NCBI GenBank assembly: GCA_040377305.1
Contig: JBEIPA010000035.1
Coordinates: 1-47,999, forward strand
Origin: Flavobacteriales bacterium
Lineage (GTDB): Bacteria > Bacteroidota > Bacteroidia > Palsa-965
DNA: 47,999 nt
Reading direction: 5' to 3'
This document shows positions 1 to 47,999 of this stretch, in pieces. Numbering within the stretch: the first letter of the stretch is position 1; every line of letters starts with the position of its first letter. The notes under the pieces are model-generated. The model made no database searches. It worked only from the letters and a program-made list of their open reading frames with translations, and was not told the origin of the DNA. Position numbers and translations under genes: made by a program.

Positions 1-202
1 CTCGTACATCAAAATCCGCGTTCCTTTTTTAAGTTGTCTGCTAGTTCCACGCTCGGATCACTCTACTAAACATCAAAAGTAAGTATTGGATTTTATGAGA
101 TAAACTCAAACCTATCTCATAAAATCTATCTTTCTACACGTTCTATTCACCACACTGATCCGGGGGAAAGACTAGCACGTCTCGTACATCAAAATCCGCG
201 TT
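1..202. repeat. Palindromic MITE/REPIN-like element, tandem with 180-bp period, cut by the window edge
   Basis: CTCGTACATCAAAATCCGCGTT occurs at 1 and 181. There is a central palindrome GATTTTATGAGATA...TATCTCATAAAATC. The sequence is clearly similar to 23284-23474 and 47764-47999. Confidence 0.8.
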
Positions 203-869
203 ACTTTTTAATCAGCTGCCTGATGGCCGCCAGCTGAGAGAGCATCACAATCGGTACCACAACTCCCGGCAATAAATTATACGGCGCATATAACATCGCC
301 GTGTTCGGTTGTTCCAAAGCGAATTGCTGAAACGGCATGGGCAGAGAAAGCACACCGTGAATGACCACGTTAAAAAGCAGAATCACGCCGAGGATATTCC
401 ACCACAACAGATATTTTCTGTTTGCACCTTTCGTGAAGATGAGCCACACCATTGGAAGTGCAGTGAGTCCCATGATGATGTCGAAGTTTCTTCCTTCGAA
501 TGTGAGCAACTCCGGAATGGTTTTGTGAATGGCGAGAATCATCAAAATAAGTTCTACTGGCAGACGAACAACATGAAGCATAGTCAACTTCCTTAAATCG
601 AGTGCGTCGATGTAACGCTTTCCGCTCTGAGTCAGAAATAAGCCGATGAGAAGTACTACTGCTGGTCCCATCATAAAAATTACTCTGGGTGGCATTGCAT
701 GTGTATCGAGGAAGAAACCGGTATCCGCAACGAAATACCACACTGCACTCCACATAAACAAAAACACCATCGTGATTAGTTTCGATGGTGTTGCTTGTAC
801 AAAAAGTATGACTGACAAAACTGTTGTGACCAGAAACAGCGGTGCGAGATAATCGGGTAGATTCTGCAT
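201..869 (-). CDS. Multi-pass membrane protein of unknown function
   Basis: 222-aa ORF with about 7 hydrophobic segments. A TAAGTTTG -7 element lies at 874-881, just upstream. Confidence 0.8.
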   Translation of the reverse strand: MQNLPDYLAPLFLVTTVLSVILFVQATPSKLITMVFLFMWSAVWYFVADTGFFLDTHAMPPRVIFMMGPAVVLLIGLFLTQSGKRYIDALDLRKLTMLHVVRLPVELILMILAIHKTIPELLTFEGRNFDIIMGLTALPMVWLIFTKGANRKYLLWWNILGVILLFNVVIHGVLSLPMPFQQFALEQPNTAMLYAPYNLLPGVVVPIVMLSQLAAIRQLIKK

Positions 870-977
870 GCTACAAACTTACGCAGAATGATAGGATGAT
901 TTGATTATGGAATGATAAAATGGAAGTCGTTGTAAAATTTACAAACTCTCCGATCAAATCATCTTATAATCCGATCA

Positions 978-1640
978 TCATTGCAGGACGACCTTGTCAG
1001 TAGAAATGACTTCCGTTCCCTGCATTACACGATACATGTAAACGCCACCTGCAAGTCCGTTCAGATTCATGGAATGCACAGCAGACTGATTCACTTTTTC
1101 GGAACGAACAACGTTTCCTGTTACATCAAAGAGTTCAATCGTAACGTCGCTCACGACAGATGTGAATGCAAAATTCAGGTTAGTACCTGACAATGCCACA
1201 CTAGAAACTGAAGAGGCGTTTTGCGGCACACTCATAATACAGTTGCTCGCCGTGTAAGCGATTTGCGCACAAGCCGTAGTAGTTCCGGAGTGATTGATCA
1301 CCGTTGCATTCGGCTCCGCAAATACCTGCCAGTTGTTCGACATGTTTTGTCCGTTGAATGTTGCACCATTGAGAACGTATGCACCTCCGTACGATATAGG
1401 ACCAACAATCAGTGAACCGCCACTATCAACAACTACAAATCGCGTACAACAGGTTGCGCTGTCAATTAAGACACCGCCGTTACACACATAACCTTGTATG
1501 TAACCCGCATTGCTGCCGGAGCGCACAATGGTACTTGCTACGATCAGATCGTAACTCGATACGGGTGAGGTGCATTGAGCTATAGCGTTTCCGCCAAAGC
1601 ATAAGCATGCCAATAAGATTAGAGTAAAGATTTTCTTCAT
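978..1640 (-). CDS. Small secreted protein with T9SS type A C-terminal domain
   Basis: Signal peptide MKKIFTLILLACLCFGGNAIAQ. The C-terminus has IELFDVTGNVV...GLAGGVYMYRV...KVVLQ. Confidence 0.85.
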   Translation of the reverse strand: MKKIFTLILLACLCFGGNAIAQCTSPVSSYDLIVASTIVRSGSNAGYIQGYVCNGGVLIDSATCCTRFVVVDSGGSLIVGPISYGGAYVLNGATFNGQNMSNNWQVFAEPNATVINHSGTTTACAQIAYTASNCIMSVPQNASSVSSVALSGTNLNFAFTSVVSDVTIELFDVTGNVVRSEKVNQSAVHSMNLNGLAGGVYMYRVMQGTEVISTDKVVLQ

Positions 1641-1725
1641 GTGTAAGAGTTTTAGTTTGCTTACAGCAAGTTACGGAAAAGATGACAGACGGGAGACGCC
1701 AGACGGGTGTAATCACGGCGGGTTC

Positions 1726-2409
1726 TTACTCCTTCACGAACTGACCGTTTTTCCAGCGGTAAGTGCCGGGAGGGTGATCAGGATTGTCGTACAGAGAATC
1801 GCCGAGATAATGTAAACTATCCAAAAGCACGTGACCGTTACTCAAGTGAACTTTGTAGTCGTAGCCAGCTTCATAGTCACTACAAATTGAATCGTTCGAC
1901 TCCACACAATATTGATATGCTTCAGAAACATTACGACCCTTCCATATTAACGAAGCTTCGTCAAGATTGATGATGTAGAAGAAATCCTCTTGTTCACCTC
2001 TGGAAATTGGTGGAGCGTAAGCAGAATAATATCCACCTAAACGGATTAAGAGCTCCTCGCGCCCAATTCCATTCAGTTGCTCCAATTCGAGATGCTTTAT
2101 GTATTCATTGTCATAACGATATGCAGGTAAACTATCCGTGATCAGGATCTTCTTAATAACACGATCGCTAACAAATCGAAGTTGGATTAAGTAATTATTC
2201 CCGTTATCCTGCTTCCGCCAAAGTTCAATATCACTGTTAGGAAGTGAATCATACTTCTCCCATCCGGTCTCATCACCATGCTCCATGGCCGCTATCACAC
2301 TATCGAAGAATGTAAGGCCTTGTTCCCTCGCACTGTCTTCTGTATGCGAAGTCGATTCGTCGCCACATGCGATACTAAGAATTGAAAAAAGAAGAATGAA
2401 ATATCTCAC
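1726..2409 (-). CDS. Hypothetical lipoprotein
   Basis: Lipobox-like LSIAC after a hydrophobic N-terminus. No family recognised. Confidence 0.7.
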   Translation of the reverse strand: MRYFILLFSILSIACGDESTSHTEDSAREQGLTFFDSVIAAMEHGDETGWEKYDSLPNSDIELWRKQDNGNNYLIQLRFVSDRVIKKILITDSLPAYRYDNEYIKHLELEQLNGIGREELLIRLGGYYSAYAPPISRGEQEDFFYIINLDEASLIWKGRNVSEAYQYCVESNDSICSDYEAGYDYKVHLSNGHVLLDSLHYLGDSLYDNPDHPPGTYRWKNGQFVKE

Positions 2410-2438
2410 AGTTAAATGTAATCGATTCGCGGATCAAT

Positions 2439-2468
2439 AAAAAAAGGGCAACTCTCGCTGCCCTTTTT
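2439..2468 (-). terminator. Intrinsic terminator downstream of rng, probably bidirectional
   Basis: AAAAAAAGGGCA-actctcgc-TGCCCTTTTT hairpin with A/T tracts on both sides. Confidence 0.8.
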
Positions 2469-2496
2469 CTCCCGTCTGTCGTCTCCCGACTGACGT

Positions 2497-4053
2497 CTAC
2501 ATTTTAATCTCATCCTCATTCTTATTCAGAAAGTGATACTCTAAGAAATGGTACGATGAAACTGCTTTCACATTTACCGGGCGACCGAATTTCTTTTTCC
2601 ACTTCGCACGCTGAGAATTCCAGAACCAACCTTTTGTGAGGTATGCTTCGAGGTACGGATGCACACAAAGCGTTACCATGGGTTCATTCTGTTCTTTCAG
2701 GATGTAGCGCAAGTTATTTTCAATCTGATCGACGATAAGTACGCTCGATTGAATTAAGCCTGTGCCACCGCATGTCGGACATTTCTCAGCCGTATCGATG
2801 TTCATCTCCGGACGAACGCGTTCGCGGGTGATCTGAACAAGACCGAATTTGCTCGGCGGAAGAATCGTGTGTTTAGCACGATCAGTTTTCATTTCATCGC
2901 GCAGCTTGTTGTAAAGCAGCTTGCGGTTGTTCGGAGAATGTAAATCGATGAAATCGACAACAATGATTCCGCCCATATCGCGCAAACGCAACTGGCGTGC
3001 AACTTCTGCAGCTGCTTCGAGATTCACATCCAGCGCATTCGTTTCCTGGTCGTTGCTCGACTTGGAACGATTGCCGCTGTTAACGTCAACTACGTGCAGT
3101 GCTTCTGTATGCTCAATGATGAGATAAGCGCCGCTCTTCATGGTAATGGTTTTACCGAAGAGTGCTTTGATCTGCTTGTCTATGCCCGTAGCTTCGAAAA
3201 TGGGCGTATTCCCTTTGTGCAGTTTCAGGATTTTCTCCTTGTCGGGCGCAATGGTTTGCAGTAATTCTTTTGTTTCTTCAAACATGCGCTCATCATTAAT
3301 ATGGATGGCACTGAATGAAGCGTTAAGCATATCGCGCAGGATAGCAGAGGTGCGGTTCAGCTCTCCAAGTACACGGAGAGGCGGTTTCGCCGTTGTGAGT
3401 TGTTCGAAACAAGTGTTCCACTTACTCACAAGATCGTTCATGTCGGTATCGAGTTCAGCAACTCCTTTTCCTTCCGCTACTGTGCGGACAATCACTCCGA
3501 AATTTTTCGGTTTGATGGACTGGATAAGTCGTTTCAATCGTTCACGTTCTTCGCTGCTCTTTATCTTTTGAGATACAGAGACTTTGTCAGCGAAAGGAAT
3601 CAGAACGATATACCTGCCTGCAAGAGACAATTCGGAGGTGATACGCGGACCTTTTGTTGAAATAGGTTCTTTCGCAACCTGTATAAGGACAGGTTGATCG
3701 CTCTGGAGCACATTAGAGATCTTTCCATCTTTCTGGATGTCTTGCTCGAGCTTGAAGTACGCCAGTGCAGCATGTTTCTGCTTGCCTGTTACCGTCATGC
3801 GGACGTACTTATTTAATGAAAGGACCTGCGGACCGAGATCGAAATAATGCAGGAAGGCATCTTTCTCATAACCCACATCTACGAAAGCGGCATTGAGCCC
3901 CTGCATCACCTTGCGCACACGACCTAAGTAGATATCGCCCACTGCGAACTGCGTGTTGGTTTTCTCTCTGTTGAGTTCAACCAAACGCTTGTCGCTAAGT
4001 AGTGCGATCACCACTTCAGATCCTGATGCATCAATGATCAGTTCGTTAGACAC
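2497..4053 (-). CDS. rng: Ribonuclease E/G family (Rne/Rng)
   Basis: S1 domain GDIYLGRV...AAFVDVG, catalytic-region motifs DVNSG and LRLRDMGGIIVVDFID, and a CPTC zinc link. GTG start. Confidence 0.95.
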   Translation of the reverse strand: MSNELIIDASGSEVVIALLSDKRLVELNREKTNTQFAVGDIYLGRVRKVMQGLNAAFVDVGYEKDAFLHYFDLGPQVLSLNKYVRMTVTGKQKHAALAYFKLEQDIQKDGKISNVLQSDQPVLIQVAKEPISTKGPRITSELSLAGRYIVLIPFADKVSVSQKIKSSEERERLKRLIQSIKPKNFGVIVRTVAEGKGVAELDTDMNDLVSKWNTCFEQLTTAKPPLRVLGELNRTSAILRDMLNASFSAIHINDERMFEETKELLQTIAPDKEKILKLHKGNTPIFEATGIDKQIKALFGKTITMKSGAYLIIEHTEALHVVDVNSGNRSKSSNDQETNALDVNLEAAAEVARQLRLRDMGGIIVVDFIDLHSPNNRKLLYNKLRDEMKTDRAKHTILPPSKFGLVQITRERVRPEMNIDTAEKCPTCGGTGLIQSSVLIVDQIENNLRYILKEQNEPMVTLCVHPYLEAYLTKGWFWNSQRAKWKKKFGRPVNVKAVSSYHFLEYHFLNKNEDEIKM

Positions 4054-4144
4054 GTTTTAAGTTTTAGATGCGTGAATACGCAGAAACTCCGGACCATTAC
4101 TGGACTCGGGTAACTGCACGTTTTTTCCAGAAATAAAAGGAAAT

Positions 4145-4227
4145 GTTCCCAGTTCCCGGTTCCCGGTTCGAAACAAATACCAGATGATATTCGGGGAACA
4201 GGGAACGGGGAACCGGAAACAGGGAAC
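4145..4227. repeat. Inverted arms of a 7-bp repeat (GTTCCCn x3 / nGGGAAC x5)
   Basis: gttcccagttcccggttcccgg, then a ~20-bp spacer, then cggggaacagggaacggggaaccggaaacagggaac. Confidence 0.75.
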
Positions 4228-4317
4228 CTATTTTTTCTTGTGACGGTTCTTTCTGAGACGTTTCTTTCTCTTGTGAGTCGCCATCTTATGACGTTTGCGT
4301 TTTTTTCCGCTTGGCAT
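4228..4317 (-). CDS. 30S ribosomal protein bS22 (AURKAIP1/COX24-like), 29 aa, below the ORF-track cutoff
   Basis: Hand translation gives MPSGKKRKRHKMATHKRKKRLRKNRHKKK*, matching the Bacteroidota bS22 pattern. Confidence 0.9.
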   Translation of the reverse strand: MPSGKKRKRHKMATHKRKKRLRKNRHKKK

Positions 4318-4352
4318 AAATAATTGTTTAATGCGTTAGTATTTGCTTCTTT

Positions 4353-5195
4353 CTATTTCTTCAGGTTAGCAATTTCCTGATCAATTTCGGCTTTCATCAC
4401 CGGGTCATCGGTAATGGCTGAATATGCTTCTAAATGAACAATCACGTTAGCCGTGTCTGATTGCACACTATACAGTTCTGCAAGACTGAGGTGAATCGCG
4501 TAGTACTCGGGTTTTAACTTCAGTACCCGTGAGTAGCGTTCAATTGCTTTGTCGTACTGTTCAGAACGCACTGCAAAATCTGCAAGCGCGAGCTGTACAT
4601 TAATGTGGTTGGAATCTGCAGCTTCAACCGACTTGAGCACTTCAATGCCCGACATCGGATCGTTAGTTCCATCTACAATCGAAATTCCCAATCCGGTTTT
4701 CGCGTCGAGATTGGTCGGGTCGAGCTGGAGCGCTTTCTCAAAGCAAGCAATAGCCGCTTTGTAAATCGGATCCAAATGATCTTCGTGCTTTTGGAATGAT
4801 GCTGCCGAACGAAAACGTTCTCCTGCATTCATCCAATCGGTTCCGGAACCATTGTTGCGCTCTGCTCTTTCCTGAGCGTACGCAGCTGCCAACACATACT
4901 TTCCGGAAAAGCCGAGATACTGTATCAGCGAATCGTAGAGTATGCCGCGACGAACAACGTCTGCTTCCCCTTTGATCGCCTGCTCGAGCGATGCAATCAC
5001 TCCCGACTGATCGGGCTTGAGTGAATTTCTTTCTTCCTTAACCACTTCCTCCAGCGGAATTCCTGGTGCGTGCTGCTCTTCAGCAACTTCAGCAGAATTT
5101 CTGTGTGAAGGAATAGTACTTGCAAAACTTAAAAGAACGATAGTCAATACACACGCGCCCAGAAGAATCAGTTGATTACGTCCTAAGCTGCGCAT
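4353..5195 (-). CDS. Membrane-anchored tetratricopeptide repeat protein
   Basis: N-terminal TM segment and TPR motifs (AIACFEKALQLDPTN, AIERYSRVLKLKPEY). Confidence 0.85.
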   Translation of the reverse strand: MRSLGRNQLILLGACVLTIVLLSFASTIPSHRNSAEVAEEQHAPGIPLEEVVKEERNSLKPDQSGVIASLEQAIKGEADVVRRGILYDSLIQYLGFSGKYVLAAAYAQERAERNNGSGTDWMNAGERFRSAASFQKHEDHLDPIYKAAIACFEKALQLDPTNLDAKTGLGISIVDGTNDPMSGIEVLKSVEAADSNHINVQLALADFAVRSEQYDKAIERYSRVLKLKPEYYAIHLSLAELYSVQSDTANVIVHLEAYSAITDDPVMKAEIDQEIANLKK

Positions 5196-5201
5196 GGTAA
5201 A

Positions 5202-5495
5202 TTATTCTCCAACCTTCACATTCTTCTTCACTCGGTCCACAAACGTCTTCGCCGGCTTAAAAGCAGGAACGTTATGTGCCGGAATGATCACCGTCGTATT
5301 CTTAGAAATGTTACGACCTGTCTTTTCTGCACGACGCTTCACTACAAAGCTCCCGAACCCGCGGAGGTAAACATTATCACCTTTTGCCAACGAGTTCTTA
5401 ATCACCTTCATAAAGGTCTCCACTGAATGCTGAACCTGGATCTTCTCGATCCCGGTCTTCTCAGCAATTTCTGATACTACTTCTGCTTTAGTCAT
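5202..5495 (-). CDS. hup: HU/IHF family DNA-binding protein
   Basis: MTKAEVVSEIAEKTG...VYLRGFGSF...GRNISK...PAFKP. Confidence 0.93.
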   Translation of the reverse strand: MTKAEVVSEIAEKTGIEKIQVQHSVETFMKVIKNSLAKGDNVYLRGFGSFVVKRRAEKTGRNISKNTTVIIPAHNVPAFKPAKTFVDRVKKNVKVGE

Positions 5496-5616
5496 CCTGT
5501 AATTTATTTATTTTCAAGGGTTTGTACGTCCGATCGCTCAAATACGAGGGTGCAAAATTACGATTTTTCGCAACTCACCCAAATTTTGACCCTACTTTTG
5601 TGACGGAACTTTCAGT

Positions 5617-6654
5617 ATGTCAATGGATTTCGTTTCAGAATTGCTGTCCTGGTATCGCCAAAACAAGCGCAGTTTGCCGTGGCGGGGCTCAAAAGACCCT
5701 TATAAGGTATGGTTGTCGGAAATCATCCTCCAGCAAACACGGGTCGAACAGGGAACGGCCTATTACCATGCTTTCACAGAAAAGTACCCCACCGTTCTGC
5801 ATCTCGCAAAAGCATCCGAAGATCAGGTGCTCAAAACCTGGGAAGGATTGGGCTACTACAGTCGCGCGCGCAACCTGCATTTCACTGCACAGAAAATCGC
5901 GAAAGAAATGGGCGGCAAATTTCCATCAACACACGCCGGACTTCTCGAACTCAAAGGTGTTGGCGATTACACAGCCTCTGCCATCTCTTCTATTTGTTTT
6001 GGTGAAGCGCAACCGGTAGTCGATGGCAACGTGTACCGTTTTCTCTCGCGTCACTTCGGCATAAAAACTCCGATTGATTCTACGAAAGGCAAAAAAGAAT
6101 TTCGTGCAGTTGCAGAAGAATTGATCACTTCAAAAAATCCGGGTGAATTCAATCAGGCCATGATGGAATTCGGAGCCAGACAATGCGTTCCGCGAAATCC
6201 CGATTGTGGTGTTTGTGTTTTTCGGATGAGCTGTGTTGCCCTGAAGAAAAAGCTGGTGACGAAACTTCCGGTGAAAGCCACTAAGACGAAGGTTACGGAG
6301 CGTGCAATGACTTATCTCGCGATTAGAAATGGAAATCATACTTTCATTCGGCAGAGAAGTGAGAAAGATATTTGGCAAGGGCTGTTTGAGTTTCCGCTAA
6401 TAGAAGAAGCGAACCCAACGGCAGCTAGATGGAAAAAGCTAATTGGGAATTCTACTTTAAAGATTACTGGAACATCGCCGGTAATTAAACACATACTGAG
6501 TCACCAGAAATTGTCGGTACGATTTGTTGTTGCTGAGATAAAAGGAAAGGCCAGTCTAAACGGTTACAAGCGGGTAACGATTTCTGGTCTTGATAAATAT
6601 GCCTTTCCGATTGTGATCAAGAAGAACCTCGGCGAGTTGTTTCCCGATTTCTGA
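5617..6654 (+). CDS. mutY: A/G-specific adenine glycosylase
   Basis: WLSEIILQQTRV, WEGLGYYSRARNL, HhH motif LKGVGDYTA, VDGNV, and FeS motif CVPRNPDCGVCVFRMSC. Confidence 0.96.
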   Translation: MSMDFVSELLSWYRQNKRSLPWRGSKDPYKVWLSEIILQQTRVEQGTAYYHAFTEKYPTVLHLAKASEDQVLKTWEGLGYYSRARNLHFTAQKIAKEMGGKFPSTHAGLLELKGVGDYTASAISSICFGEAQPVVDGNVYRFLSRHFGIKTPIDSTKGKKEFRAVAEELITSKNPGEFNQAMMEFGARQCVPRNPDCGVCVFRMSCVALKKKLVTKLPVKATKTKVTERAMTYLAIRNGNHTFIRQRSEKDIWQGLFEFPLIEEANPTAARWKKLIGNSTLKITGTSPVIKHILSHQKLSVRFVVAEIKGKASLNGYKRVTISGLDKYAFPIVIKKNLGELFPDF

Positions 6655-6714
6655 GAACCCAGATCGTGGTTTTTATTTTGCCGCAGATTCGCAGATTAAA
6701 ATTGTTCCAGCTCT

Positions 6715-6857
6715 ATCCGTGAAAATCCGTTTGATCAGTTTTCTTCCGTGTTAAAAAAGGAACACCGAAAAAAACGGATGTAGCGGATGAACACGGATTT
6801 CGACCACGGTACATTTCACCATTTTACTCCTGACTCCCATCTCCTAACTCCTATCTC
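6715..6857. repeat. Cluster of short-period intergenic repeats (ATCCGT/ACGGAT type inverted pair plus CTCCTA heptamers)
   Basis: atccgtgaaaatccgtttgatcagttttcttccgtgtt pairs with aacaccgaaaaaaacggatgtagcggatgaacacggattt. It is followed by actcctgactcccatctcctaactcctatctc. Confidence 0.6.
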
Positions 6858-6914
6858 TTTCCTATCTTTGAATACAGTTTATCATTTATATATTCACTTT
6901 AATACCTAACCAAG

Positions 6915-7445
6915 ATGCCAGGAATAAACAAAGTCATCCTCATCGGAAACGTGGGCAAAGACCCTGAAGTTCGTTACCTCGAAGGCGGAATCGGAGTCGC
7001 TAATTTTCCAGTCGCTACAACAGAATCGTTTCGCGATAAAATGGGCAACAAGCAGGAACAAACCGAGTGGCACCAAATCGTGCTGTGGCGTAAGCTCGCT
7101 GAAGTTGCAGAGAAGTATGTAAAAAAAGGACAACAGGTTTACATCGAAGGAAAAATCCGTTCACGCAGCTGGGAAGATAAAGAAGGCAACAAGCGTTACA
7201 CCACTGAAATTTTCGGTGATGTATTGACGATTCTCTCCAAGATTAATCCGGATAACTCTACTGGTTACCAGAAACCATATACTACAGGAACGGGGAATGC
7301 GGAACGAGGAACGGGGAATGGGGAAACCGGAACTACACAGAAGAGTTCATATCCTTCTCAGCAGAATACATTCAATCCAAACGAGATCAACGACCCGAAT
7401 CATCCGGCGATGTTGCCTCCGAGTGCGGATGACCTACCTTTCTAG
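6915..7445 (+). CDS. ssb: Single-stranded DNA-binding protein
   Basis: INKVILIGNVGKDPEVRY, TEWH, KGQQVYIEGKIRSRSW, and acidic tip DDLPF. Confidence 0.97.
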   Translation: MPGINKVILIGNVGKDPEVRYLEGGIGVANFPVATTESFRDKMGNKQEQTEWHQIVLWRKLAEVAEKYVKKGQQVYIEGKIRSRSWEDKEGNKRYTTEIFGDVLTILSKINPDNSTGYQKPYTTGTGNAERGTGNGETGTTQKSSYPSQQNTFNPNEINDPNHPAMLPPSADDLPF

Positions 7446-7613
7446 ATTGTGGTTGCCTGCGGCGCTTTACACGGCGACACAGCGAAACGGCGACGTTGTT
7501 TGTATGCTAAACCCACGCGGTCACGGCGGCAGTGTGGTTAATCGCTAAAGCGATTTCTATATAGATAATCAGTCAATTCGGTTTCGCTCGCGGTTTTTGC
7601 GTAATTTTTCTAT

Positions 7614-7829
7614 GTGAATTACGCTGAACATTTTTCAATCAATCCAAATATCCGTTTCGGGAAAGTTTGCATTACAGGCACGCGAATTACTGTTGGAGAT
7701 GTTTTGGGTTGGTTGGCGTCGGGAATGAGTGTTGAACAAATCGTGAATGACTTTTCGGAGTTATCGGATGTACAGATTCGAGCATGTCTTGCTTATGCTG
7801 CGGATAGAGAACATAAATTAGAGTTATAA
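7614..7829 (+). CDS. DUF433 domain protein (antitoxin-like), no partner gene
   Basis: INPNIRFGKVCITGTRITVGDVLGWLASGMS...IRACLAYAA. GTG start. Confidence 0.85.
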   Translation: MNYAEHFSINPNIRFGKVCITGTRITVGDVLGWLASGMSVEQIVNDFSELSDVQIRACLAYAADREHKLEL

Positions 7830-7920
7830 TAACCGGCGATGTTGCCACGGACTGCGGACCTTCCCTTCGGGAGCACCAGTAACTTTACCACGGCGTCACC
7901 ACCTGCATAGTGAAATATTT

Positions 7921-8451
7921 ATGCGCTTATTATATTGCATTTTTCTAATATGCACCGTCGTGCTCTCGTGTTCGGATCAGAATAAATACGTCCGTCAACC
8001 AAACAATATTTACAAAATTGTTTTTGCCCAAGGTGGTTGTTTATTCGACTGTCCGGCCGAATCGTTTTCCATCGACAGTTCATTGAAAATTATGTATCGA
8101 GGCGTAGAGTTTGTTGATCGCGTTGGATACTTTCAAGGAACAGTTCCTGCCCAATCCTGGGATACGATTCAGACTATTTGTATCGCAAACTCAAAATGGT
8201 ATTCGGATTCGTGCATGGGGATGACAGATTCTCAGATGCTGGAAATTCACATTTATAGTAAAAATGGAGTTCAGCACTTTTGGGGTGGGGAGAGTTGCTT
8301 CCCTCAACCGATTGTTGATTTGTGTACAACCGTTGAGAAATTGGCTAAGAGTACACTAATGGCAGAGTCTTACGAATTTTCCTTAGAGACCAGTGTCCAT
8401 TTGCCTCCTCCAGTAGCCGACACGATCATCATTGTTACAGAAGAAGAGTAA
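7921..8451 (+). CDS. Lipoprotein, DUF6438-like
   Basis: Lipobox VLSC, then GGCLFDCP...SIDSSLKIMYRG...GYFQG, which resembles DUF6438. Confidence 0.65.
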   Translation: MRLLYCIFLICTVVLSCSDQNKYVRQPNNIYKIVFAQGGCLFDCPAESFSIDSSLKIMYRGVEFVDRVGYFQGTVPAQSWDTIQTICIANSKWYSDSCMGMTDSQMLEIHIYSKNGVQHFWGGESCFPQPIVDLCTTVEKLAKSTLMAESYEFSLETSVHLPPPVADTIIIVTEEE

Positions 8452-8549
8452 ATTTCAAACCTCCGTGAGAAGTTGTTAAACTATCATCAACAACGTGAGT
8501 CTAACACCCGACCACCAATTTCCTATCTTAGACAAAATCCCTTTCCCCA

Positions 8550-10457
8550 ATGAAACGAATCATTACTCTTCTGATCTTATCTCTCTTCGCTTCCAAAGCA
8601 TTCGCCCTCATTCCCATCATCGACTCCATTCCCATGAGCGATGGAAGAAAACTGCCGTGCAATATTTATCTGCCTGCAACATGGACGAGCGGACCGGTGA
8701 TTCTGATTCAGACTCCGTACAATCGCAATCTTTTTAATTTCGGAATGCCACTTGGAATTGGTCAGAATATAAATGGGAGCAATTACGCGTTTTGTGTTGT
8801 TGACTGGCGTGGATTTTACGGAGGCGCTCAAGCCATGTATTCCGGTGCACCATCACGCGGTGAAGACGGTTATGATGTTGTTGAATGGGTGTACACGCAA
8901 ACCTGGTGCAATAGTACAATTGGAACGTGGGGACCTTCCGCTCTCGGAAAAGTACAGTTCCAAACTGCCAGAGAATATCCTCCGCACCTCACCTGCATTT
9001 GTCCGGTGGTTGCAGCTCCGCAATTTTTGTACGAAGAATATTTTCCCGGAGGATGTTACCGCACAGAATACGTTGAACAACTCGACGGACTCGGTTACGG
9101 AATGTCACCGTTCCTGCTTACGTATCCTGTCCACAACAATATCTGGACGTTCGGTGTAGAAAATCCAAACACGTATCCTGATAGCATTGGTGTTCCAACA
9201 TTAATGATTGGCGGATGGTACGATCACAACACGGATCTCATGGTCGATTTCTTCGGACAAATTCGCGCGCAATCTCCAGCGAACGTGCAGAATCAACATC
9301 GTTTGCTTATGGGTCCTTGGGCGCATGGAGGAAACGGAAGTGCATCTGTTGGCTCTGCACAGCAAGGAGAACTCACATACAACAACGCTGCAGGCTGGAG
9401 CGATTCACTTGCATTAGAATTCTTCGACTACTACTTGCGCAATATCAATAACGGCTGGAACACTACGCCATTCGTGCAGTATTACACGATGGGAAGCAAC
9501 ACCTGGAATTCATCTCCATCATGGCCTCCAACAGGAACTACACCTGTTACCTTGTACATGCACAGCGATACTTCTATGAGCATCACACCACCATCGTTGA
9601 GCACCGGAAGTATTTCCTACAACTACAATCCGAATGATCCTTCACCCACAGTTGGTGGACCCACTTTGCGACAAGATCTTGATCAGGGTCCGTTCGATCA
9701 AAGCGATTCAGTTGAAAACAGAAACGACATTCTCACATTCACCACTGCACCCATGACACAGGATGCAACAATCGCCGGAGTGGTTACCGTACATCTCGAA
9801 ATTACTTCCGATAAATTCGACACGGATTTTTGTGTGCGCATGTGTGATGTCTATCCGACCGGAGAATCAATGCTCATCAACGACGGTGTTTATCGCATGC
9901 GTTTTCGCGATGGATTTAATGTTGCCGATACAGCGAACATGATTCCTAACCAACACTACTTTGTAGATATTGATTTGCCGAATACATGCATCACCATTCT
10001 GCAAGGTCACAGTCTGCGCATTGATGTAACGTCGTCGAACTACCCGCGTTTCAACCGCAACATGAATACCGGACAAGCGATGTATCCGGCACCACTGATT
10101 ACGGCAGGTGATACATTGGTGAATCCGCAAATTGCGAATAACACGATTTATACGAACAGTGTGTATTCATCGCGCGTTACCTTTCCTGCATGGAACTGGC
10201 CGTTGAGTATTACTGAAAATACCGCACCTCAGTTTGATGTGTTTCCGAATCCGGCAAGCGACTACCTCGATGTGGTCAATGCAAGTAATGAGTCGTGCAG
10301 CTACACCCTCGTAGATGCAGCCGGTCGCGTGGTGCGTGAAGTGAAATCGAACGGAACGACCACACGAATTTTGTTGGATGGAATTTCTGCCGGAGTTTAT
10401 GTGTTGCAGATGAAGACGGAGACTGGCGTTAGTTCACGGGAGATTATTGTGCAGTAG
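8550..10457 (+). CDS. CocE/NonD family serine hydrolase with T9SS C-terminal domain
   Basis: IPMSDGRKL, QTPY, DWRG, nucleophile GPSALG, GGWYD, GPWAH, SSNYPRF. CTD begins FDVFPNPA. Confidence 0.9.
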   Translation: MKRIITLLILSLFASKAFALIPIIDSIPMSDGRKLPCNIYLPATWTSGPVILIQTPYNRNLFNFGMPLGIGQNINGSNYAFCVVDWRGFYGGAQAMYSGAPSRGEDGYDVVEWVYTQTWCNSTIGTWGPSALGKVQFQTAREYPPHLTCICPVVAAPQFLYEEYFPGGCYRTEYVEQLDGLGYGMSPFLLTYPVHNNIWTFGVENPNTYPDSIGVPTLMIGGWYDHNTDLMVDFFGQIRAQSPANVQNQHRLLMGPWAHGGNGSASVGSAQQGELTYNNAAGWSDSLALEFFDYYLRNINNGWNTTPFVQYYTMGSNTWNSSPSWPPTGTTPVTLYMHSDTSMSITPPSLSTGSISYNYNPNDPSPTVGGPTLRQDLDQGPFDQSDSVENRNDILTFTTAPMTQDATIAGVVTVHLEITSDKFDTDFCVRMCDVYPTGESMLINDGVYRMRFRDGFNVADTANMIPNQHYFVDIDLPNTCITILQGHSLRIDVTSSNYPRFNRNMNTGQAMYPAPLITAGDTLVNPQIANNTIYTNSVYSSRVTFPAWNWPLSITENTAPQFDVFPNPASDYLDVVNASNESCSYTLVDAAGRVVREVKSNGTTTRILLDGISAGVYVLQMKTETGVSSREIIVQ

Positions 10458-10577
10458 CGTCTGCACCGTAGGCTAATGCCAGTGGTTGCACTTCATACCA
10501 TGCTCCTGTTTGCTGCACCGTGCGGCTTCAGCCGACGGAAAACAATAACTTTACAATATTCACGTTAATGCTCCCGG

Positions 10578-11495
10578 ATGAACTATTGTATCCAGACAAA
10601 AGGTCTGTCTTATCGCTACTCCGGAACTGAACAGATTCTGGATGACGTAAACATCAACGTCATCAACGGAAGCATCTACGGCTTTCTTGGTCCGAACGGT
10701 GCTGGCAAAACGACAACACTGAAATTGCTTCTTGGATTGTTACGCAACCAGGAAGGCAGCATCGAGATTTTCGGAAAGGAATTTCATGCAAACAGAATTG
10801 AATCGTTGCAACAGCTCGGATCGCTCATTGAAACTCCATCGATTTACGGACATCTCACAGCGAGTGAAAATCTGGAAGTGTTTCGTTTGCTTTATGATGT
10901 TCCCGTTTCGAGAATATATGAAGTGTTGAAACTCGTGGGCTTATCGCACACCGGAAAGAAAAAAGCAAAAGCATTTTCTCTCGGAATGAAACAGCGATTG
11001 AGTATTGCAATTGCGTTGCTACATTATCCGAAATTACTCGTGCTCGACGAACCGACGAATGGATTGGATCCGAATGGTATTCTCGAAATGCGTGAGCTCC
11101 TGCGGAAACTGAATCGCGAAGAAGGAATAACGATTATCGTTTCAAGTCACCTGCTTGCTGAAATAGAACGACTCGTGACGCATGTGGGAATTATAAGCAG
11201 AGGAAAAATGGCTTTTGAAGGGACGCTGACTGAACTCATGCAGAAACAGGAATCATCTTCGATGCTGAAATTTGACACGAACAATTCTTCTGCAGCGCTT
11301 GACATTTTACAGCAGTGCGGAGTAGCGGCCGAGCTTCACGAGAATACGATTCGTACTGCGATCATTCCGAAAGAAAAAATAGCAGAAGTGAATCGCGCCC
11401 TCGTTGCAGCAGGTATCGACGTCTATTCGATTGCAACAACACGCAGCGATCTGGAAAGTATTTTCATGGACATTACCAACGGGCCAACGACATGA
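10578..11495 (+). CDS. ABC transporter ATP-binding protein (BcrA/LanF-like)
   Basis: Walker A GPNGAGKTT, signature FSLGMKQRL, LDEPTNGLD, and SSHLL. Confidence 0.93.
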   Translation: MNYCIQTKGLSYRYSGTEQILDDVNINVINGSIYGFLGPNGAGKTTTLKLLLGLLRNQEGSIEIFGKEFHANRIESLQQLGSLIETPSIYGHLTASENLEVFRLLYDVPVSRIYEVLKLVGLSHTGKKKAKAFSLGMKQRLSIAIALLHYPKLLVLDEPTNGLDPNGILEMRELLRKLNREEGITIIVSSHLLAEIERLVTHVGIISRGKMAFEGTLTELMQKQESSSMLKFDTNNSSAALDILQQCGVAAELHENTIRTAIIPKEKIAEVNRALVAAGIDVYSIATTRSDLESIFMDITNGPTT

Positions 11496-12265
11496 GAACA
11501 TTCATTCAGAGTTACCGCAGCGAATGGCTGAAGAAAAAACGTACTGCTGGTTCGTTGCTTGTAATTGCGGGTGGATTTTTGATTCCGACTATTCTGCTCA
11601 TCGCACGTTTCGCCAATTCCGAAAATCTCTGGGAAGAAAATACATCCGGAGATATGTGGAATCAATATCTCGAAACACACTGGCAGTTCATGGCCATATT
11701 CCTTCTGCCATTCGGAGTTATTCTTGTTACGAGTTTGATCACACAAAATGAATTCCGCAACAACACCTGGAAACAGGTCCACACCACACCGCAGAGCTTC
11801 ACAACTGTCTATTTTGCAAAGCTCGCAGTGATCATCACCATGCTCGTGCAGTTTTTTGTTCTGTTCAACATCGGTATGTATCTCGTTGGCGTTGTACCCG
11901 GCATGTTCTATGCCGATATTCCTTATCCGGTGCAACCTTTCCCGTGGGAAACATTCCTCCGCTACAGTGCCGGATTTTTCATTTGCTGCCTGCCGATTAT
12001 CGCCATGCAATATCTGCTCAGTCTGAAGTTTCAGAATTTTCTTTTGCCACTAGGTGCCGGCATTGCTTTGTTCATTGCTTCGATGATCGGCCTGAACTGG
12101 GAACACGGTTACACGCTTCCCTACTCGTACAGCGGCATGAAATTCATCAGCATGCAAACCGGAATGGCACCGGCTGCGAACATCAAGGCTTGGGCGATCG
12201 GGTATTTTATCGCGTTGACTCTTGTTGGATACATCCTCTATATTCAGAAGAAAGAGAAGAGCTGA
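11492..12265 (+). CDS. ABC transporter permease (LanE/G-like, ABC-2 type)
   Basis: Start reassigned to MRTFIQSYRSEWLK, whose ATG overlaps the ATPase stop (ATGA). Contains EFRNNTWKQ...P...AKL and 6 TM segments. Confidence 0.88.
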   Translation: MRTFIQSYRSEWLKKKRTAGSLLVIAGGFLIPTILLIARFANSENLWEENTSGDMWNQYLETHWQFMAIFLLPFGVILVTSLITQNEFRNNTWKQVHTTPQSFTTVYFAKLAVIITMLVQFFVLFNIGMYLVGVVPGMFYADIPYPVQPFPWETFLRYSAGFFICCLPIIAMQYLLSLKFQNFLLPLGAGIALFIASMIGLNWEHGYTLPYSYSGMKFISMQTGMAPAANIKAWAIGYFIALTLVGYILYIQKKEKS

Positions 12266-12332
12266 TATTCAGTCCGAATCGTTGAATATTCAACGCCCAA
12301 ATGACCAATCAAGTTCACTCAAAGTGATGTAA

Positions 12333-13271
12333 CTAATCATTACTCCTGATGGTTATAGAAGCTTTCCCTCCAACAGTATTAAAAAGCACATCGACCTTTT
12401 GCTCAATACCGTTAATATCAAAGCTATAACTGGCGATCCAGGCAATTGTTCCATTTGTGAATTCCTGTCGGTAAGAATACTGTTTCATTTCTACGTCCCG
12501 CTGCTCTTCCACGATAAACATCTCAATAGTTATTAGCCACTCCTTGATCCGCCTCTCTTCATGATCAATGAAAATAAACGCGTTAATTGATTCCTCAAAT
12601 TCGATTTCCAGTTCGATACGCTTGTGGTGCGCAACAAGTTCCTCTAGGTTAGAATATTCTGGGTGATTATTTAAAACAACCGTTACCAATTCCGTTAGAT
12701 TGTATTTCTTATTATGACCACTAATTGAAAATATTTCGCCATTTGCATCAAAGGGAATAGTTTCAATTCTTGCTTCCTCCTCGATTTTCCTTTCCAATTT
12801 TAAAGCACCCGCTTTCAAAATGTTAAACTTGCGGGAAACAAAAGTCATTCTGGGAAGAAGTTTTACAGTATGAGGGTTATCCAAGTAATGCATCTCCTCG
12901 AGAGTCATCAAGACAACTGTATTTCCATACTTGTTTCGAACTTCATCCAGTATTGACTGAGGATAACCAAGAGCAGACACGCAAATCAACTGTTGCGCAC
13001 CAACCTCTCGCATCTTTTCTATCCATCCGTGAAATGTGGTAATATCCGGTTTTCGATTTCGCTTCTGAACCTCCACAATAATGATGTTACTTCGAATTTC
13101 TGAACCTACGGTAATAACCACATCGCATTGCCGTTGTCTTCTTTCTGGTCTGCCAATGACTGGCAGTAATACGTTGTGCTGGACAACGGAGTTCGGTGCG
13201 ATAAACTTCTCAAGGATGCCTGCGATTTTTTCTACAATTTTCCACTGCTTGTCTTCCCCTTTCTTACTCAT
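12333..13271 (-). CDS. Mrr-like PD-(D/E)xK restriction endonuclease domain protein
   Basis: N-terminal WKIVEK...RQCDVVI...IIVEVQKR...VSALGY fits the Mrr_cat pattern. The gene is AT-rich relative to its neighbours. Likely start is MSKKGEDK. Confidence 0.7.
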   Translation of the reverse strand: MSKKGEDKQWKIVEKIAGILEKFIAPNSVVQHNVLLPVIGRPERRQRQCDVVITVGSEIRSNIIIVEVQKRNRKPDITTFHGWIEKMREVGAQQLICVSALGYPQSILDEVRNKYGNTVVLMTLEEMHYLDNPHTVKLLPRMTFVSRKFNILKAGALKLERKIEEEARIETIPFDANGEIFSISGHNKKYNLTELVTVVLNNHPEYSNLEELVAHHKRIELEIEFEESINAFIFIDHEERRIKEWLITIEMFIVEEQRDVEMKQYSYRQEFTNGTIAWIASYSFDINGIEQKVDVLFNTVGGKASITIRSND

Positions 13272-13391
13272 ATTCTCATCTTTTAATATCAAATACTTCA
13301 AAAATACTGCATTCTCATGTGACCCACACAAAGTCATAGCTATCAGGGTCAATACAACAAACCGACGCCAGTAACCGTTATCTTTACTCCA

Positions 13392-14084
13392 ATGAGATTC
13401 CTCGCTCCACTTGTTGTCCTGATTGCATTCGCTCTTTCTTCCTGCGAACCAGACGTGGTATTTACTCCTCGTCCGCGCGGATATTACCGCATTGAAATGC
13501 CTGCGAAGAATTATGTGAAATACGATAGCTCGGATGTTCCATATACGTTCGAGATTCCGGATTACGCGCGCATGTATCGCAGCAGTGCACCTAATGCCCC
13601 GAACACGTGGAGAGATCTATACTTCGGTGAATTTAAAGCAACGCTGTACATCAGTTACAATCAAATTACAAGCGATTCTTTGTTTGCTCAACTCGTCAAT
13701 CAAAGCTGGGAAATGACAGAAGCTCATCACGAGATGTCGCAGGCGATGAAAGATTCACTCATCATGCGTCCGGATGCACACGTGTATGGCACAGTGATCG
13801 AACTTGGCGGAAATGCTGCATCGCTTCTGCAATTTTATCTTACAGATAGCGTACACAATTTCATTCGTGGTTCATTGTATTTCTATGCCGTGCCGAATAA
13901 AGATTCTCTTCAGCCGGTTCTCAATTACATCAAAGAAGATGTGATGCATTTAGTTGAAACCATTGAATGGAGACCGGCGCCTCATGTGGATATGATAACG
14001 ATCATCCCTCCGATTCCGTTGGACAAACCAAAAAAAGGTGGAATTGTCGAAGGTGAAGTTGTAGGCGACAAGTCGAAAGATTGA
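13392..14084 (+). CDS. gldD: Gliding motility lipoprotein GldD
   Basis: Lipobox LSSC, PRPRGYYRI, GNAASLLQFYLTDSVHNFIRGSLYF...PNKDSLQP...W. Confidence 0.92.
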   Translation: MRFLAPLVVLIAFALSSCEPDVVFTPRPRGYYRIEMPAKNYVKYDSSDVPYTFEIPDYARMYRSSAPNAPNTWRDLYFGEFKATLYISYNQITSDSLFAQLVNQSWEMTEAHHEMSQAMKDSLIMRPDAHVYGTVIELGGNAASLLQFYLTDSVHNFIRGSLYFYAVPNKDSLQPVLNYIKEDVMHLVETIEWRPAPHVDMITIIPPIPLDKPKKGGIVEGEVVGDKSKD

Positions 14085-14124
14085 TAATCACATTTTCGAT
14101 GTAACCAATAGCGGTTATCGCGTT

Positions 14125-15216
14125 ATGCGCACCATGCGGTCATTCCTTCTTTCTCTCTTTATTGGCAGTGCCCTGTGTTCTCAGAACCTTGTTGTTAATC
14201 CGGGATTTGAAATCAGTACCACCGGTCAATCAGGTCTTGTAGCAACCGCTGGAGTTAGCGGCTGGAGCGCCCCTACCAAAGGAACATCCGATTACATTCA
14301 TCCCACGAACAAAGAACGGAAGGTACAAGCACAGGAAACTCCAGCTTATGCACACATCGTTCCTTATGATGGAAAAGCGTGCGCCGGAATTCACGGCACT
14401 TTCAGTGCACATGAATATCTCTGCGGTACACTTTCATCGCCGTTGGTGAAAGATTCCGTTTACGAAATTTCTTTCGCACTGGCTACAGCGTACAACTATG
14501 AATTTGATCCGGCGCGCATCGGTGTATACTTTACGAAGCAAAATAATCCGTACTACAGATCCGGAGATGACTCTGAAAAAATTGAAGTCGCACCACAAGT
14601 AAATCTTGAAAATTCAGAGAAGGTTTCCGAAACCGGATACTGGGGCGTTTATAAAATGAACTATACTGCTCGTGGTGGAGAAATCAGGTTTATCATTGGC
14701 GACTTCACCGACATGTATGTGCGTGGAATGCAAGGCGTGCAAGCTGACTATTTTTTCATTGATAGTGTAAGCGTTAGTCGTGCGAAAGCGCAGTTCTTAA
14801 ATAATCAGGAAATCCTACGTACATCGATTGATTCTATTACAACTGATCCGGTGATGAACATTTCATCCTCCGACACACTAATTGCTCCCGGAAAAACTCT
14901 TGTTCTGGAGAATATCTATTTCGAAACAAACAAGTCGCGTATCCTGCCGGAGTCGTATCAGCCACTGTACGACATCATTGTTGAACTAAAACTCCAGCCA
15001 AATCTGAAAGTTGTAATTGTTGGTCACACCGATACGGAGGGTGATCCGGAAGCTAATCTGAAACTGTCACAAGAACGTGCGCAAGCTGTGGCAGATTTTT
15101 TCATCGCTAAAGGGATTTCAGCTTCAAGACTTACAACCAGAGGAGAAGGTCAGAAGAATCCGGTAAGTGAAGAAGATTGGAAAAATCGTCGGGTGGAGTT
15201 TATATTTAGAGAATAG
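14125..15216 (+). CDS. OmpA family protein with N-terminal beta-sandwich domain
   Basis: QNLVVNPGFE at the N-terminus. C-terminal LENIYFE...GHTD...NLKLSQERA...NRRVEF. Confidence 0.9.
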   Translation: MRTMRSFLLSLFIGSALCSQNLVVNPGFEISTTGQSGLVATAGVSGWSAPTKGTSDYIHPTNKERKVQAQETPAYAHIVPYDGKACAGIHGTFSAHEYLCGTLSSPLVKDSVYEISFALATAYNYEFDPARIGVYFTKQNNPYYRSGDDSEKIEVAPQVNLENSEKVSETGYWGVYKMNYTARGGEIRFIIGDFTDMYVRGMQGVQADYFFIDSVSVSRAKAQFLNNQEILRTSIDSITTDPVMNISSSDTLIAPGKTLVLENIYFETNKSRILPESYQPLYDIIVELKLQPNLKVVIVGHTDTEGDPEANLKLSQERAQAVADFFIAKGISASRLTTRGEGQKNPVSEEDWKNRRVEFIFRE

Positions 15217-15301
15217 GACGAATAAACACTCCTATCAATTGTGCGGAAATTCACAATAACCCTCGCCGACGATTTCCTACCTTAGTACAAATCGTTCATC
15301 A

Positions 15302-17680
15302 ATGAAATTCTTCTACACTGGCATTCTATGCCTATTCACGTTTGTGCTATCCGCTCAGGACGTCACTTACTCGCGTGTAAAAATCTACACCGACGATGCA
15401 GGTATGAATCAACTCGCTATTGCGGGAATCACCATCGATCACGGAACATACAAACCCGGATACAGTTTCACCACGGATCTTTCTTCGGAAGAAATTCAGC
15501 GCGTGAATGCGCTCGGCTTCAATTATGTGATTGAAATTCCGGATGTAGAAACATACTATCGCGAACGAAATACATCGGTGGAGAGAAACGGAAATTCTAC
15601 CGTGCAATTTGATCCTTGTGACAACTCTACCCCACTGCTCACACCAGCAAATTTCTCACTGGGCTCAATGGGTGGATTTTTCACTGTCGCAGAAATCTAT
15701 TGGCACATGGATAATCTTGCGACGTTGTTTCCAACACTCGTGAAACCACGACTGGTCATTGACAGCAACAATCTCACTTTCGAAGGACGGTATATGTACT
15801 GGATGAAAATCTCTGACAATCCACTTGTAAACGAAAGTGAACCGGAAATGTTATATACCGCTGCACATCATGCGCGTGAACCCGCAGGTGTGTCGCAACT
15901 CATTATGTATATGTATTACCTGTGCGAGAATTACAATTCGAATCCAGAGATTCAATACATCGTAAACAACACCGAATTGTATTTTATTCCGCTTGTAAAT
16001 CCGGATGGTTACTTCTACAACGAAACAACCGATCCTTCAGGTGGTGGAATGTGGCGTAAGAACCGTCATGATCATCAGAACGGAAGTTATGGTGTTGACC
16101 TCAACAGAAATTATTCGTACAACTGGGGCTACGACAACTTTGGTTCCTCGCCCAATGATTTTGACGACACATATCGCGGAACTTCACCGGCATCTGAACC
16201 GGAAGTACAGAATGTGCAGACCTTGTGCTCACAAAACAATTTCAGAATTGCGTTGAACTACCACACGTACAGCAATCTTCTGATTTATCCCTGGGGATAT
16301 GCTCCTGCAACGTACACACCAGATTCTGCACAGTACTTCCGCTGGGGAAATATTCTTACGAGTATCAATCACTATTCATTCGGAACTTCTGATCAGACAG
16401 TACACTATCAGGTGAATGGTTCATCGGATGATTGGATGTACGGCGACCAGATTGCAAAACCTAAAATCATGGCGATGACTCCGGAAGCAGGTGATCAACT
16501 TGACGGATTCTGGCCTGCACAAAATCGCATTGAGGATATCTGCAAGCTGAACATCCCAATGGATTTGTATGCGGCGAAATTGCTACTTGCGTTCGGAGTC
16601 ACGTCTGATGCCCATGGCAAGTACATTGCTGGTCCAAACGGAACTATCAAATTTGATTTTGAACGTCTCGGTCTTGATTCACCAGCAACATTCACTGTTG
16701 GAATTTTTCCACTGAGCCCTGAGTTCACAAGTATTGGTCCGGCCCAACAATTTGGTGTGTTGCCGTATGGACAAATTCGCAGTGATTCGATTTCATACAC
16801 CGTGAATCCTGCTACACCTTATGGAACACTGCTCACGTATATAATTGAAACCAACAACGGATCATTCACCTGGCGCGACACCATTACGAAAATGTATGGA
16901 GTACCAACGATCATTTATTCCACTTCCGGGAATAACATGAGCGGATGGACAACATCTTCGGGTTGGGCAATTACAAATGAAGATTTTGTTTCACCTTCAA
17001 CATCAATAACAGATAGTCCGAATGGTCCGTACAATCCGCAGGACTACACCTACACGGATCTGACAACGCCGTTAGATCTCACAAACGTGTACAGCGCGCA
17101 CATCACGTTCTATACGAAGTATGACATAGAAGCGGGTTACGATTACGCACAGGTATCTGCATCAAACGATGGCGGTGCATCGTGGACTCCGTTATGTGGT
17201 AAATACACGATGAGCAACAACGCACTCGACAACGGCAATCCTGTTTACACCGGCGTTCGTCATCAATGGGTGAAAGAAGATATGTCGCTGGATGCGTTTG
17301 CAGGGTCGAGTGTGTTGATTCGTTTCTCGTTGCAAAGCGACTGGGGTGCAGAAACAGATGGTTTCTACTTCGACGATTTCGTTGCAGAAGTTCTTGATAC
17401 CACCGCAAATGCAATTGGTGAACATGCAACTGCATCATTCATCGGACAGAATATTCCAAATCCAACAGCGAATGAAACATTTATTCCGTTGAGAAATTCT
17501 GATGCGGGTGTGATTGAAATCTATTCAAGCGTTGGGCAACTGGTGATGACCCAGACTGTTGCGGCGAATGCGAATGGTGTGTTTGTTTCTACTGCGAACT
17601 TAGCTGAGGGTGTTTATACATATCGCTTTGTAAGTGGTGGTGTGGCTACAGCGAGTCGTCGCATGGTGATCGCACGTTAG
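15302..17680 (+). CDS. M14 zinc carboxypeptidase (carboxypeptidase T-like) with T9SS C-terminal domain
   Basis: HARE, NPDG, WRKNR, GVDLNRNY, YHTY and GSSDDW motifs. CTD begins GQNIPNP. Confidence 0.92.
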   Translation: MKFFYTGILCLFTFVLSAQDVTYSRVKIYTDDAGMNQLAIAGITIDHGTYKPGYSFTTDLSSEEIQRVNALGFNYVIEIPDVETYYRERNTSVERNGNSTVQFDPCDNSTPLLTPANFSLGSMGGFFTVAEIYWHMDNLATLFPTLVKPRLVIDSNNLTFEGRYMYWMKISDNPLVNESEPEMLYTAAHHAREPAGVSQLIMYMYYLCENYNSNPEIQYIVNNTELYFIPLVNPDGYFYNETTDPSGGGMWRKNRHDHQNGSYGVDLNRNYSYNWGYDNFGSSPNDFDDTYRGTSPASEPEVQNVQTLCSQNNFRIALNYHTYSNLLIYPWGYAPATYTPDSAQYFRWGNILTSINHYSFGTSDQTVHYQVNGSSDDWMYGDQIAKPKIMAMTPEAGDQLDGFWPAQNRIEDICKLNIPMDLYAAKLLLAFGVTSDAHGKYIAGPNGTIKFDFERLGLDSPATFTVGIFPLSPEFTSIGPAQQFGVLPYGQIRSDSISYTVNPATPYGTLLTYIIETNNGSFTWRDTITKMYGVPTIIYSTSGNNMSGWTTSSGWAITNEDFVSPSTSITDSPNGPYNPQDYTYTDLTTPLDLTNVYSAHITFYTKYDIEAGYDYAQVSASNDGGASWTPLCGKYTMSNNALDNGNPVYTGVRHQWVKEDMSLDAFAGSSVLIRFSLQSDWGAETDGFYFDDFVAEVLDTTANAIGEHATASFIGQNIPNPTANETFIPLRNSDAGVIEIYSSVGQLVMTQTVAANANGVFVSTANLAEGVYTYRFVSGGVATASRRMVIAR

Positions 17681-17830
17681 TGTTTTGCCCCTACAGGGCA
17701 AGGGTAGGATTCACACGTTAAGTTATGCATGTTTGGCTCCTCTGGAGCCGATAATGTACATGGTCCTGTAGGGACCAAACATGCATAACCGTGTACCCGA
17801 AAACTCCCCTTGCCCTGTAGGGGCAAAACA
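17681..17830. repeat. 150-bp nested palindrome (REPIN/BIME-like) filling the gap between convergent genes
   Basis: Perfect 24-bp outer arms TGTTTTGCCCCTACAGGGCAAGGG / CCCTTGCCCTGTAGGGGCAAAACA, 15-bp inner arms GTTATGCATGTTTGG / CCAAACATGCATAAC, and small GC hairpins inside. Confidence 0.9.
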
Positions 17831-18862
17831 CTAACGCGTCCGTAGTATCAATCCGAACTGCACGCCCGCCAACACCATCGCGAAAAACAAATGCACAGGT
17901 TGTACCATCGCGGGAATACCAAAGCGATGCATGACCACACCCGCTCCGTAGGTAACGAATACGATCAGCAAACTTGCGTTGAGAAGAACTTTTGCCTCGG
18001 GAATCTGAAACTGCTTTCTCAATCGCAGCCAGATGAAAATGTTAAGTGCGGCAAGTACCATTGCCATTGTGAAGTGCACGGTGTAATTCGATGACAACGT
18101 AGCAATCCAGGTGTCACGGTGCTCAGAAGATGTTTTGATAAGTCCATCGATCTGCTGACGCACTTGTGTGCCGAGGACAATTTGTGCGAGTGTAAACACC
18201 AATGAAAACACGAGGAGCATTTTCATTCCTTTGGTGATGTTTACTTGCTGCATAACTCCGGCGAGTTGCCGCGCACGAAAACGAACCAGGTACATGATAA
18301 AAACCATGACTAGTGCTAATAACATGTGCAGCGTAATCGTAACCGGTTTCAGATTCGTATCGACCACAACTTTCCCAAGCCAGGCCACGAATCCAATGAC
18401 GAAAACGTGAAGCAGCACAAGCCAGAATGATAGCTTATCGGTTTTCCATCTGCGAATTCCATAGTAGAGAAGAATCAGAGATGCGAGTCCGCTCAATGCT
18501 CCGCACAAGCGATTGATATATTCCGTCCACGTTTGCGAAGCGTTGAACTCTGCGTAATTATGCTTCGGATATTTTTCCCAGTTCGCGTGATTGAATGCGG
18601 ATGCAGAAGTGAAGTGATCTGTTGCCCGCCACAAAGTATCGTTTGCGATGATGAGCATTCCTTTGTTGTAATCGTGATTCGGTTGAAACTCGATTTGCGA
18701 TTGTTCCGTTGGTGGAATGTAGTAACCAAAACAACGTGGCCAATCGGGACAACCCATTCCGGAGCCGGTTGCACGAACGATAGAACCTGCGAGAATAACT
18801 AGATAAAGGAGAATGAGCGTTACGCCAGCCCAGAAAATAAAACGGGAATCCATTCGAGACAT
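17831..18862 (-). CDS. ctaA: Heme A synthase, COX15/CtaA family
   Basis: GSIVRATGSGMGCPDWPRC, EYINR, conserved His motifs (TLHM, VHF, PVHL) and 8 TM segments. Confidence 0.9.
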   Translation of the reverse strand: MSRMDSRFIFWAGVTLILLYLVILAGSIVRATGSGMGCPDWPRCFGYYIPPTEQSQIEFQPNHDYNKGMLIIANDTLWRATDHFTSASAFNHANWEKYPKHNYAEFNASQTWTEYINRLCGALSGLASLILLYYGIRRWKTDKLSFWLVLLHVFVIGFVAWLGKVVVDTNLKPVTITLHMLLALVMVFIMYLVRFRARQLAGVMQQVNITKGMKMLLVFSLVFTLAQIVLGTQVRQQIDGLIKTSSEHRDTWIATLSSNYTVHFTMAMVLAALNIFIWLRLRKQFQIPEAKVLLNASLLIVFVTYGAGVVMHRFGIPAMVQPVHLFFAMVLAGVQFGLILRTR

Positions 18863-18969
18863 GCGGCAAAGTTACGCACCACTGTCATATTTCAACCGCC
18901 AAGACGCTAAAACGCCAAGAACTTTTCTCTGCGTTACCTCTGCGCCTTTGCGGTTTAAAAGGAGAATAC

Positions 18970-20070
18970 CTATTTAAGACGGGAAGTGGCCTGTTTAGAA
19001 TAGAAGCCATTTCCTGCAGATATTTTTTTGAACAGCTCAGTCGCGGCAACCGAATCTCCATTGCCTTCTAAAGCCAATGCCTTGTACCACTCCGCTTCTT
19101 CATCGAACACATTATTCGGATCCGCAATAATTTTATCCAGCAACGGAATCGCTTTTGAATACATCTCCAGCTTTACATAACTAATCGCAGAATAGAAAAG
19201 CGCATTGATGTCATTCGGATTATTCTTGAGCAATACATCCATTTTACTGATGCATTTTCCGTAACGTGCATCGCGGAAAGCAATCAAACCTTCGCGCAAA
19301 AATTGGTCAGCTGGAACGTCACGAACGGTTTCTTCTTCTTCATATTCCCTGATGACACCGTTGTCGTCTTCATATTTCGCAGGCGTTCCGGTTAGCGGAA
19401 GCTCTTTCACTTCGATCGTTTGCGTCAGATAATACTTATCGTATTCGGTAATTTTTAAGTCGAGCAGGAAACCTACTTGCGCATTGTACGATGCTTCTAC
19501 CACAACTGCTTTTACAGGAGTTGTGTCTGCAATCAACAGCGGTTGCAAGTCAACCGGAATGGGTTGCAGAGGTTCATTCGGTCGTACGACTAATGAATCG
19601 GTGAAAGCGGATTTGTCTGGATTGTCATTCGAAAATTGTTGGAAGTGCGCATTCGCTTCGGGATTCACGAAATGGTCTTCAGCAGGAATAAGAACATTCG
19701 CAGGTGCAGGTGCGGTAACCGTTGAAGTGTTCGGTGTAGTGTTATCGGTTTGCTCAACTATCGTGTCGGGTTTTGGTTCTTCCCCGAAGAAAAGTGTAAG
19801 AAAAACCGACAACGCTGCAATCGCAACAATGCCCAATCCGATTGTAGACCAGTTCATCGAAGTCATTCCGCTTTTCTTCGCGATGCTTCTCTTCAAGGCA
19901 TCTACATCTGTAAACGCTCCGGGAACTATTGCATAACCTTCCAGTGCTTCCTTCGACAATTCGCAATCGTCGAGCAAGTGCTGCACGCGTGCTGTTTCAT
20001 CGGGCGACAATTTTCCTTCGAGAAAAGCCTCCAGTTGTTCAGCGGTAAGCGATGTGTGGGATGTATTCAT
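18970..20070 (-). CDS. Putative anti-sigma factor: degenerate zf-HC2 N-terminus, TM helix, Pro/Thr linker, C-terminal TPR
   Basis: LEAFLEGKLS...HLLDDCELSKEALEG. The ATG at 20070 overlaps the sigma stop (TGATG). TPR motif EEAEWYKALAL. Confidence 0.75.
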   Translation of the reverse strand: MNTSHTSLTAEQLEAFLEGKLSPDETARVQHLLDDCELSKEALEGYAIVPGAFTDVDALKRSIAKKSGMTSMNWSTIGLGIVAIAALSVFLTLFFGEEPKPDTIVEQTDNTTPNTSTVTAPAPANVLIPAEDHFVNPEANAHFQQFSNDNPDKSAFTDSLVVRPNEPLQPIPVDLQPLLIADTTPVKAVVVEASYNAQVGFLLDLKITEYDKYYLTQTIEVKELPLTGTPAKYEDDNGVIREYEEEETVRDVPADQFLREGLIAFRDARYGKCISKMDVLLKNNPNDINALFYSAISYVKLEMYSKAIPLLDKIIADPNNVFDEEAEWYKALALEGNGDSVAATELFKKISAGNGFYSKQATSRLK

Positions 20071-20645
20071 CACTGCTCCAATATTAATTTCAAGTTCCGT
20101 TTTCCGTTCTGTATGTGACTCTTCACCTGCTTGTCGCTCATTCCGGTGATGTCGCAAATTTCTTTGTACGATTTGTCTTTGATATAAAACAGCTCAATGC
20201 AAATCTTTTGTTCTTCACCCAATGCACTGATCGCATCTTCGAGTCGTTGCAGGCGTTGCTCCTTGATCACTTTCTCATGCAACACTTCTTCTTCCGGCAA
20301 CCAGGGCTCTGCTTCATCTTTCTCGTACCGCGTTTGCTTCTCCGCCTTCACCTGCATCTTGCGTAATTCACTGATGCAATAATTCCGCGCGACGAACATC
20401 AACCAGGTTTTCACGTTCTCCGGCGTATGTGTTTTCAGCGATTCGAAAAGTTTCTCGAAAATCTGAAGCACTGCATCGCGGCTTTGTTCACGATCACGAT
20501 AATATTTGAGGCACACGCCGTACATAAGGTGTGCGTATCGTATGTACAGCTCGCCCACGAACGCCTTGTCACCGCTTGAGTGATAAGACTGAATCAGCTC
20601 CTCATCGCTGAGGTTGCTCTTCTTTTTCCATGGGAAAAACCGCAT
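20070..20645 (-). CDS. ECF RNA polymerase sigma-70 factor
   Basis: SDEELI...GELYIRY...DAVLQIFEKL...WLMFVARNYC...SYKEI...VKSHIQNGKRNLK. Confidence 0.93.
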   Translation of the reverse strand: MRFFPWKKKSNLSDEELIQSYHSSGDKAFVGELYIRYAHLMYGVCLKYYRDREQSRDAVLQIFEKLFESLKTHTPENVKTWLMFVARNYCISELRKMQVKAEKQTRYEKDEAEPWLPEEEVLHEKVIKEQRLQRLEDAISALGEEQKICIELFYIKDKSYKEICDITGMSDKQVKSHIQNGKRNLKLILEQ

Positions 20646-20811
20646 ACTTAACGCATTCTGGTGTTAAGACGCAAGTTCGGCATATTTCCATAAATCCTCA
20701 GCGGGGTATCTGCACGGTAATTACAAACAGTGTGAAATGACCCTTCGACAGGCTCAGGATAAATGTGCCGATATGCAGATATGCCGATTTGCAGATGGTT
20801 GGGCGTACAAA

Positions 20812-21846
20812 TCAGGGCTCGAGAGCGATGTGCATGGTTTGGAAGCGTTCGGCGCGGAAGGATTCTTCGTAGGGCGACCAGTTGAAAGTCCTATCCGGTA
20901 ATGCAGTACGCACTTCATTTGCTGGAATCCATATGACCTCTTTTGAGCTGTATCGGATACCGAACGCAAGAAGATTTCGTTGGTAACTTAAATAGACCGG
21001 CATGCGAAATGGATCGCGACACAGAGTATCTGGAGTCCACTTTTCATACAGCAACAATGATTGAACAGGTCGCTCAGTTTTAATTGGTGCAATTATCCAC
21101 GTGCCGGGATTATTGGGATCCTGAAATTGATTCGTACTGTCCCATTGACTTGCAATCAGATCAAATTCATATGCCGTCATCCAGTGAGTAAATTCTTTGT
21201 TGTGCGATCTTCGTAAACCTCCAGACCTCATTAGAGAAATCAGTTCGAGTGCTAACCGATCATAAGAAGCTTGTGGCAGGTACTGATTCGAGTCGTCCGT
21301 GAAAGTGACAATTCGAAACAAAGTATCACCGACCCGAGATGCCCGAAAAGCAGTTGCGAAATTATTAAGAGTCATTTCATGCAACTGTTTCATTTTCCAA
21401 TCATCCAAAAAACTCTGATAGTAAAATAGTGGAGCATGCACCCAGCAATTCGTATCACCGATGCCATATTCCGTTCGACCGTCGATGATCAACGGCTGGA
21501 AACCAATCAGCAGACATGTATCCGCTGAATAATTCCATCTGGACGCCAACTCAGCGTATCCAATAAAATGGACTTTGCTTAGCTGTTTAGCACTAAGGTA
21601 TAATTCGGCTTGCGGTCGTGACAGAAACAAATCGTATCCGGCAGCACCAAACGCTCCATGGAAAAACACAACTTTTTCTTTGATATCAGGAGTTGCTAAA
21701 AACTGATGTTCAATATCAATGAGCTGCGTACTGTCTTTCTTGCTCAGTTTACAACGCACTGTACTCCACTCCCAAGACTTTTTTTGTGCCGATAGCCCAA
21801 CCCAACTCGAAATGATTAGACTTAAAATACAAACTGAATAACGCAT
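20812..21846 (-). CDS. Exported protein, possibly a divergent GldN/PorN-like paralog
   Basis: Signal peptide. The C-terminal half (LISLMRSGGL...EFTHWMT..E...LYEKW...RNLLAFG...IWIP.NEVR) recalls GldN. Match is by eye only. Confidence 0.5.
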   Translation of the reverse strand: MRYSVCILSLIISSWVGLSAQKKSWEWSTVRCKLSKKDSTQLIDIEHQFLATPDIKEKVVFFHGAFGAAGYDLFLSRPQAELYLSAKQLSKVHFIGYAELASRWNYSADTCLLIGFQPLIIDGRTEYGIGDTNCWVHAPLFYYQSFLDDWKMKQLHEMTLNNFATAFRASRVGDTLFRIVTFTDDSNQYLPQASYDRLALELISLMRSGGLRRSHNKEFTHWMTAYEFDLIASQWDSTNQFQDPNNPGTWIIAPIKTERPVQSLLLYEKWTPDTLCRDPFRMPVYLSYQRNLLAFGIRYSSKEVIWIPANEVRTALPDRTFNWSPYEESFRAERFQTMHIALEP

Positions 21847-21964
21847 AGAATATTTTAGGATTAATACCTCAATCCACTAAAAAGTAACCTGCAGCAACTC
21901 TTGGCGTTTTGACTCCCGATAACTATCGGGAGTCGCAGTAAAAATTCTTAAGTCTAACTGGGTA

Positions 21965-22222
21965 TTACTCCGTCACCTCTGCATGCAGATTCACTGCCAC
22001 AACTCCTGTAATTTCAGGAACAGAACGTTTCAGTGTTTCTTCGAGACCGGCTTTGAAAGTCATCATACGCATGGAGCAGGACTTGCACGCGCCTTCTAGT
22101 TCGAGTTTCACTACACCTTCGGGAGTGATTTCGAGAAATTTTACGTTACCACCGTCGGCCTGTAAAAAGGGACGAATCTGGTCGAGGGCGGCTTCGATGC
22201 GGGCTGTTAAATCCTGTGACAT
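21965..22222 (-). CDS. NifU/NfuA-type Fe-S carrier
   Basis: ALDQIRPFLQADGGNV...LEGACKSC. Likely start is MSQDL. Confidence 0.92.
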   Translation of the reverse strand: MSQDLTARIEAALDQIRPFLQADGGNVKFLEITPEGVVKLELEGACKSCSMRMMTFKAGLEETLKRSVPEITGVVAVNLHAEVTE

Positions 22223-22289
22223 TGTGAATGTAAAATTACACAAAAATGGGACGCGGATTTAGCGGATCAGGCGGATAAAAGAGGATTTT

Positions 22290-23225
22290 TCAGTGAGAAA
22301 TAACCAGTTTCTGCCTTGAAACGACTCCGGATATTTGCGCCTCGATGATGTACATTCCTGCAGGAAGATCACCAATAAAAAGTTGTTGTCCTTCGGGTTG
22401 ACGAGTAATGGCCGTCTTTCCGTCGAGAGCATACAGCGTGCAATTTTCGACTGGAGATTCAGAATTGATGAGAACGAAATCACCTGAAACATTTGAAATG
22501 GTGAATGAGCTTGCGTTGTATTCATCAATCCCAACTGACCAGGGATCAAACTTATAAACTGTCCCGCTGGAAGGTGTTCCAAGAATACTGGTTCCGAAAA
22601 GAAAAAAGTTACCCGTTGGATTGAGCGCTTGTGGAGCAGCAGCATTGCCATTTAGACAGACTGAATAAGTACAATTGATCGACGTTGCATACTCATACAA
22701 ACCAACAACAGGTCCGTCCGACCCATTTTCCTGGTAAACCAACGCTGGATTCGCAACATTACTTGACCCGTAATGCATTTCGATAATGTTTGTGGTCTCA
22801 TACAACCAGAGCTGAAAATTCATCGTGGATGTTGTGTCGTAATGAAACCCGGCGTTCTTCCATTGTACTTTCAAAATGCGGCTACCAACTGATCCTGTTG
22901 TAGAATAACTTATGGGAGAATTATTTCCGGAAGTTCCTTTCGAGGCGAGCTTCACAGTGAATGGTAAACACAAATAATAATAGTTCGCATCGAAATAAGT
23001 AAAGCCACTTCCTTCGACGTACAAAGTTGTGAAAGGCATTCCCATGAAAGTGAAATTGAATCCAATAGGAACAGTGAACGCACTTGCGTAGGTCCATGGC
23101 GTTGAAGTGGTGAGTGTTGTTGGTCCAGTCAGGTCAACGTACGGATCAGTGAGCTGAGTGAATGGATATGACTGTGCGTTCAATCGCAGTGCTGCAATCA
23201 GAAACAGGAATAATAACTTCTTCAT
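22290..23225 (-). CDS. Secreted protein with T9SS type A C-terminal domain
   Basis: Start reassigned to signal peptide MKKLLFLFLIAALRLNAQ. Contains VPIGFNF and NFQLWLYE. C-terminus LYALDGK...LPAGMYII...KLVISH. Confidence 0.85.
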   Translation of the reverse strand: MKKLLFLFLIAALRLNAQSYPFTQLTDPYVDLTGPTTLTTSTPWTYASAFTVPIGFNFTFMGMPFTTLYVEGSGFTYFDANYYYLCLPFTVKLASKGTSGNNSPISYSTTGSVGSRILKVQWKNAGFHYDTTSTMNFQLWLYETTNIIEMHYGSSNVANPALVYQENGSDGPVVGLYEYATSINCTYSVCLNGNAAAPQALNPTGNFFLFGTSILGTPSSGTVYKFDPWSVGIDEYNASSFTISNVSGDFVLINSESPVENCTLYALDGKTAITRQPEGQQLFIGDLPAGMYIIEAQISGVVSRQKLVISH

Positions 23226-23283
23226 AGGCGGGATTTTGCTCAATGAAAAAATACAAAAAAAAGGAACGCGGATGATGAAAAGT

Positions 23284-23486
23284 GAACGCGGATTTTGACT
23301 CTTGCCGCGTGTTCGTCTTTCACCCGGATCAGCGCGGCACATAGCACGTTTCGGAATTTTGATTTAATGAGATACGTTTAAGTTTATCTCATAAAATCCA
23401 ATACTTAGTGTTGAAATTCAGTAGAGACATCCGAGCGAGAATCTAGAAAACAACGGACATAAAAATCCGCGTTCCTATTCCGCGTC
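23284..23486. mobile_element. Full ~190-bp palindromic MITE/REPIN-like element with terminal inverted repeats
   Basis: TIRs GAACGCGGATTTT (23284) and AAAATCCGCGTTC (ends 23474), and a central ATGAGATA...TATCTCAT palindrome. Its reverse complement aligns by eye along most of its length with 25-202. Confidence 0.7.
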
Positions 23487-24566
23487 CTATACAGCCGCTT
23501 CCTTAGGCGTAGAATTCCGAATCGCAACCTGTCTCACCACATTTCCGGCAAGATCCATAAATGCTTTCGCTTGTGGAGTGTCTTTCTGTAATACTACAGG
23601 ACGACCTGCGTCTCCGGCTTCGCAAATACTTTGTACCAATGGAATTTGTCCGAGCAATGGAACGCCGAGATTTTGTGCGAGCATTTCTCCACCAGCGCGA
23701 CCGAAGATGTAGTATTTATTCTCCGGCAATTCTGCAGGAGTGAAGTACGCCATGTTCTCAACGATTCCCAATACAGGAACGTTGATCTGCGGCAACTGAA
23801 ACATGGCAACGCCTTTGCGTGCATCTGCAAGTGCAACTTGTTGTGGCGTTGTAACTACAATTGCACCGGTGAGAGGAACTGCACCTACCAGCGACAAGTG
23901 AATATCACCTGTTCCCGGAGGAAGATCGACAATCATGTAATCGAGTTCGCCCCAATCTGCTTCGCTGAGCATTTGATTGAGCGCACGCACTGCAATTGGT
24001 CCGCGCCAAACGATGGCCTGATTCATATCGCTGAAGAAACCAATCGAAAGCAATTTCACTCCGTAACTTTCTACAGGAACGATGAAGGATTTTTCTCCAA
24101 CATCGCGTAGCATTGGTTTGTCTTCAAGCACATCGAACATCATCGGTTGCGACGGTCCGTAAATATCTGCATCAAGCAAACCAACTTTCGCACCCTGCAT
24201 AGCCAATGCAACAGCAAGGTTCGCAGCAACGGTCGACTTCCCTACTCCACCCTTCCCGGATGAAACAGCGATAAAGTTTTTCACTCCCGGCAAAACTGCA
24301 CCTGTGCGTTGCGAAGTTGTATTCGCAGTCATGTTCACAGTAGTAACCGCTTCTTTGTCGACGTAATAAGTGATCGCGTTTTCACACGCACGCTTGATCA
24401 TGTCTTTCATCGGACACGCGGGTGTAGTAAGCACGACTGTGAATGAAACATTCATGCCGTTCACTTCTACATCTTTCACCATGCCCAACGTTACGAGGTC
24501 TTTTTTCAGATCCGGATCGTCTACGTTACGCAGCGCGTCTATTACTTGTTCCTTTGTGATACTCAT
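23487..24566 (-). CDS. mrp: Mrp/NBP35 (ApbC) Fe-S cluster carrier ATPase
   Basis: N-terminal DUF59 (LTTPACP), SGKGGVGKST, DADIYGPS, WRGP, DLPPGTGD and ENM. Confidence 0.95.
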   Translation of the reverse strand: MSITKEQVIDALRNVDDPDLKKDLVTLGMVKDVEVNGMNVSFTVVLTTPACPMKDMIKRACENAITYYVDKEAVTTVNMTANTTSQRTGAVLPGVKNFIAVSSGKGGVGKSTVAANLAVALAMQGAKVGLLDADIYGPSQPMMFDVLEDKPMLRDVGEKSFIVPVESYGVKLLSIGFFSDMNQAIVWRGPIAVRALNQMLSEADWGELDYMIVDLPPGTGDIHLSLVGAVPLTGAIVVTTPQQVALADARKGVAMFQLPQINVPVLGIVENMAYFTPAELPENKYYIFGRAGGEMLAQNLGVPLLGQIPLVQSICEAGDAGRPVVLQKDTPQAKAFMDLAGNVVRQVAIRNSTPKEAAV

Positions 24567-24675
24567 GCCACAAAGATAAGGGTTAGATGGGAGTTAGGAG
24601 ATCGGAGCCGGGAGTGTGGATGAGATTACACTCCCGGCTCCAAACTCATTCGAGCGCTTCTTGTTACCTTGCACC

Positions 24676-25404
24676 ATGCTGAGACATCCAGGTAACCGAC
24701 GCACCTTCAGCCATAATATCCGTTTGGCCGCTTTATTGTGCCTAACCGCGGGATTTGTGAACGTAACCGGTTTTCGGGCTTTTATGGTTCTGACAACTAA
24801 TGTTACCGGACATGTTGCTCTATTTGCGGAGCACCTTGCCGAGGGCGACATTTCTTCTGCACTGATTGCAGGTTTGTGGATGCTCCTTTTCTTTCTGGGA
24901 GCGCTCTTGTGCAGTCTCTGGATTCATCGTGCCGCAAAATGGACTACTTATTCGTACGCCCTACCCATTGCCGTAGAGGTTTTGATTTTGTGTGTGGTAG
25001 GTTATTTAGGTTCCCGCACTCCGGACATTCAGTCACATCTCACGTGGTTTGCAGGCTCGTTGTTGTTTGCGATGGGATTGCAGAACGCCATGGTGTCGGT
25101 TATTTCGGGCGCAGTAGTACGCACCTCTCATCTCACCGGAATGTTTACCGATCTGGGAATAGAACTTTCTGCTCTTTCGCTGACCCGGAATGAGGCGCGG
25201 AAACCCATAAAGCAAAAGATTCTTTTAAGACTAATTATTATCACGTCTTTCTTCATCGGTGGAGTTTCCGGTGGATTTCTCTTCACTTATCTCTCATTCT
25301 ACACGTTCTTTATTCCTGCGGGAATTCTGATTATCGCTTCGGGTTACGATATATTTCGTGTGAACCTAAGGCGCAGTGTGCGTAAACTGAGAGCGCCGAA
25401 ATAA
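24676..25404 (+). CDS. YoaK/DUF1275 family membrane protein
   Basis: AGFVN...TTNVTGH and AMGLQNA...VRTSHLTGMFTDLG. Likely start is MLRH at 24676. Confidence 0.9.
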   Translation: MLRHPGNRRTFSHNIRLAALLCLTAGFVNVTGFRAFMVLTTNVTGHVALFAEHLAEGDISSALIAGLWMLLFFLGALLCSLWIHRAAKWTTYSYALPIAVEVLILCVVGYLGSRTPDIQSHLTWFAGSLLFAMGLQNAMVSVISGAVVRTSHLTGMFTDLGIELSALSLTRNEARKPIKQKILLRLIIITSFFIGGVSGGFLFTYLSFYTFFIPAGILIIASGYDIFRVNLRRSVRKLRAPK

Positions 25405-25441
25405 TTACAGACCTTAGCACGGTCTTTGATATTCAAAAGCT

Positions 25442-25918
25442 ATGTACCGTTTGTTGTCTGTATTTGTTTTGCTTCTCATTGGTCCGGCGATCCACGCTCA
25501 GGAAACGAAGAAGCCTTATTTCATCCGAATCAGCATCGATAAACTAAAGCTGGGAAATGATTCCATGAAGTATCGTTCACCCAAAACGTTCTATCTCGAA
25601 AGCGGACAGAAGTCAGACACGATTGAAGTGGGTGCTTTGAAAAACGATCGCATCGGAATGAGTGTTGAAGTGCTGAAATATTTTCAGGGCAAAACTGTTC
25701 GCTATCGTTTCTCTTACACTTTCTTCAGAAAAGAAAATACCAAATGGGTAATCATCAAAAATTTCGGTTGGGTCGACAGATTCTCCATTCTGAAAAAACC
25801 GGATGAAATTAAAAACACCAAGACGAAAGTAGTTGCGAAGGAAGAATACTATTGTTCTATTGGAGAACCGATGCAGTTTTCCGCGACTTTCAAGATGGAT
25901 GTTTATCTCAACGAATAA
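25442..25918 (+). CDS. Hypothetical exported basic protein
   Basis: Signal peptide ending IHAQ, then a Lys-rich beta-type sequence. Confidence 0.7.
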   Translation: MYRLLSVFVLLLIGPAIHAQETKKPYFIRISIDKLKLGNDSMKYRSPKTFYLESGQKSDTIEVGALKNDRIGMSVEVLKYFQGKTVRYRFSYTFFRKENTKWVIIKNFGWVDRFSILKKPDEIKNTKTKVVAKEEYYCSIGEPMQFSATFKMDVYLNE

Positions 25919-26076
25919 TGTGCTAATGGGATAATGTGCTAATGGGATAATGTGCTAAACGGCCGAAGGACTTTCGAACAACAGTAAAATCTAACACGCA
26001 GTTTATAGCATCAGAGCAAGGCGAAGCTGCATTACGCTTTATTAGCACATTATCTCATTAGCAGATTAGCACATTG
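25914..26076. repeat. Inverted arms of an 8/16-bp repeat (ATAATGTGCTAATGGG) between convergent genes
   Basis: About 3 tandem 16-mers on the left. The right arm is attagcacattatctcattagcagattagcacatt. Confidence 0.8.
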
Positions 26077-26077
26077 A

Positions 26078-26422
26078 TCAGAGCTTCAGCTCTAAACCCG
26101 GATCCCAGAAGAGATTCTTGAAATTCTGAATCTTGTCGTTTTTCACGCGTATTCCTTCTTTCTCGAGAAGGTCCTGCATCATATCAGCCGTCTTGAAATG
26201 TGCTTTGCCCGTGAGCATGCCTTCCCTATTCACCACACGATGTGCGGGCACTTTTGAATGATGACTGTGCGAAGCATTCATTGCCCATCCAACCATTCGC
26301 GATGAACCTTTTACGCCGAGATAAGCGGCAATAGCTCCGTACGTGGTCACCCGTCCGACTGGCACCATGCGCACCACTTCGAACACCATGTAGAAAAAGT
26401 CGGAACCCTCTTTGCCCTTCAT
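26078..26422 (-). CDS. Alkyltransferase-like (ATL/YbaZ, MGMT family) DNA-binding protein
   Basis: VPVGRVTTYGAIA and SRMVGWAM. PAHRVV lacks the catalytic Cys of PCHRV. Confidence 0.9.
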   Translation of the reverse strand: MKGKEGSDFFYMVFEVVRMVPVGRVTTYGAIAAYLGVKGSSRMVGWAMNASHSHHSKVPAHRVVNREGMLTGKAHFKTADMMQDLLEKEGIRVKNDKIQNFKNLFWDPGLELKL

Positions 26423-26443
26423 ATAGCTGAAATTACCGAAAAA

Positions 26444-26588
26444 GTCCCCCGTTCCCAGCTCCCAGTTCCCCGTTTTTGAACAGGTCTGGTTTGATATGAG
26501 TCATTCTACACCTGAAACACTGTTTTTAGACCGTTAGAGACTGAAAAATCAATTTCGAACGGGGCACAGACAACCGGGAACAGGGAAC
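26444..26588. repeat. Inverted arms of the GTTCCCn / nGGGAAC heptamer family
   Basis: gtcccccgttcccagctcccagttccccgtt ... gaacggggcacagacaaccgggaacagggaac. Confidence 0.65.
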
Positions 26589-26591
26589 TAC

Positions 26592-26647
26592 TTCATCTAA
26601 CCTTAACCTCTCATTAACAGCAAGGCAATCCAAAGAAAATACTTTCG
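26592..26647 (+). promoter_or_regulatory. Putative Pho-box promoter of the second response regulator
   Basis: TTCAT (26592), TTAAC (26603) and TTAAC (26614) in 11-bp phase. The -7-like TACTTTCG is at 26640. Confidence 0.7.
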
Positions 26648-26668
26648 TCACTCAGAATACTGCGCAAA

Positions 26669-27358
26669 GTGAAAGAGAAAGATATTTTCCGTCTGTTGGT
26701 TGTTGACGATGATGAACACATCCTGTTATCGTTAAAAGGGATTTTCGAAGCGGAAGGTTTCAACGTAGTGTGTGCCGACAACGGACGCGAAGCTATTGAC
26801 ATTGCGAAAAAGTTTCAGCCTCATTTGGTGATTCTCGACGTGATTATGCCGGGAATGGATGGAATTGAAATCTGTCACGAACTGCGAAACATCCCAACTC
26901 TTCAGAAAAGCCTGATTGCATTCTACACTGCACGTGGTGAAGACTACTCGCAAATTGCAGCGTTCTCAGCGGGTGCGGATGACTATATCATCAAGCCATC
27001 GAAGCCGGGAGTGCTGGTCATGCGAATCAAAGCATTGCTGAAACGAAACAAACTAAAAGAGCTTTCGACGAATATTCAGTCGGGCAACATTCGGATTGAT
27101 CGCGAGCGTTACATCGTTTTCAAAGGCACAGAAGAAATTACTTTACCCCGAAAAGAATTCGAACTGCTGGCACTCATGCTGGCTACTCCACGTAAGGTTT
27201 TCACACGACAGGAAATTTATCGTGAAATCTGGGGAGCAGAATTCGGTGATAAGAACCGCACCATTGACGTTCATGTGAGAAAACTGCGCGAGAAAATCGG
27301 CGAAGAGTTTATCAAGACCGTAAAGGGAATCGGATATTGCTTTGAGGCTGCGGCCTGA
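26669..27358 (+). CDS. OmpR/PhoB family response regulator, paralog of 33875-34558
   Basis: Receiver motifs VVDDD, LDVIMPGMDG and GADDYIIKP. wHTH motifs LPRKEFELL, RTIDVHVRKLREK and TVKGIGY. Confidence 0.93.
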   Translation: MKEKDIFRLLVVDDDEHILLSLKGIFEAEGFNVVCADNGREAIDIAKKFQPHLVILDVIMPGMDGIEICHELRNIPTLQKSLIAFYTARGEDYSQIAAFSAGADDYIIKPSKPGVLVMRIKALLKRNKLKELSTNIQSGNIRIDRERYIVFKGTEEITLPRKEFELLALMLATPRKVFTRQEIYREIWGAEFGDKNRTIDVHVRKLREKIGEEFIKTVKGIGYCFEAAA

Positions 27359-27632
27359 TACTACCCAATAATTCTTCACCACAAAGTTCACGAAGGCACA
27401 AAGAATGTGCATGGTGCTGTTGTGCGATATTGATGCAACTTGAGTGCGCTTTGAGGCTGCGGCCTGATACAATCCAAAAATTATTGACCACGAAGTGCAC
27501 TAAGACACAAAGAAATGTGATTGGTGGTGGTGTGCGATATTGATTCAACTTGAGTGCGCTTTGAGGTTGCGGTCTGATACTACCCAATAATTCTTGACCA
27601 CAAAGTTCACGAAGGCACAAAGAATGTGATTG
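27339..27632. repeat. Tandem array of about 2.7 units with 109-110-bp period
   Basis: GCTTTGAGG(C/T)TGCGG(C/T)CTGATAC starts at 27339, 27448 and 27558. Units contain ACCACAAAGTTCACGAAGGCACAAAG-like motifs. Confidence 0.92.
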
Positions 27633-27693
27633 ATGAAACTAACTGGGCGAGGATGTGAGACGGGCGAGCTCTATGGTTAGCAAGCAGCGCAAC

Positions 27694-27727
27694 AAAAAAG
27701 GCGCCCCCGTTTCCGGAAGCGCCTTTT
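27694..27727 (-). terminator. Intrinsic terminator of the T9SS gene, likely bidirectional
   Basis: AAAAAAGGCGC ... GCGCCTTTT hairpin 20 bp downstream of the stop at 27747. Confidence 0.8.
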
Positions 27728-27746
27728 ACTTAAAACTCCTGTTACT

Positions 27747-30503
27747 CTATTTCGCGATTACTACGCGCACTGTATTCGTTACATCTCCTGTTGTCACCTG
27801 GAAGAAATAAATTCCGTTTGACCACTCAGAAACGTTGTACTGAAGGTTGTTTGAACCTGCAGCCATATCGTGATTTTCATTCACCAATACTTTTCCTGAC
27901 ATATCGAAAGCAACTACTGTTACATCAGCTCCTGCGTTCAGGTTGATTGACATATTCAGTGTTTCGTTTGCCGGATTCGGATAAAGTGTCATTGATGAAA
28001 AATCTGATGCTTCTTCAACTCCAACTGCAAACTGAACAACTGTAGTAGTAGTATCTGAACATCCGTTCGAACCTGTTACGATCAACGTTACTGTGTACGT
28101 TCCGTTTGAAGTGTACAGGTGTGATGGGTTCTGCGCAGTAGACTGAGAGAAGTCACCGAAATCCCATGCATAAACTGTTCCGCCAGCAGATGTGTTGTTG
28201 AAATCAACAATTGAGTTAGTCCAGGAATAGTTGAACGCTGCTGTTGGTGCAGTGAGTGCTGTTACTGTTACTGGTGTTGAAGCTCCTGTACCGTTGCAAG
28301 GATCAGCATTCGTAACTGTTACGAAGTAAACACCAGCTGCACTTACTGTGATAGACTGTGTAGTCTCGCCATTTGGAGCCCACAGGTACGAATCAGAAGG
28401 TGATGCAGTCAATACAACTGTTTCGCCAGGACAAAGTGCTGTTGCACCTGCTACCTGTACTGTTGGTGCCGGAGCAGCGCTTGCGCTTACTGTAGTAGTA
28501 GATGAAGTTGCAGAACAACCGTTACCATCTGTGTAAGTAACTGAGTATGTACCTGAATTCATTACAGTGATGTCCTGTGTAGTTTCAGAATTCGGCGCCC
28601 ATACGTTACCTGTTGTCTGACTTGAAGAAAGTACTACACTGTCACCAGTACAGAAAGTAGTTGGTCCGTTTGCAGAAATTGTTGGTGCAGTTGGATTTGG
28701 ATTCACAGTTACAACTGTAGGTAATGAAGTTGCAGTACAACCGTTCAGGTCAGTATAAGTTACATCGTAAGAACCTGAAGAGTTCACGTTGATTGAAGGT
28801 GTGATTGCACTGTTGCTCCACTGAATTCCTGTTGCCTGTGAAGATGTCAACGTTACGTTTCCACCGTTACAGAATGTAGTTGTTCCGCTGTTCGAAATTG
28901 TTGGTGCAGTTGGAGTTGGGTTAACTGTAACCGCAATTGCATTTGAAGTTGCAACACATCCGTTAGACTTCCAAACAGTAACGCTGTACGATCCGGAAGT
29001 TGTAACGTTTGTAGTTTGTGTTGTTGCTCCATCGCTCCAAAGGAAAGTTGCTCCAGGATAAGAACCAGCATCAAGTGTTACTGAACTTCCCTGACAGAAA
29101 GTAGTTGAACCTTGTGCAGTTGCAGTAACTGTGAAAGCATTGTTGGTAGCCGCAAGGTATGGCTCGTTCTGTGGATCCCAGCTTGCCCAGCAATCAGTCC
29201 AGTCGGTTGTACCGAAAGCACCACGATAAGTAGTCGGTGTGAACCAAGGATCATTTACGTATGCGTCTGTGTAAGCCGCACCTGTTAGAAGTGGCGAACC
29301 TGCACTAAGCGTAAGATCAGGTGCAGCCAAACTAAGGTTGTTGATCATCAATGCAGCAGTTGTTCCAACTGTTGTGTTGTTGTAACCTGCAGTATTGTAC
29401 CAGGTGTTAATATTGAATGCGCCACTCGTGTTGTTTGGATTTGCAGCAGATGTTGCAGCAAGAGTGTCTGTCATTTCAACCAGAACTGTGTTCTCATAGC
29501 GCAGAGTGTCACCTGAGCAATTCAGGTGTGTTGCCGTATTCTCAATCAACAATCCTGTAGGATATCCTGCATAAACAGAGTTGAAAATACTGGTCTCTGA
29601 ATTACGACGTAGGTGCAATGCACGACGATAGAGTGAATTCACTACACCAGGGAAGCAATAAGGCCCGAAAATTGAAACGTTAGAAAAAATCGGGCGCGTT
29701 ACCGGAGTACGTGCACTTCCTGAAGCATCATTATCTGATTCATGTCCATTTGATCCTGATTGGTCAGCGATGTTAGGATCGCGCAATGCAACTGCCCACT
29801 GGATCTTTCCGCGGAAACCATAATCTGTATCGAAATCATCGTCCCAACCGCGAAGAGCGATCAAGTGACGGCAATTTACAGTTCCACCGAACCACTCGAA
29901 TGAATCATCACCCGAATAAGAAACCTGAACATAGTCAACCACTGTTTTGCGACCTACACCGCAAAAAGTGATTCCGTTGATTTCAGAGTTTGGCTGGAAT
30001 GCTACACCTGGATACTCAACACGTACGTGACGAAGAACGCCTGAGCTGTCGTCGTCATTCGGAGTTAAACCTCCACCGTAAATTGTTCCAACGCCACCTT
30101 CAACAATACCTTCTCCGTCTGTTGTTCCGTTCGCAATACTAGCTGCCCAATTGGTGCTTGCACGTCCTGCGATAATAAGTCCGCCCCAGTCACCATAAGA
30201 ACGCTGTCCAACTGATTTTTGTGATGTGAACACGATCGGTTGATCAACTGTTCCATCTGCAATCAGTTTTGCATCGCGCTCGATGATAAGCGTTCCTTTA
30301 GTTGCGAAATCTCCTTTAATGACTGTGCCTGGTTGAATCGTTACCGTTACACCGGCTTTCACGTAAACCCACCCGTCGAGCAAATAGATGTTGTTATTTG
30401 TCCAGGTTTCGTTTGCAGTAATGTTTCCCGACTTGATGATCTGCGCATTCAGTCCGAATGCTCCTGCTATCATCAGTGTACAGGCGAGTAATACTTTTCT
30501 CAT
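27747..30503 (-). CDS. Large T9SS-secreted protein: N-terminal beta-helix-like domain, Ig-like repeats, PKD domain, CTD
   Basis: GDWGGLII, DDSSGVLRHVRVEY, DDSFEWFGG and DDDFDTDYG motifs. Four TTFC/SGSYSVT-type repeats, a PKD motif (WDFGD...NPSHLY) and a CTD (LYPNPA). Confidence 0.88.
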   Translation of the reverse strand: MRKVLLACTLMIAGAFGLNAQIIKSGNITANETWTNNNIYLLDGWVYVKAGVTVTIQPGTVIKGDFATKGTLIIERDAKLIADGTVDQPIVFTSQKSVGQRSYGDWGGLIIAGRASTNWAASIANGTTDGEGIVEGGVGTIYGGGLTPNDDDSSGVLRHVRVEYPGVAFQPNSEINGITFCGVGRKTVVDYVQVSYSGDDSFEWFGGTVNCRHLIALRGWDDDFDTDYGFRGKIQWAVALRDPNIADQSGSNGHESDNDASGSARTPVTRPIFSNVSIFGPYCFPGVVNSLYRRALHLRRNSETSIFNSVYAGYPTGLLIENTATHLNCSGDTLRYENTVLVEMTDTLAATSAANPNNTSGAFNINTWYNTAGYNNTTVGTTAALMINNLSLAAPDLTLSAGSPLLTGAAYTDAYVNDPWFTPTTYRGAFGTTDWTDCWASWDPQNEPYLAATNNAFTVTATAQGSTTFCQGSSVTLDAGSYPGATFLWSDGATTQTTNVTTSGSYSVTVWKSNGCVATSNAIAVTVNPTPTAPTISNSGTTTFCNGGNVTLTSSQATGIQWSNSAITPSINVNSSGSYDVTYTDLNGCTATSLPTVVTVNPNPTAPTISANGPTTFCTGDSVVLSSSQTTGNVWAPNSETTQDITVMNSGTYSVTYTDGNGCSATSSTTTVSASAAPAPTVQVAGATALCPGETVVLTASPSDSYLWAPNGETTQSITVSAAGVYFVTVTNADPCNGTGASTPVTVTALTAPTAAFNYSWTNSIVDFNNTSAGGTVYAWDFGDFSQSTAQNPSHLYTSNGTYTVTLIVTGSNGCSDTTTTVVQFAVGVEEASDFSSMTLYPNPANETLNMSINLNAGADVTVVAFDMSGKVLVNENHDMAAGSNNLQYNVSEWSNGIYFFQVTTGDVTNTVRVVIAK

Positions 30504-30536
30504 TGTGTTTTGCTTTAAGTGTGTTATTTACAGGAG

Positions 30537-30613
30537 CAAAACTACCAGAGCACTATGATGCGAGTGTGAATGCGGTCTTATTGAAATGTTACCGTTGGTT
30601 ACGTTGATGTTAA
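30537..30613 (-). promoter_or_regulatory. Putative Pho-box promoter of the T9SS gene
   Basis: Minus strand: TTAAC (30613), GTAAC (30602), GTAAC (30592), ATAAG (30581), TTCAC (30570), then a perfect -7 TAGTTTTG at 30544. Confidence 0.7.
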
Positions 30614-30784
30614 GTCCGCTTGTCATTCCTCGGTATGCCTTAACAATTCCCCAACTTGCTCCTCAAACATTTGAGCCTACTCAGCCTGACAAGCAACAAC
30701 GGTTGTCAGATCGAGTAAGCCCGACAGTCTGTAAAGCCACTTCTGGGATAATTCAGGAGTATTCAGGAATGAGCTAACAGGTTG

Positions 30785-33694
30785 CTAGTTCTTCCTCGGT
30801 TCCAATAAACGAACCGTTACACCAATCGTAGCATAAGTCCCTCTTTTGAAAGAAGACATGCGATTATCTGTGATACGATCGAGGTTTCCATCTCCTTCTT
30901 TATCCTGGAGCAACAAAGTTTCCTGGTTGAAGAGATCAATCACGTTCAAACGAAGATCAACGTTCTTTCTTTCACCGAAGGTTTTAACAATAGAAAGATC
31001 AACCTGATGACGAGGCATCTCATAAACTTCAGGAACGTCAAGAACACCAGCAACAACTACTCGTGGACCAATCACATTGTACATCACGTTAAACTGAAAA
31101 CCAGCTGAATCGTTTTGGTAATACAATCCCGCATTCACAATCCAAGGTGATTGCCCCATCATAGGACGTTGCACATCCTGCGGACCTGTGTAGTTATCGG
31201 ATAATGTAATTTCACTATGGATGTATGCCGCGTTGGCTACAACCGAAATGTGACGGATGATCGGAAGATTTACACTGTCGAGTTTCTTACGGACTTCAAT
31301 CTCCACACCGTAGCTTGTTGCTGACGGTGCGTTCGACCATGTGAAACTGCGAATACCGCCACTACCTACTCCTGGAACGAAATACATCTCGATCGGATTT
31401 TCGAAACGCTTGTAGAAAGCACCAACAGTGATGTTCTCCCCGTTACGTGGATAAAACTCCCAACGCAAATCGATGTTATCAATGGTTGCCGTTTTCAAAG
31501 AATCATTTCCTTCGTTAATTGAGTTGGAAATGAAGTCGTAGAAATACAGCGGAGCGATTTCTCTGAACTCCGGACGATTTACCGTTTTGCCGTATGCTGC
31601 GCGAACCAACATTCGGTCGGTGAGATTAAAGGCCACGTTTACTGAAGGAAGAATCCGCAATTCATCGTTCTTAACAATTACGGTGTCCTCACTGTATTTG
31701 TTACTATTGAGTTGCTGCACATTCTTCTCTGCACGCGCGCCCATACTTACGCGAATACGTTCATGTGAAAGCCCATCAAACTGACCTTTGAACTTTCCGA
31801 GAGGAAGTACAACCATTGCATAACCAGCAATCAGTTTATTGGATGCGATATAAGAATCAGCTTTCTTCGTGTCTTCGTCAATCGCAAATCCACTGTCGTT
31901 GTTGATGTTCTCCGGCATGAAAATAGAATCAATCGGCAGAGTAAGAATTTCCGGATGTTGAAATAGCGCCACGTTGCCGTACTTATATCCGATGTTACGT
32001 ACTCCAAATTCACGCTCTTTCATTTCCGCGTATGCTCCGGCTTTCACAGTAAATGTGTAACTCTCTTTTTTCGCCTCTTCATTGGCACCAATTGTAATTT
32101 TCTGTTCGAAATTCACAGCACCCGCGTATGCGTGCTCATTCATGTTCACGTGCAATCGACTAAGGAAAAACGGAACTGCACTCGACGGAACATACAAATA
32201 GTACGGATCATTTGGAGCAGCACCGAATGGTCGTGAGTAACGTGCACGTTTCCAATCCGGATCATTGCGGGTTCCCATTGAGTAACCAAGCGTATAATCC
32301 AATTTTGTACGGTCATCATTGAACTCATTCTGTCCTCCCAGTTGACCGGTATAAATGCTACGCTGTACATAGTGAAATGAATACTCACGAAGCTGCTCGC
32401 CCGTTTCATAATTATCCCCCGAACGTATTGAGGTTTCATTATCTCCGAGTTGGTTGTACAGGTTCTTGAATGTGATGCGATGTTGACCTTTGTCTCCATA
32501 ACGCAAAGCATTGTTCTGTACGATTGCCAGACGAACACTGTTTACGTAATTTTCATCATTGTAATCAACCAGCGTATCGGCGATTCCTGTATTCGGATCG
32601 TACACGTAAAAATCATGCTTCCGTACTGCCCAATAGGAATTGGTGTAGGAATAATTAACCGCGGTTATATTTCCGAACTGATACTTCGGTTTGCTCAAGC
32701 GATACGAGTACGTTGCATTAAATCGATGATCCGGAAGTGCATTGCCATCTGTCATGGTCCAGGTATTGCCTAACGACTGACCGGCAGCTTGAAGCGCAAC
32801 GGGTGTAGTGAGATTTCTCACGTTTGCCGGAAAACCTGCCGGCAGCTCGCGCGCTCCTAACCCCATTCCTAACACATCACCTTTCTGAGGTGTGTTCAGA
32901 AGGAAAGGTTGAAAGGTTGTACCGTTTCGGTAACCGAACTGGTAGTTAACAACCAATGAGGTTGCATCCGGAATTTCTGTAGTTGTCAAGCGCACAACAC
33001 CACCTGCAAATTCTCCCGGCATGTCTGGCGATGCAGATTTGTAAACCATGAAACGATCAATCATGGATGCAGGAATGAGGTTGAACGAAAATGCTTTAAC
33101 ATCCGATTCCACAGACGGAGCCATCACGCCATTCAGCATTACTGCATTATATCTTTCAGATAATCCACGAACAATGATGAAACGGTTGTCGACGATAGTT
33201 ACACCGGGAATTTTTCTCGCAACACCAGTTGCGTCGGGAACAGGTGATGCTTTGATTTCCTCTTTAGTTTGTCCGTCAGTTGCAGTGTTACCTTCCTGAA
33301 CCTCTTTAAGCATCGATCCGGTAGTCCCCGTAATTTTGAAATCCACGATCTCCACTACCCCACCCGAATCACCTGCAATAATTTCCAGGTGGTCAGACAA
33401 AGGAAAATCAACAGTCGTCGTTTTTCCGGCAACCACAACAACAGTTTTAGCCGAAACCGGGATATAACCGGTGTACTGACAACGGACATTGTAAGTTCCT
33501 GCAGGCAGACTAATCTTAAATTTTCCGTCGAAATCGGCCTGAGCACCATAACGGGTGCTATCGACACTAATAATTGCACCAAAAGCTGGTGCATCGGCAT
33601 TATCTTGTTCGACGACAGTTCCGCTAATGGTACCATTCTGAGCAGCAACCGTTAACGACAATACAGAAAGCAGGAAAACAAATAAATTACGCAT
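30785..33694 (-). CDS. TonB-dependent receptor with N-terminal carboxypeptidase-regulatory-like domain
   Basis: ADFDGKFKI, plug IPGVTI...IVRGLSERYN and RPEFREIAP, DNIDLRWEFYP barrel motifs. Confidence 0.93.
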   Translation of the reverse strand: MRNLFVFLLSVLSLTVAAQNGTISGTVVEQDNADAPAFGAIISVDSTRYGAQADFDGKFKISLPAGTYNVRCQYTGYIPVSAKTVVVVAGKTTTVDFPLSDHLEIIAGDSGGVVEIVDFKITGTTGSMLKEVQEGNTATDGQTKEEIKASPVPDATGVARKIPGVTIVDNRFIIVRGLSERYNAVMLNGVMAPSVESDVKAFSFNLIPASMIDRFMVYKSASPDMPGEFAGGVVRLTTTEIPDATSLVVNYQFGYRNGTTFQPFLLNTPQKGDVLGMGLGARELPAGFPANVRNLTTPVALQAAGQSLGNTWTMTDGNALPDHRFNATYSYRLSKPKYQFGNITAVNYSYTNSYWAVRKHDFYVYDPNTGIADTLVDYNDENYVNSVRLAIVQNNALRYGDKGQHRITFKNLYNQLGDNETSIRSGDNYETGEQLREYSFHYVQRSIYTGQLGGQNEFNDDRTKLDYTLGYSMGTRNDPDWKRARYSRPFGAAPNDPYYLYVPSSAVPFFLSRLHVNMNEHAYAGAVNFEQKITIGANEEAKKESYTFTVKAGAYAEMKEREFGVRNIGYKYGNVALFQHPEILTLPIDSIFMPENINNDSGFAIDEDTKKADSYIASNKLIAGYAMVVLPLGKFKGQFDGLSHERIRVSMGARAEKNVQQLNSNKYSEDTVIVKNDELRILPSVNVAFNLTDRMLVRAAYGKTVNRPEFREIAPLYFYDFISNSINEGNDSLKTATIDNIDLRWEFYPRNGENITVGAFYKRFENPIEMYFVPGVGSGGIRSFTWSNAPSATSYGVEIEVRKKLDSVNLPIIRHISVVANAAYIHSEITLSDNYTGPQDVQRPMMGQSPWIVNAGLYYQNDSAGFQFNVMYNVIGPRVVVAGVLDVPEVYEMPRHQVDLSIVKTFGERKNVDLRLNVIDLFNQETLLLQDKEGDGNLDRITDNRMSSFKRGTYATIGVTVRLLEPRKN

Positions 33695-33719
33695 CTCTTC
33701 AGAGTTCTTTTTCGTAGTG

Positions 33720-33775
33720 CAAAGAAACTCCGGTGAGTTAACGGCTGCGTTACCTCCATATCAACATCATGTTAA
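33720..33775 (-). promoter_or_regulatory. Putative Pho-box promoter of the TonB-dependent receptor
   Basis: Minus strand: TTAAC (33775), TTGAT (33764), GTAAC (33753), then the -7-like TTTCTTTG at 33727. Confidence 0.65.
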
Positions 33776-33813
33776 CTGAACAAGACCAATTCAGGGATAC
33801 GACCTGAATATCC

Positions 33814-33858
33814 TTAATTTTATATTAACATAGGTCAAGTAATGCAAACGTAACTTTG
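33814..33858 (+). promoter_or_regulatory. Putative autoregulated phoP-phoR promoter
   Basis: TTAAT (33814) and TTAAC (33825), then a perfect -7 TAACTTTG at 33851. Confidence 0.7.
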
Positions 33859-33874
33859 CGTCGTAGATTAAGAG

Positions 33875-34558
33875 ATGATGAATAATAGTGAACATAAAAT
33901 TCTCCTTGTAGACGACGAACCGGATATTCTGGAATTCCTCAGTTATAATCTGAAGAAAGAAGGTTACCAGGTTTATACCGCATTAACAGGAGAAGAAGGA
34001 ATTACAGTCGCGAAAAAAGAGATGCCAAATCTCGTTTTGCTGGATGTGATGATGCCCGGAATCGACGGAATGGAAGTTTGTCGTGAGTTGCGGGCTGTGC
34101 CAGGAATGGACGGAGTGGTAATTGCGTTCCTCACGGCACGTAGCGAAGATTACTCGCACATTGCGGGATTCGAAGCGGGTGCAGATGATTATATCAACAA
34201 ACCGATCAAACCACGCGTCCTGCTGAGTCGCATCAAAGCGCTTCTGCGTCGAAGTGGTAACGGAAATGAATCCACTGCTGTTGATGTTGGCAAACTGAGA
34301 ATCGATCGCGAGAGCTATCTCGTGTTTAAAGACGGAGCAGAAATATCTCTTCCGCGTAAAGAATTCGAATTGCTTTCATTGCTTGCTTCAAAACCCGGAA
34401 AAGTTTTCGCACGGGACGAAATCTTAAATAAAGTCTGGGGTGATGAAGTGGTTGTTGGCGATCGCACTATCGACGTACACATCCGCAAGCTTCGTGAAAA
34501 ACTCGGAGAAGAGTTTATTCGCACCGTGAAAGGTGTAGGCTACAAGTTCGAATTTTAA
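33875..34558 (+). CDS. phoP: PhoP/PhoB-like response regulator
   Basis: LLVDDEPDILEFLSYNL, LDVMMP and RTIDVHIRKLREK. It lies directly upstream of a PhoR-like kinase in a phosphate-gene neighbourhood. Confidence 0.85.
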   Translation: MMNNSEHKILLVDDEPDILEFLSYNLKKEGYQVYTALTGEEGITVAKKEMPNLVLLDVMMPGIDGMEVCRELRAVPGMDGVVIAFLTARSEDYSHIAGFEAGADDYINKPIKPRVLLSRIKALLRRSGNGNESTAVDVGKLRIDRESYLVFKDGAEISLPRKEFELLSLLASKPGKVFARDEILNKVWGDEVVVGDRTIDVHIRKLREKLGEEFIRTVKGVGYKFEF

Positions 34559-34663
34559 TCGGCTGATTTGCTAGCGAGTAATCTGCATCAAAAAGCAGGT
34601 TAGTCGCATATTTCGTGCATCTGATGTACCTTTAGCTCATTACCTGATTAGCAAATTAGCACA

Positions 34664-35710
34664 TTGAAGCAACTGTCTCTTCGCCTTCTTGCCTTGTACG
34701 CCGCCCTCATCGTGGGTCTTGGTGCTTTCGTTGTTGCGCTGATTACAGAGTACATTATTTCAGATCGCGTTGAATGGATTCCTCTTGTTGTTGGTGGAAT
34801 TCTAAGCATGGTGCTTACGTGGGTTTTGTTTCTCTGGTTTACGAAAAGATTCATCAGTAATCGTATTCGTGCACTGTACAAAACCATTTACAACGTCAAG
34901 CTTCGTGATAACGAAGAACTGAGATTACCCGGAAGTGGTGATGAACTCATCAACAAGATTCAGCAGGATGTAATTGAATGGGCGGCTACTCGTTCAACGG
35001 AGATCGAAGATTTGCGTAAGCTCGAAATCTATCGCAAAGAATTTCTCGGCAACGTTTCTCACGAACTGAAGACGCCGATTTTCAATATTCAGGGCTATGT
35101 AAGCACATTGCTCGAAGGTGGTATTGAAGATCCTGAAATCAACAGGAAATATCTGGAGCGCACGGAGAAGAGTGTGGAGCGCATGATCACCATCATTCAG
35201 GATTTGGAATCAATTTCCAGAATTGAGTCGGGAGAGATGGCACTTGACCTCGAGAATTTCGATCTCGGAAATCTTGCGCAGGATATTGTTGAAGCGCAGG
35301 AGATGAAAGCAAGCAAGCGAAACATCAAACTTCGCATGCACGAAAACCTGAATGTCATTCGTGTGAATGCCGATAAAGACCGCATTCGTCAGGTGCTCAC
35401 AAATCTCGTTGTGAATTCTATCAAATACGGAAAAGAAAACGGCGATACAGAAGTGCGTCTCTTCGATATGGAAGATCACGTACTGGTTGAAGTTTCCGAC
35501 AACGGAATTGGCATAGGCAAAGAACATCTTCCACGATTGTTCGAACGTTTTTACCGCGTCGACAAAGGACGTTCACGCGATCAGGGCGGTACAGGTCTGG
35601 GGCTTGCCATCGTGAAACACATTCTCGAAGCGCATGGACAGACCATTAATGTGCGTTCCAGCGAAGGTGTGGGATCTACATTTTCTTTTACATTGCGCAA
35701 AGCGAAGTAG
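34664..35710 (+). CDS. phoR: PhoR-like sensor histidine kinase
   Basis: Two TM segments, H-box EFLGNVSHELKTP, NLVVNSIKY, DNGIGI, RLFERFYRVDK and GGTGLGLAIVKH. TTG start. Confidence 0.85.
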   Translation: MKQLSLRLLALYAALIVGLGAFVVALITEYIISDRVEWIPLVVGGILSMVLTWVLFLWFTKRFISNRIRALYKTIYNVKLRDNEELRLPGSGDELINKIQQDVIEWAATRSTEIEDLRKLEIYRKEFLGNVSHELKTPIFNIQGYVSTLLEGGIEDPEINRKYLERTEKSVERMITIIQDLESISRIESGEMALDLENFDLGNLAQDIVEAQEMKASKRNIKLRMHENLNVIRVNADKDRIRQVLTNLVVNSIKYGKENGDTEVRLFDMEDHVLVEVSDNGIGIGKEHLPRLFERFYRVDKGRSRDQGGTGLGLAIVKHILEAHGQTINVRSSEGVGSTFSFTLRKAK

Positions 35711-35861
35711 GCAGTAGCAGTAGTGCAGTCCGCAGTCTTAAACGCTTCCTGATTTCATCTGATTTTTGCAAATACTCCTGCTCTCATTCAAGCGATGAGG
35801 TTGCTTATTTTTACCCCGGTAGGCGCTGATTGCCTACTGCTCAACTGCTTACTGCCTACTG

Positions 35862-37136
35862 ATGAAAAAACTCTACTTCACCGCTGTACTCGCATTGTTT
35901 GGTGTTTACCTAAACGCACAGCAACAACAATGCGCAACCATGGATGCCCTCAACCAGCAAATGCAGAATCCTGCGATTGCTCAGCGCATTCAAAATTCAC
36001 GTGCTAATGCTGCAGCCTGGCGCGCTCAACATCCGGAAGAAATCAGAAGCACTGCTCCTGTGGTTACCATTCCGGTAGTTGTTCACGTGCTGTACAAAAA
36101 CGCCGCACAGAACATTTCAAACGCACAGATCTATTCTCAGATCGCCATTCTAAACGCCGATTACCAGCGACTGAACGCAGACACGATCAATACACCAACT
36201 GCATTCGATTCGCTCGCTGCAGATATTCAGGTTGAATTTTGTCTCGCAACCGTTGATCCGAATGGAAACCCTACGGATGGCATTACGCGCACTTCAACTG
36301 TGGGTGGACAGATATTCGGTTATTTCAGTCCGCTCGGCGACGATGCAAAATTCGATTCCCTCGGTGGAAAAGATTGCTGGCCAACTGATGAGTACCTGAA
36401 CATTTGGGTTTGTGAATTGTTCCCGGGACTTCTCGGATACGCGCAATTTCCTGGTGGCGCGCCTGCTACCGATGGTGTGGTAGTGACTTACACTGCGTTC
36501 GGAAACACAGGCACCGTTACAGCTCCATCTACCTTGGGAAGAACTGCAACACATGAAGTTGGTCACTGGATGGGATTGTATCACATCTGGGGCGATGATC
36601 AGGATTGCACAGGAAGTGATTCAATTCCTGACACCCCGAATGCAGATCAGGCTTCAGCGAGTGATTGCCAGGTAAACCTGAACAGCTGCAGCAACGAAGA
36701 TCCATATTGGGGAATCAGCGACCCGAATGATATGGTGCAGAACTATATGGACTACTCGCACGATTCCTGCATGAACATGTTTACGCTCGGGCAAAAAACA
36801 CGCATGCATTCGTTTCTGTACACCGATCCGGCTCGCTTTGCATTGTTCACTTCTCCCGGCGGATGTAACGGAGTTGGAATACAGGAAGCAACATTCGGTC
36901 AATACTTCAATGTTTATCCGAATCCAACAGACGACATTGTAAACGTGAACTACTTCGGATCAGTTAGCCCAACCATGACAATCGAAGTATTAGACGTTAC
37001 CGGAAAAACAGTTGCTGCATTCACGACTACAGCGTACACCTACACTGTTGATCTGTCAACATTGCCAGCTGGTGTTTACACCATGAAATTCATTGGAGTA
37101 ACAGAAGTAGCAACGAAGAAAATTGTATTGCAATAA
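35862..37136 (+). CDS. M43 (pappalysin/ulilysin-like) zinc metalloprotease with T9SS CTD
   Basis: Propeptide Cys (QCATM), HEVGHWMGLYH, Met-turn NYMDY, and CTD VYPNP. Confidence 0.93.
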   Translation: MKKLYFTAVLALFGVYLNAQQQQCATMDALNQQMQNPAIAQRIQNSRANAAAWRAQHPEEIRSTAPVVTIPVVVHVLYKNAAQNISNAQIYSQIAILNADYQRLNADTINTPTAFDSLAADIQVEFCLATVDPNGNPTDGITRTSTVGGQIFGYFSPLGDDAKFDSLGGKDCWPTDEYLNIWVCELFPGLLGYAQFPGGAPATDGVVVTYTAFGNTGTVTAPSTLGRTATHEVGHWMGLYHIWGDDQDCTGSDSIPDTPNADQASASDCQVNLNSCSNEDPYWGISDPNDMVQNYMDYSHDSCMNMFTLGQKTRMHSFLYTDPARFALFTSPGGCNGVGIQEATFGQYFNVYPNPTDDIVNVNYFGSVSPTMTIEVLDVTGKTVAAFTTTAYTYTVDLSTLPAGVYTMKFIGVTEVATKKIVLQ

Positions 37137-37176
37137 TCCCGTCCGCCGCGGCGGACCCGTATCCTTACCTTGATAG

Positions 37177-37203
37177 AAAGAGAGTCGAAAGGCTCTCTTT
37201 TTT
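37177..37203 (+). terminator. Intrinsic terminator between convergent genes
   Basis: AAAGAGAGTC-GAAA-GGCTCTCTTT followed by a T tract. Confidence 0.8.
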
Positions 37204-37204
37204 A

Positions 37205-38257
37205 TTAGAGGGATTTGATGGCCATCGCAACGGAAGATGTTTGCGGAAAATCAAAAACATCGATTGACTCAAGTTGCTTCAACGCTTTCTCCAGTGAAAA
37301 CTTCTTCTGGTTCATCGCAACCATCATGTTTTTCCCGGCGAGATATTCCGCACAATACTCCTGTTCGGTTTGCCCGGGCGTGGGAACACAAATCAATTTT
37401 TTCTTAGCGGCAGTAAGATCGCACAGTGTACTGTAACCACCGCGCGACACCACTGCATACGATCTTCCGATTTCCGCTGCGAGTTTTTCATCATCGAGGT
37501 GATTCAGCATTCTCACTCCAGGAATTGGTTCCGAATCGTGAGGTTGTCCGGGTTGCCCGCGAAGAATTAAAGCCGGTACAGGATTTTTCTTCAGCTCTGC
37601 GAGAACGAGGTCTTCGAAAATTGTCCGTTGTGGTTCGGGTCCGCTGAGCATGAAGAGCAATTGCCTTCCGCTTGAATCCATTTTCGTTTTCACCAATGAA
37701 AATCGGGTGAGCGGACCGATGTAACGGTAATTCTTCTTCGGCTTTTTCAGAAACGCGAGATCACCGGAAATGTTATTCTTCCCGGCATGATCCGGAATCC
37801 AGACTTCATCAAACTTGGCGTAGAAGTTCTTGTGGAGAAAACTGGCTGCGAAAGTGAGTGCTCCGGCCTTCACACGAAGCTGATGTGTAATGAAGATGTT
37901 CTTTGTATCGTGTGAACGAAAATTCAGTCGGTTGTCGGAAATGATAATATCGGCACGCACTTCTTTCGCGATGCGTTCTGCGTTCTTCTTCTCTGCGTAC
38001 ATCGCTTTTGCAATGCGCGGACCGCTTTTCGCCATGTGCACCATAAACTGATCGCTCTTCGGATACGTGATGTCGTAGCCCGGGCAACGAACAATCTGCA
38101 TATCCGGAAACCGGCGGGAGAGAAAATCGAATGGACGACCATCGGCAACGAGAATCACTTCGTGACCGGCTTCCCGTAAATGGTGAATCAGTGGAACATC
38201 GCGTGTGGCGTGCCCGAGTCCCCAGTCCAGTGGCGCTACCATGATTCGTTTTGACAT
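37205..38257 (-). CDS. GT-B glycosyltransferase (GT28/MJ1255-like)
   Basis: WGLGHATR, IISDNR, SRGGYST and PTPGQTEQ. Confidence 0.88.
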   Translation of the reverse strand: MSKRIMVAPLDWGLGHATRDVPLIHHLREAGHEVILVADGRPFDFLSRRFPDMQIVRCPGYDITYPKSDQFMVHMAKSGPRIAKAMYAEKKNAERIAKEVRADIIISDNRLNFRSHDTKNIFITHQLRVKAGALTFAASFLHKNFYAKFDEVWIPDHAGKNNISGDLAFLKKPKKNYRYIGPLTRFSLVKTKMDSSGRQLLFMLSGPEPQRTIFEDLVLAELKKNPVPALILRGQPGQPHDSEPIPGVRMLNHLDDEKLAAEIGRSYAVVSRGGYSTLCDLTAAKKKLICVPTPGQTEQEYCAEYLAGKNMMVAMNQKKFSLEKALKQLESIDVFDFPQTSSVAMAIKSL

Positions 38258-38343
38258 GAAACGAAGATAGCGCGCAAGCGTAAACCTTAAAGGTTTCTTA
38301 TAAACCTTTAAGGTTTTAGTATGGGCGTACTATCTTTGCGCCC

Positions 38344-39063
38344 GTGGCACAATACAACAAGCTCGAGCGATTCGCACAAATGAAAACCATGCCCAACGTG
38401 GTTCAGTTTCACTTTGGGAATCTCCGCAATGGATTTCACGCATTACGCGGCAACTGGTCCCGCGATTTCTTCAAAAACGATAAACCAATTGTACTCGAAC
38501 TCGGATGCGGAAAAGGCGAGTACACCGTTGGAATGGCGCGACGATTTCCGGACAAGAATTTCATTGGTGTCGACATCAAAGGAGCGCGAATGTTCGTCGG
38601 CGCGAGACAAGCTATTGAAGGCAATCTGAACAACGCTGCTTTTCTCCGCACGCGTGTTGATTTTATCAACGCACTATTCGCAGAAAGAGAAGTCGACGAA
38701 ATCTGGATTACGTTTCCTGATCCGCAAAAGGAAAAGCCGAGAAAGCGACTCACCTCTACTCTTTTTCTTCAGCGTTATGCATACTTGCTAAAGCCGGGCG
38801 GTATCATCAACCTGAAAACCGATAGTGTGCTGATGCACGAGTATACCTTAAGCATTATTAAGCAGGAAGGTTGTGAGCAGATTCATGCATCGAATGATAT
38901 TTATACAACCGTAAAAGATCCGGAGCACGTGCTGTTAACCATCCAGACGGCTTACGAGAGAAAGTTTCTGGGAATGGGAATGCCGATCACCCACGTTTCT
39001 TTCAGATTGCCGAAAGACTACGCGAAGAATGAGAAGATTTTCCCTTTGACTGAAATTGAATAA
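38344..39063 (+). CDS. trmB: tRNA (guanine-N7)-methyltransferase
   Basis: LELGCGKGEY, IGVDIKGAR, WITFPDP, KRLTS, LKTD and TAYERKF. Confidence 0.95.
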   Translation: MAQYNKLERFAQMKTMPNVVQFHFGNLRNGFHALRGNWSRDFFKNDKPIVLELGCGKGEYTVGMARRFPDKNFIGVDIKGARMFVGARQAIEGNLNNAAFLRTRVDFINALFAEREVDEIWITFPDPQKEKPRKRLTSTLFLQRYAYLLKPGGIINLKTDSVLMHEYTLSIIKQEGCEQIHASNDIYTTVKDPEHVLLTIQTAYERKFLGMGMPITHVSFRLPKDYAKNEKIFPLTEIE

Positions 39064-39340
39064 ACGATAAGGCATTAGGGCGAGCGGGCATTAGAGAATC
39101 AATCCCATTATGCCCAATTGCCCCAACGCCTCATTCCTTGCTACTGGTCTTTCTTCTTGTTCATGGCTTTAACACCTACAACTACAAGACCTACGACCAA
39201 TCCGATTAGTGCTCCGTATAACATTTTGCTGTGTTGATTTGTGAATATCCAAGATAGAAAGAAGGTTTTAATTATTGTTATTTGGCAGTTAGCATTGTGT
39301 GTAGGTACTCGAAAAACCGAAAAACTTATACCTTTGCCGG

Positions 39341-39655
39341 ATGCGGTTTTTAATGGCCTATTTTGTACTTGCAGTGGTGTTCAGTTTCAGCGGTATTCCT
39401 GAATTCGTTTCAGGGGTATTGCTCGATGAATCGTCCTACACTGCAATACACGATGACGCTGATAACCAGGAAACAGAAGACACTCCAGAGAAGGAAGAGA
39501 AATACGAGAAAGAAGATGTAAAAGAATCTTTGATCGCTGAAGACGTTTTCCTCGCTGGTTTACATGCGGGTCCATCTCTGGAAATCTACAACGGAATTCT
39601 CCGCGTTTCCGGCTACTACGCTGAAGATCATTATCCGCCTCCCGAACGCGCGTAA
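39341..39655 (+). CDS. Small exported-type protein with acidic core and C-terminal PPP motif, upstream of sulP
   Basis: Hydrophobic N-terminus, E/D-rich middle, ends HYPPPERA. A TACCTTTG -7 element lies 4 nt before the ATG. Confidence 0.7.
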   Translation: MRFLMAYFVLAVVFSFSGIPEFVSGVLLDESSYTAIHDDADNQETEDTPEKEEKYEKEDVKESLIAEDVFLAGLHAGPSLEIYNGILRVSGYYAEDHYPPPERA

Positions 39656-39761
39656 TCTTTCGCGTGATCTGAATTCCACCGTACTTCACTAGTTGCGGCA
39701 CTTCCATTACGTATTTCTACACACACCATCTGTCTTGCGACGGTAATAATCCATTTTGCAC

Positions 39762-41447
39762 ATGTCTCCGAAACGTAACAAATTAACTTTAAGCTCACTC
39801 AAAACGGATATTCCGGCAGGACTCGTTGTGTTTCTTGTCGCCCTTCCTCTCTGCTTAGGAATTGCACTTGCCTCGGGAGCTCCACTATTCTCCGGAATTA
39901 TAGCAGGCATCGTGGGTGGAATAGTTGTAGGATTTATCAGCGGCTCTACACTTGGAGTTAGCGGTCCTGCGGCTGGTCTGACCACCATTGTGTTCGCCGC
40001 TATTGCTTCATTCAAACCGGAGTTTCTTCAAATGGGAATTGATCCTGCAACATTTCCAGCAGCGGCTGCTCAGGCAGGAATGACACTTCCCGACTACGAG
40101 GCGATGATGGAGTCAGACCGTTTAATTGCGGGCTTCCGGATTTTTCTCCTCACCGTGGTACTTGCGGGAGTTATACAGGTAATTCTCGGAATAGTCAGAG
40201 CCGGAATTATCGGATACTACTTTCCTTCGTCGGTAATCAAAGGAATGCTTGCTGCAATCGGATTGATTCTGATTCTCAAACAGATTCCGCATGCACTTGG
40301 ATTTGATAAGGATGTAGTTGGTGATGAGGAATTCTTTCAGAAAGACAAGCACAATTCGTTCTCTGAAATTTATTACGCGATAAGATATCATAGTATCGGT
40401 GCAGTGATTATTTCCCTGATGTCTTTGGGAATCCTCATTCTCTTCGATAGACCATTCATGAAGAAGATTGCACTTTTCAAATTCGTTCCGGGTGCATTGA
40501 TTGTTGTTGTTGTAGGGATTATCATCAACATGGTCATGAAAAGTGTATCGCCGGGAATGGAACTCGACGGAGATCATTTGGTGAGCCTGCCGGTTGCACA
40601 CACAGCACGTGACTTTATGGGCTTCTTCATGACGCCCGACTGGACTGCATTCGGCAATCCGAAAGTTTACATCACTGCAGTAACGATTGCAATTGTAGCC
40701 AGTCTGGAATCATTGCTTTGCGTAGAAGCAACCGACAAACTTGATCCGGAAAGAAGAAATACACCGACCAATCGTGAGCTTATTGCACAAGGAACCGGTA
40801 ACATCGTTTCAGGTCTGATTGGTGGCTTGCCGCTTACCCAGGTTATCGTACGCAGCTCTGCGAACATCAATGCAGGTGGTAAAACGAAACTATCCGCTAT
40901 TATGCACGGTGTCCTATTACTTGGTTGCGCTCTGTTCATCGCAAAATATCTCAACATGATTCCACTCGCGAGTCTCGCTGCAGTCCTGTTGATGGTAGGT
41001 TACAAGCTTGCACGCGTTTCCTTGTTCAAAGAAATGTATCGCATCGGCTGGGAACAGTTCCTGCCATTTATCATCACCGTTACAGCTATTCTCTTCACCG
41101 ATTTGCTGAAAGGAATTGCCATTGGAATGGTGTTCGCGATCTTCTACATCCTGCGCAAAAATTTCAGAACGTCGTATTTCCTTCACAAAGAAGATATCAA
41201 ACAAGGTGAAGAAATACGTATTGTACTTTCAGAAGAAGTAACATTCCTCAACAAAGCCAGCATTCAGCTCATGCTTGATGAACTTCCGGAAGATTCTTCA
41301 GTTATTATTGACGGATCACGTTCTGTAAACATCGACTACGATGTTTTGGAAATCATTCACAATTTCCGCTTGCACAATGCTCCGGACAGAAACATTCAAC
41401 TTACACTTATCAACGTTCCTGATGTTACACTCAGCTCAGGACATTAA
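39762..41447 (+). CDS. SulP/SLC26 family anion (probably bicarbonate) transporter
   Basis: DIPAGLVVFLVALPLCLGIALASG, VSGPAAG, NRELIAQG and VIVRSSAN, plus a short STAS-like tail. It is adjacent to carbonic anhydrase. Confidence 0.93.
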   Translation: MSPKRNKLTLSSLKTDIPAGLVVFLVALPLCLGIALASGAPLFSGIIAGIVGGIVVGFISGSTLGVSGPAAGLTTIVFAAIASFKPEFLQMGIDPATFPAAAAQAGMTLPDYEAMMESDRLIAGFRIFLLTVVLAGVIQVILGIVRAGIIGYYFPSSVIKGMLAAIGLILILKQIPHALGFDKDVVGDEEFFQKDKHNSFSEIYYAIRYHSIGAVIISLMSLGILILFDRPFMKKIALFKFVPGALIVVVVGIIINMVMKSVSPGMELDGDHLVSLPVAHTARDFMGFFMTPDWTAFGNPKVYITAVTIAIVASLESLLCVEATDKLDPERRNTPTNRELIAQGTGNIVSGLIGGLPLTQVIVRSSANINAGGKTKLSAIMHGVLLLGCALFIAKYLNMIPLASLAAVLLMVGYKLARVSLFKEMYRIGWEQFLPFIITVTAILFTDLLKGIAIGMVFAIFYILRKNFRTSYFLHKEDIKQGEEIRIVLSEEVTFLNKASIQLMLDELPEDSSVIIDGSRSVNIDYDVLEIIHNFRLHNAPDRNIQLTLINVPDVTLSSGH

Positions 41448-41458
41448 TCTTACAGAAA

Positions 41459-42091
41459 ATGCTAAAGTCATATCAACGCCTACTCGATAACAACAAACAA
41501 TGGTCTGCTGCAACTACAAAGGTTGACCCTGATTTTTTTAAGAAGCTTTCAATTGCGCAGAGTCCGGAGTATCTCTGGATTGGTTGTTCAGACAGTCGTG
41601 TTCCTGCGGATCAGATCACCGGCACGCAGCCCGGAGAAATTTTTGTTCACCGCAATATCGCAAACATGGTAGTGCACAGCGATATGAATATGCTGAGTGT
41701 ACTTTCCTATGCTGTCGAAGTATTGAAAGTAAAACACATCATCGTTTGCGGTCATTACGGCTGTGGTGGTGTTATTGCCGCTATGGGGAATCAGCAATAC
41801 GGTCTCATCGACAATTGGCTCCGTCATATCAAAGATGTTTACCGTTACCACCATGAGGAGCTTGATGCAATTACAGATGATGTTCAACGCGCCCGCCGTT
41901 TAGTTGAAGTGAATGTGATTGAGCAGGTACGCGATCTGGGAAAAACTTCCATTGTTCAGAATGCATGGAATAAAGGACAACTCCTGCACATTCACGGATG
42001 GGCATACGACGTTGCCGATGGTATCATCAATGATCTTAACGTGAACTGCACGAATGCAGACGAGCTGCACGAGGTGTATAAATTCGAATAG
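41459..42091 (+). CDS. can: Beta-class carbonic anhydrase
   Basis: WIGCSDSRVP, FVHRNIAN and GHYGCGG zinc-ligand motifs. Confidence 0.96.
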   Translation: MLKSYQRLLDNNKQWSAATTKVDPDFFKKLSIAQSPEYLWIGCSDSRVPADQITGTQPGEIFVHRNIANMVVHSDMNMLSVLSYAVEVLKVKHIIVCGHYGCGGVIAAMGNQQYGLIDNWLRHIKDVYRYHHEELDAITDDVQRARRLVEVNVIEQVRDLGKTSIVQNAWNKGQLLHIHGWAYDVADGIINDLNVNCTNADELHEVYKFE

Positions 42092-42103
42092 AAAGCCTAA
42101 TGC

Positions 42104-43399
42104 TTATTGGTGCGTAACAAAGAACTGCTGGATAACAGCCGTTCCATTGTGCTCGACTTTCACGAAATAGAACCCTTCGGGAAAGTCACGTACCGACACG
42201 CGTACCTCGGTTCCGGTACACGTTGTTTCCAGAACTTTCTTACCTGAAAAATCGGTGATCTCCATTCGTGAAATTTCTGTTGGAGAAAACGGATTGGAAA
42301 TGGTTATGGATTCATCGGCCGGTGAAGGAAACACGTGTAATCTCCGCTGAGGAATACAATTCCATACGCTGCCTTGAGGACCGAACACGACAAGCATAGT
42401 TGCAGTATCATTTACGCAGCCATTACTGGTAACGTGAGTGACTGTGTACGTTCCGTTGCCCGGGAAAGTATAAACTTCATTCGCGTTGCCGGCAATGAAT
42501 CCATTGCCGAAATTCCATTGGTGATTTGTACCGGGAACCGCCGATGTAAATAAGAATGTTGAGCCGGAAATGAATGTAGAATCAAACGCCGCGTTGTCGT
42601 AATACACTTCTGTATTCCATAAGCTCATCGAATCAAGCACACAGGTTGCGGCATACAGCTGCAGAAATTGTGCATCAGCTGCGGGTAGTCCTCCATAATA
42701 AGAAAGTCCAACCGGGCTTCTCCTGAAAATGCTCGCGTAAAAAACACAGGCATTGAGATAAGATCCATGCAAACTTGGGTGACTTTCATCGGCGATGTAC
42801 AAATCGAAAGCTGGTGTTGTTGCGATCACATCTCTCCATGCTTCTCCGCATGGCGCAACCATTGCACCGTTGTCGTAAGCCATTTGCAGGTATCGGTTGC
42901 GCAGTTGATTCTGCATACCCTGAAATGTACACACAGGCGGATGCGTTGCACAGTTCTGCGCGTCGCCATTCTTTCTGCCCCAGGTCATGTAGAAAACAGT
43001 TTGTGTACACGAGTCGTTCAGATGAATCACGCTGTCCAGCGCTTCCGCGTAAGGAAGAACCCAATTCGCTACAAATGTTGAATCGAGTGACGGTTCCTGA
43101 CTTTGCGCCTGAAGTATTACGTAATCCCAAGACTGCTGATTGATCTTGCTTTGCGAAGTAAGACTGTTCCAATGATCTTCAAGCCGGTACCCGCCTGGAG
43201 TGTAGCTGTCGTAAGTAATTGTGTCGCCACCCGACAATGCGAGTTGAAATAGCATATCCGGGAGATTGTTGCTTGCGGTGTAAGAGTTACCTAGCCATAA
43301 CACTGAACGTATTTGAGCAGAAAGTAAAGTCGGCCCAAACAATGCGAGTATTAACAACAACTTAAATCGGGAACAAATCCGGAAGCGTCTCATTCTCAC
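42104..43399 (-). CDS. SGNH/GDSL-type hydrolase (DUF4886-like) with PKD-like domain and T9SS CTD; exact start uncertain
   Basis: LWLGNSYT, WDYVILQAQS, YMTWG and DESHPS motifs. C-terminus VFPSPA...EGFYFVKV. Confidence 0.8.
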   Translation of the reverse strand: MRMRRFRICSRFKLLLILALFGPTLLSAQIRSVLWLGNSYTASNNLPDMLFQLALSGGDTITYDSYTPGGYRLEDHWNSLTSQSKINQQSWDYVILQAQSQEPSLDSTFVANWVLPYAEALDSVIHLNDSCTQTVFYMTWGRKNGDAQNCATHPPVCTFQGMQNQLRNRYLQMAYDNGAMVAPCGEAWRDVIATTPAFDLYIADESHPSLHGSYLNACVFYASIFRRSPVGLSYYGGLPAADAQFLQLYAATCVLDSMSLWNTEVYYDNAAFDSTFISGSTFLFTSAVPGTNHQWNFGNGFIAGNANEVYTFPGNGTYTVTHVTSNGCVNDTATMLVVFGPQGSVWNCIPQRRLHVFPSPADESITISNPFSPTEISRMEITDFSGKKVLETTCTGTEVRVSVRDFPEGFYFVKVEHNGTAVIQQFFVTHQ

Positions 43400-43438
43400 G
43401 AAGATCGGGCAATTATTTCAATTCCTCGTTCATCTTGC

Positions 43439-43494
43439 TTAACACAACCTTAACATGGGAGTAATTTGTGGATAATCCTGTACAGGTTCCTTTG
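43439..43494 (+). promoter_or_regulatory. Putative Pho-box promoter of the porin
   Basis: TTAAC (43439), TTAAC (43450), GTAAT (43461), then the -7-like TTCCTTTG at 43487. Confidence 0.72.
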
Positions 43495-43535
43495 TGTCAA
43501 TTAATTGTAAACAAAATTCAAACTCAAGGTAAAGT

Positions 43536-44762
43536 ATGCGCACTCTGAACATCATTGTGATTCTATTTCTGACATTACTGTTCAATGTTAAACTACGTGC
43601 ACAAATTGACACCAACACAAAGAAAGTTCCGACCAAAAAAGAACACTGGTACGATAAAGTAAGCTTCCGCGGATATACTCAAGTACGCTACAGCCGATTG
43701 GGTGAAACCAATTCCGATCTTAAGCTTAATCAGGACAAAAGTGTTGGCGACAAGGGTGGATTTCTCATTCGCCGCGGACGTCTTGTTTTAAGTGGTGATG
43801 TTCATCCACGAGTATTCGTTTACATTCAGAATGATTTCGGGGTAACTGCTGCTGCATCCATTTCCAACACGGTTCTTCACTATACCGGTTTGCGCGACGC
43901 ATACTTTGATGTGGCTCTTGATTCAGCTAAAACATTTCGCTTGAGAATCGGTCAGAGTAAAGTACCGTTTGGCTTCGAGAATATGCAGTCTAGTCAAAAT
44001 CGTTTACCACTTGACCGGGCAGAAGCATTAAATAGTGCGGTTGTAGGTGAACGCGATCTCGGAGCATTCTTCTATTGGGCGCCGACGAAAAGAAGACAGC
44101 TTTTCAAATCTCTGGTAGACGATGGATTAAAAGGCTCGGGTGATTATGGTTGTTTCGGTTTAGGAGTTTATAATGGCCAGACTATTAATAAAGCAGAAAC
44201 GAATAACAACCTCCATGTAATTGGAAGATTTACGTGGCCGTTCAACCTGAAGTCGCAAACATTTGAAATCGGAATGCAGGGTTACACCGGATTCTATACC
44301 ATGGAAAATCTTTCCTCAGGTACCGGAGTAACATCTGATAAAAACTACCTCGATAAACGTGTCGCAGCTACATTCGTGATGTACGCCAAACCATTTGGAA
44401 TTCTAGCAGAGTATAATATTGGAAAATCACCGGTGTATGATCCTTCCGGCGATTCAATCAAAGTCGATGATCTTGAAGGCGGTTTTGTGACCATCCACTA
44501 TATGATAAGGTTCAGCAAATGGAACCAGGTAATTAATCCGTATGCCCGGGCTCAATACTACTCAGGTGGATTCAAAACTGAAAAAGACGCTGCTCACTTT
44601 AAAGTGAACGATTATGAATTCGGTGTGGAATATCAGGTAATGAAGAACTTTGAATTGACTGTGGCTTATCTGATGGCTAATAGGCGCATTGAAGACAAGT
44701 CAAACGAAACGAATTATCAGTCCGGAAACGTCATCCGCATTCAGTTCCAATTCAATTACTAG
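43536..44762 (+). CDS. OprO/OprP-family phosphate-selective porin
   Basis: FLIRRGRL, LRDAYFD, RIGQSKVPFGFEN and ERDLG motifs. C-terminal aromatic beta strand QFQFNY. Confidence 0.85.
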   Translation: MRTLNIIVILFLTLLFNVKLRAQIDTNTKKVPTKKEHWYDKVSFRGYTQVRYSRLGETNSDLKLNQDKSVGDKGGFLIRRGRLVLSGDVHPRVFVYIQNDFGVTAAASISNTVLHYTGLRDAYFDVALDSAKTFRLRIGQSKVPFGFENMQSSQNRLPLDRAEALNSAVVGERDLGAFFYWAPTKRRQLFKSLVDDGLKGSGDYGCFGLGVYNGQTINKAETNNNLHVIGRFTWPFNLKSQTFEIGMQGYTGFYTMENLSSGTGVTSDKNYLDKRVAATFVMYAKPFGILAEYNIGKSPVYDPSGDSIKVDDLEGGFVTIHYMIRFSKWNQVINPYARAQYYSGGFKTEKDAAHFKVNDYEFGVEYQVMKNFELTVAYLMANRRIEDKSNETNYQSGNVIRIQFQFNY

Positions 44763-44810
44763 CCAACAACCTGATTATCAATGTGTACTATCCCGTAGCA
44801 TATTGACTTG

Positions 44811-44855
44811 GTAACAATTCCTTAACACATCCAGAAAGTGCCCCAATTACCTTTA
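44811..44855 (+). promoter_or_regulatory. Putative Pho-box promoter of DUF47-pit
   Basis: GTAAC (44811) and TTAAC (44822), then the -7-like TACCTTTA at 44848. Confidence 0.68.
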
Positions 44856-44881
44856 CGGTGCTTAAATCAACATAAATAATT

Positions 44882-45520
44882 ATGGGTTTCCTTCAATTTC
44901 TCCTTCCAAAAGACCGAAAATTTTTCCCGCTCTTCAATCAGGCCACTGAGAATCTTCTTAAAGGATCTAAAGTCCTTGTTGAGTTGGTTAATACGAGTAG
45001 TGCGGAAAAGCGCAAAGAGCTTGTTAAGGAAATCGAGCACATTGAACATACCGGCGACAATATCACGCACATGATTTTCAATGAGCTCAGCCGAAACTTC
45101 ATTACACCATTCGATCGCGAAGACATGCACGCGCTGGCTTCCGACATCGATGACGTTCTTGATTTCATTCATGGTTCCGCAAAACGAATTGACCTGTACA
45201 AGATCACAGATAATCCGGAAGCAATTACCATGCTGGCCGATTGCATTCTCAAAGGTGCACTCGAACTCAACGTTGCTGTGAAGAATCTTGAGAACATGAA
45301 AAATGAAAACGTGATCAAAGAAGCTTGTGTGAAAATCAACAGCCTGGAGAATCACGCCGACGATGTATTCAACATGGGTATCGCACGACTTTTCGATGAA
45401 GAGAAAGATCCTATTCAGATCATCAAGTTGAAGGAAATACTTTCTGCGCTCGAAACAGCTACAGACAAGTGTGAAGATGCCGCGAACACAGTACAAACCA
45501 TTCTTATTAAGTACGCATAA
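44882..45520 (+). CDS. DUF47 (PhoU-like) Pit accessory protein
   Basis: EHTGDNIT...FITPFDREDM..LAS.IDDVLD, LENHADD and LETATDKCED. Confidence 0.93.
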   Translation: MGFLQFLLPKDRKFFPLFNQATENLLKGSKVLVELVNTSSAEKRKELVKEIEHIEHTGDNITHMIFNELSRNFITPFDREDMHALASDIDDVLDFIHGSAKRIDLYKITDNPEAITMLADCILKGALELNVAVKNLENMKNENVIKEACVKINSLENHADDVFNMGIARLFDEEKDPIQIIKLKEILSALETATDKCEDAANTVQTILIKYA

Positions 45521-45541
45521 AGTAAATCGGGCCTTCAACCT

Positions 45542-46693
45542 ATGATGCCATTACTCATAACCATCGTTGTACTTGCGATCATATTCGATCTGATCAATGG
45601 TTTCCACGATGCAGCAAACTCGATTGCGACTGTTGTTTCCACGAAGGTTCTCACACCATTTCAGGCAGTGGTCTGGGCTGCGTTTTTCAACTTTGTGGCA
45701 TTCTGGATTTTCGATCTGAAAGTTGCTGATACTGTTGCAAAAACTGTTCACAGCGACACCATCAATCTGAATGTAATTTTCGGCGGACTCATCGCTGCAA
45801 TTTTCTGGAACCTTCTCACCTGGTGGAAAGGAATTCCGTCGAGTTCATCACACACGCTCATTGGTGGATTTGCAGGAGCAGCGGTTGCGCATGCAGGGTC
45901 CTTTTCGGTAGTCAATCAGGAATCAATTATCAAAACCTTCCTGTTCATCTTCCTCGCTCCCATCATCGGAATGCTCATTGCATACATTCTCACGGTGATC
46001 ATCATTCACATCGCGAAGAATAGTATTCCATCGAAAGCAGAACGTTGGTTCCGAAGACTGCAACTGGTTTCTTCAGCAGCCTTCAGTATTGGTCACGGCG
46101 GATCAGATTCGCAGAAAGTAATGGGCATTATCGCAGCCGGACTTATCGTTTTCAATTCACATCAGGCTAAGATTGATCCGAACTTTCAGGTGGAAGAGTG
46201 GAATAAAATCGAATACGTTTACGAAGACGAATCCACAAAAGCGAAGGTGACAATTCCCGACGGAATGACGTATGCGGAGTACAAAACAGTTTACAAGGAA
46301 GAACACAATGCTTCTTTGAAAGAAAAGATCAAGCATATCCCAGGCTGGGTTCCTTTCATGTGTTATGCTGCAATTGCAATAGGTACCATGATGGGCGGAT
46401 GGAGAATTGTAAAAACCATGGGCACGAAAATTACCAAGGTTACTCCGCTCGAAGGTGTTGCTGCCGAAACTGCAGGTGCAATTACGCTCTTCGGAGTTTC
46501 ACAAGGACTGGGTGTTCCGGTTTCTACCACTCACACAATTACAGGTGCCATCATTGGCGTTGGAATGACGAAACGACTGAGTGCTGTTCGCTGGGGCGTG
46601 ACAACGAATCTGCTCTGGGCATGGATTCTCACAATTCCCGTTTCAGGACTGATCGGAGCACTTTCATACTTCGTGATCAGCTTGTTTATCTAA
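45542..46693 (+). CDS. pit: PiT family inorganic phosphate transporter
   Basis: NGFHDAANSIAT, GIPSSSSH, HGGSDSQK and PVSTTH signature motifs. Confidence 0.95.
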   Translation: MMPLLITIVVLAIIFDLINGFHDAANSIATVVSTKVLTPFQAVVWAAFFNFVAFWIFDLKVADTVAKTVHSDTINLNVIFGGLIAAIFWNLLTWWKGIPSSSSHTLIGGFAGAAVAHAGSFSVVNQESIIKTFLFIFLAPIIGMLIAYILTVIIIHIAKNSIPSKAERWFRRLQLVSSAAFSIGHGGSDSQKVMGIIAAGLIVFNSHQAKIDPNFQVEEWNKIEYVYEDESTKAKVTIPDGMTYAEYKTVYKEEHNASLKEKIKHIPGWVPFMCYAAIAIGTMMGGWRIVKTMGTKITKVTPLEGVAAETAGAITLFGVSQGLGVPVSTTHTITGAIIGVGMTKRLSAVRWGVTTNLLWAWILTIPVSGLIGALSYFVISLFI

Positions 46694-46713
46694 GAAACAA
46701 AACCACACAATAG

Positions 46714-46750
46714 AAGCCCGGATGTAATCGCACATCCGGGCTTTGTTTTT
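46714..46750 (+). terminator. Intrinsic terminator after pit
   Basis: AAGCCCGGATGT-aatcgc-ACATCCGGGCTT followed by TGTTTTT. Confidence 0.88.
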
Positions 46751-46764
46751 GCGACCTTTGTCAT

Positions 46765-47757
46765 GTGAAGCTTCCGTTCAGAGATTCCGAACTATTCTCG
46801 CGTGCAGAAAAAGCATTTGATAAAACTGCACTGGATGTGTACGCCTATCAATATGCGCATTGCGAGACATACCGTCGCTTCTCCGATTCCCTGAAACGTA
46901 GTCCGGAAAGCGTGAGGTCAGTGGAAGACATTCCCTTTCTTCCTGTAGAGTTTTTCAAGTCGCAAAAGATTGTTTGTTTCAAAGAGAATGCGGAAGTTGT
47001 TTTCACCAGCAGCGGAACAACGGGATCACAAAACAGCTCTCACTTTGTACGCAACATCAATGTGTACGAAGAAAGTTTTCTGAAAGGATTTGAACTCGCA
47101 TACGGCAAACCCGAAGACTTTATTTTTCTCTTTCTTCTTCCTTCCTATCTCGAACGCGATGGATCATCGCTCGTCTACATGGCCGAAGAATTACGGAGAA
47201 AAAGCTTTGATCCCGATAGCGGTTATTTCCTCAACAATTATTCTGAACTCGCTGCAAAACTCAAATCGCTCAACGCCAATGCGGGAAGTAAAAAAGTTTT
47301 GTTGCTCGGTGTAACGTATGCATTGCTCGATCTTGCCGAACTATTTCCTCAGGATTTGTCTAACATCATTGTGATGGAAACCGGTGGAATGAAAGGCAAG
47401 CGAAAGGAAATCACGCGCGATGAATTGCATTCAACTTTGAAAACTGCATTTCAGATTTCTCATGTTCATTCAGAATACGGAATGACTGAACTCCTTTCAC
47501 AAGCGTATTCAAAAGGCAATGGCGTTTTCTATTGTCCGCCGTGGATGAAAATTTTGATCCGCGAAACTAACGATCCACTTTCTCTTGCACCGGCAGAAAA
47601 AACCGGAGGCGTAAACATCATCGATCTCGCGAACCTTCACAGCTGCAGCTTCATCTCCACCAGCGATCTTGGAAAAGTGTACGCAGACGGATCCTTTGAA
47701 ATTCTCGGACGATTTGATTTTTCGGATACGAGAGGTTGCAATCTGTTGTATGTGTAG
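46765..47757 (+). CDS. LuxE/acyl-protein synthetase family protein
   Basis: IPFLPVEFFK, FTSSGTTG, ETGGMKG, SEYGMTELLSQ and RGCN. GTG start. Confidence 0.88.
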   Translation: MKLPFRDSELFSRAEKAFDKTALDVYAYQYAHCETYRRFSDSLKRSPESVRSVEDIPFLPVEFFKSQKIVCFKENAEVVFTSSGTTGSQNSSHFVRNINVYEESFLKGFELAYGKPEDFIFLFLLPSYLERDGSSLVYMAEELRRKSFDPDSGYFLNNYSELAAKLKSLNANAGSKKVLLLGVTYALLDLAELFPQDLSNIIVMETGGMKGKRKEITRDELHSTLKTAFQISHVHSEYGMTELLSQAYSKGNGVFYCPPWMKILIRETNDPLSLAPAEKTGGVNIIDLANLHSCSFISTSDLGKVYADGSFEILGRFDFSDTRGCNLLYV

Positions 47758-47763
47758 AGAAGA

Positions 47764-47999
47764 AATGGAACGCGGATTTTGAAGTACGACGGTTGTTAGC
47801 TTTCCCCTCGGATCAGTGCGGTGATTACTTCGACTCTGAATCTGATCTTATGAGATAGGTTTGATACGCGGAATGGAACACGGATTTAGAAGTACGACGG
47901 TTGTTAGTTTTCTCCTCGGATCAGTGCGGTGATTAATTCGACTCTGAATTTGATCTTATGAGATAGGTTTGCTACGCGGAATGGAACGCGGATTTAGAA
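47764..47999. repeat. 108-bp tandem array of half-copies of the palindromic element, running off the window
   Basis: AATGGAAC(G/A)CGGATTT starts at 47764, 47872 and 47980. The units are near-identical. Confidence 0.92.

Follow-up and report, generated by a model that had tools for sequence, protein, structure and literature searches.

The window, which is the whole 47,999-nucleotide stretch that we analysed, holds a gene for a TBDT and, 281 bp away on the same strand, a gene for a 918-residue partner. The TBDT gene diverges from phoP, with 180 bp between the two. The preliminary description had placed the pair in this position beside phoP-phoR, and the open reading frames were found as it located them. 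The genes and the feature that separates two of them are as follows.

26669..27358, plus strand: second response regulator of PhoP type, convergent with the partner gene and having a box of its own at about 26603-26630
27696..27727, no strand assigned: hairpin, a likely terminator, in the gap where the partner gene and the second response regulator converge
27747..30503, minus strand: partner (head) gene, 918 aa, ORF call
30785..33694, minus strand: TBDT gene, 969 aa, ORF call
33875..34558, plus strand: phoP/phoB response regulator, from an NCBIfam match and synteny with the F. johnsoniae phoBR locus
34664..35710, plus strand: phoR histidine kinase, from domain profile matches
43536..46693, plus strand: genes for the oprP/O porin, DUF47 and the Pit transporter, belonging to the same Pho island, with boxes at 43439-43466 and 44811-44838

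The phoP product best matched TIGR02154 and NF053854, in both cases under the family’s own cut-off. The gene set of the window is that of F. johnsoniae Pus4, where the order is GT, oprP, phoR, phoB, TBDT (Fjoh_0545) and lipoprotein (Fjoh_0546), the last two being strongly Pi-induced (PMC8115612 Table 1). Both subfamilies, head and TBDT, have a single member in the host genome.

Pfam profiles divide the TBDT into a CarboxypepD_reg domain (22-99), a plug (137-232) and a barrel reaching to about 963. It scored 29 bits against the SusC model TIGR04056 (cut-off 368) and 188 bits against its best NCBIfam match, TIGR01782 (cut-off 310). As both scores are under the cut-offs, we regard it as a non-SusC transporter; judged by synteny, it is of the BT4055/Fjoh_0545 type. 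The partner gave no SusD Pfam match and folds as a beta-helix instead, so the pair is not a SusCD system, in agreement with the preliminary description. A profile search of the host genome found neither SusC nor SusD. The plug and barrel hold conserved basic residues, an observation that covers this family alone and carries no weight in what follows.

The partner is built, from its N-terminus, of the following parts.

30444..30503, minus strand: Sec/SPI signal peptide, residues 1-20, from the sequence and relatives’ N-termini
29148..30443, minus strand: beta-helix head, residues 21-452, Pfam PF28492, from profile, fold prediction and conservation
28233..29138, minus strand: four Cys-paired Ig-like repeats, residues 456-757, GhpA-shaft-like, from repeat alignment and fold prediction
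28020..28232, minus strand: PKD domain, residues about 758-828 (PF18911, 51 bits)
27756..27986, minus strand: type A T9SS C-terminal sorting domain (CTD), residues 840-916 (PF18962, and TIGR04183 above cut-off)

The four Ig repeats, of about 75 residues each, are 39-56% identical to one another, have one Cys pair apiece and are predicted to be all-beta modules (pLDDT 91). A match to GhpA, a grappling-hook protein, falls on its Ig shaft (E 6e-22), a shared fold for which no common function has been shown. With the PKD domain, the repeats make up a stalk of five domains. The PKD domain (773-822) and the CTD (840-916) exceed their Pfam cut-offs. The only early Cys is at position 8. This lies within the signal peptide, which ends in GLNA before Q, and the protein thus has no usable lipobox. 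A lipoprotein mis-called through Cys8 was ruled out by the position of this residue and by several close relatives that lack it. The repeats, the PKD domain, the CTD and the missing lipobox of the preliminary description were all recovered in this way. Since an SPI peptide and a T9SS CTD take the place of a lipobox, the partner is a variant and not a canonical lipoprotein lid. SprA and PorU genes are present in the host genome; by its Sec signal, its TIGR04183 CTD and this machinery, the partner is, on sequence grounds, a type A T9SS cargo.

The head is a right-handed beta-helix in the predicted structure (pLDDT 96.8). It contains the motifs DDSFEWFGG, DDDFDTD and HESDND (first noted as ESDND), and what had been called an Asp-rich, beta-helix-like head proved to have a near-invariant acidic cluster. 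Ten groove residues, E174, N176, D199, D200, E203, D221, D222, D225, E255 and D257, are at least 95% conserved across 487 head domains, and alike in 90 SPI heads and 57 lipoprotein heads. D227 and R/K299 are conserved slightly less. R299 is the best-conserved basic residue (90% K/R), and the groove has no invariant Lys. In fold comparison the best match was NosD, a non-enzyme partner (Z 23.2), with tailspikes close at 22 and Pel9A (PL9) at 21.1 (rmsd 3.7, 302 aligned residues). NosD, Pel9A and the phage tailspikes share the fold of the head at 8-15% identity, Pel9A being at 15%; none stands out and no common function has been shown. Foldseek returned nothing at E 0.001 or better, with TM at 0.32 or less, an unlisted family still being possible, and PDB sequence searches found nothing for the head, the profile matching CTDs only. 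The structure prediction and fold search that had been suggested thus matched no characterised enzyme beyond the generic fold.

Upstream of the two genes lie these elements.

30537-30544, minus strand: TAnnTTTG element upstream of the partner gene, from the sequence
30576..30613, minus strand: Pho-box-like array of four TAAC-like units, spaced 11/10/11 bp, upstream of the partner gene
33737..33776, minus strand: Pho-box-like array upstream of the TBDT gene, in the TBDT/phoP spacer, from a motif scan

TAnnTTTG is a Bacteroidota promoter element; it was not enriched across the window (19 vs 33.5), and a sigma-70 promoter scan was uninformative (8 sites vs 11.5 expected). The pattern TTAACA-N5-TTAACA, matched at 10 or more of its 12 positions, was found upstream of 53/102 head genes and 63/80 TBDT genes in related loci. 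It occurred in about 8% of shuffles and in none of 12 control upstream regions (trmB, glycosyltransferase). As they are far commoner in related loci than in shuffles or controls, the Pho-like boxes are above chance, which upholds the putative Pho box at each gene. When 4,054 genes of the host genome were ranked with a motif taken from other genomes, oprP came first, the head third, the TBDT fifth and DUF47-pit seventh, and the second response regulator’s box, scoring 17.4, would rank third. The genome-wide excess was small (from 14 bits upwards, 11 sites vs 7 in shuffles; from 16 bits upwards, 7 vs 2), and further top matches, to an AraC regulator, a ribonucleotide reductase small chain and an MFS transporter, are not obvious P genes.

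By synteny and homology the head belongs to the ElpS/Fjoh_0546/BT4056 family, a link made through synteny, fold annotation and a Flavobacterium-type lipoprotein rather than through the sequences of those three proteins. That lipoprotein is encoded in a pstS-phoR-phoP-TBDT locus and shares 39% identity with the head over 212 residues (E 9e-32). All 120 homologs listed carry PF28492, the top atlas matches of the head scored 0.97, and the family was present in 238 of the 301 Bacteroidia genomes drawn. Its members are putative TBDT lids, described as lipoproteins that are induced by Pi starvation and encoded beside TBDTs (PMC8115612, PMC2996285, bioRxiv 2023.03.17.533168), in keeping with the preliminary description, in which the homologs are usually Pi-induced, functionally uncharacterised lipoproteins beside TBDTs.

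The closest named system is Pus4, with the same gene order and neighbours and, in the FII protein Fjoh_0546, a pectin-lyase-like fold (PMC8115612). Its partner, however, is a lipoprotein of about 400 residues, whereas here 918 residues combine an SPI peptide, the Ig stalk, PKD and a T9SS CTD. Pus3 and Pus4 substrates have been termed hard to predict (bioRxiv 10.64898/2026.09.03.749221). BT4055/BT4056 of B. thetaiotaomicron is likewise a non-SusC TBDT with a pectin-lyase-fold partner; such pairs are kept together in 621 genera and AlphaFold predicts contacts between the two, but that study defines every lid as a lipoprotein and the T9SS form is absent from its whole text (bioRxiv 10.1101/2023.03.17.533168). 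BT4055/BT4056 mutants have no fitness phenotype. ElpS (CC0170) of Caulobacter crescentus is also a Pi-starvation-induced surface protein beside a TBDT, CC0171. ElpS is a lipoprotein shed by a T2SS-dependent protease and CC0171 is constitutive, whereas here there is a T9SS tail and both genes carry Pho-like boxes; no uptake phenotype was shown for ElpS (PMC2996285, sections 11-12). F. johnsoniae PusCD1 and PusCD2 have a similar working model, a TBDT with a lid taking up organophosphorus under Pi limitation (bioRxiv 10.64898/2026.09.03.749221), but they are SusC/SusD proteins of unrelated fold that use Trp-stacking on inositol, and our host genome has no SusC/SusD match.

As the family has already been described as putative lids, the novelty lies in the swapped anchor and not in the pair. 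Our literature searches, with subscription papers outside their coverage, found no T9SS-form TBDT lid. In the genomes T9SS forms are widespread in Bacteroidia, and they alternate with lipoprotein forms at least five times on the tree; all 18 loci fetched from the host’s own genus are T9SS forms, none a lipoprotein, and one genome carries both. The proposed survey of homologs thus did find lipoprotein relatives, but the T9SS form is no rarity. A same-strand TBDT lies within 1 kb of 61/73 T9SS forms and 52/57 lipoproteins; 12/73 T9SS forms and 10/16 other SPI forms lack one, some of these loci stopping at contig edges. A Pho gene is nearby in 23/59 T9SS-form and 16/27 lipoprotein loci. A head held away from the cell on a stalk, as first pictured, is not essential, the stalk being missing in 28 of 61 complete single-head T9SS forms. 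Longer relatives carry unrelated spacers (SprB, PKD_6, Ig_7, Big_2), two heads occur in 18 of 182 head ORFs, and some database proteins have more. The idea that loss of surface-lipoprotein systems forces the T9SS form was rejected. SusD (PF07980) was found in 11/43 T9SS-form and 22/37 lipoprotein-form genomes, a count that covers 80 of the 86 genomes of known form and in which 7 of the 43 come from one genus and are not independent. With 15 lipoprotein-form genomes lacking SusD and those 11 T9SS-form genomes having it, this is a trend at most.

Within the host’s genus, the head and TBDT of five members group with another family while their phoP and stalk remain genus-like. The AU test rejected genus monophyly for the TBDT (p 1.7e-6) and the head (p 1.8e-14), and for phoP no such rejection was called for. 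On these trees, head and TBDT have been replaced together inside the genus, although co-replacement of adjacent genes may come from one recombination tract without binding. A co-fold of the barrel (246-963) with the head (80-361) scored 0.44 against 0.00 for the best of three controls, a weak mark from truncated chains that gives no interface. The runs share at least 77% of contacts, with partner pLDDT at least 80. The mark was reached by 116/157 solved and 2/215 mismatched pairs; at 0.60 or below stand only 18 of those solved pairs and both mismatches.

We give an even chance to a PhoPR-induced uptake pair, in which an ElpS/BT4056-type lid with a T9SS tail is predicted to dock on the TBDT and pass on a phosphorus ligand. 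The Pho boxes, the phoPR synteny and the Pi-induced homologs favour the Pho-linked phosphorus-scavenging pair first proposed. At low Pi, active PhoP would bind the boxes before both genes; the boxes are sequence statistics, and Pi induction is extrapolated from the F. johnsoniae and Caulobacter homologs. A look through sequencing runs listed no RNA data, which weighs neither for nor against induction. The partner would be exported by Sec and T9SS, and PorU would then remove the CTD and attach the stalk end to LPS, as in P. gingivalis, with release also possible. The ten groove residues (nine Asp/Glu and Asn176) would hold Ca or Mg ions, which with Arg299 would bridge a phospho-ester or short polyphosphate. 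TonB-driven import would follow, then hydrolysis, probably by a PafA-like enzyme, and Pi uptake through Pit would close the scheme. An acidic groove would be expected to repel phosphate unless cations bridge, which counts against this explanation. Multi-head proteins also count against a 1:1 lid, which needs no second head.

Groove conservation of this degree would also suit an active site, and the head could be a hydrolase that depends on metal (phosphodiesterase, polyphosphatase or nuclease-like), cleaving polymeric P extracellularly and supplying the TBDT with the products. Beta-helix enzymes share its fold, ElpS overexpression raised supernatant phosphatase activity, and PhoA, PhoD and PhoX were not found in the host genome. 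However, neither refolded nor immunoprecipitated ElpS was active on pNPP, its deletion did not lower activity (PMC2996285 section 11), and no solved enzyme stands out above NosD and the tailspikes. We think a hydrolase unlikely, and the inactivity of purified ElpS towards pNPP leaves the suggested hydrolytic head unsupported. Pel9A among the top fold matches, with its Ca ligands Asp233/Asp237 (PMC10992409) spaced i/i+4 as are D199/E203 and D221/D225, a likeness of spacing and not a residue-level alignment, raises instead a PL9-like polysaccharide lyase or glycan binder in a pair importing glycans such as phosphorylated cell-wall polymers; Lidbury et al. proposed glycan binding for FI/FII. This seems very improbable, given the empty Foldseek search, the lack of an invariant Lys, with R299 the best basic residue, and a host without SusC or SusD, for which glycan foraging is an unlikely lifestyle. 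No full-length PL9 for profile comparison was found in 61 genomes.

The protein might otherwise be a scavenger or adhesin, released or displayed on its stalk (a hemophore-like shuttle or a Ca/Fe-phosphate particle binder), touching the TBDT briefly or never. ElpS is shed (PMC2996285), and RemA of F. johnsoniae, a type A cargo, first becomes anchored and is later released (PMC12618676). Some forms carry several heads or long spacers of adhesin type, the stalk is similar to the shaft of GhpA, and an acidic groove would suit a Ca-rich mineral face. In contrast, the joint replacement of head and TBDT did not include the stalk, many single-head T9SS forms are stalkless, and the co-fold exceeded all controls; we consider this reading improbable. 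Returning to the uptake pair, a more far-reaching version of it is possible, if doubtful: Bacteroidia may repeatedly switch one lid from the lipoprotein pathway to type IX secretion or the other way. The T9SS form would then be an LPS-tethered ‘fishing lid’, in some cases with a second head or a circularly permuted one, that catches its phosphorus ligand at a distance of up to about 20 nm before it returns to cover the TBDT. It would be a TBDT lid without being a lipoprotein.

In Flavobacterium, members of this family rank with the most abundant exoproteins of Pi starvation. The T9SS forms show that the family can do without the lipid anchor and that its functional core is the conserved acidic groove. 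Their soluble, well-folded domain of 430 residues, with ten residues as targets for mutation, opens the substrate question to direct experiment. If docking is true, TBDT lids will have to be defined more widely than as lipoproteins. The host genome has no detected SusCD, PhoA, PhoD or PhoX, and organic phosphorus may enter across its outer membrane mainly through this pair, as the chief inducible route.

The preliminary description had placed a TonB-dependent transporter (TBDT) and a non-SusD, T9SS-tailed partner next to divergent phoP-phoR, and the coordinates, domains and SusC score agree with it. The genes are arranged as follows:

30785-33694, minus strand: TBDT, 969 aa
27747-30503, minus strand: partner protein, 918 aa, 281 bp after the TBDT
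180 bp upstream of the TBDT and divergent from it: phoP and phoR

The TBDT is not a SusC (29 bits against a SusC cut-off of 368). The partner combines a signal peptide I (SPI), a 432-aa head, four Cys-paired repeats of 75 aa each (mutual identity 39-56%), a PKD domain and a type A T9SS tail. The source genome, G000 (5.18 Mb, 99.99% complete; the window is its contig C2), encodes the T9SS proteins SprA and PorU and has a single head and a single TBDT of these subfamilies. The same island also encodes a second PhoP-like regulator, a PF04101 glycosyltransferase and oprP-DUF47-pit; loci related to the window are nearly all labelled Bacteroidota. The second PhoP-like gene (26669-27358) comes without a kinase and sits immediately 3' of the head gene in the majority of own-genus loci, and three degenerate direct repeats of about 110 bp (27339-27635) begin at its 3' end. 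An M43 metalloprotease with a T9SS C-terminal sorting domain (CTD; 35862-37136) is inserted between phoR and the glycosyltransferase, where several relatives have a similar-sized CTD gene.

The head belongs to Pfam PF28492 (Beta_helix_4), which comprises 7,500 clusters when grouped at 50% identity. A profile matched 238/301 Bacteroidia genomes, and the own-genus tally is 24/24; each of the two includes an unpublished genome (G191 and G012, respectively) that was not fetched. The locus is the same as that of F. johnsoniae TBDT Fjoh_0545 and Fjoh_0546 (FII), both strongly Pi-induced (PMC8115612), but the F. johnsoniae partner is a lipoprotein. Price et al. (bioRxiv 2023.03.17.533168) count BT4056, 40% identical to Fjoh_0546 and a relative of ElpS, among putative lids; its high-confidence contacts are few and its mutant has no phenotype. 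Kinship of the head to ElpS, Fjoh_0546 and BT4056 would run through a bridging 394-aa lipoprotein, not a direct alignment. This bridge matches the window's head at 39% over 212 aa (E 9e-32), lies in a pstS-phoR-phoP-TBDT locus and has its named relatives in Flavobacterium. The TBDT-partner pair and its Pi link are already known; we found no report in the open-access literature of a T9SS-sorted member, of repeated anchor switching, or of permuted or multi-head forms. Five CTD-less lipoproteins among the listed homologs (P0071, P0080, P0088, P0096 and P0118) are named 'T9SS C-terminal target domain-containing protein', apparently a mis-transfer from CTD-bearing homologs.

Among 182 head ORFs of the fetched loci, 99 have a terminal CTD and 61 were called lipoproteins, counts that include duplicates. 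With near-duplicates removed, 61/73 CTD forms, 52/57 lipoproteins and 6/16 other SPI forms have a TBDT on the same strand no more than 1 kb away. The sample is skewed to the query's relatives, and its counts do not give class-wide frequencies. The CTD form is present in each of the 18 own-genus loci retrieved by handle and G000 has one head and one such TBDT, so the CTD form replaces the lipoprotein and is not an addition to it. The lipoprotein/SPI label has to change 14 times, at least five of them forced by starred branches, on a quick, unrooted 147-row head-core tree that does not give the direction of change and for which 24 anchor calls were hand-corrected beforehand. Four loci (L140, L157, L158 and L187) have SPI heads with a non-CTD tail, which we take to be dockerin/EF-hand-like and which is a possible third anchor type; no adjacent TBDT was seen. 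The Chryseobacterium and Synechococcus labels of loci L001, L002, L022 and L025 are at odds with the tree position of their genes, and these assemblies are probably mislabelled or mis-binned.

TTAACA-like units with 11-bp spacing precede both the TBDT and partner genes; the Riemerella PhoP core motif is given as TTTAACA (PMC9603813). By a criterion of at least 10/12 matches, and with kin not independent, a double unit lies upstream of 53/102 head genes, 63/80 TBDTs, 38/61 phoP-like genes and 4/4 oprP in related loci, against about 8% in shuffles and none before 4 trmB and 8 glycosyltransferase control genes. Seeding a matrix with TTAACA and training it on 93 TBDT upstreams, all from outside the genus, put oprP at rank 1, the head gene at 3, the TBDT at 5, DUF47 at 7 and phoP at 34 among 4,054 called G000 genes, with a PafA-like gene at 3,064. 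The second PhoP-like regulator, with a strong Pho-like box, would take rank 3; the M43 gene has no box (rank 1,196). The motif excess over shuffles is small at whole-genome scale, and other high scorers (an AraC regulator, ribonucleotide reductase, MFS and receiver domains) are not obvious phosphorus genes. Two receiver-only genes (C9:80138 and C50:174737) also score highly, as do three uncharacterised genes, C11:131973 (136 aa, lipoprotein-like), C21:2610 (448 aa) and C12:33820 (a lone CarboxypepD_reg), candidate regulon members by their boxes. Linkage to phoPR is not universal: in loci of at least 11 kb, a Pho gene is nearby in 23/59 CTD-form against 16/27 lipoprotein loci. Judged from sequence, the TBDT and its partner are very probably a Pho-regulated phosphorus-scavenging pair.

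The head and the TBDT of five own-genus genomes both cluster, with support 100, beside a genome from a different family; their phoP and stalk keep to the genus. AU tests, set up after the identities had been seen and comparing the window and 16 close loci with 10 selected outgroups, reject genus monophyly for the TBDT (p 1.7e-6) and the head (p 1.8e-14); in the phoP tree the genus already forms one side of a branch (support 64). Foreign head and TBDT between genus-like flanks suggest that the pair moved as a unit, for which adjacency alone could suffice. When the TBDT barrel (246-963) was co-folded with residues 80-361 of the head, the score was 0.44 and that of the best control 0.00 (contact agreement at least 77%, partner pLDDT at least 80); the run gave no interface. 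This is weak support, because the range up to 0.60 holds 18/157 solved pairs and both of the mismatches, among 215, that passed. On balance we favour physical docking of the head on the TBDT.

Fold prediction and search bore out the proposed beta-helix. The AlphaFold2 model is right-handed (pLDDT 96.8, pTM 0.95) and has only generic fold matches (NosD at Z 23.2 with rmsd 3.0 over 269 aligned; tailspikes 22; AlgE4 21.7; Pel9A 21.1), with none at E 0.001 in Foldseek. Across 487 head domains ten residues reach at least 95% conservation, equally in both anchor forms: E174, N176, D199, D200, E203, D221, D222, D225, E255 and D257. Their spacing on successive rungs, and the Pel9A calcium site (Asp209/233/237; PMC10992409), suggest that they may line one groove and bind cations.

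The head had also been pictured as held away from the cell on a stalk. In the family a stalk is dispensable: 28 of 61 complete single-head CTD forms are stalkless (up to 600 aa), five have 601-700 aa and 28 are longer. The stalk is predicted as five beta modules (pLDDT 91, pTM 0.54) and matches the GhpA shaft; among the spacers of 32 long relatives that were scanned are SprB, PKD_6, Ig_7 and Big_2 repeats. In 26 CTD ORFs the head is circularly permuted, its C-terminal YRGAF..W..W..DPQN segment standing at the N-terminus. By implication the two ends are near each other, and the stalk likely exits at the lipid-linker end of the lipoprotein forms. Permuted heads (among them L185, L192, L200, L031, L086 and L202, many with a CTD) are likely derived from tandem two-head genes; 18 ORFs have two heads. 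L092 and L093, from a Flavobacterium-type genome, are SPI permuted heads with neither lipobox nor CTD and form a separate clade.

SusC (TIGR04056) and SusD (PF07980) were found neither in G000, despite 18 other TBDT matches, nor in six genus relatives examined. SusD is rarer in CTD-form genomes (11/43, against 22/37 lipoprotein-form), a trend with many exceptions. The solved PusCD1/2 are described as phosphoinositol transporters (2026 preprint, bioRxiv 10.64898/2026.09.03.749221), which gives no such assignment for Pus3/Pus4.

Type A cargo may be anchored or released (PMC12618676), which bears on two other readings. That the partner is a shed scavenger or mineral adhesin we consider improbable; ElpS is reported as Pi-induced, anchored at the surface and later shed, and as lacking pNPP activity (PMC2996285). 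It is just as improbable that the head is a metal hydrolase. Of four phosphatase families sought in G000 only a PafA-like one was found, and PhoD, PhoX and PhoA were not. A glycan lyase is very unlikely; the head has no invariant Lys, and R/K299 is at 90%.

The reading we prefer, to which we give about an even chance in full, is of a lid. The partner would be exported by the T9SS and tethered, likely to LPS, cations would bridge its head to a phospho-ester or short polyphosphate, and the lid would hand the bound phosphorus ligand over to the TBDT.
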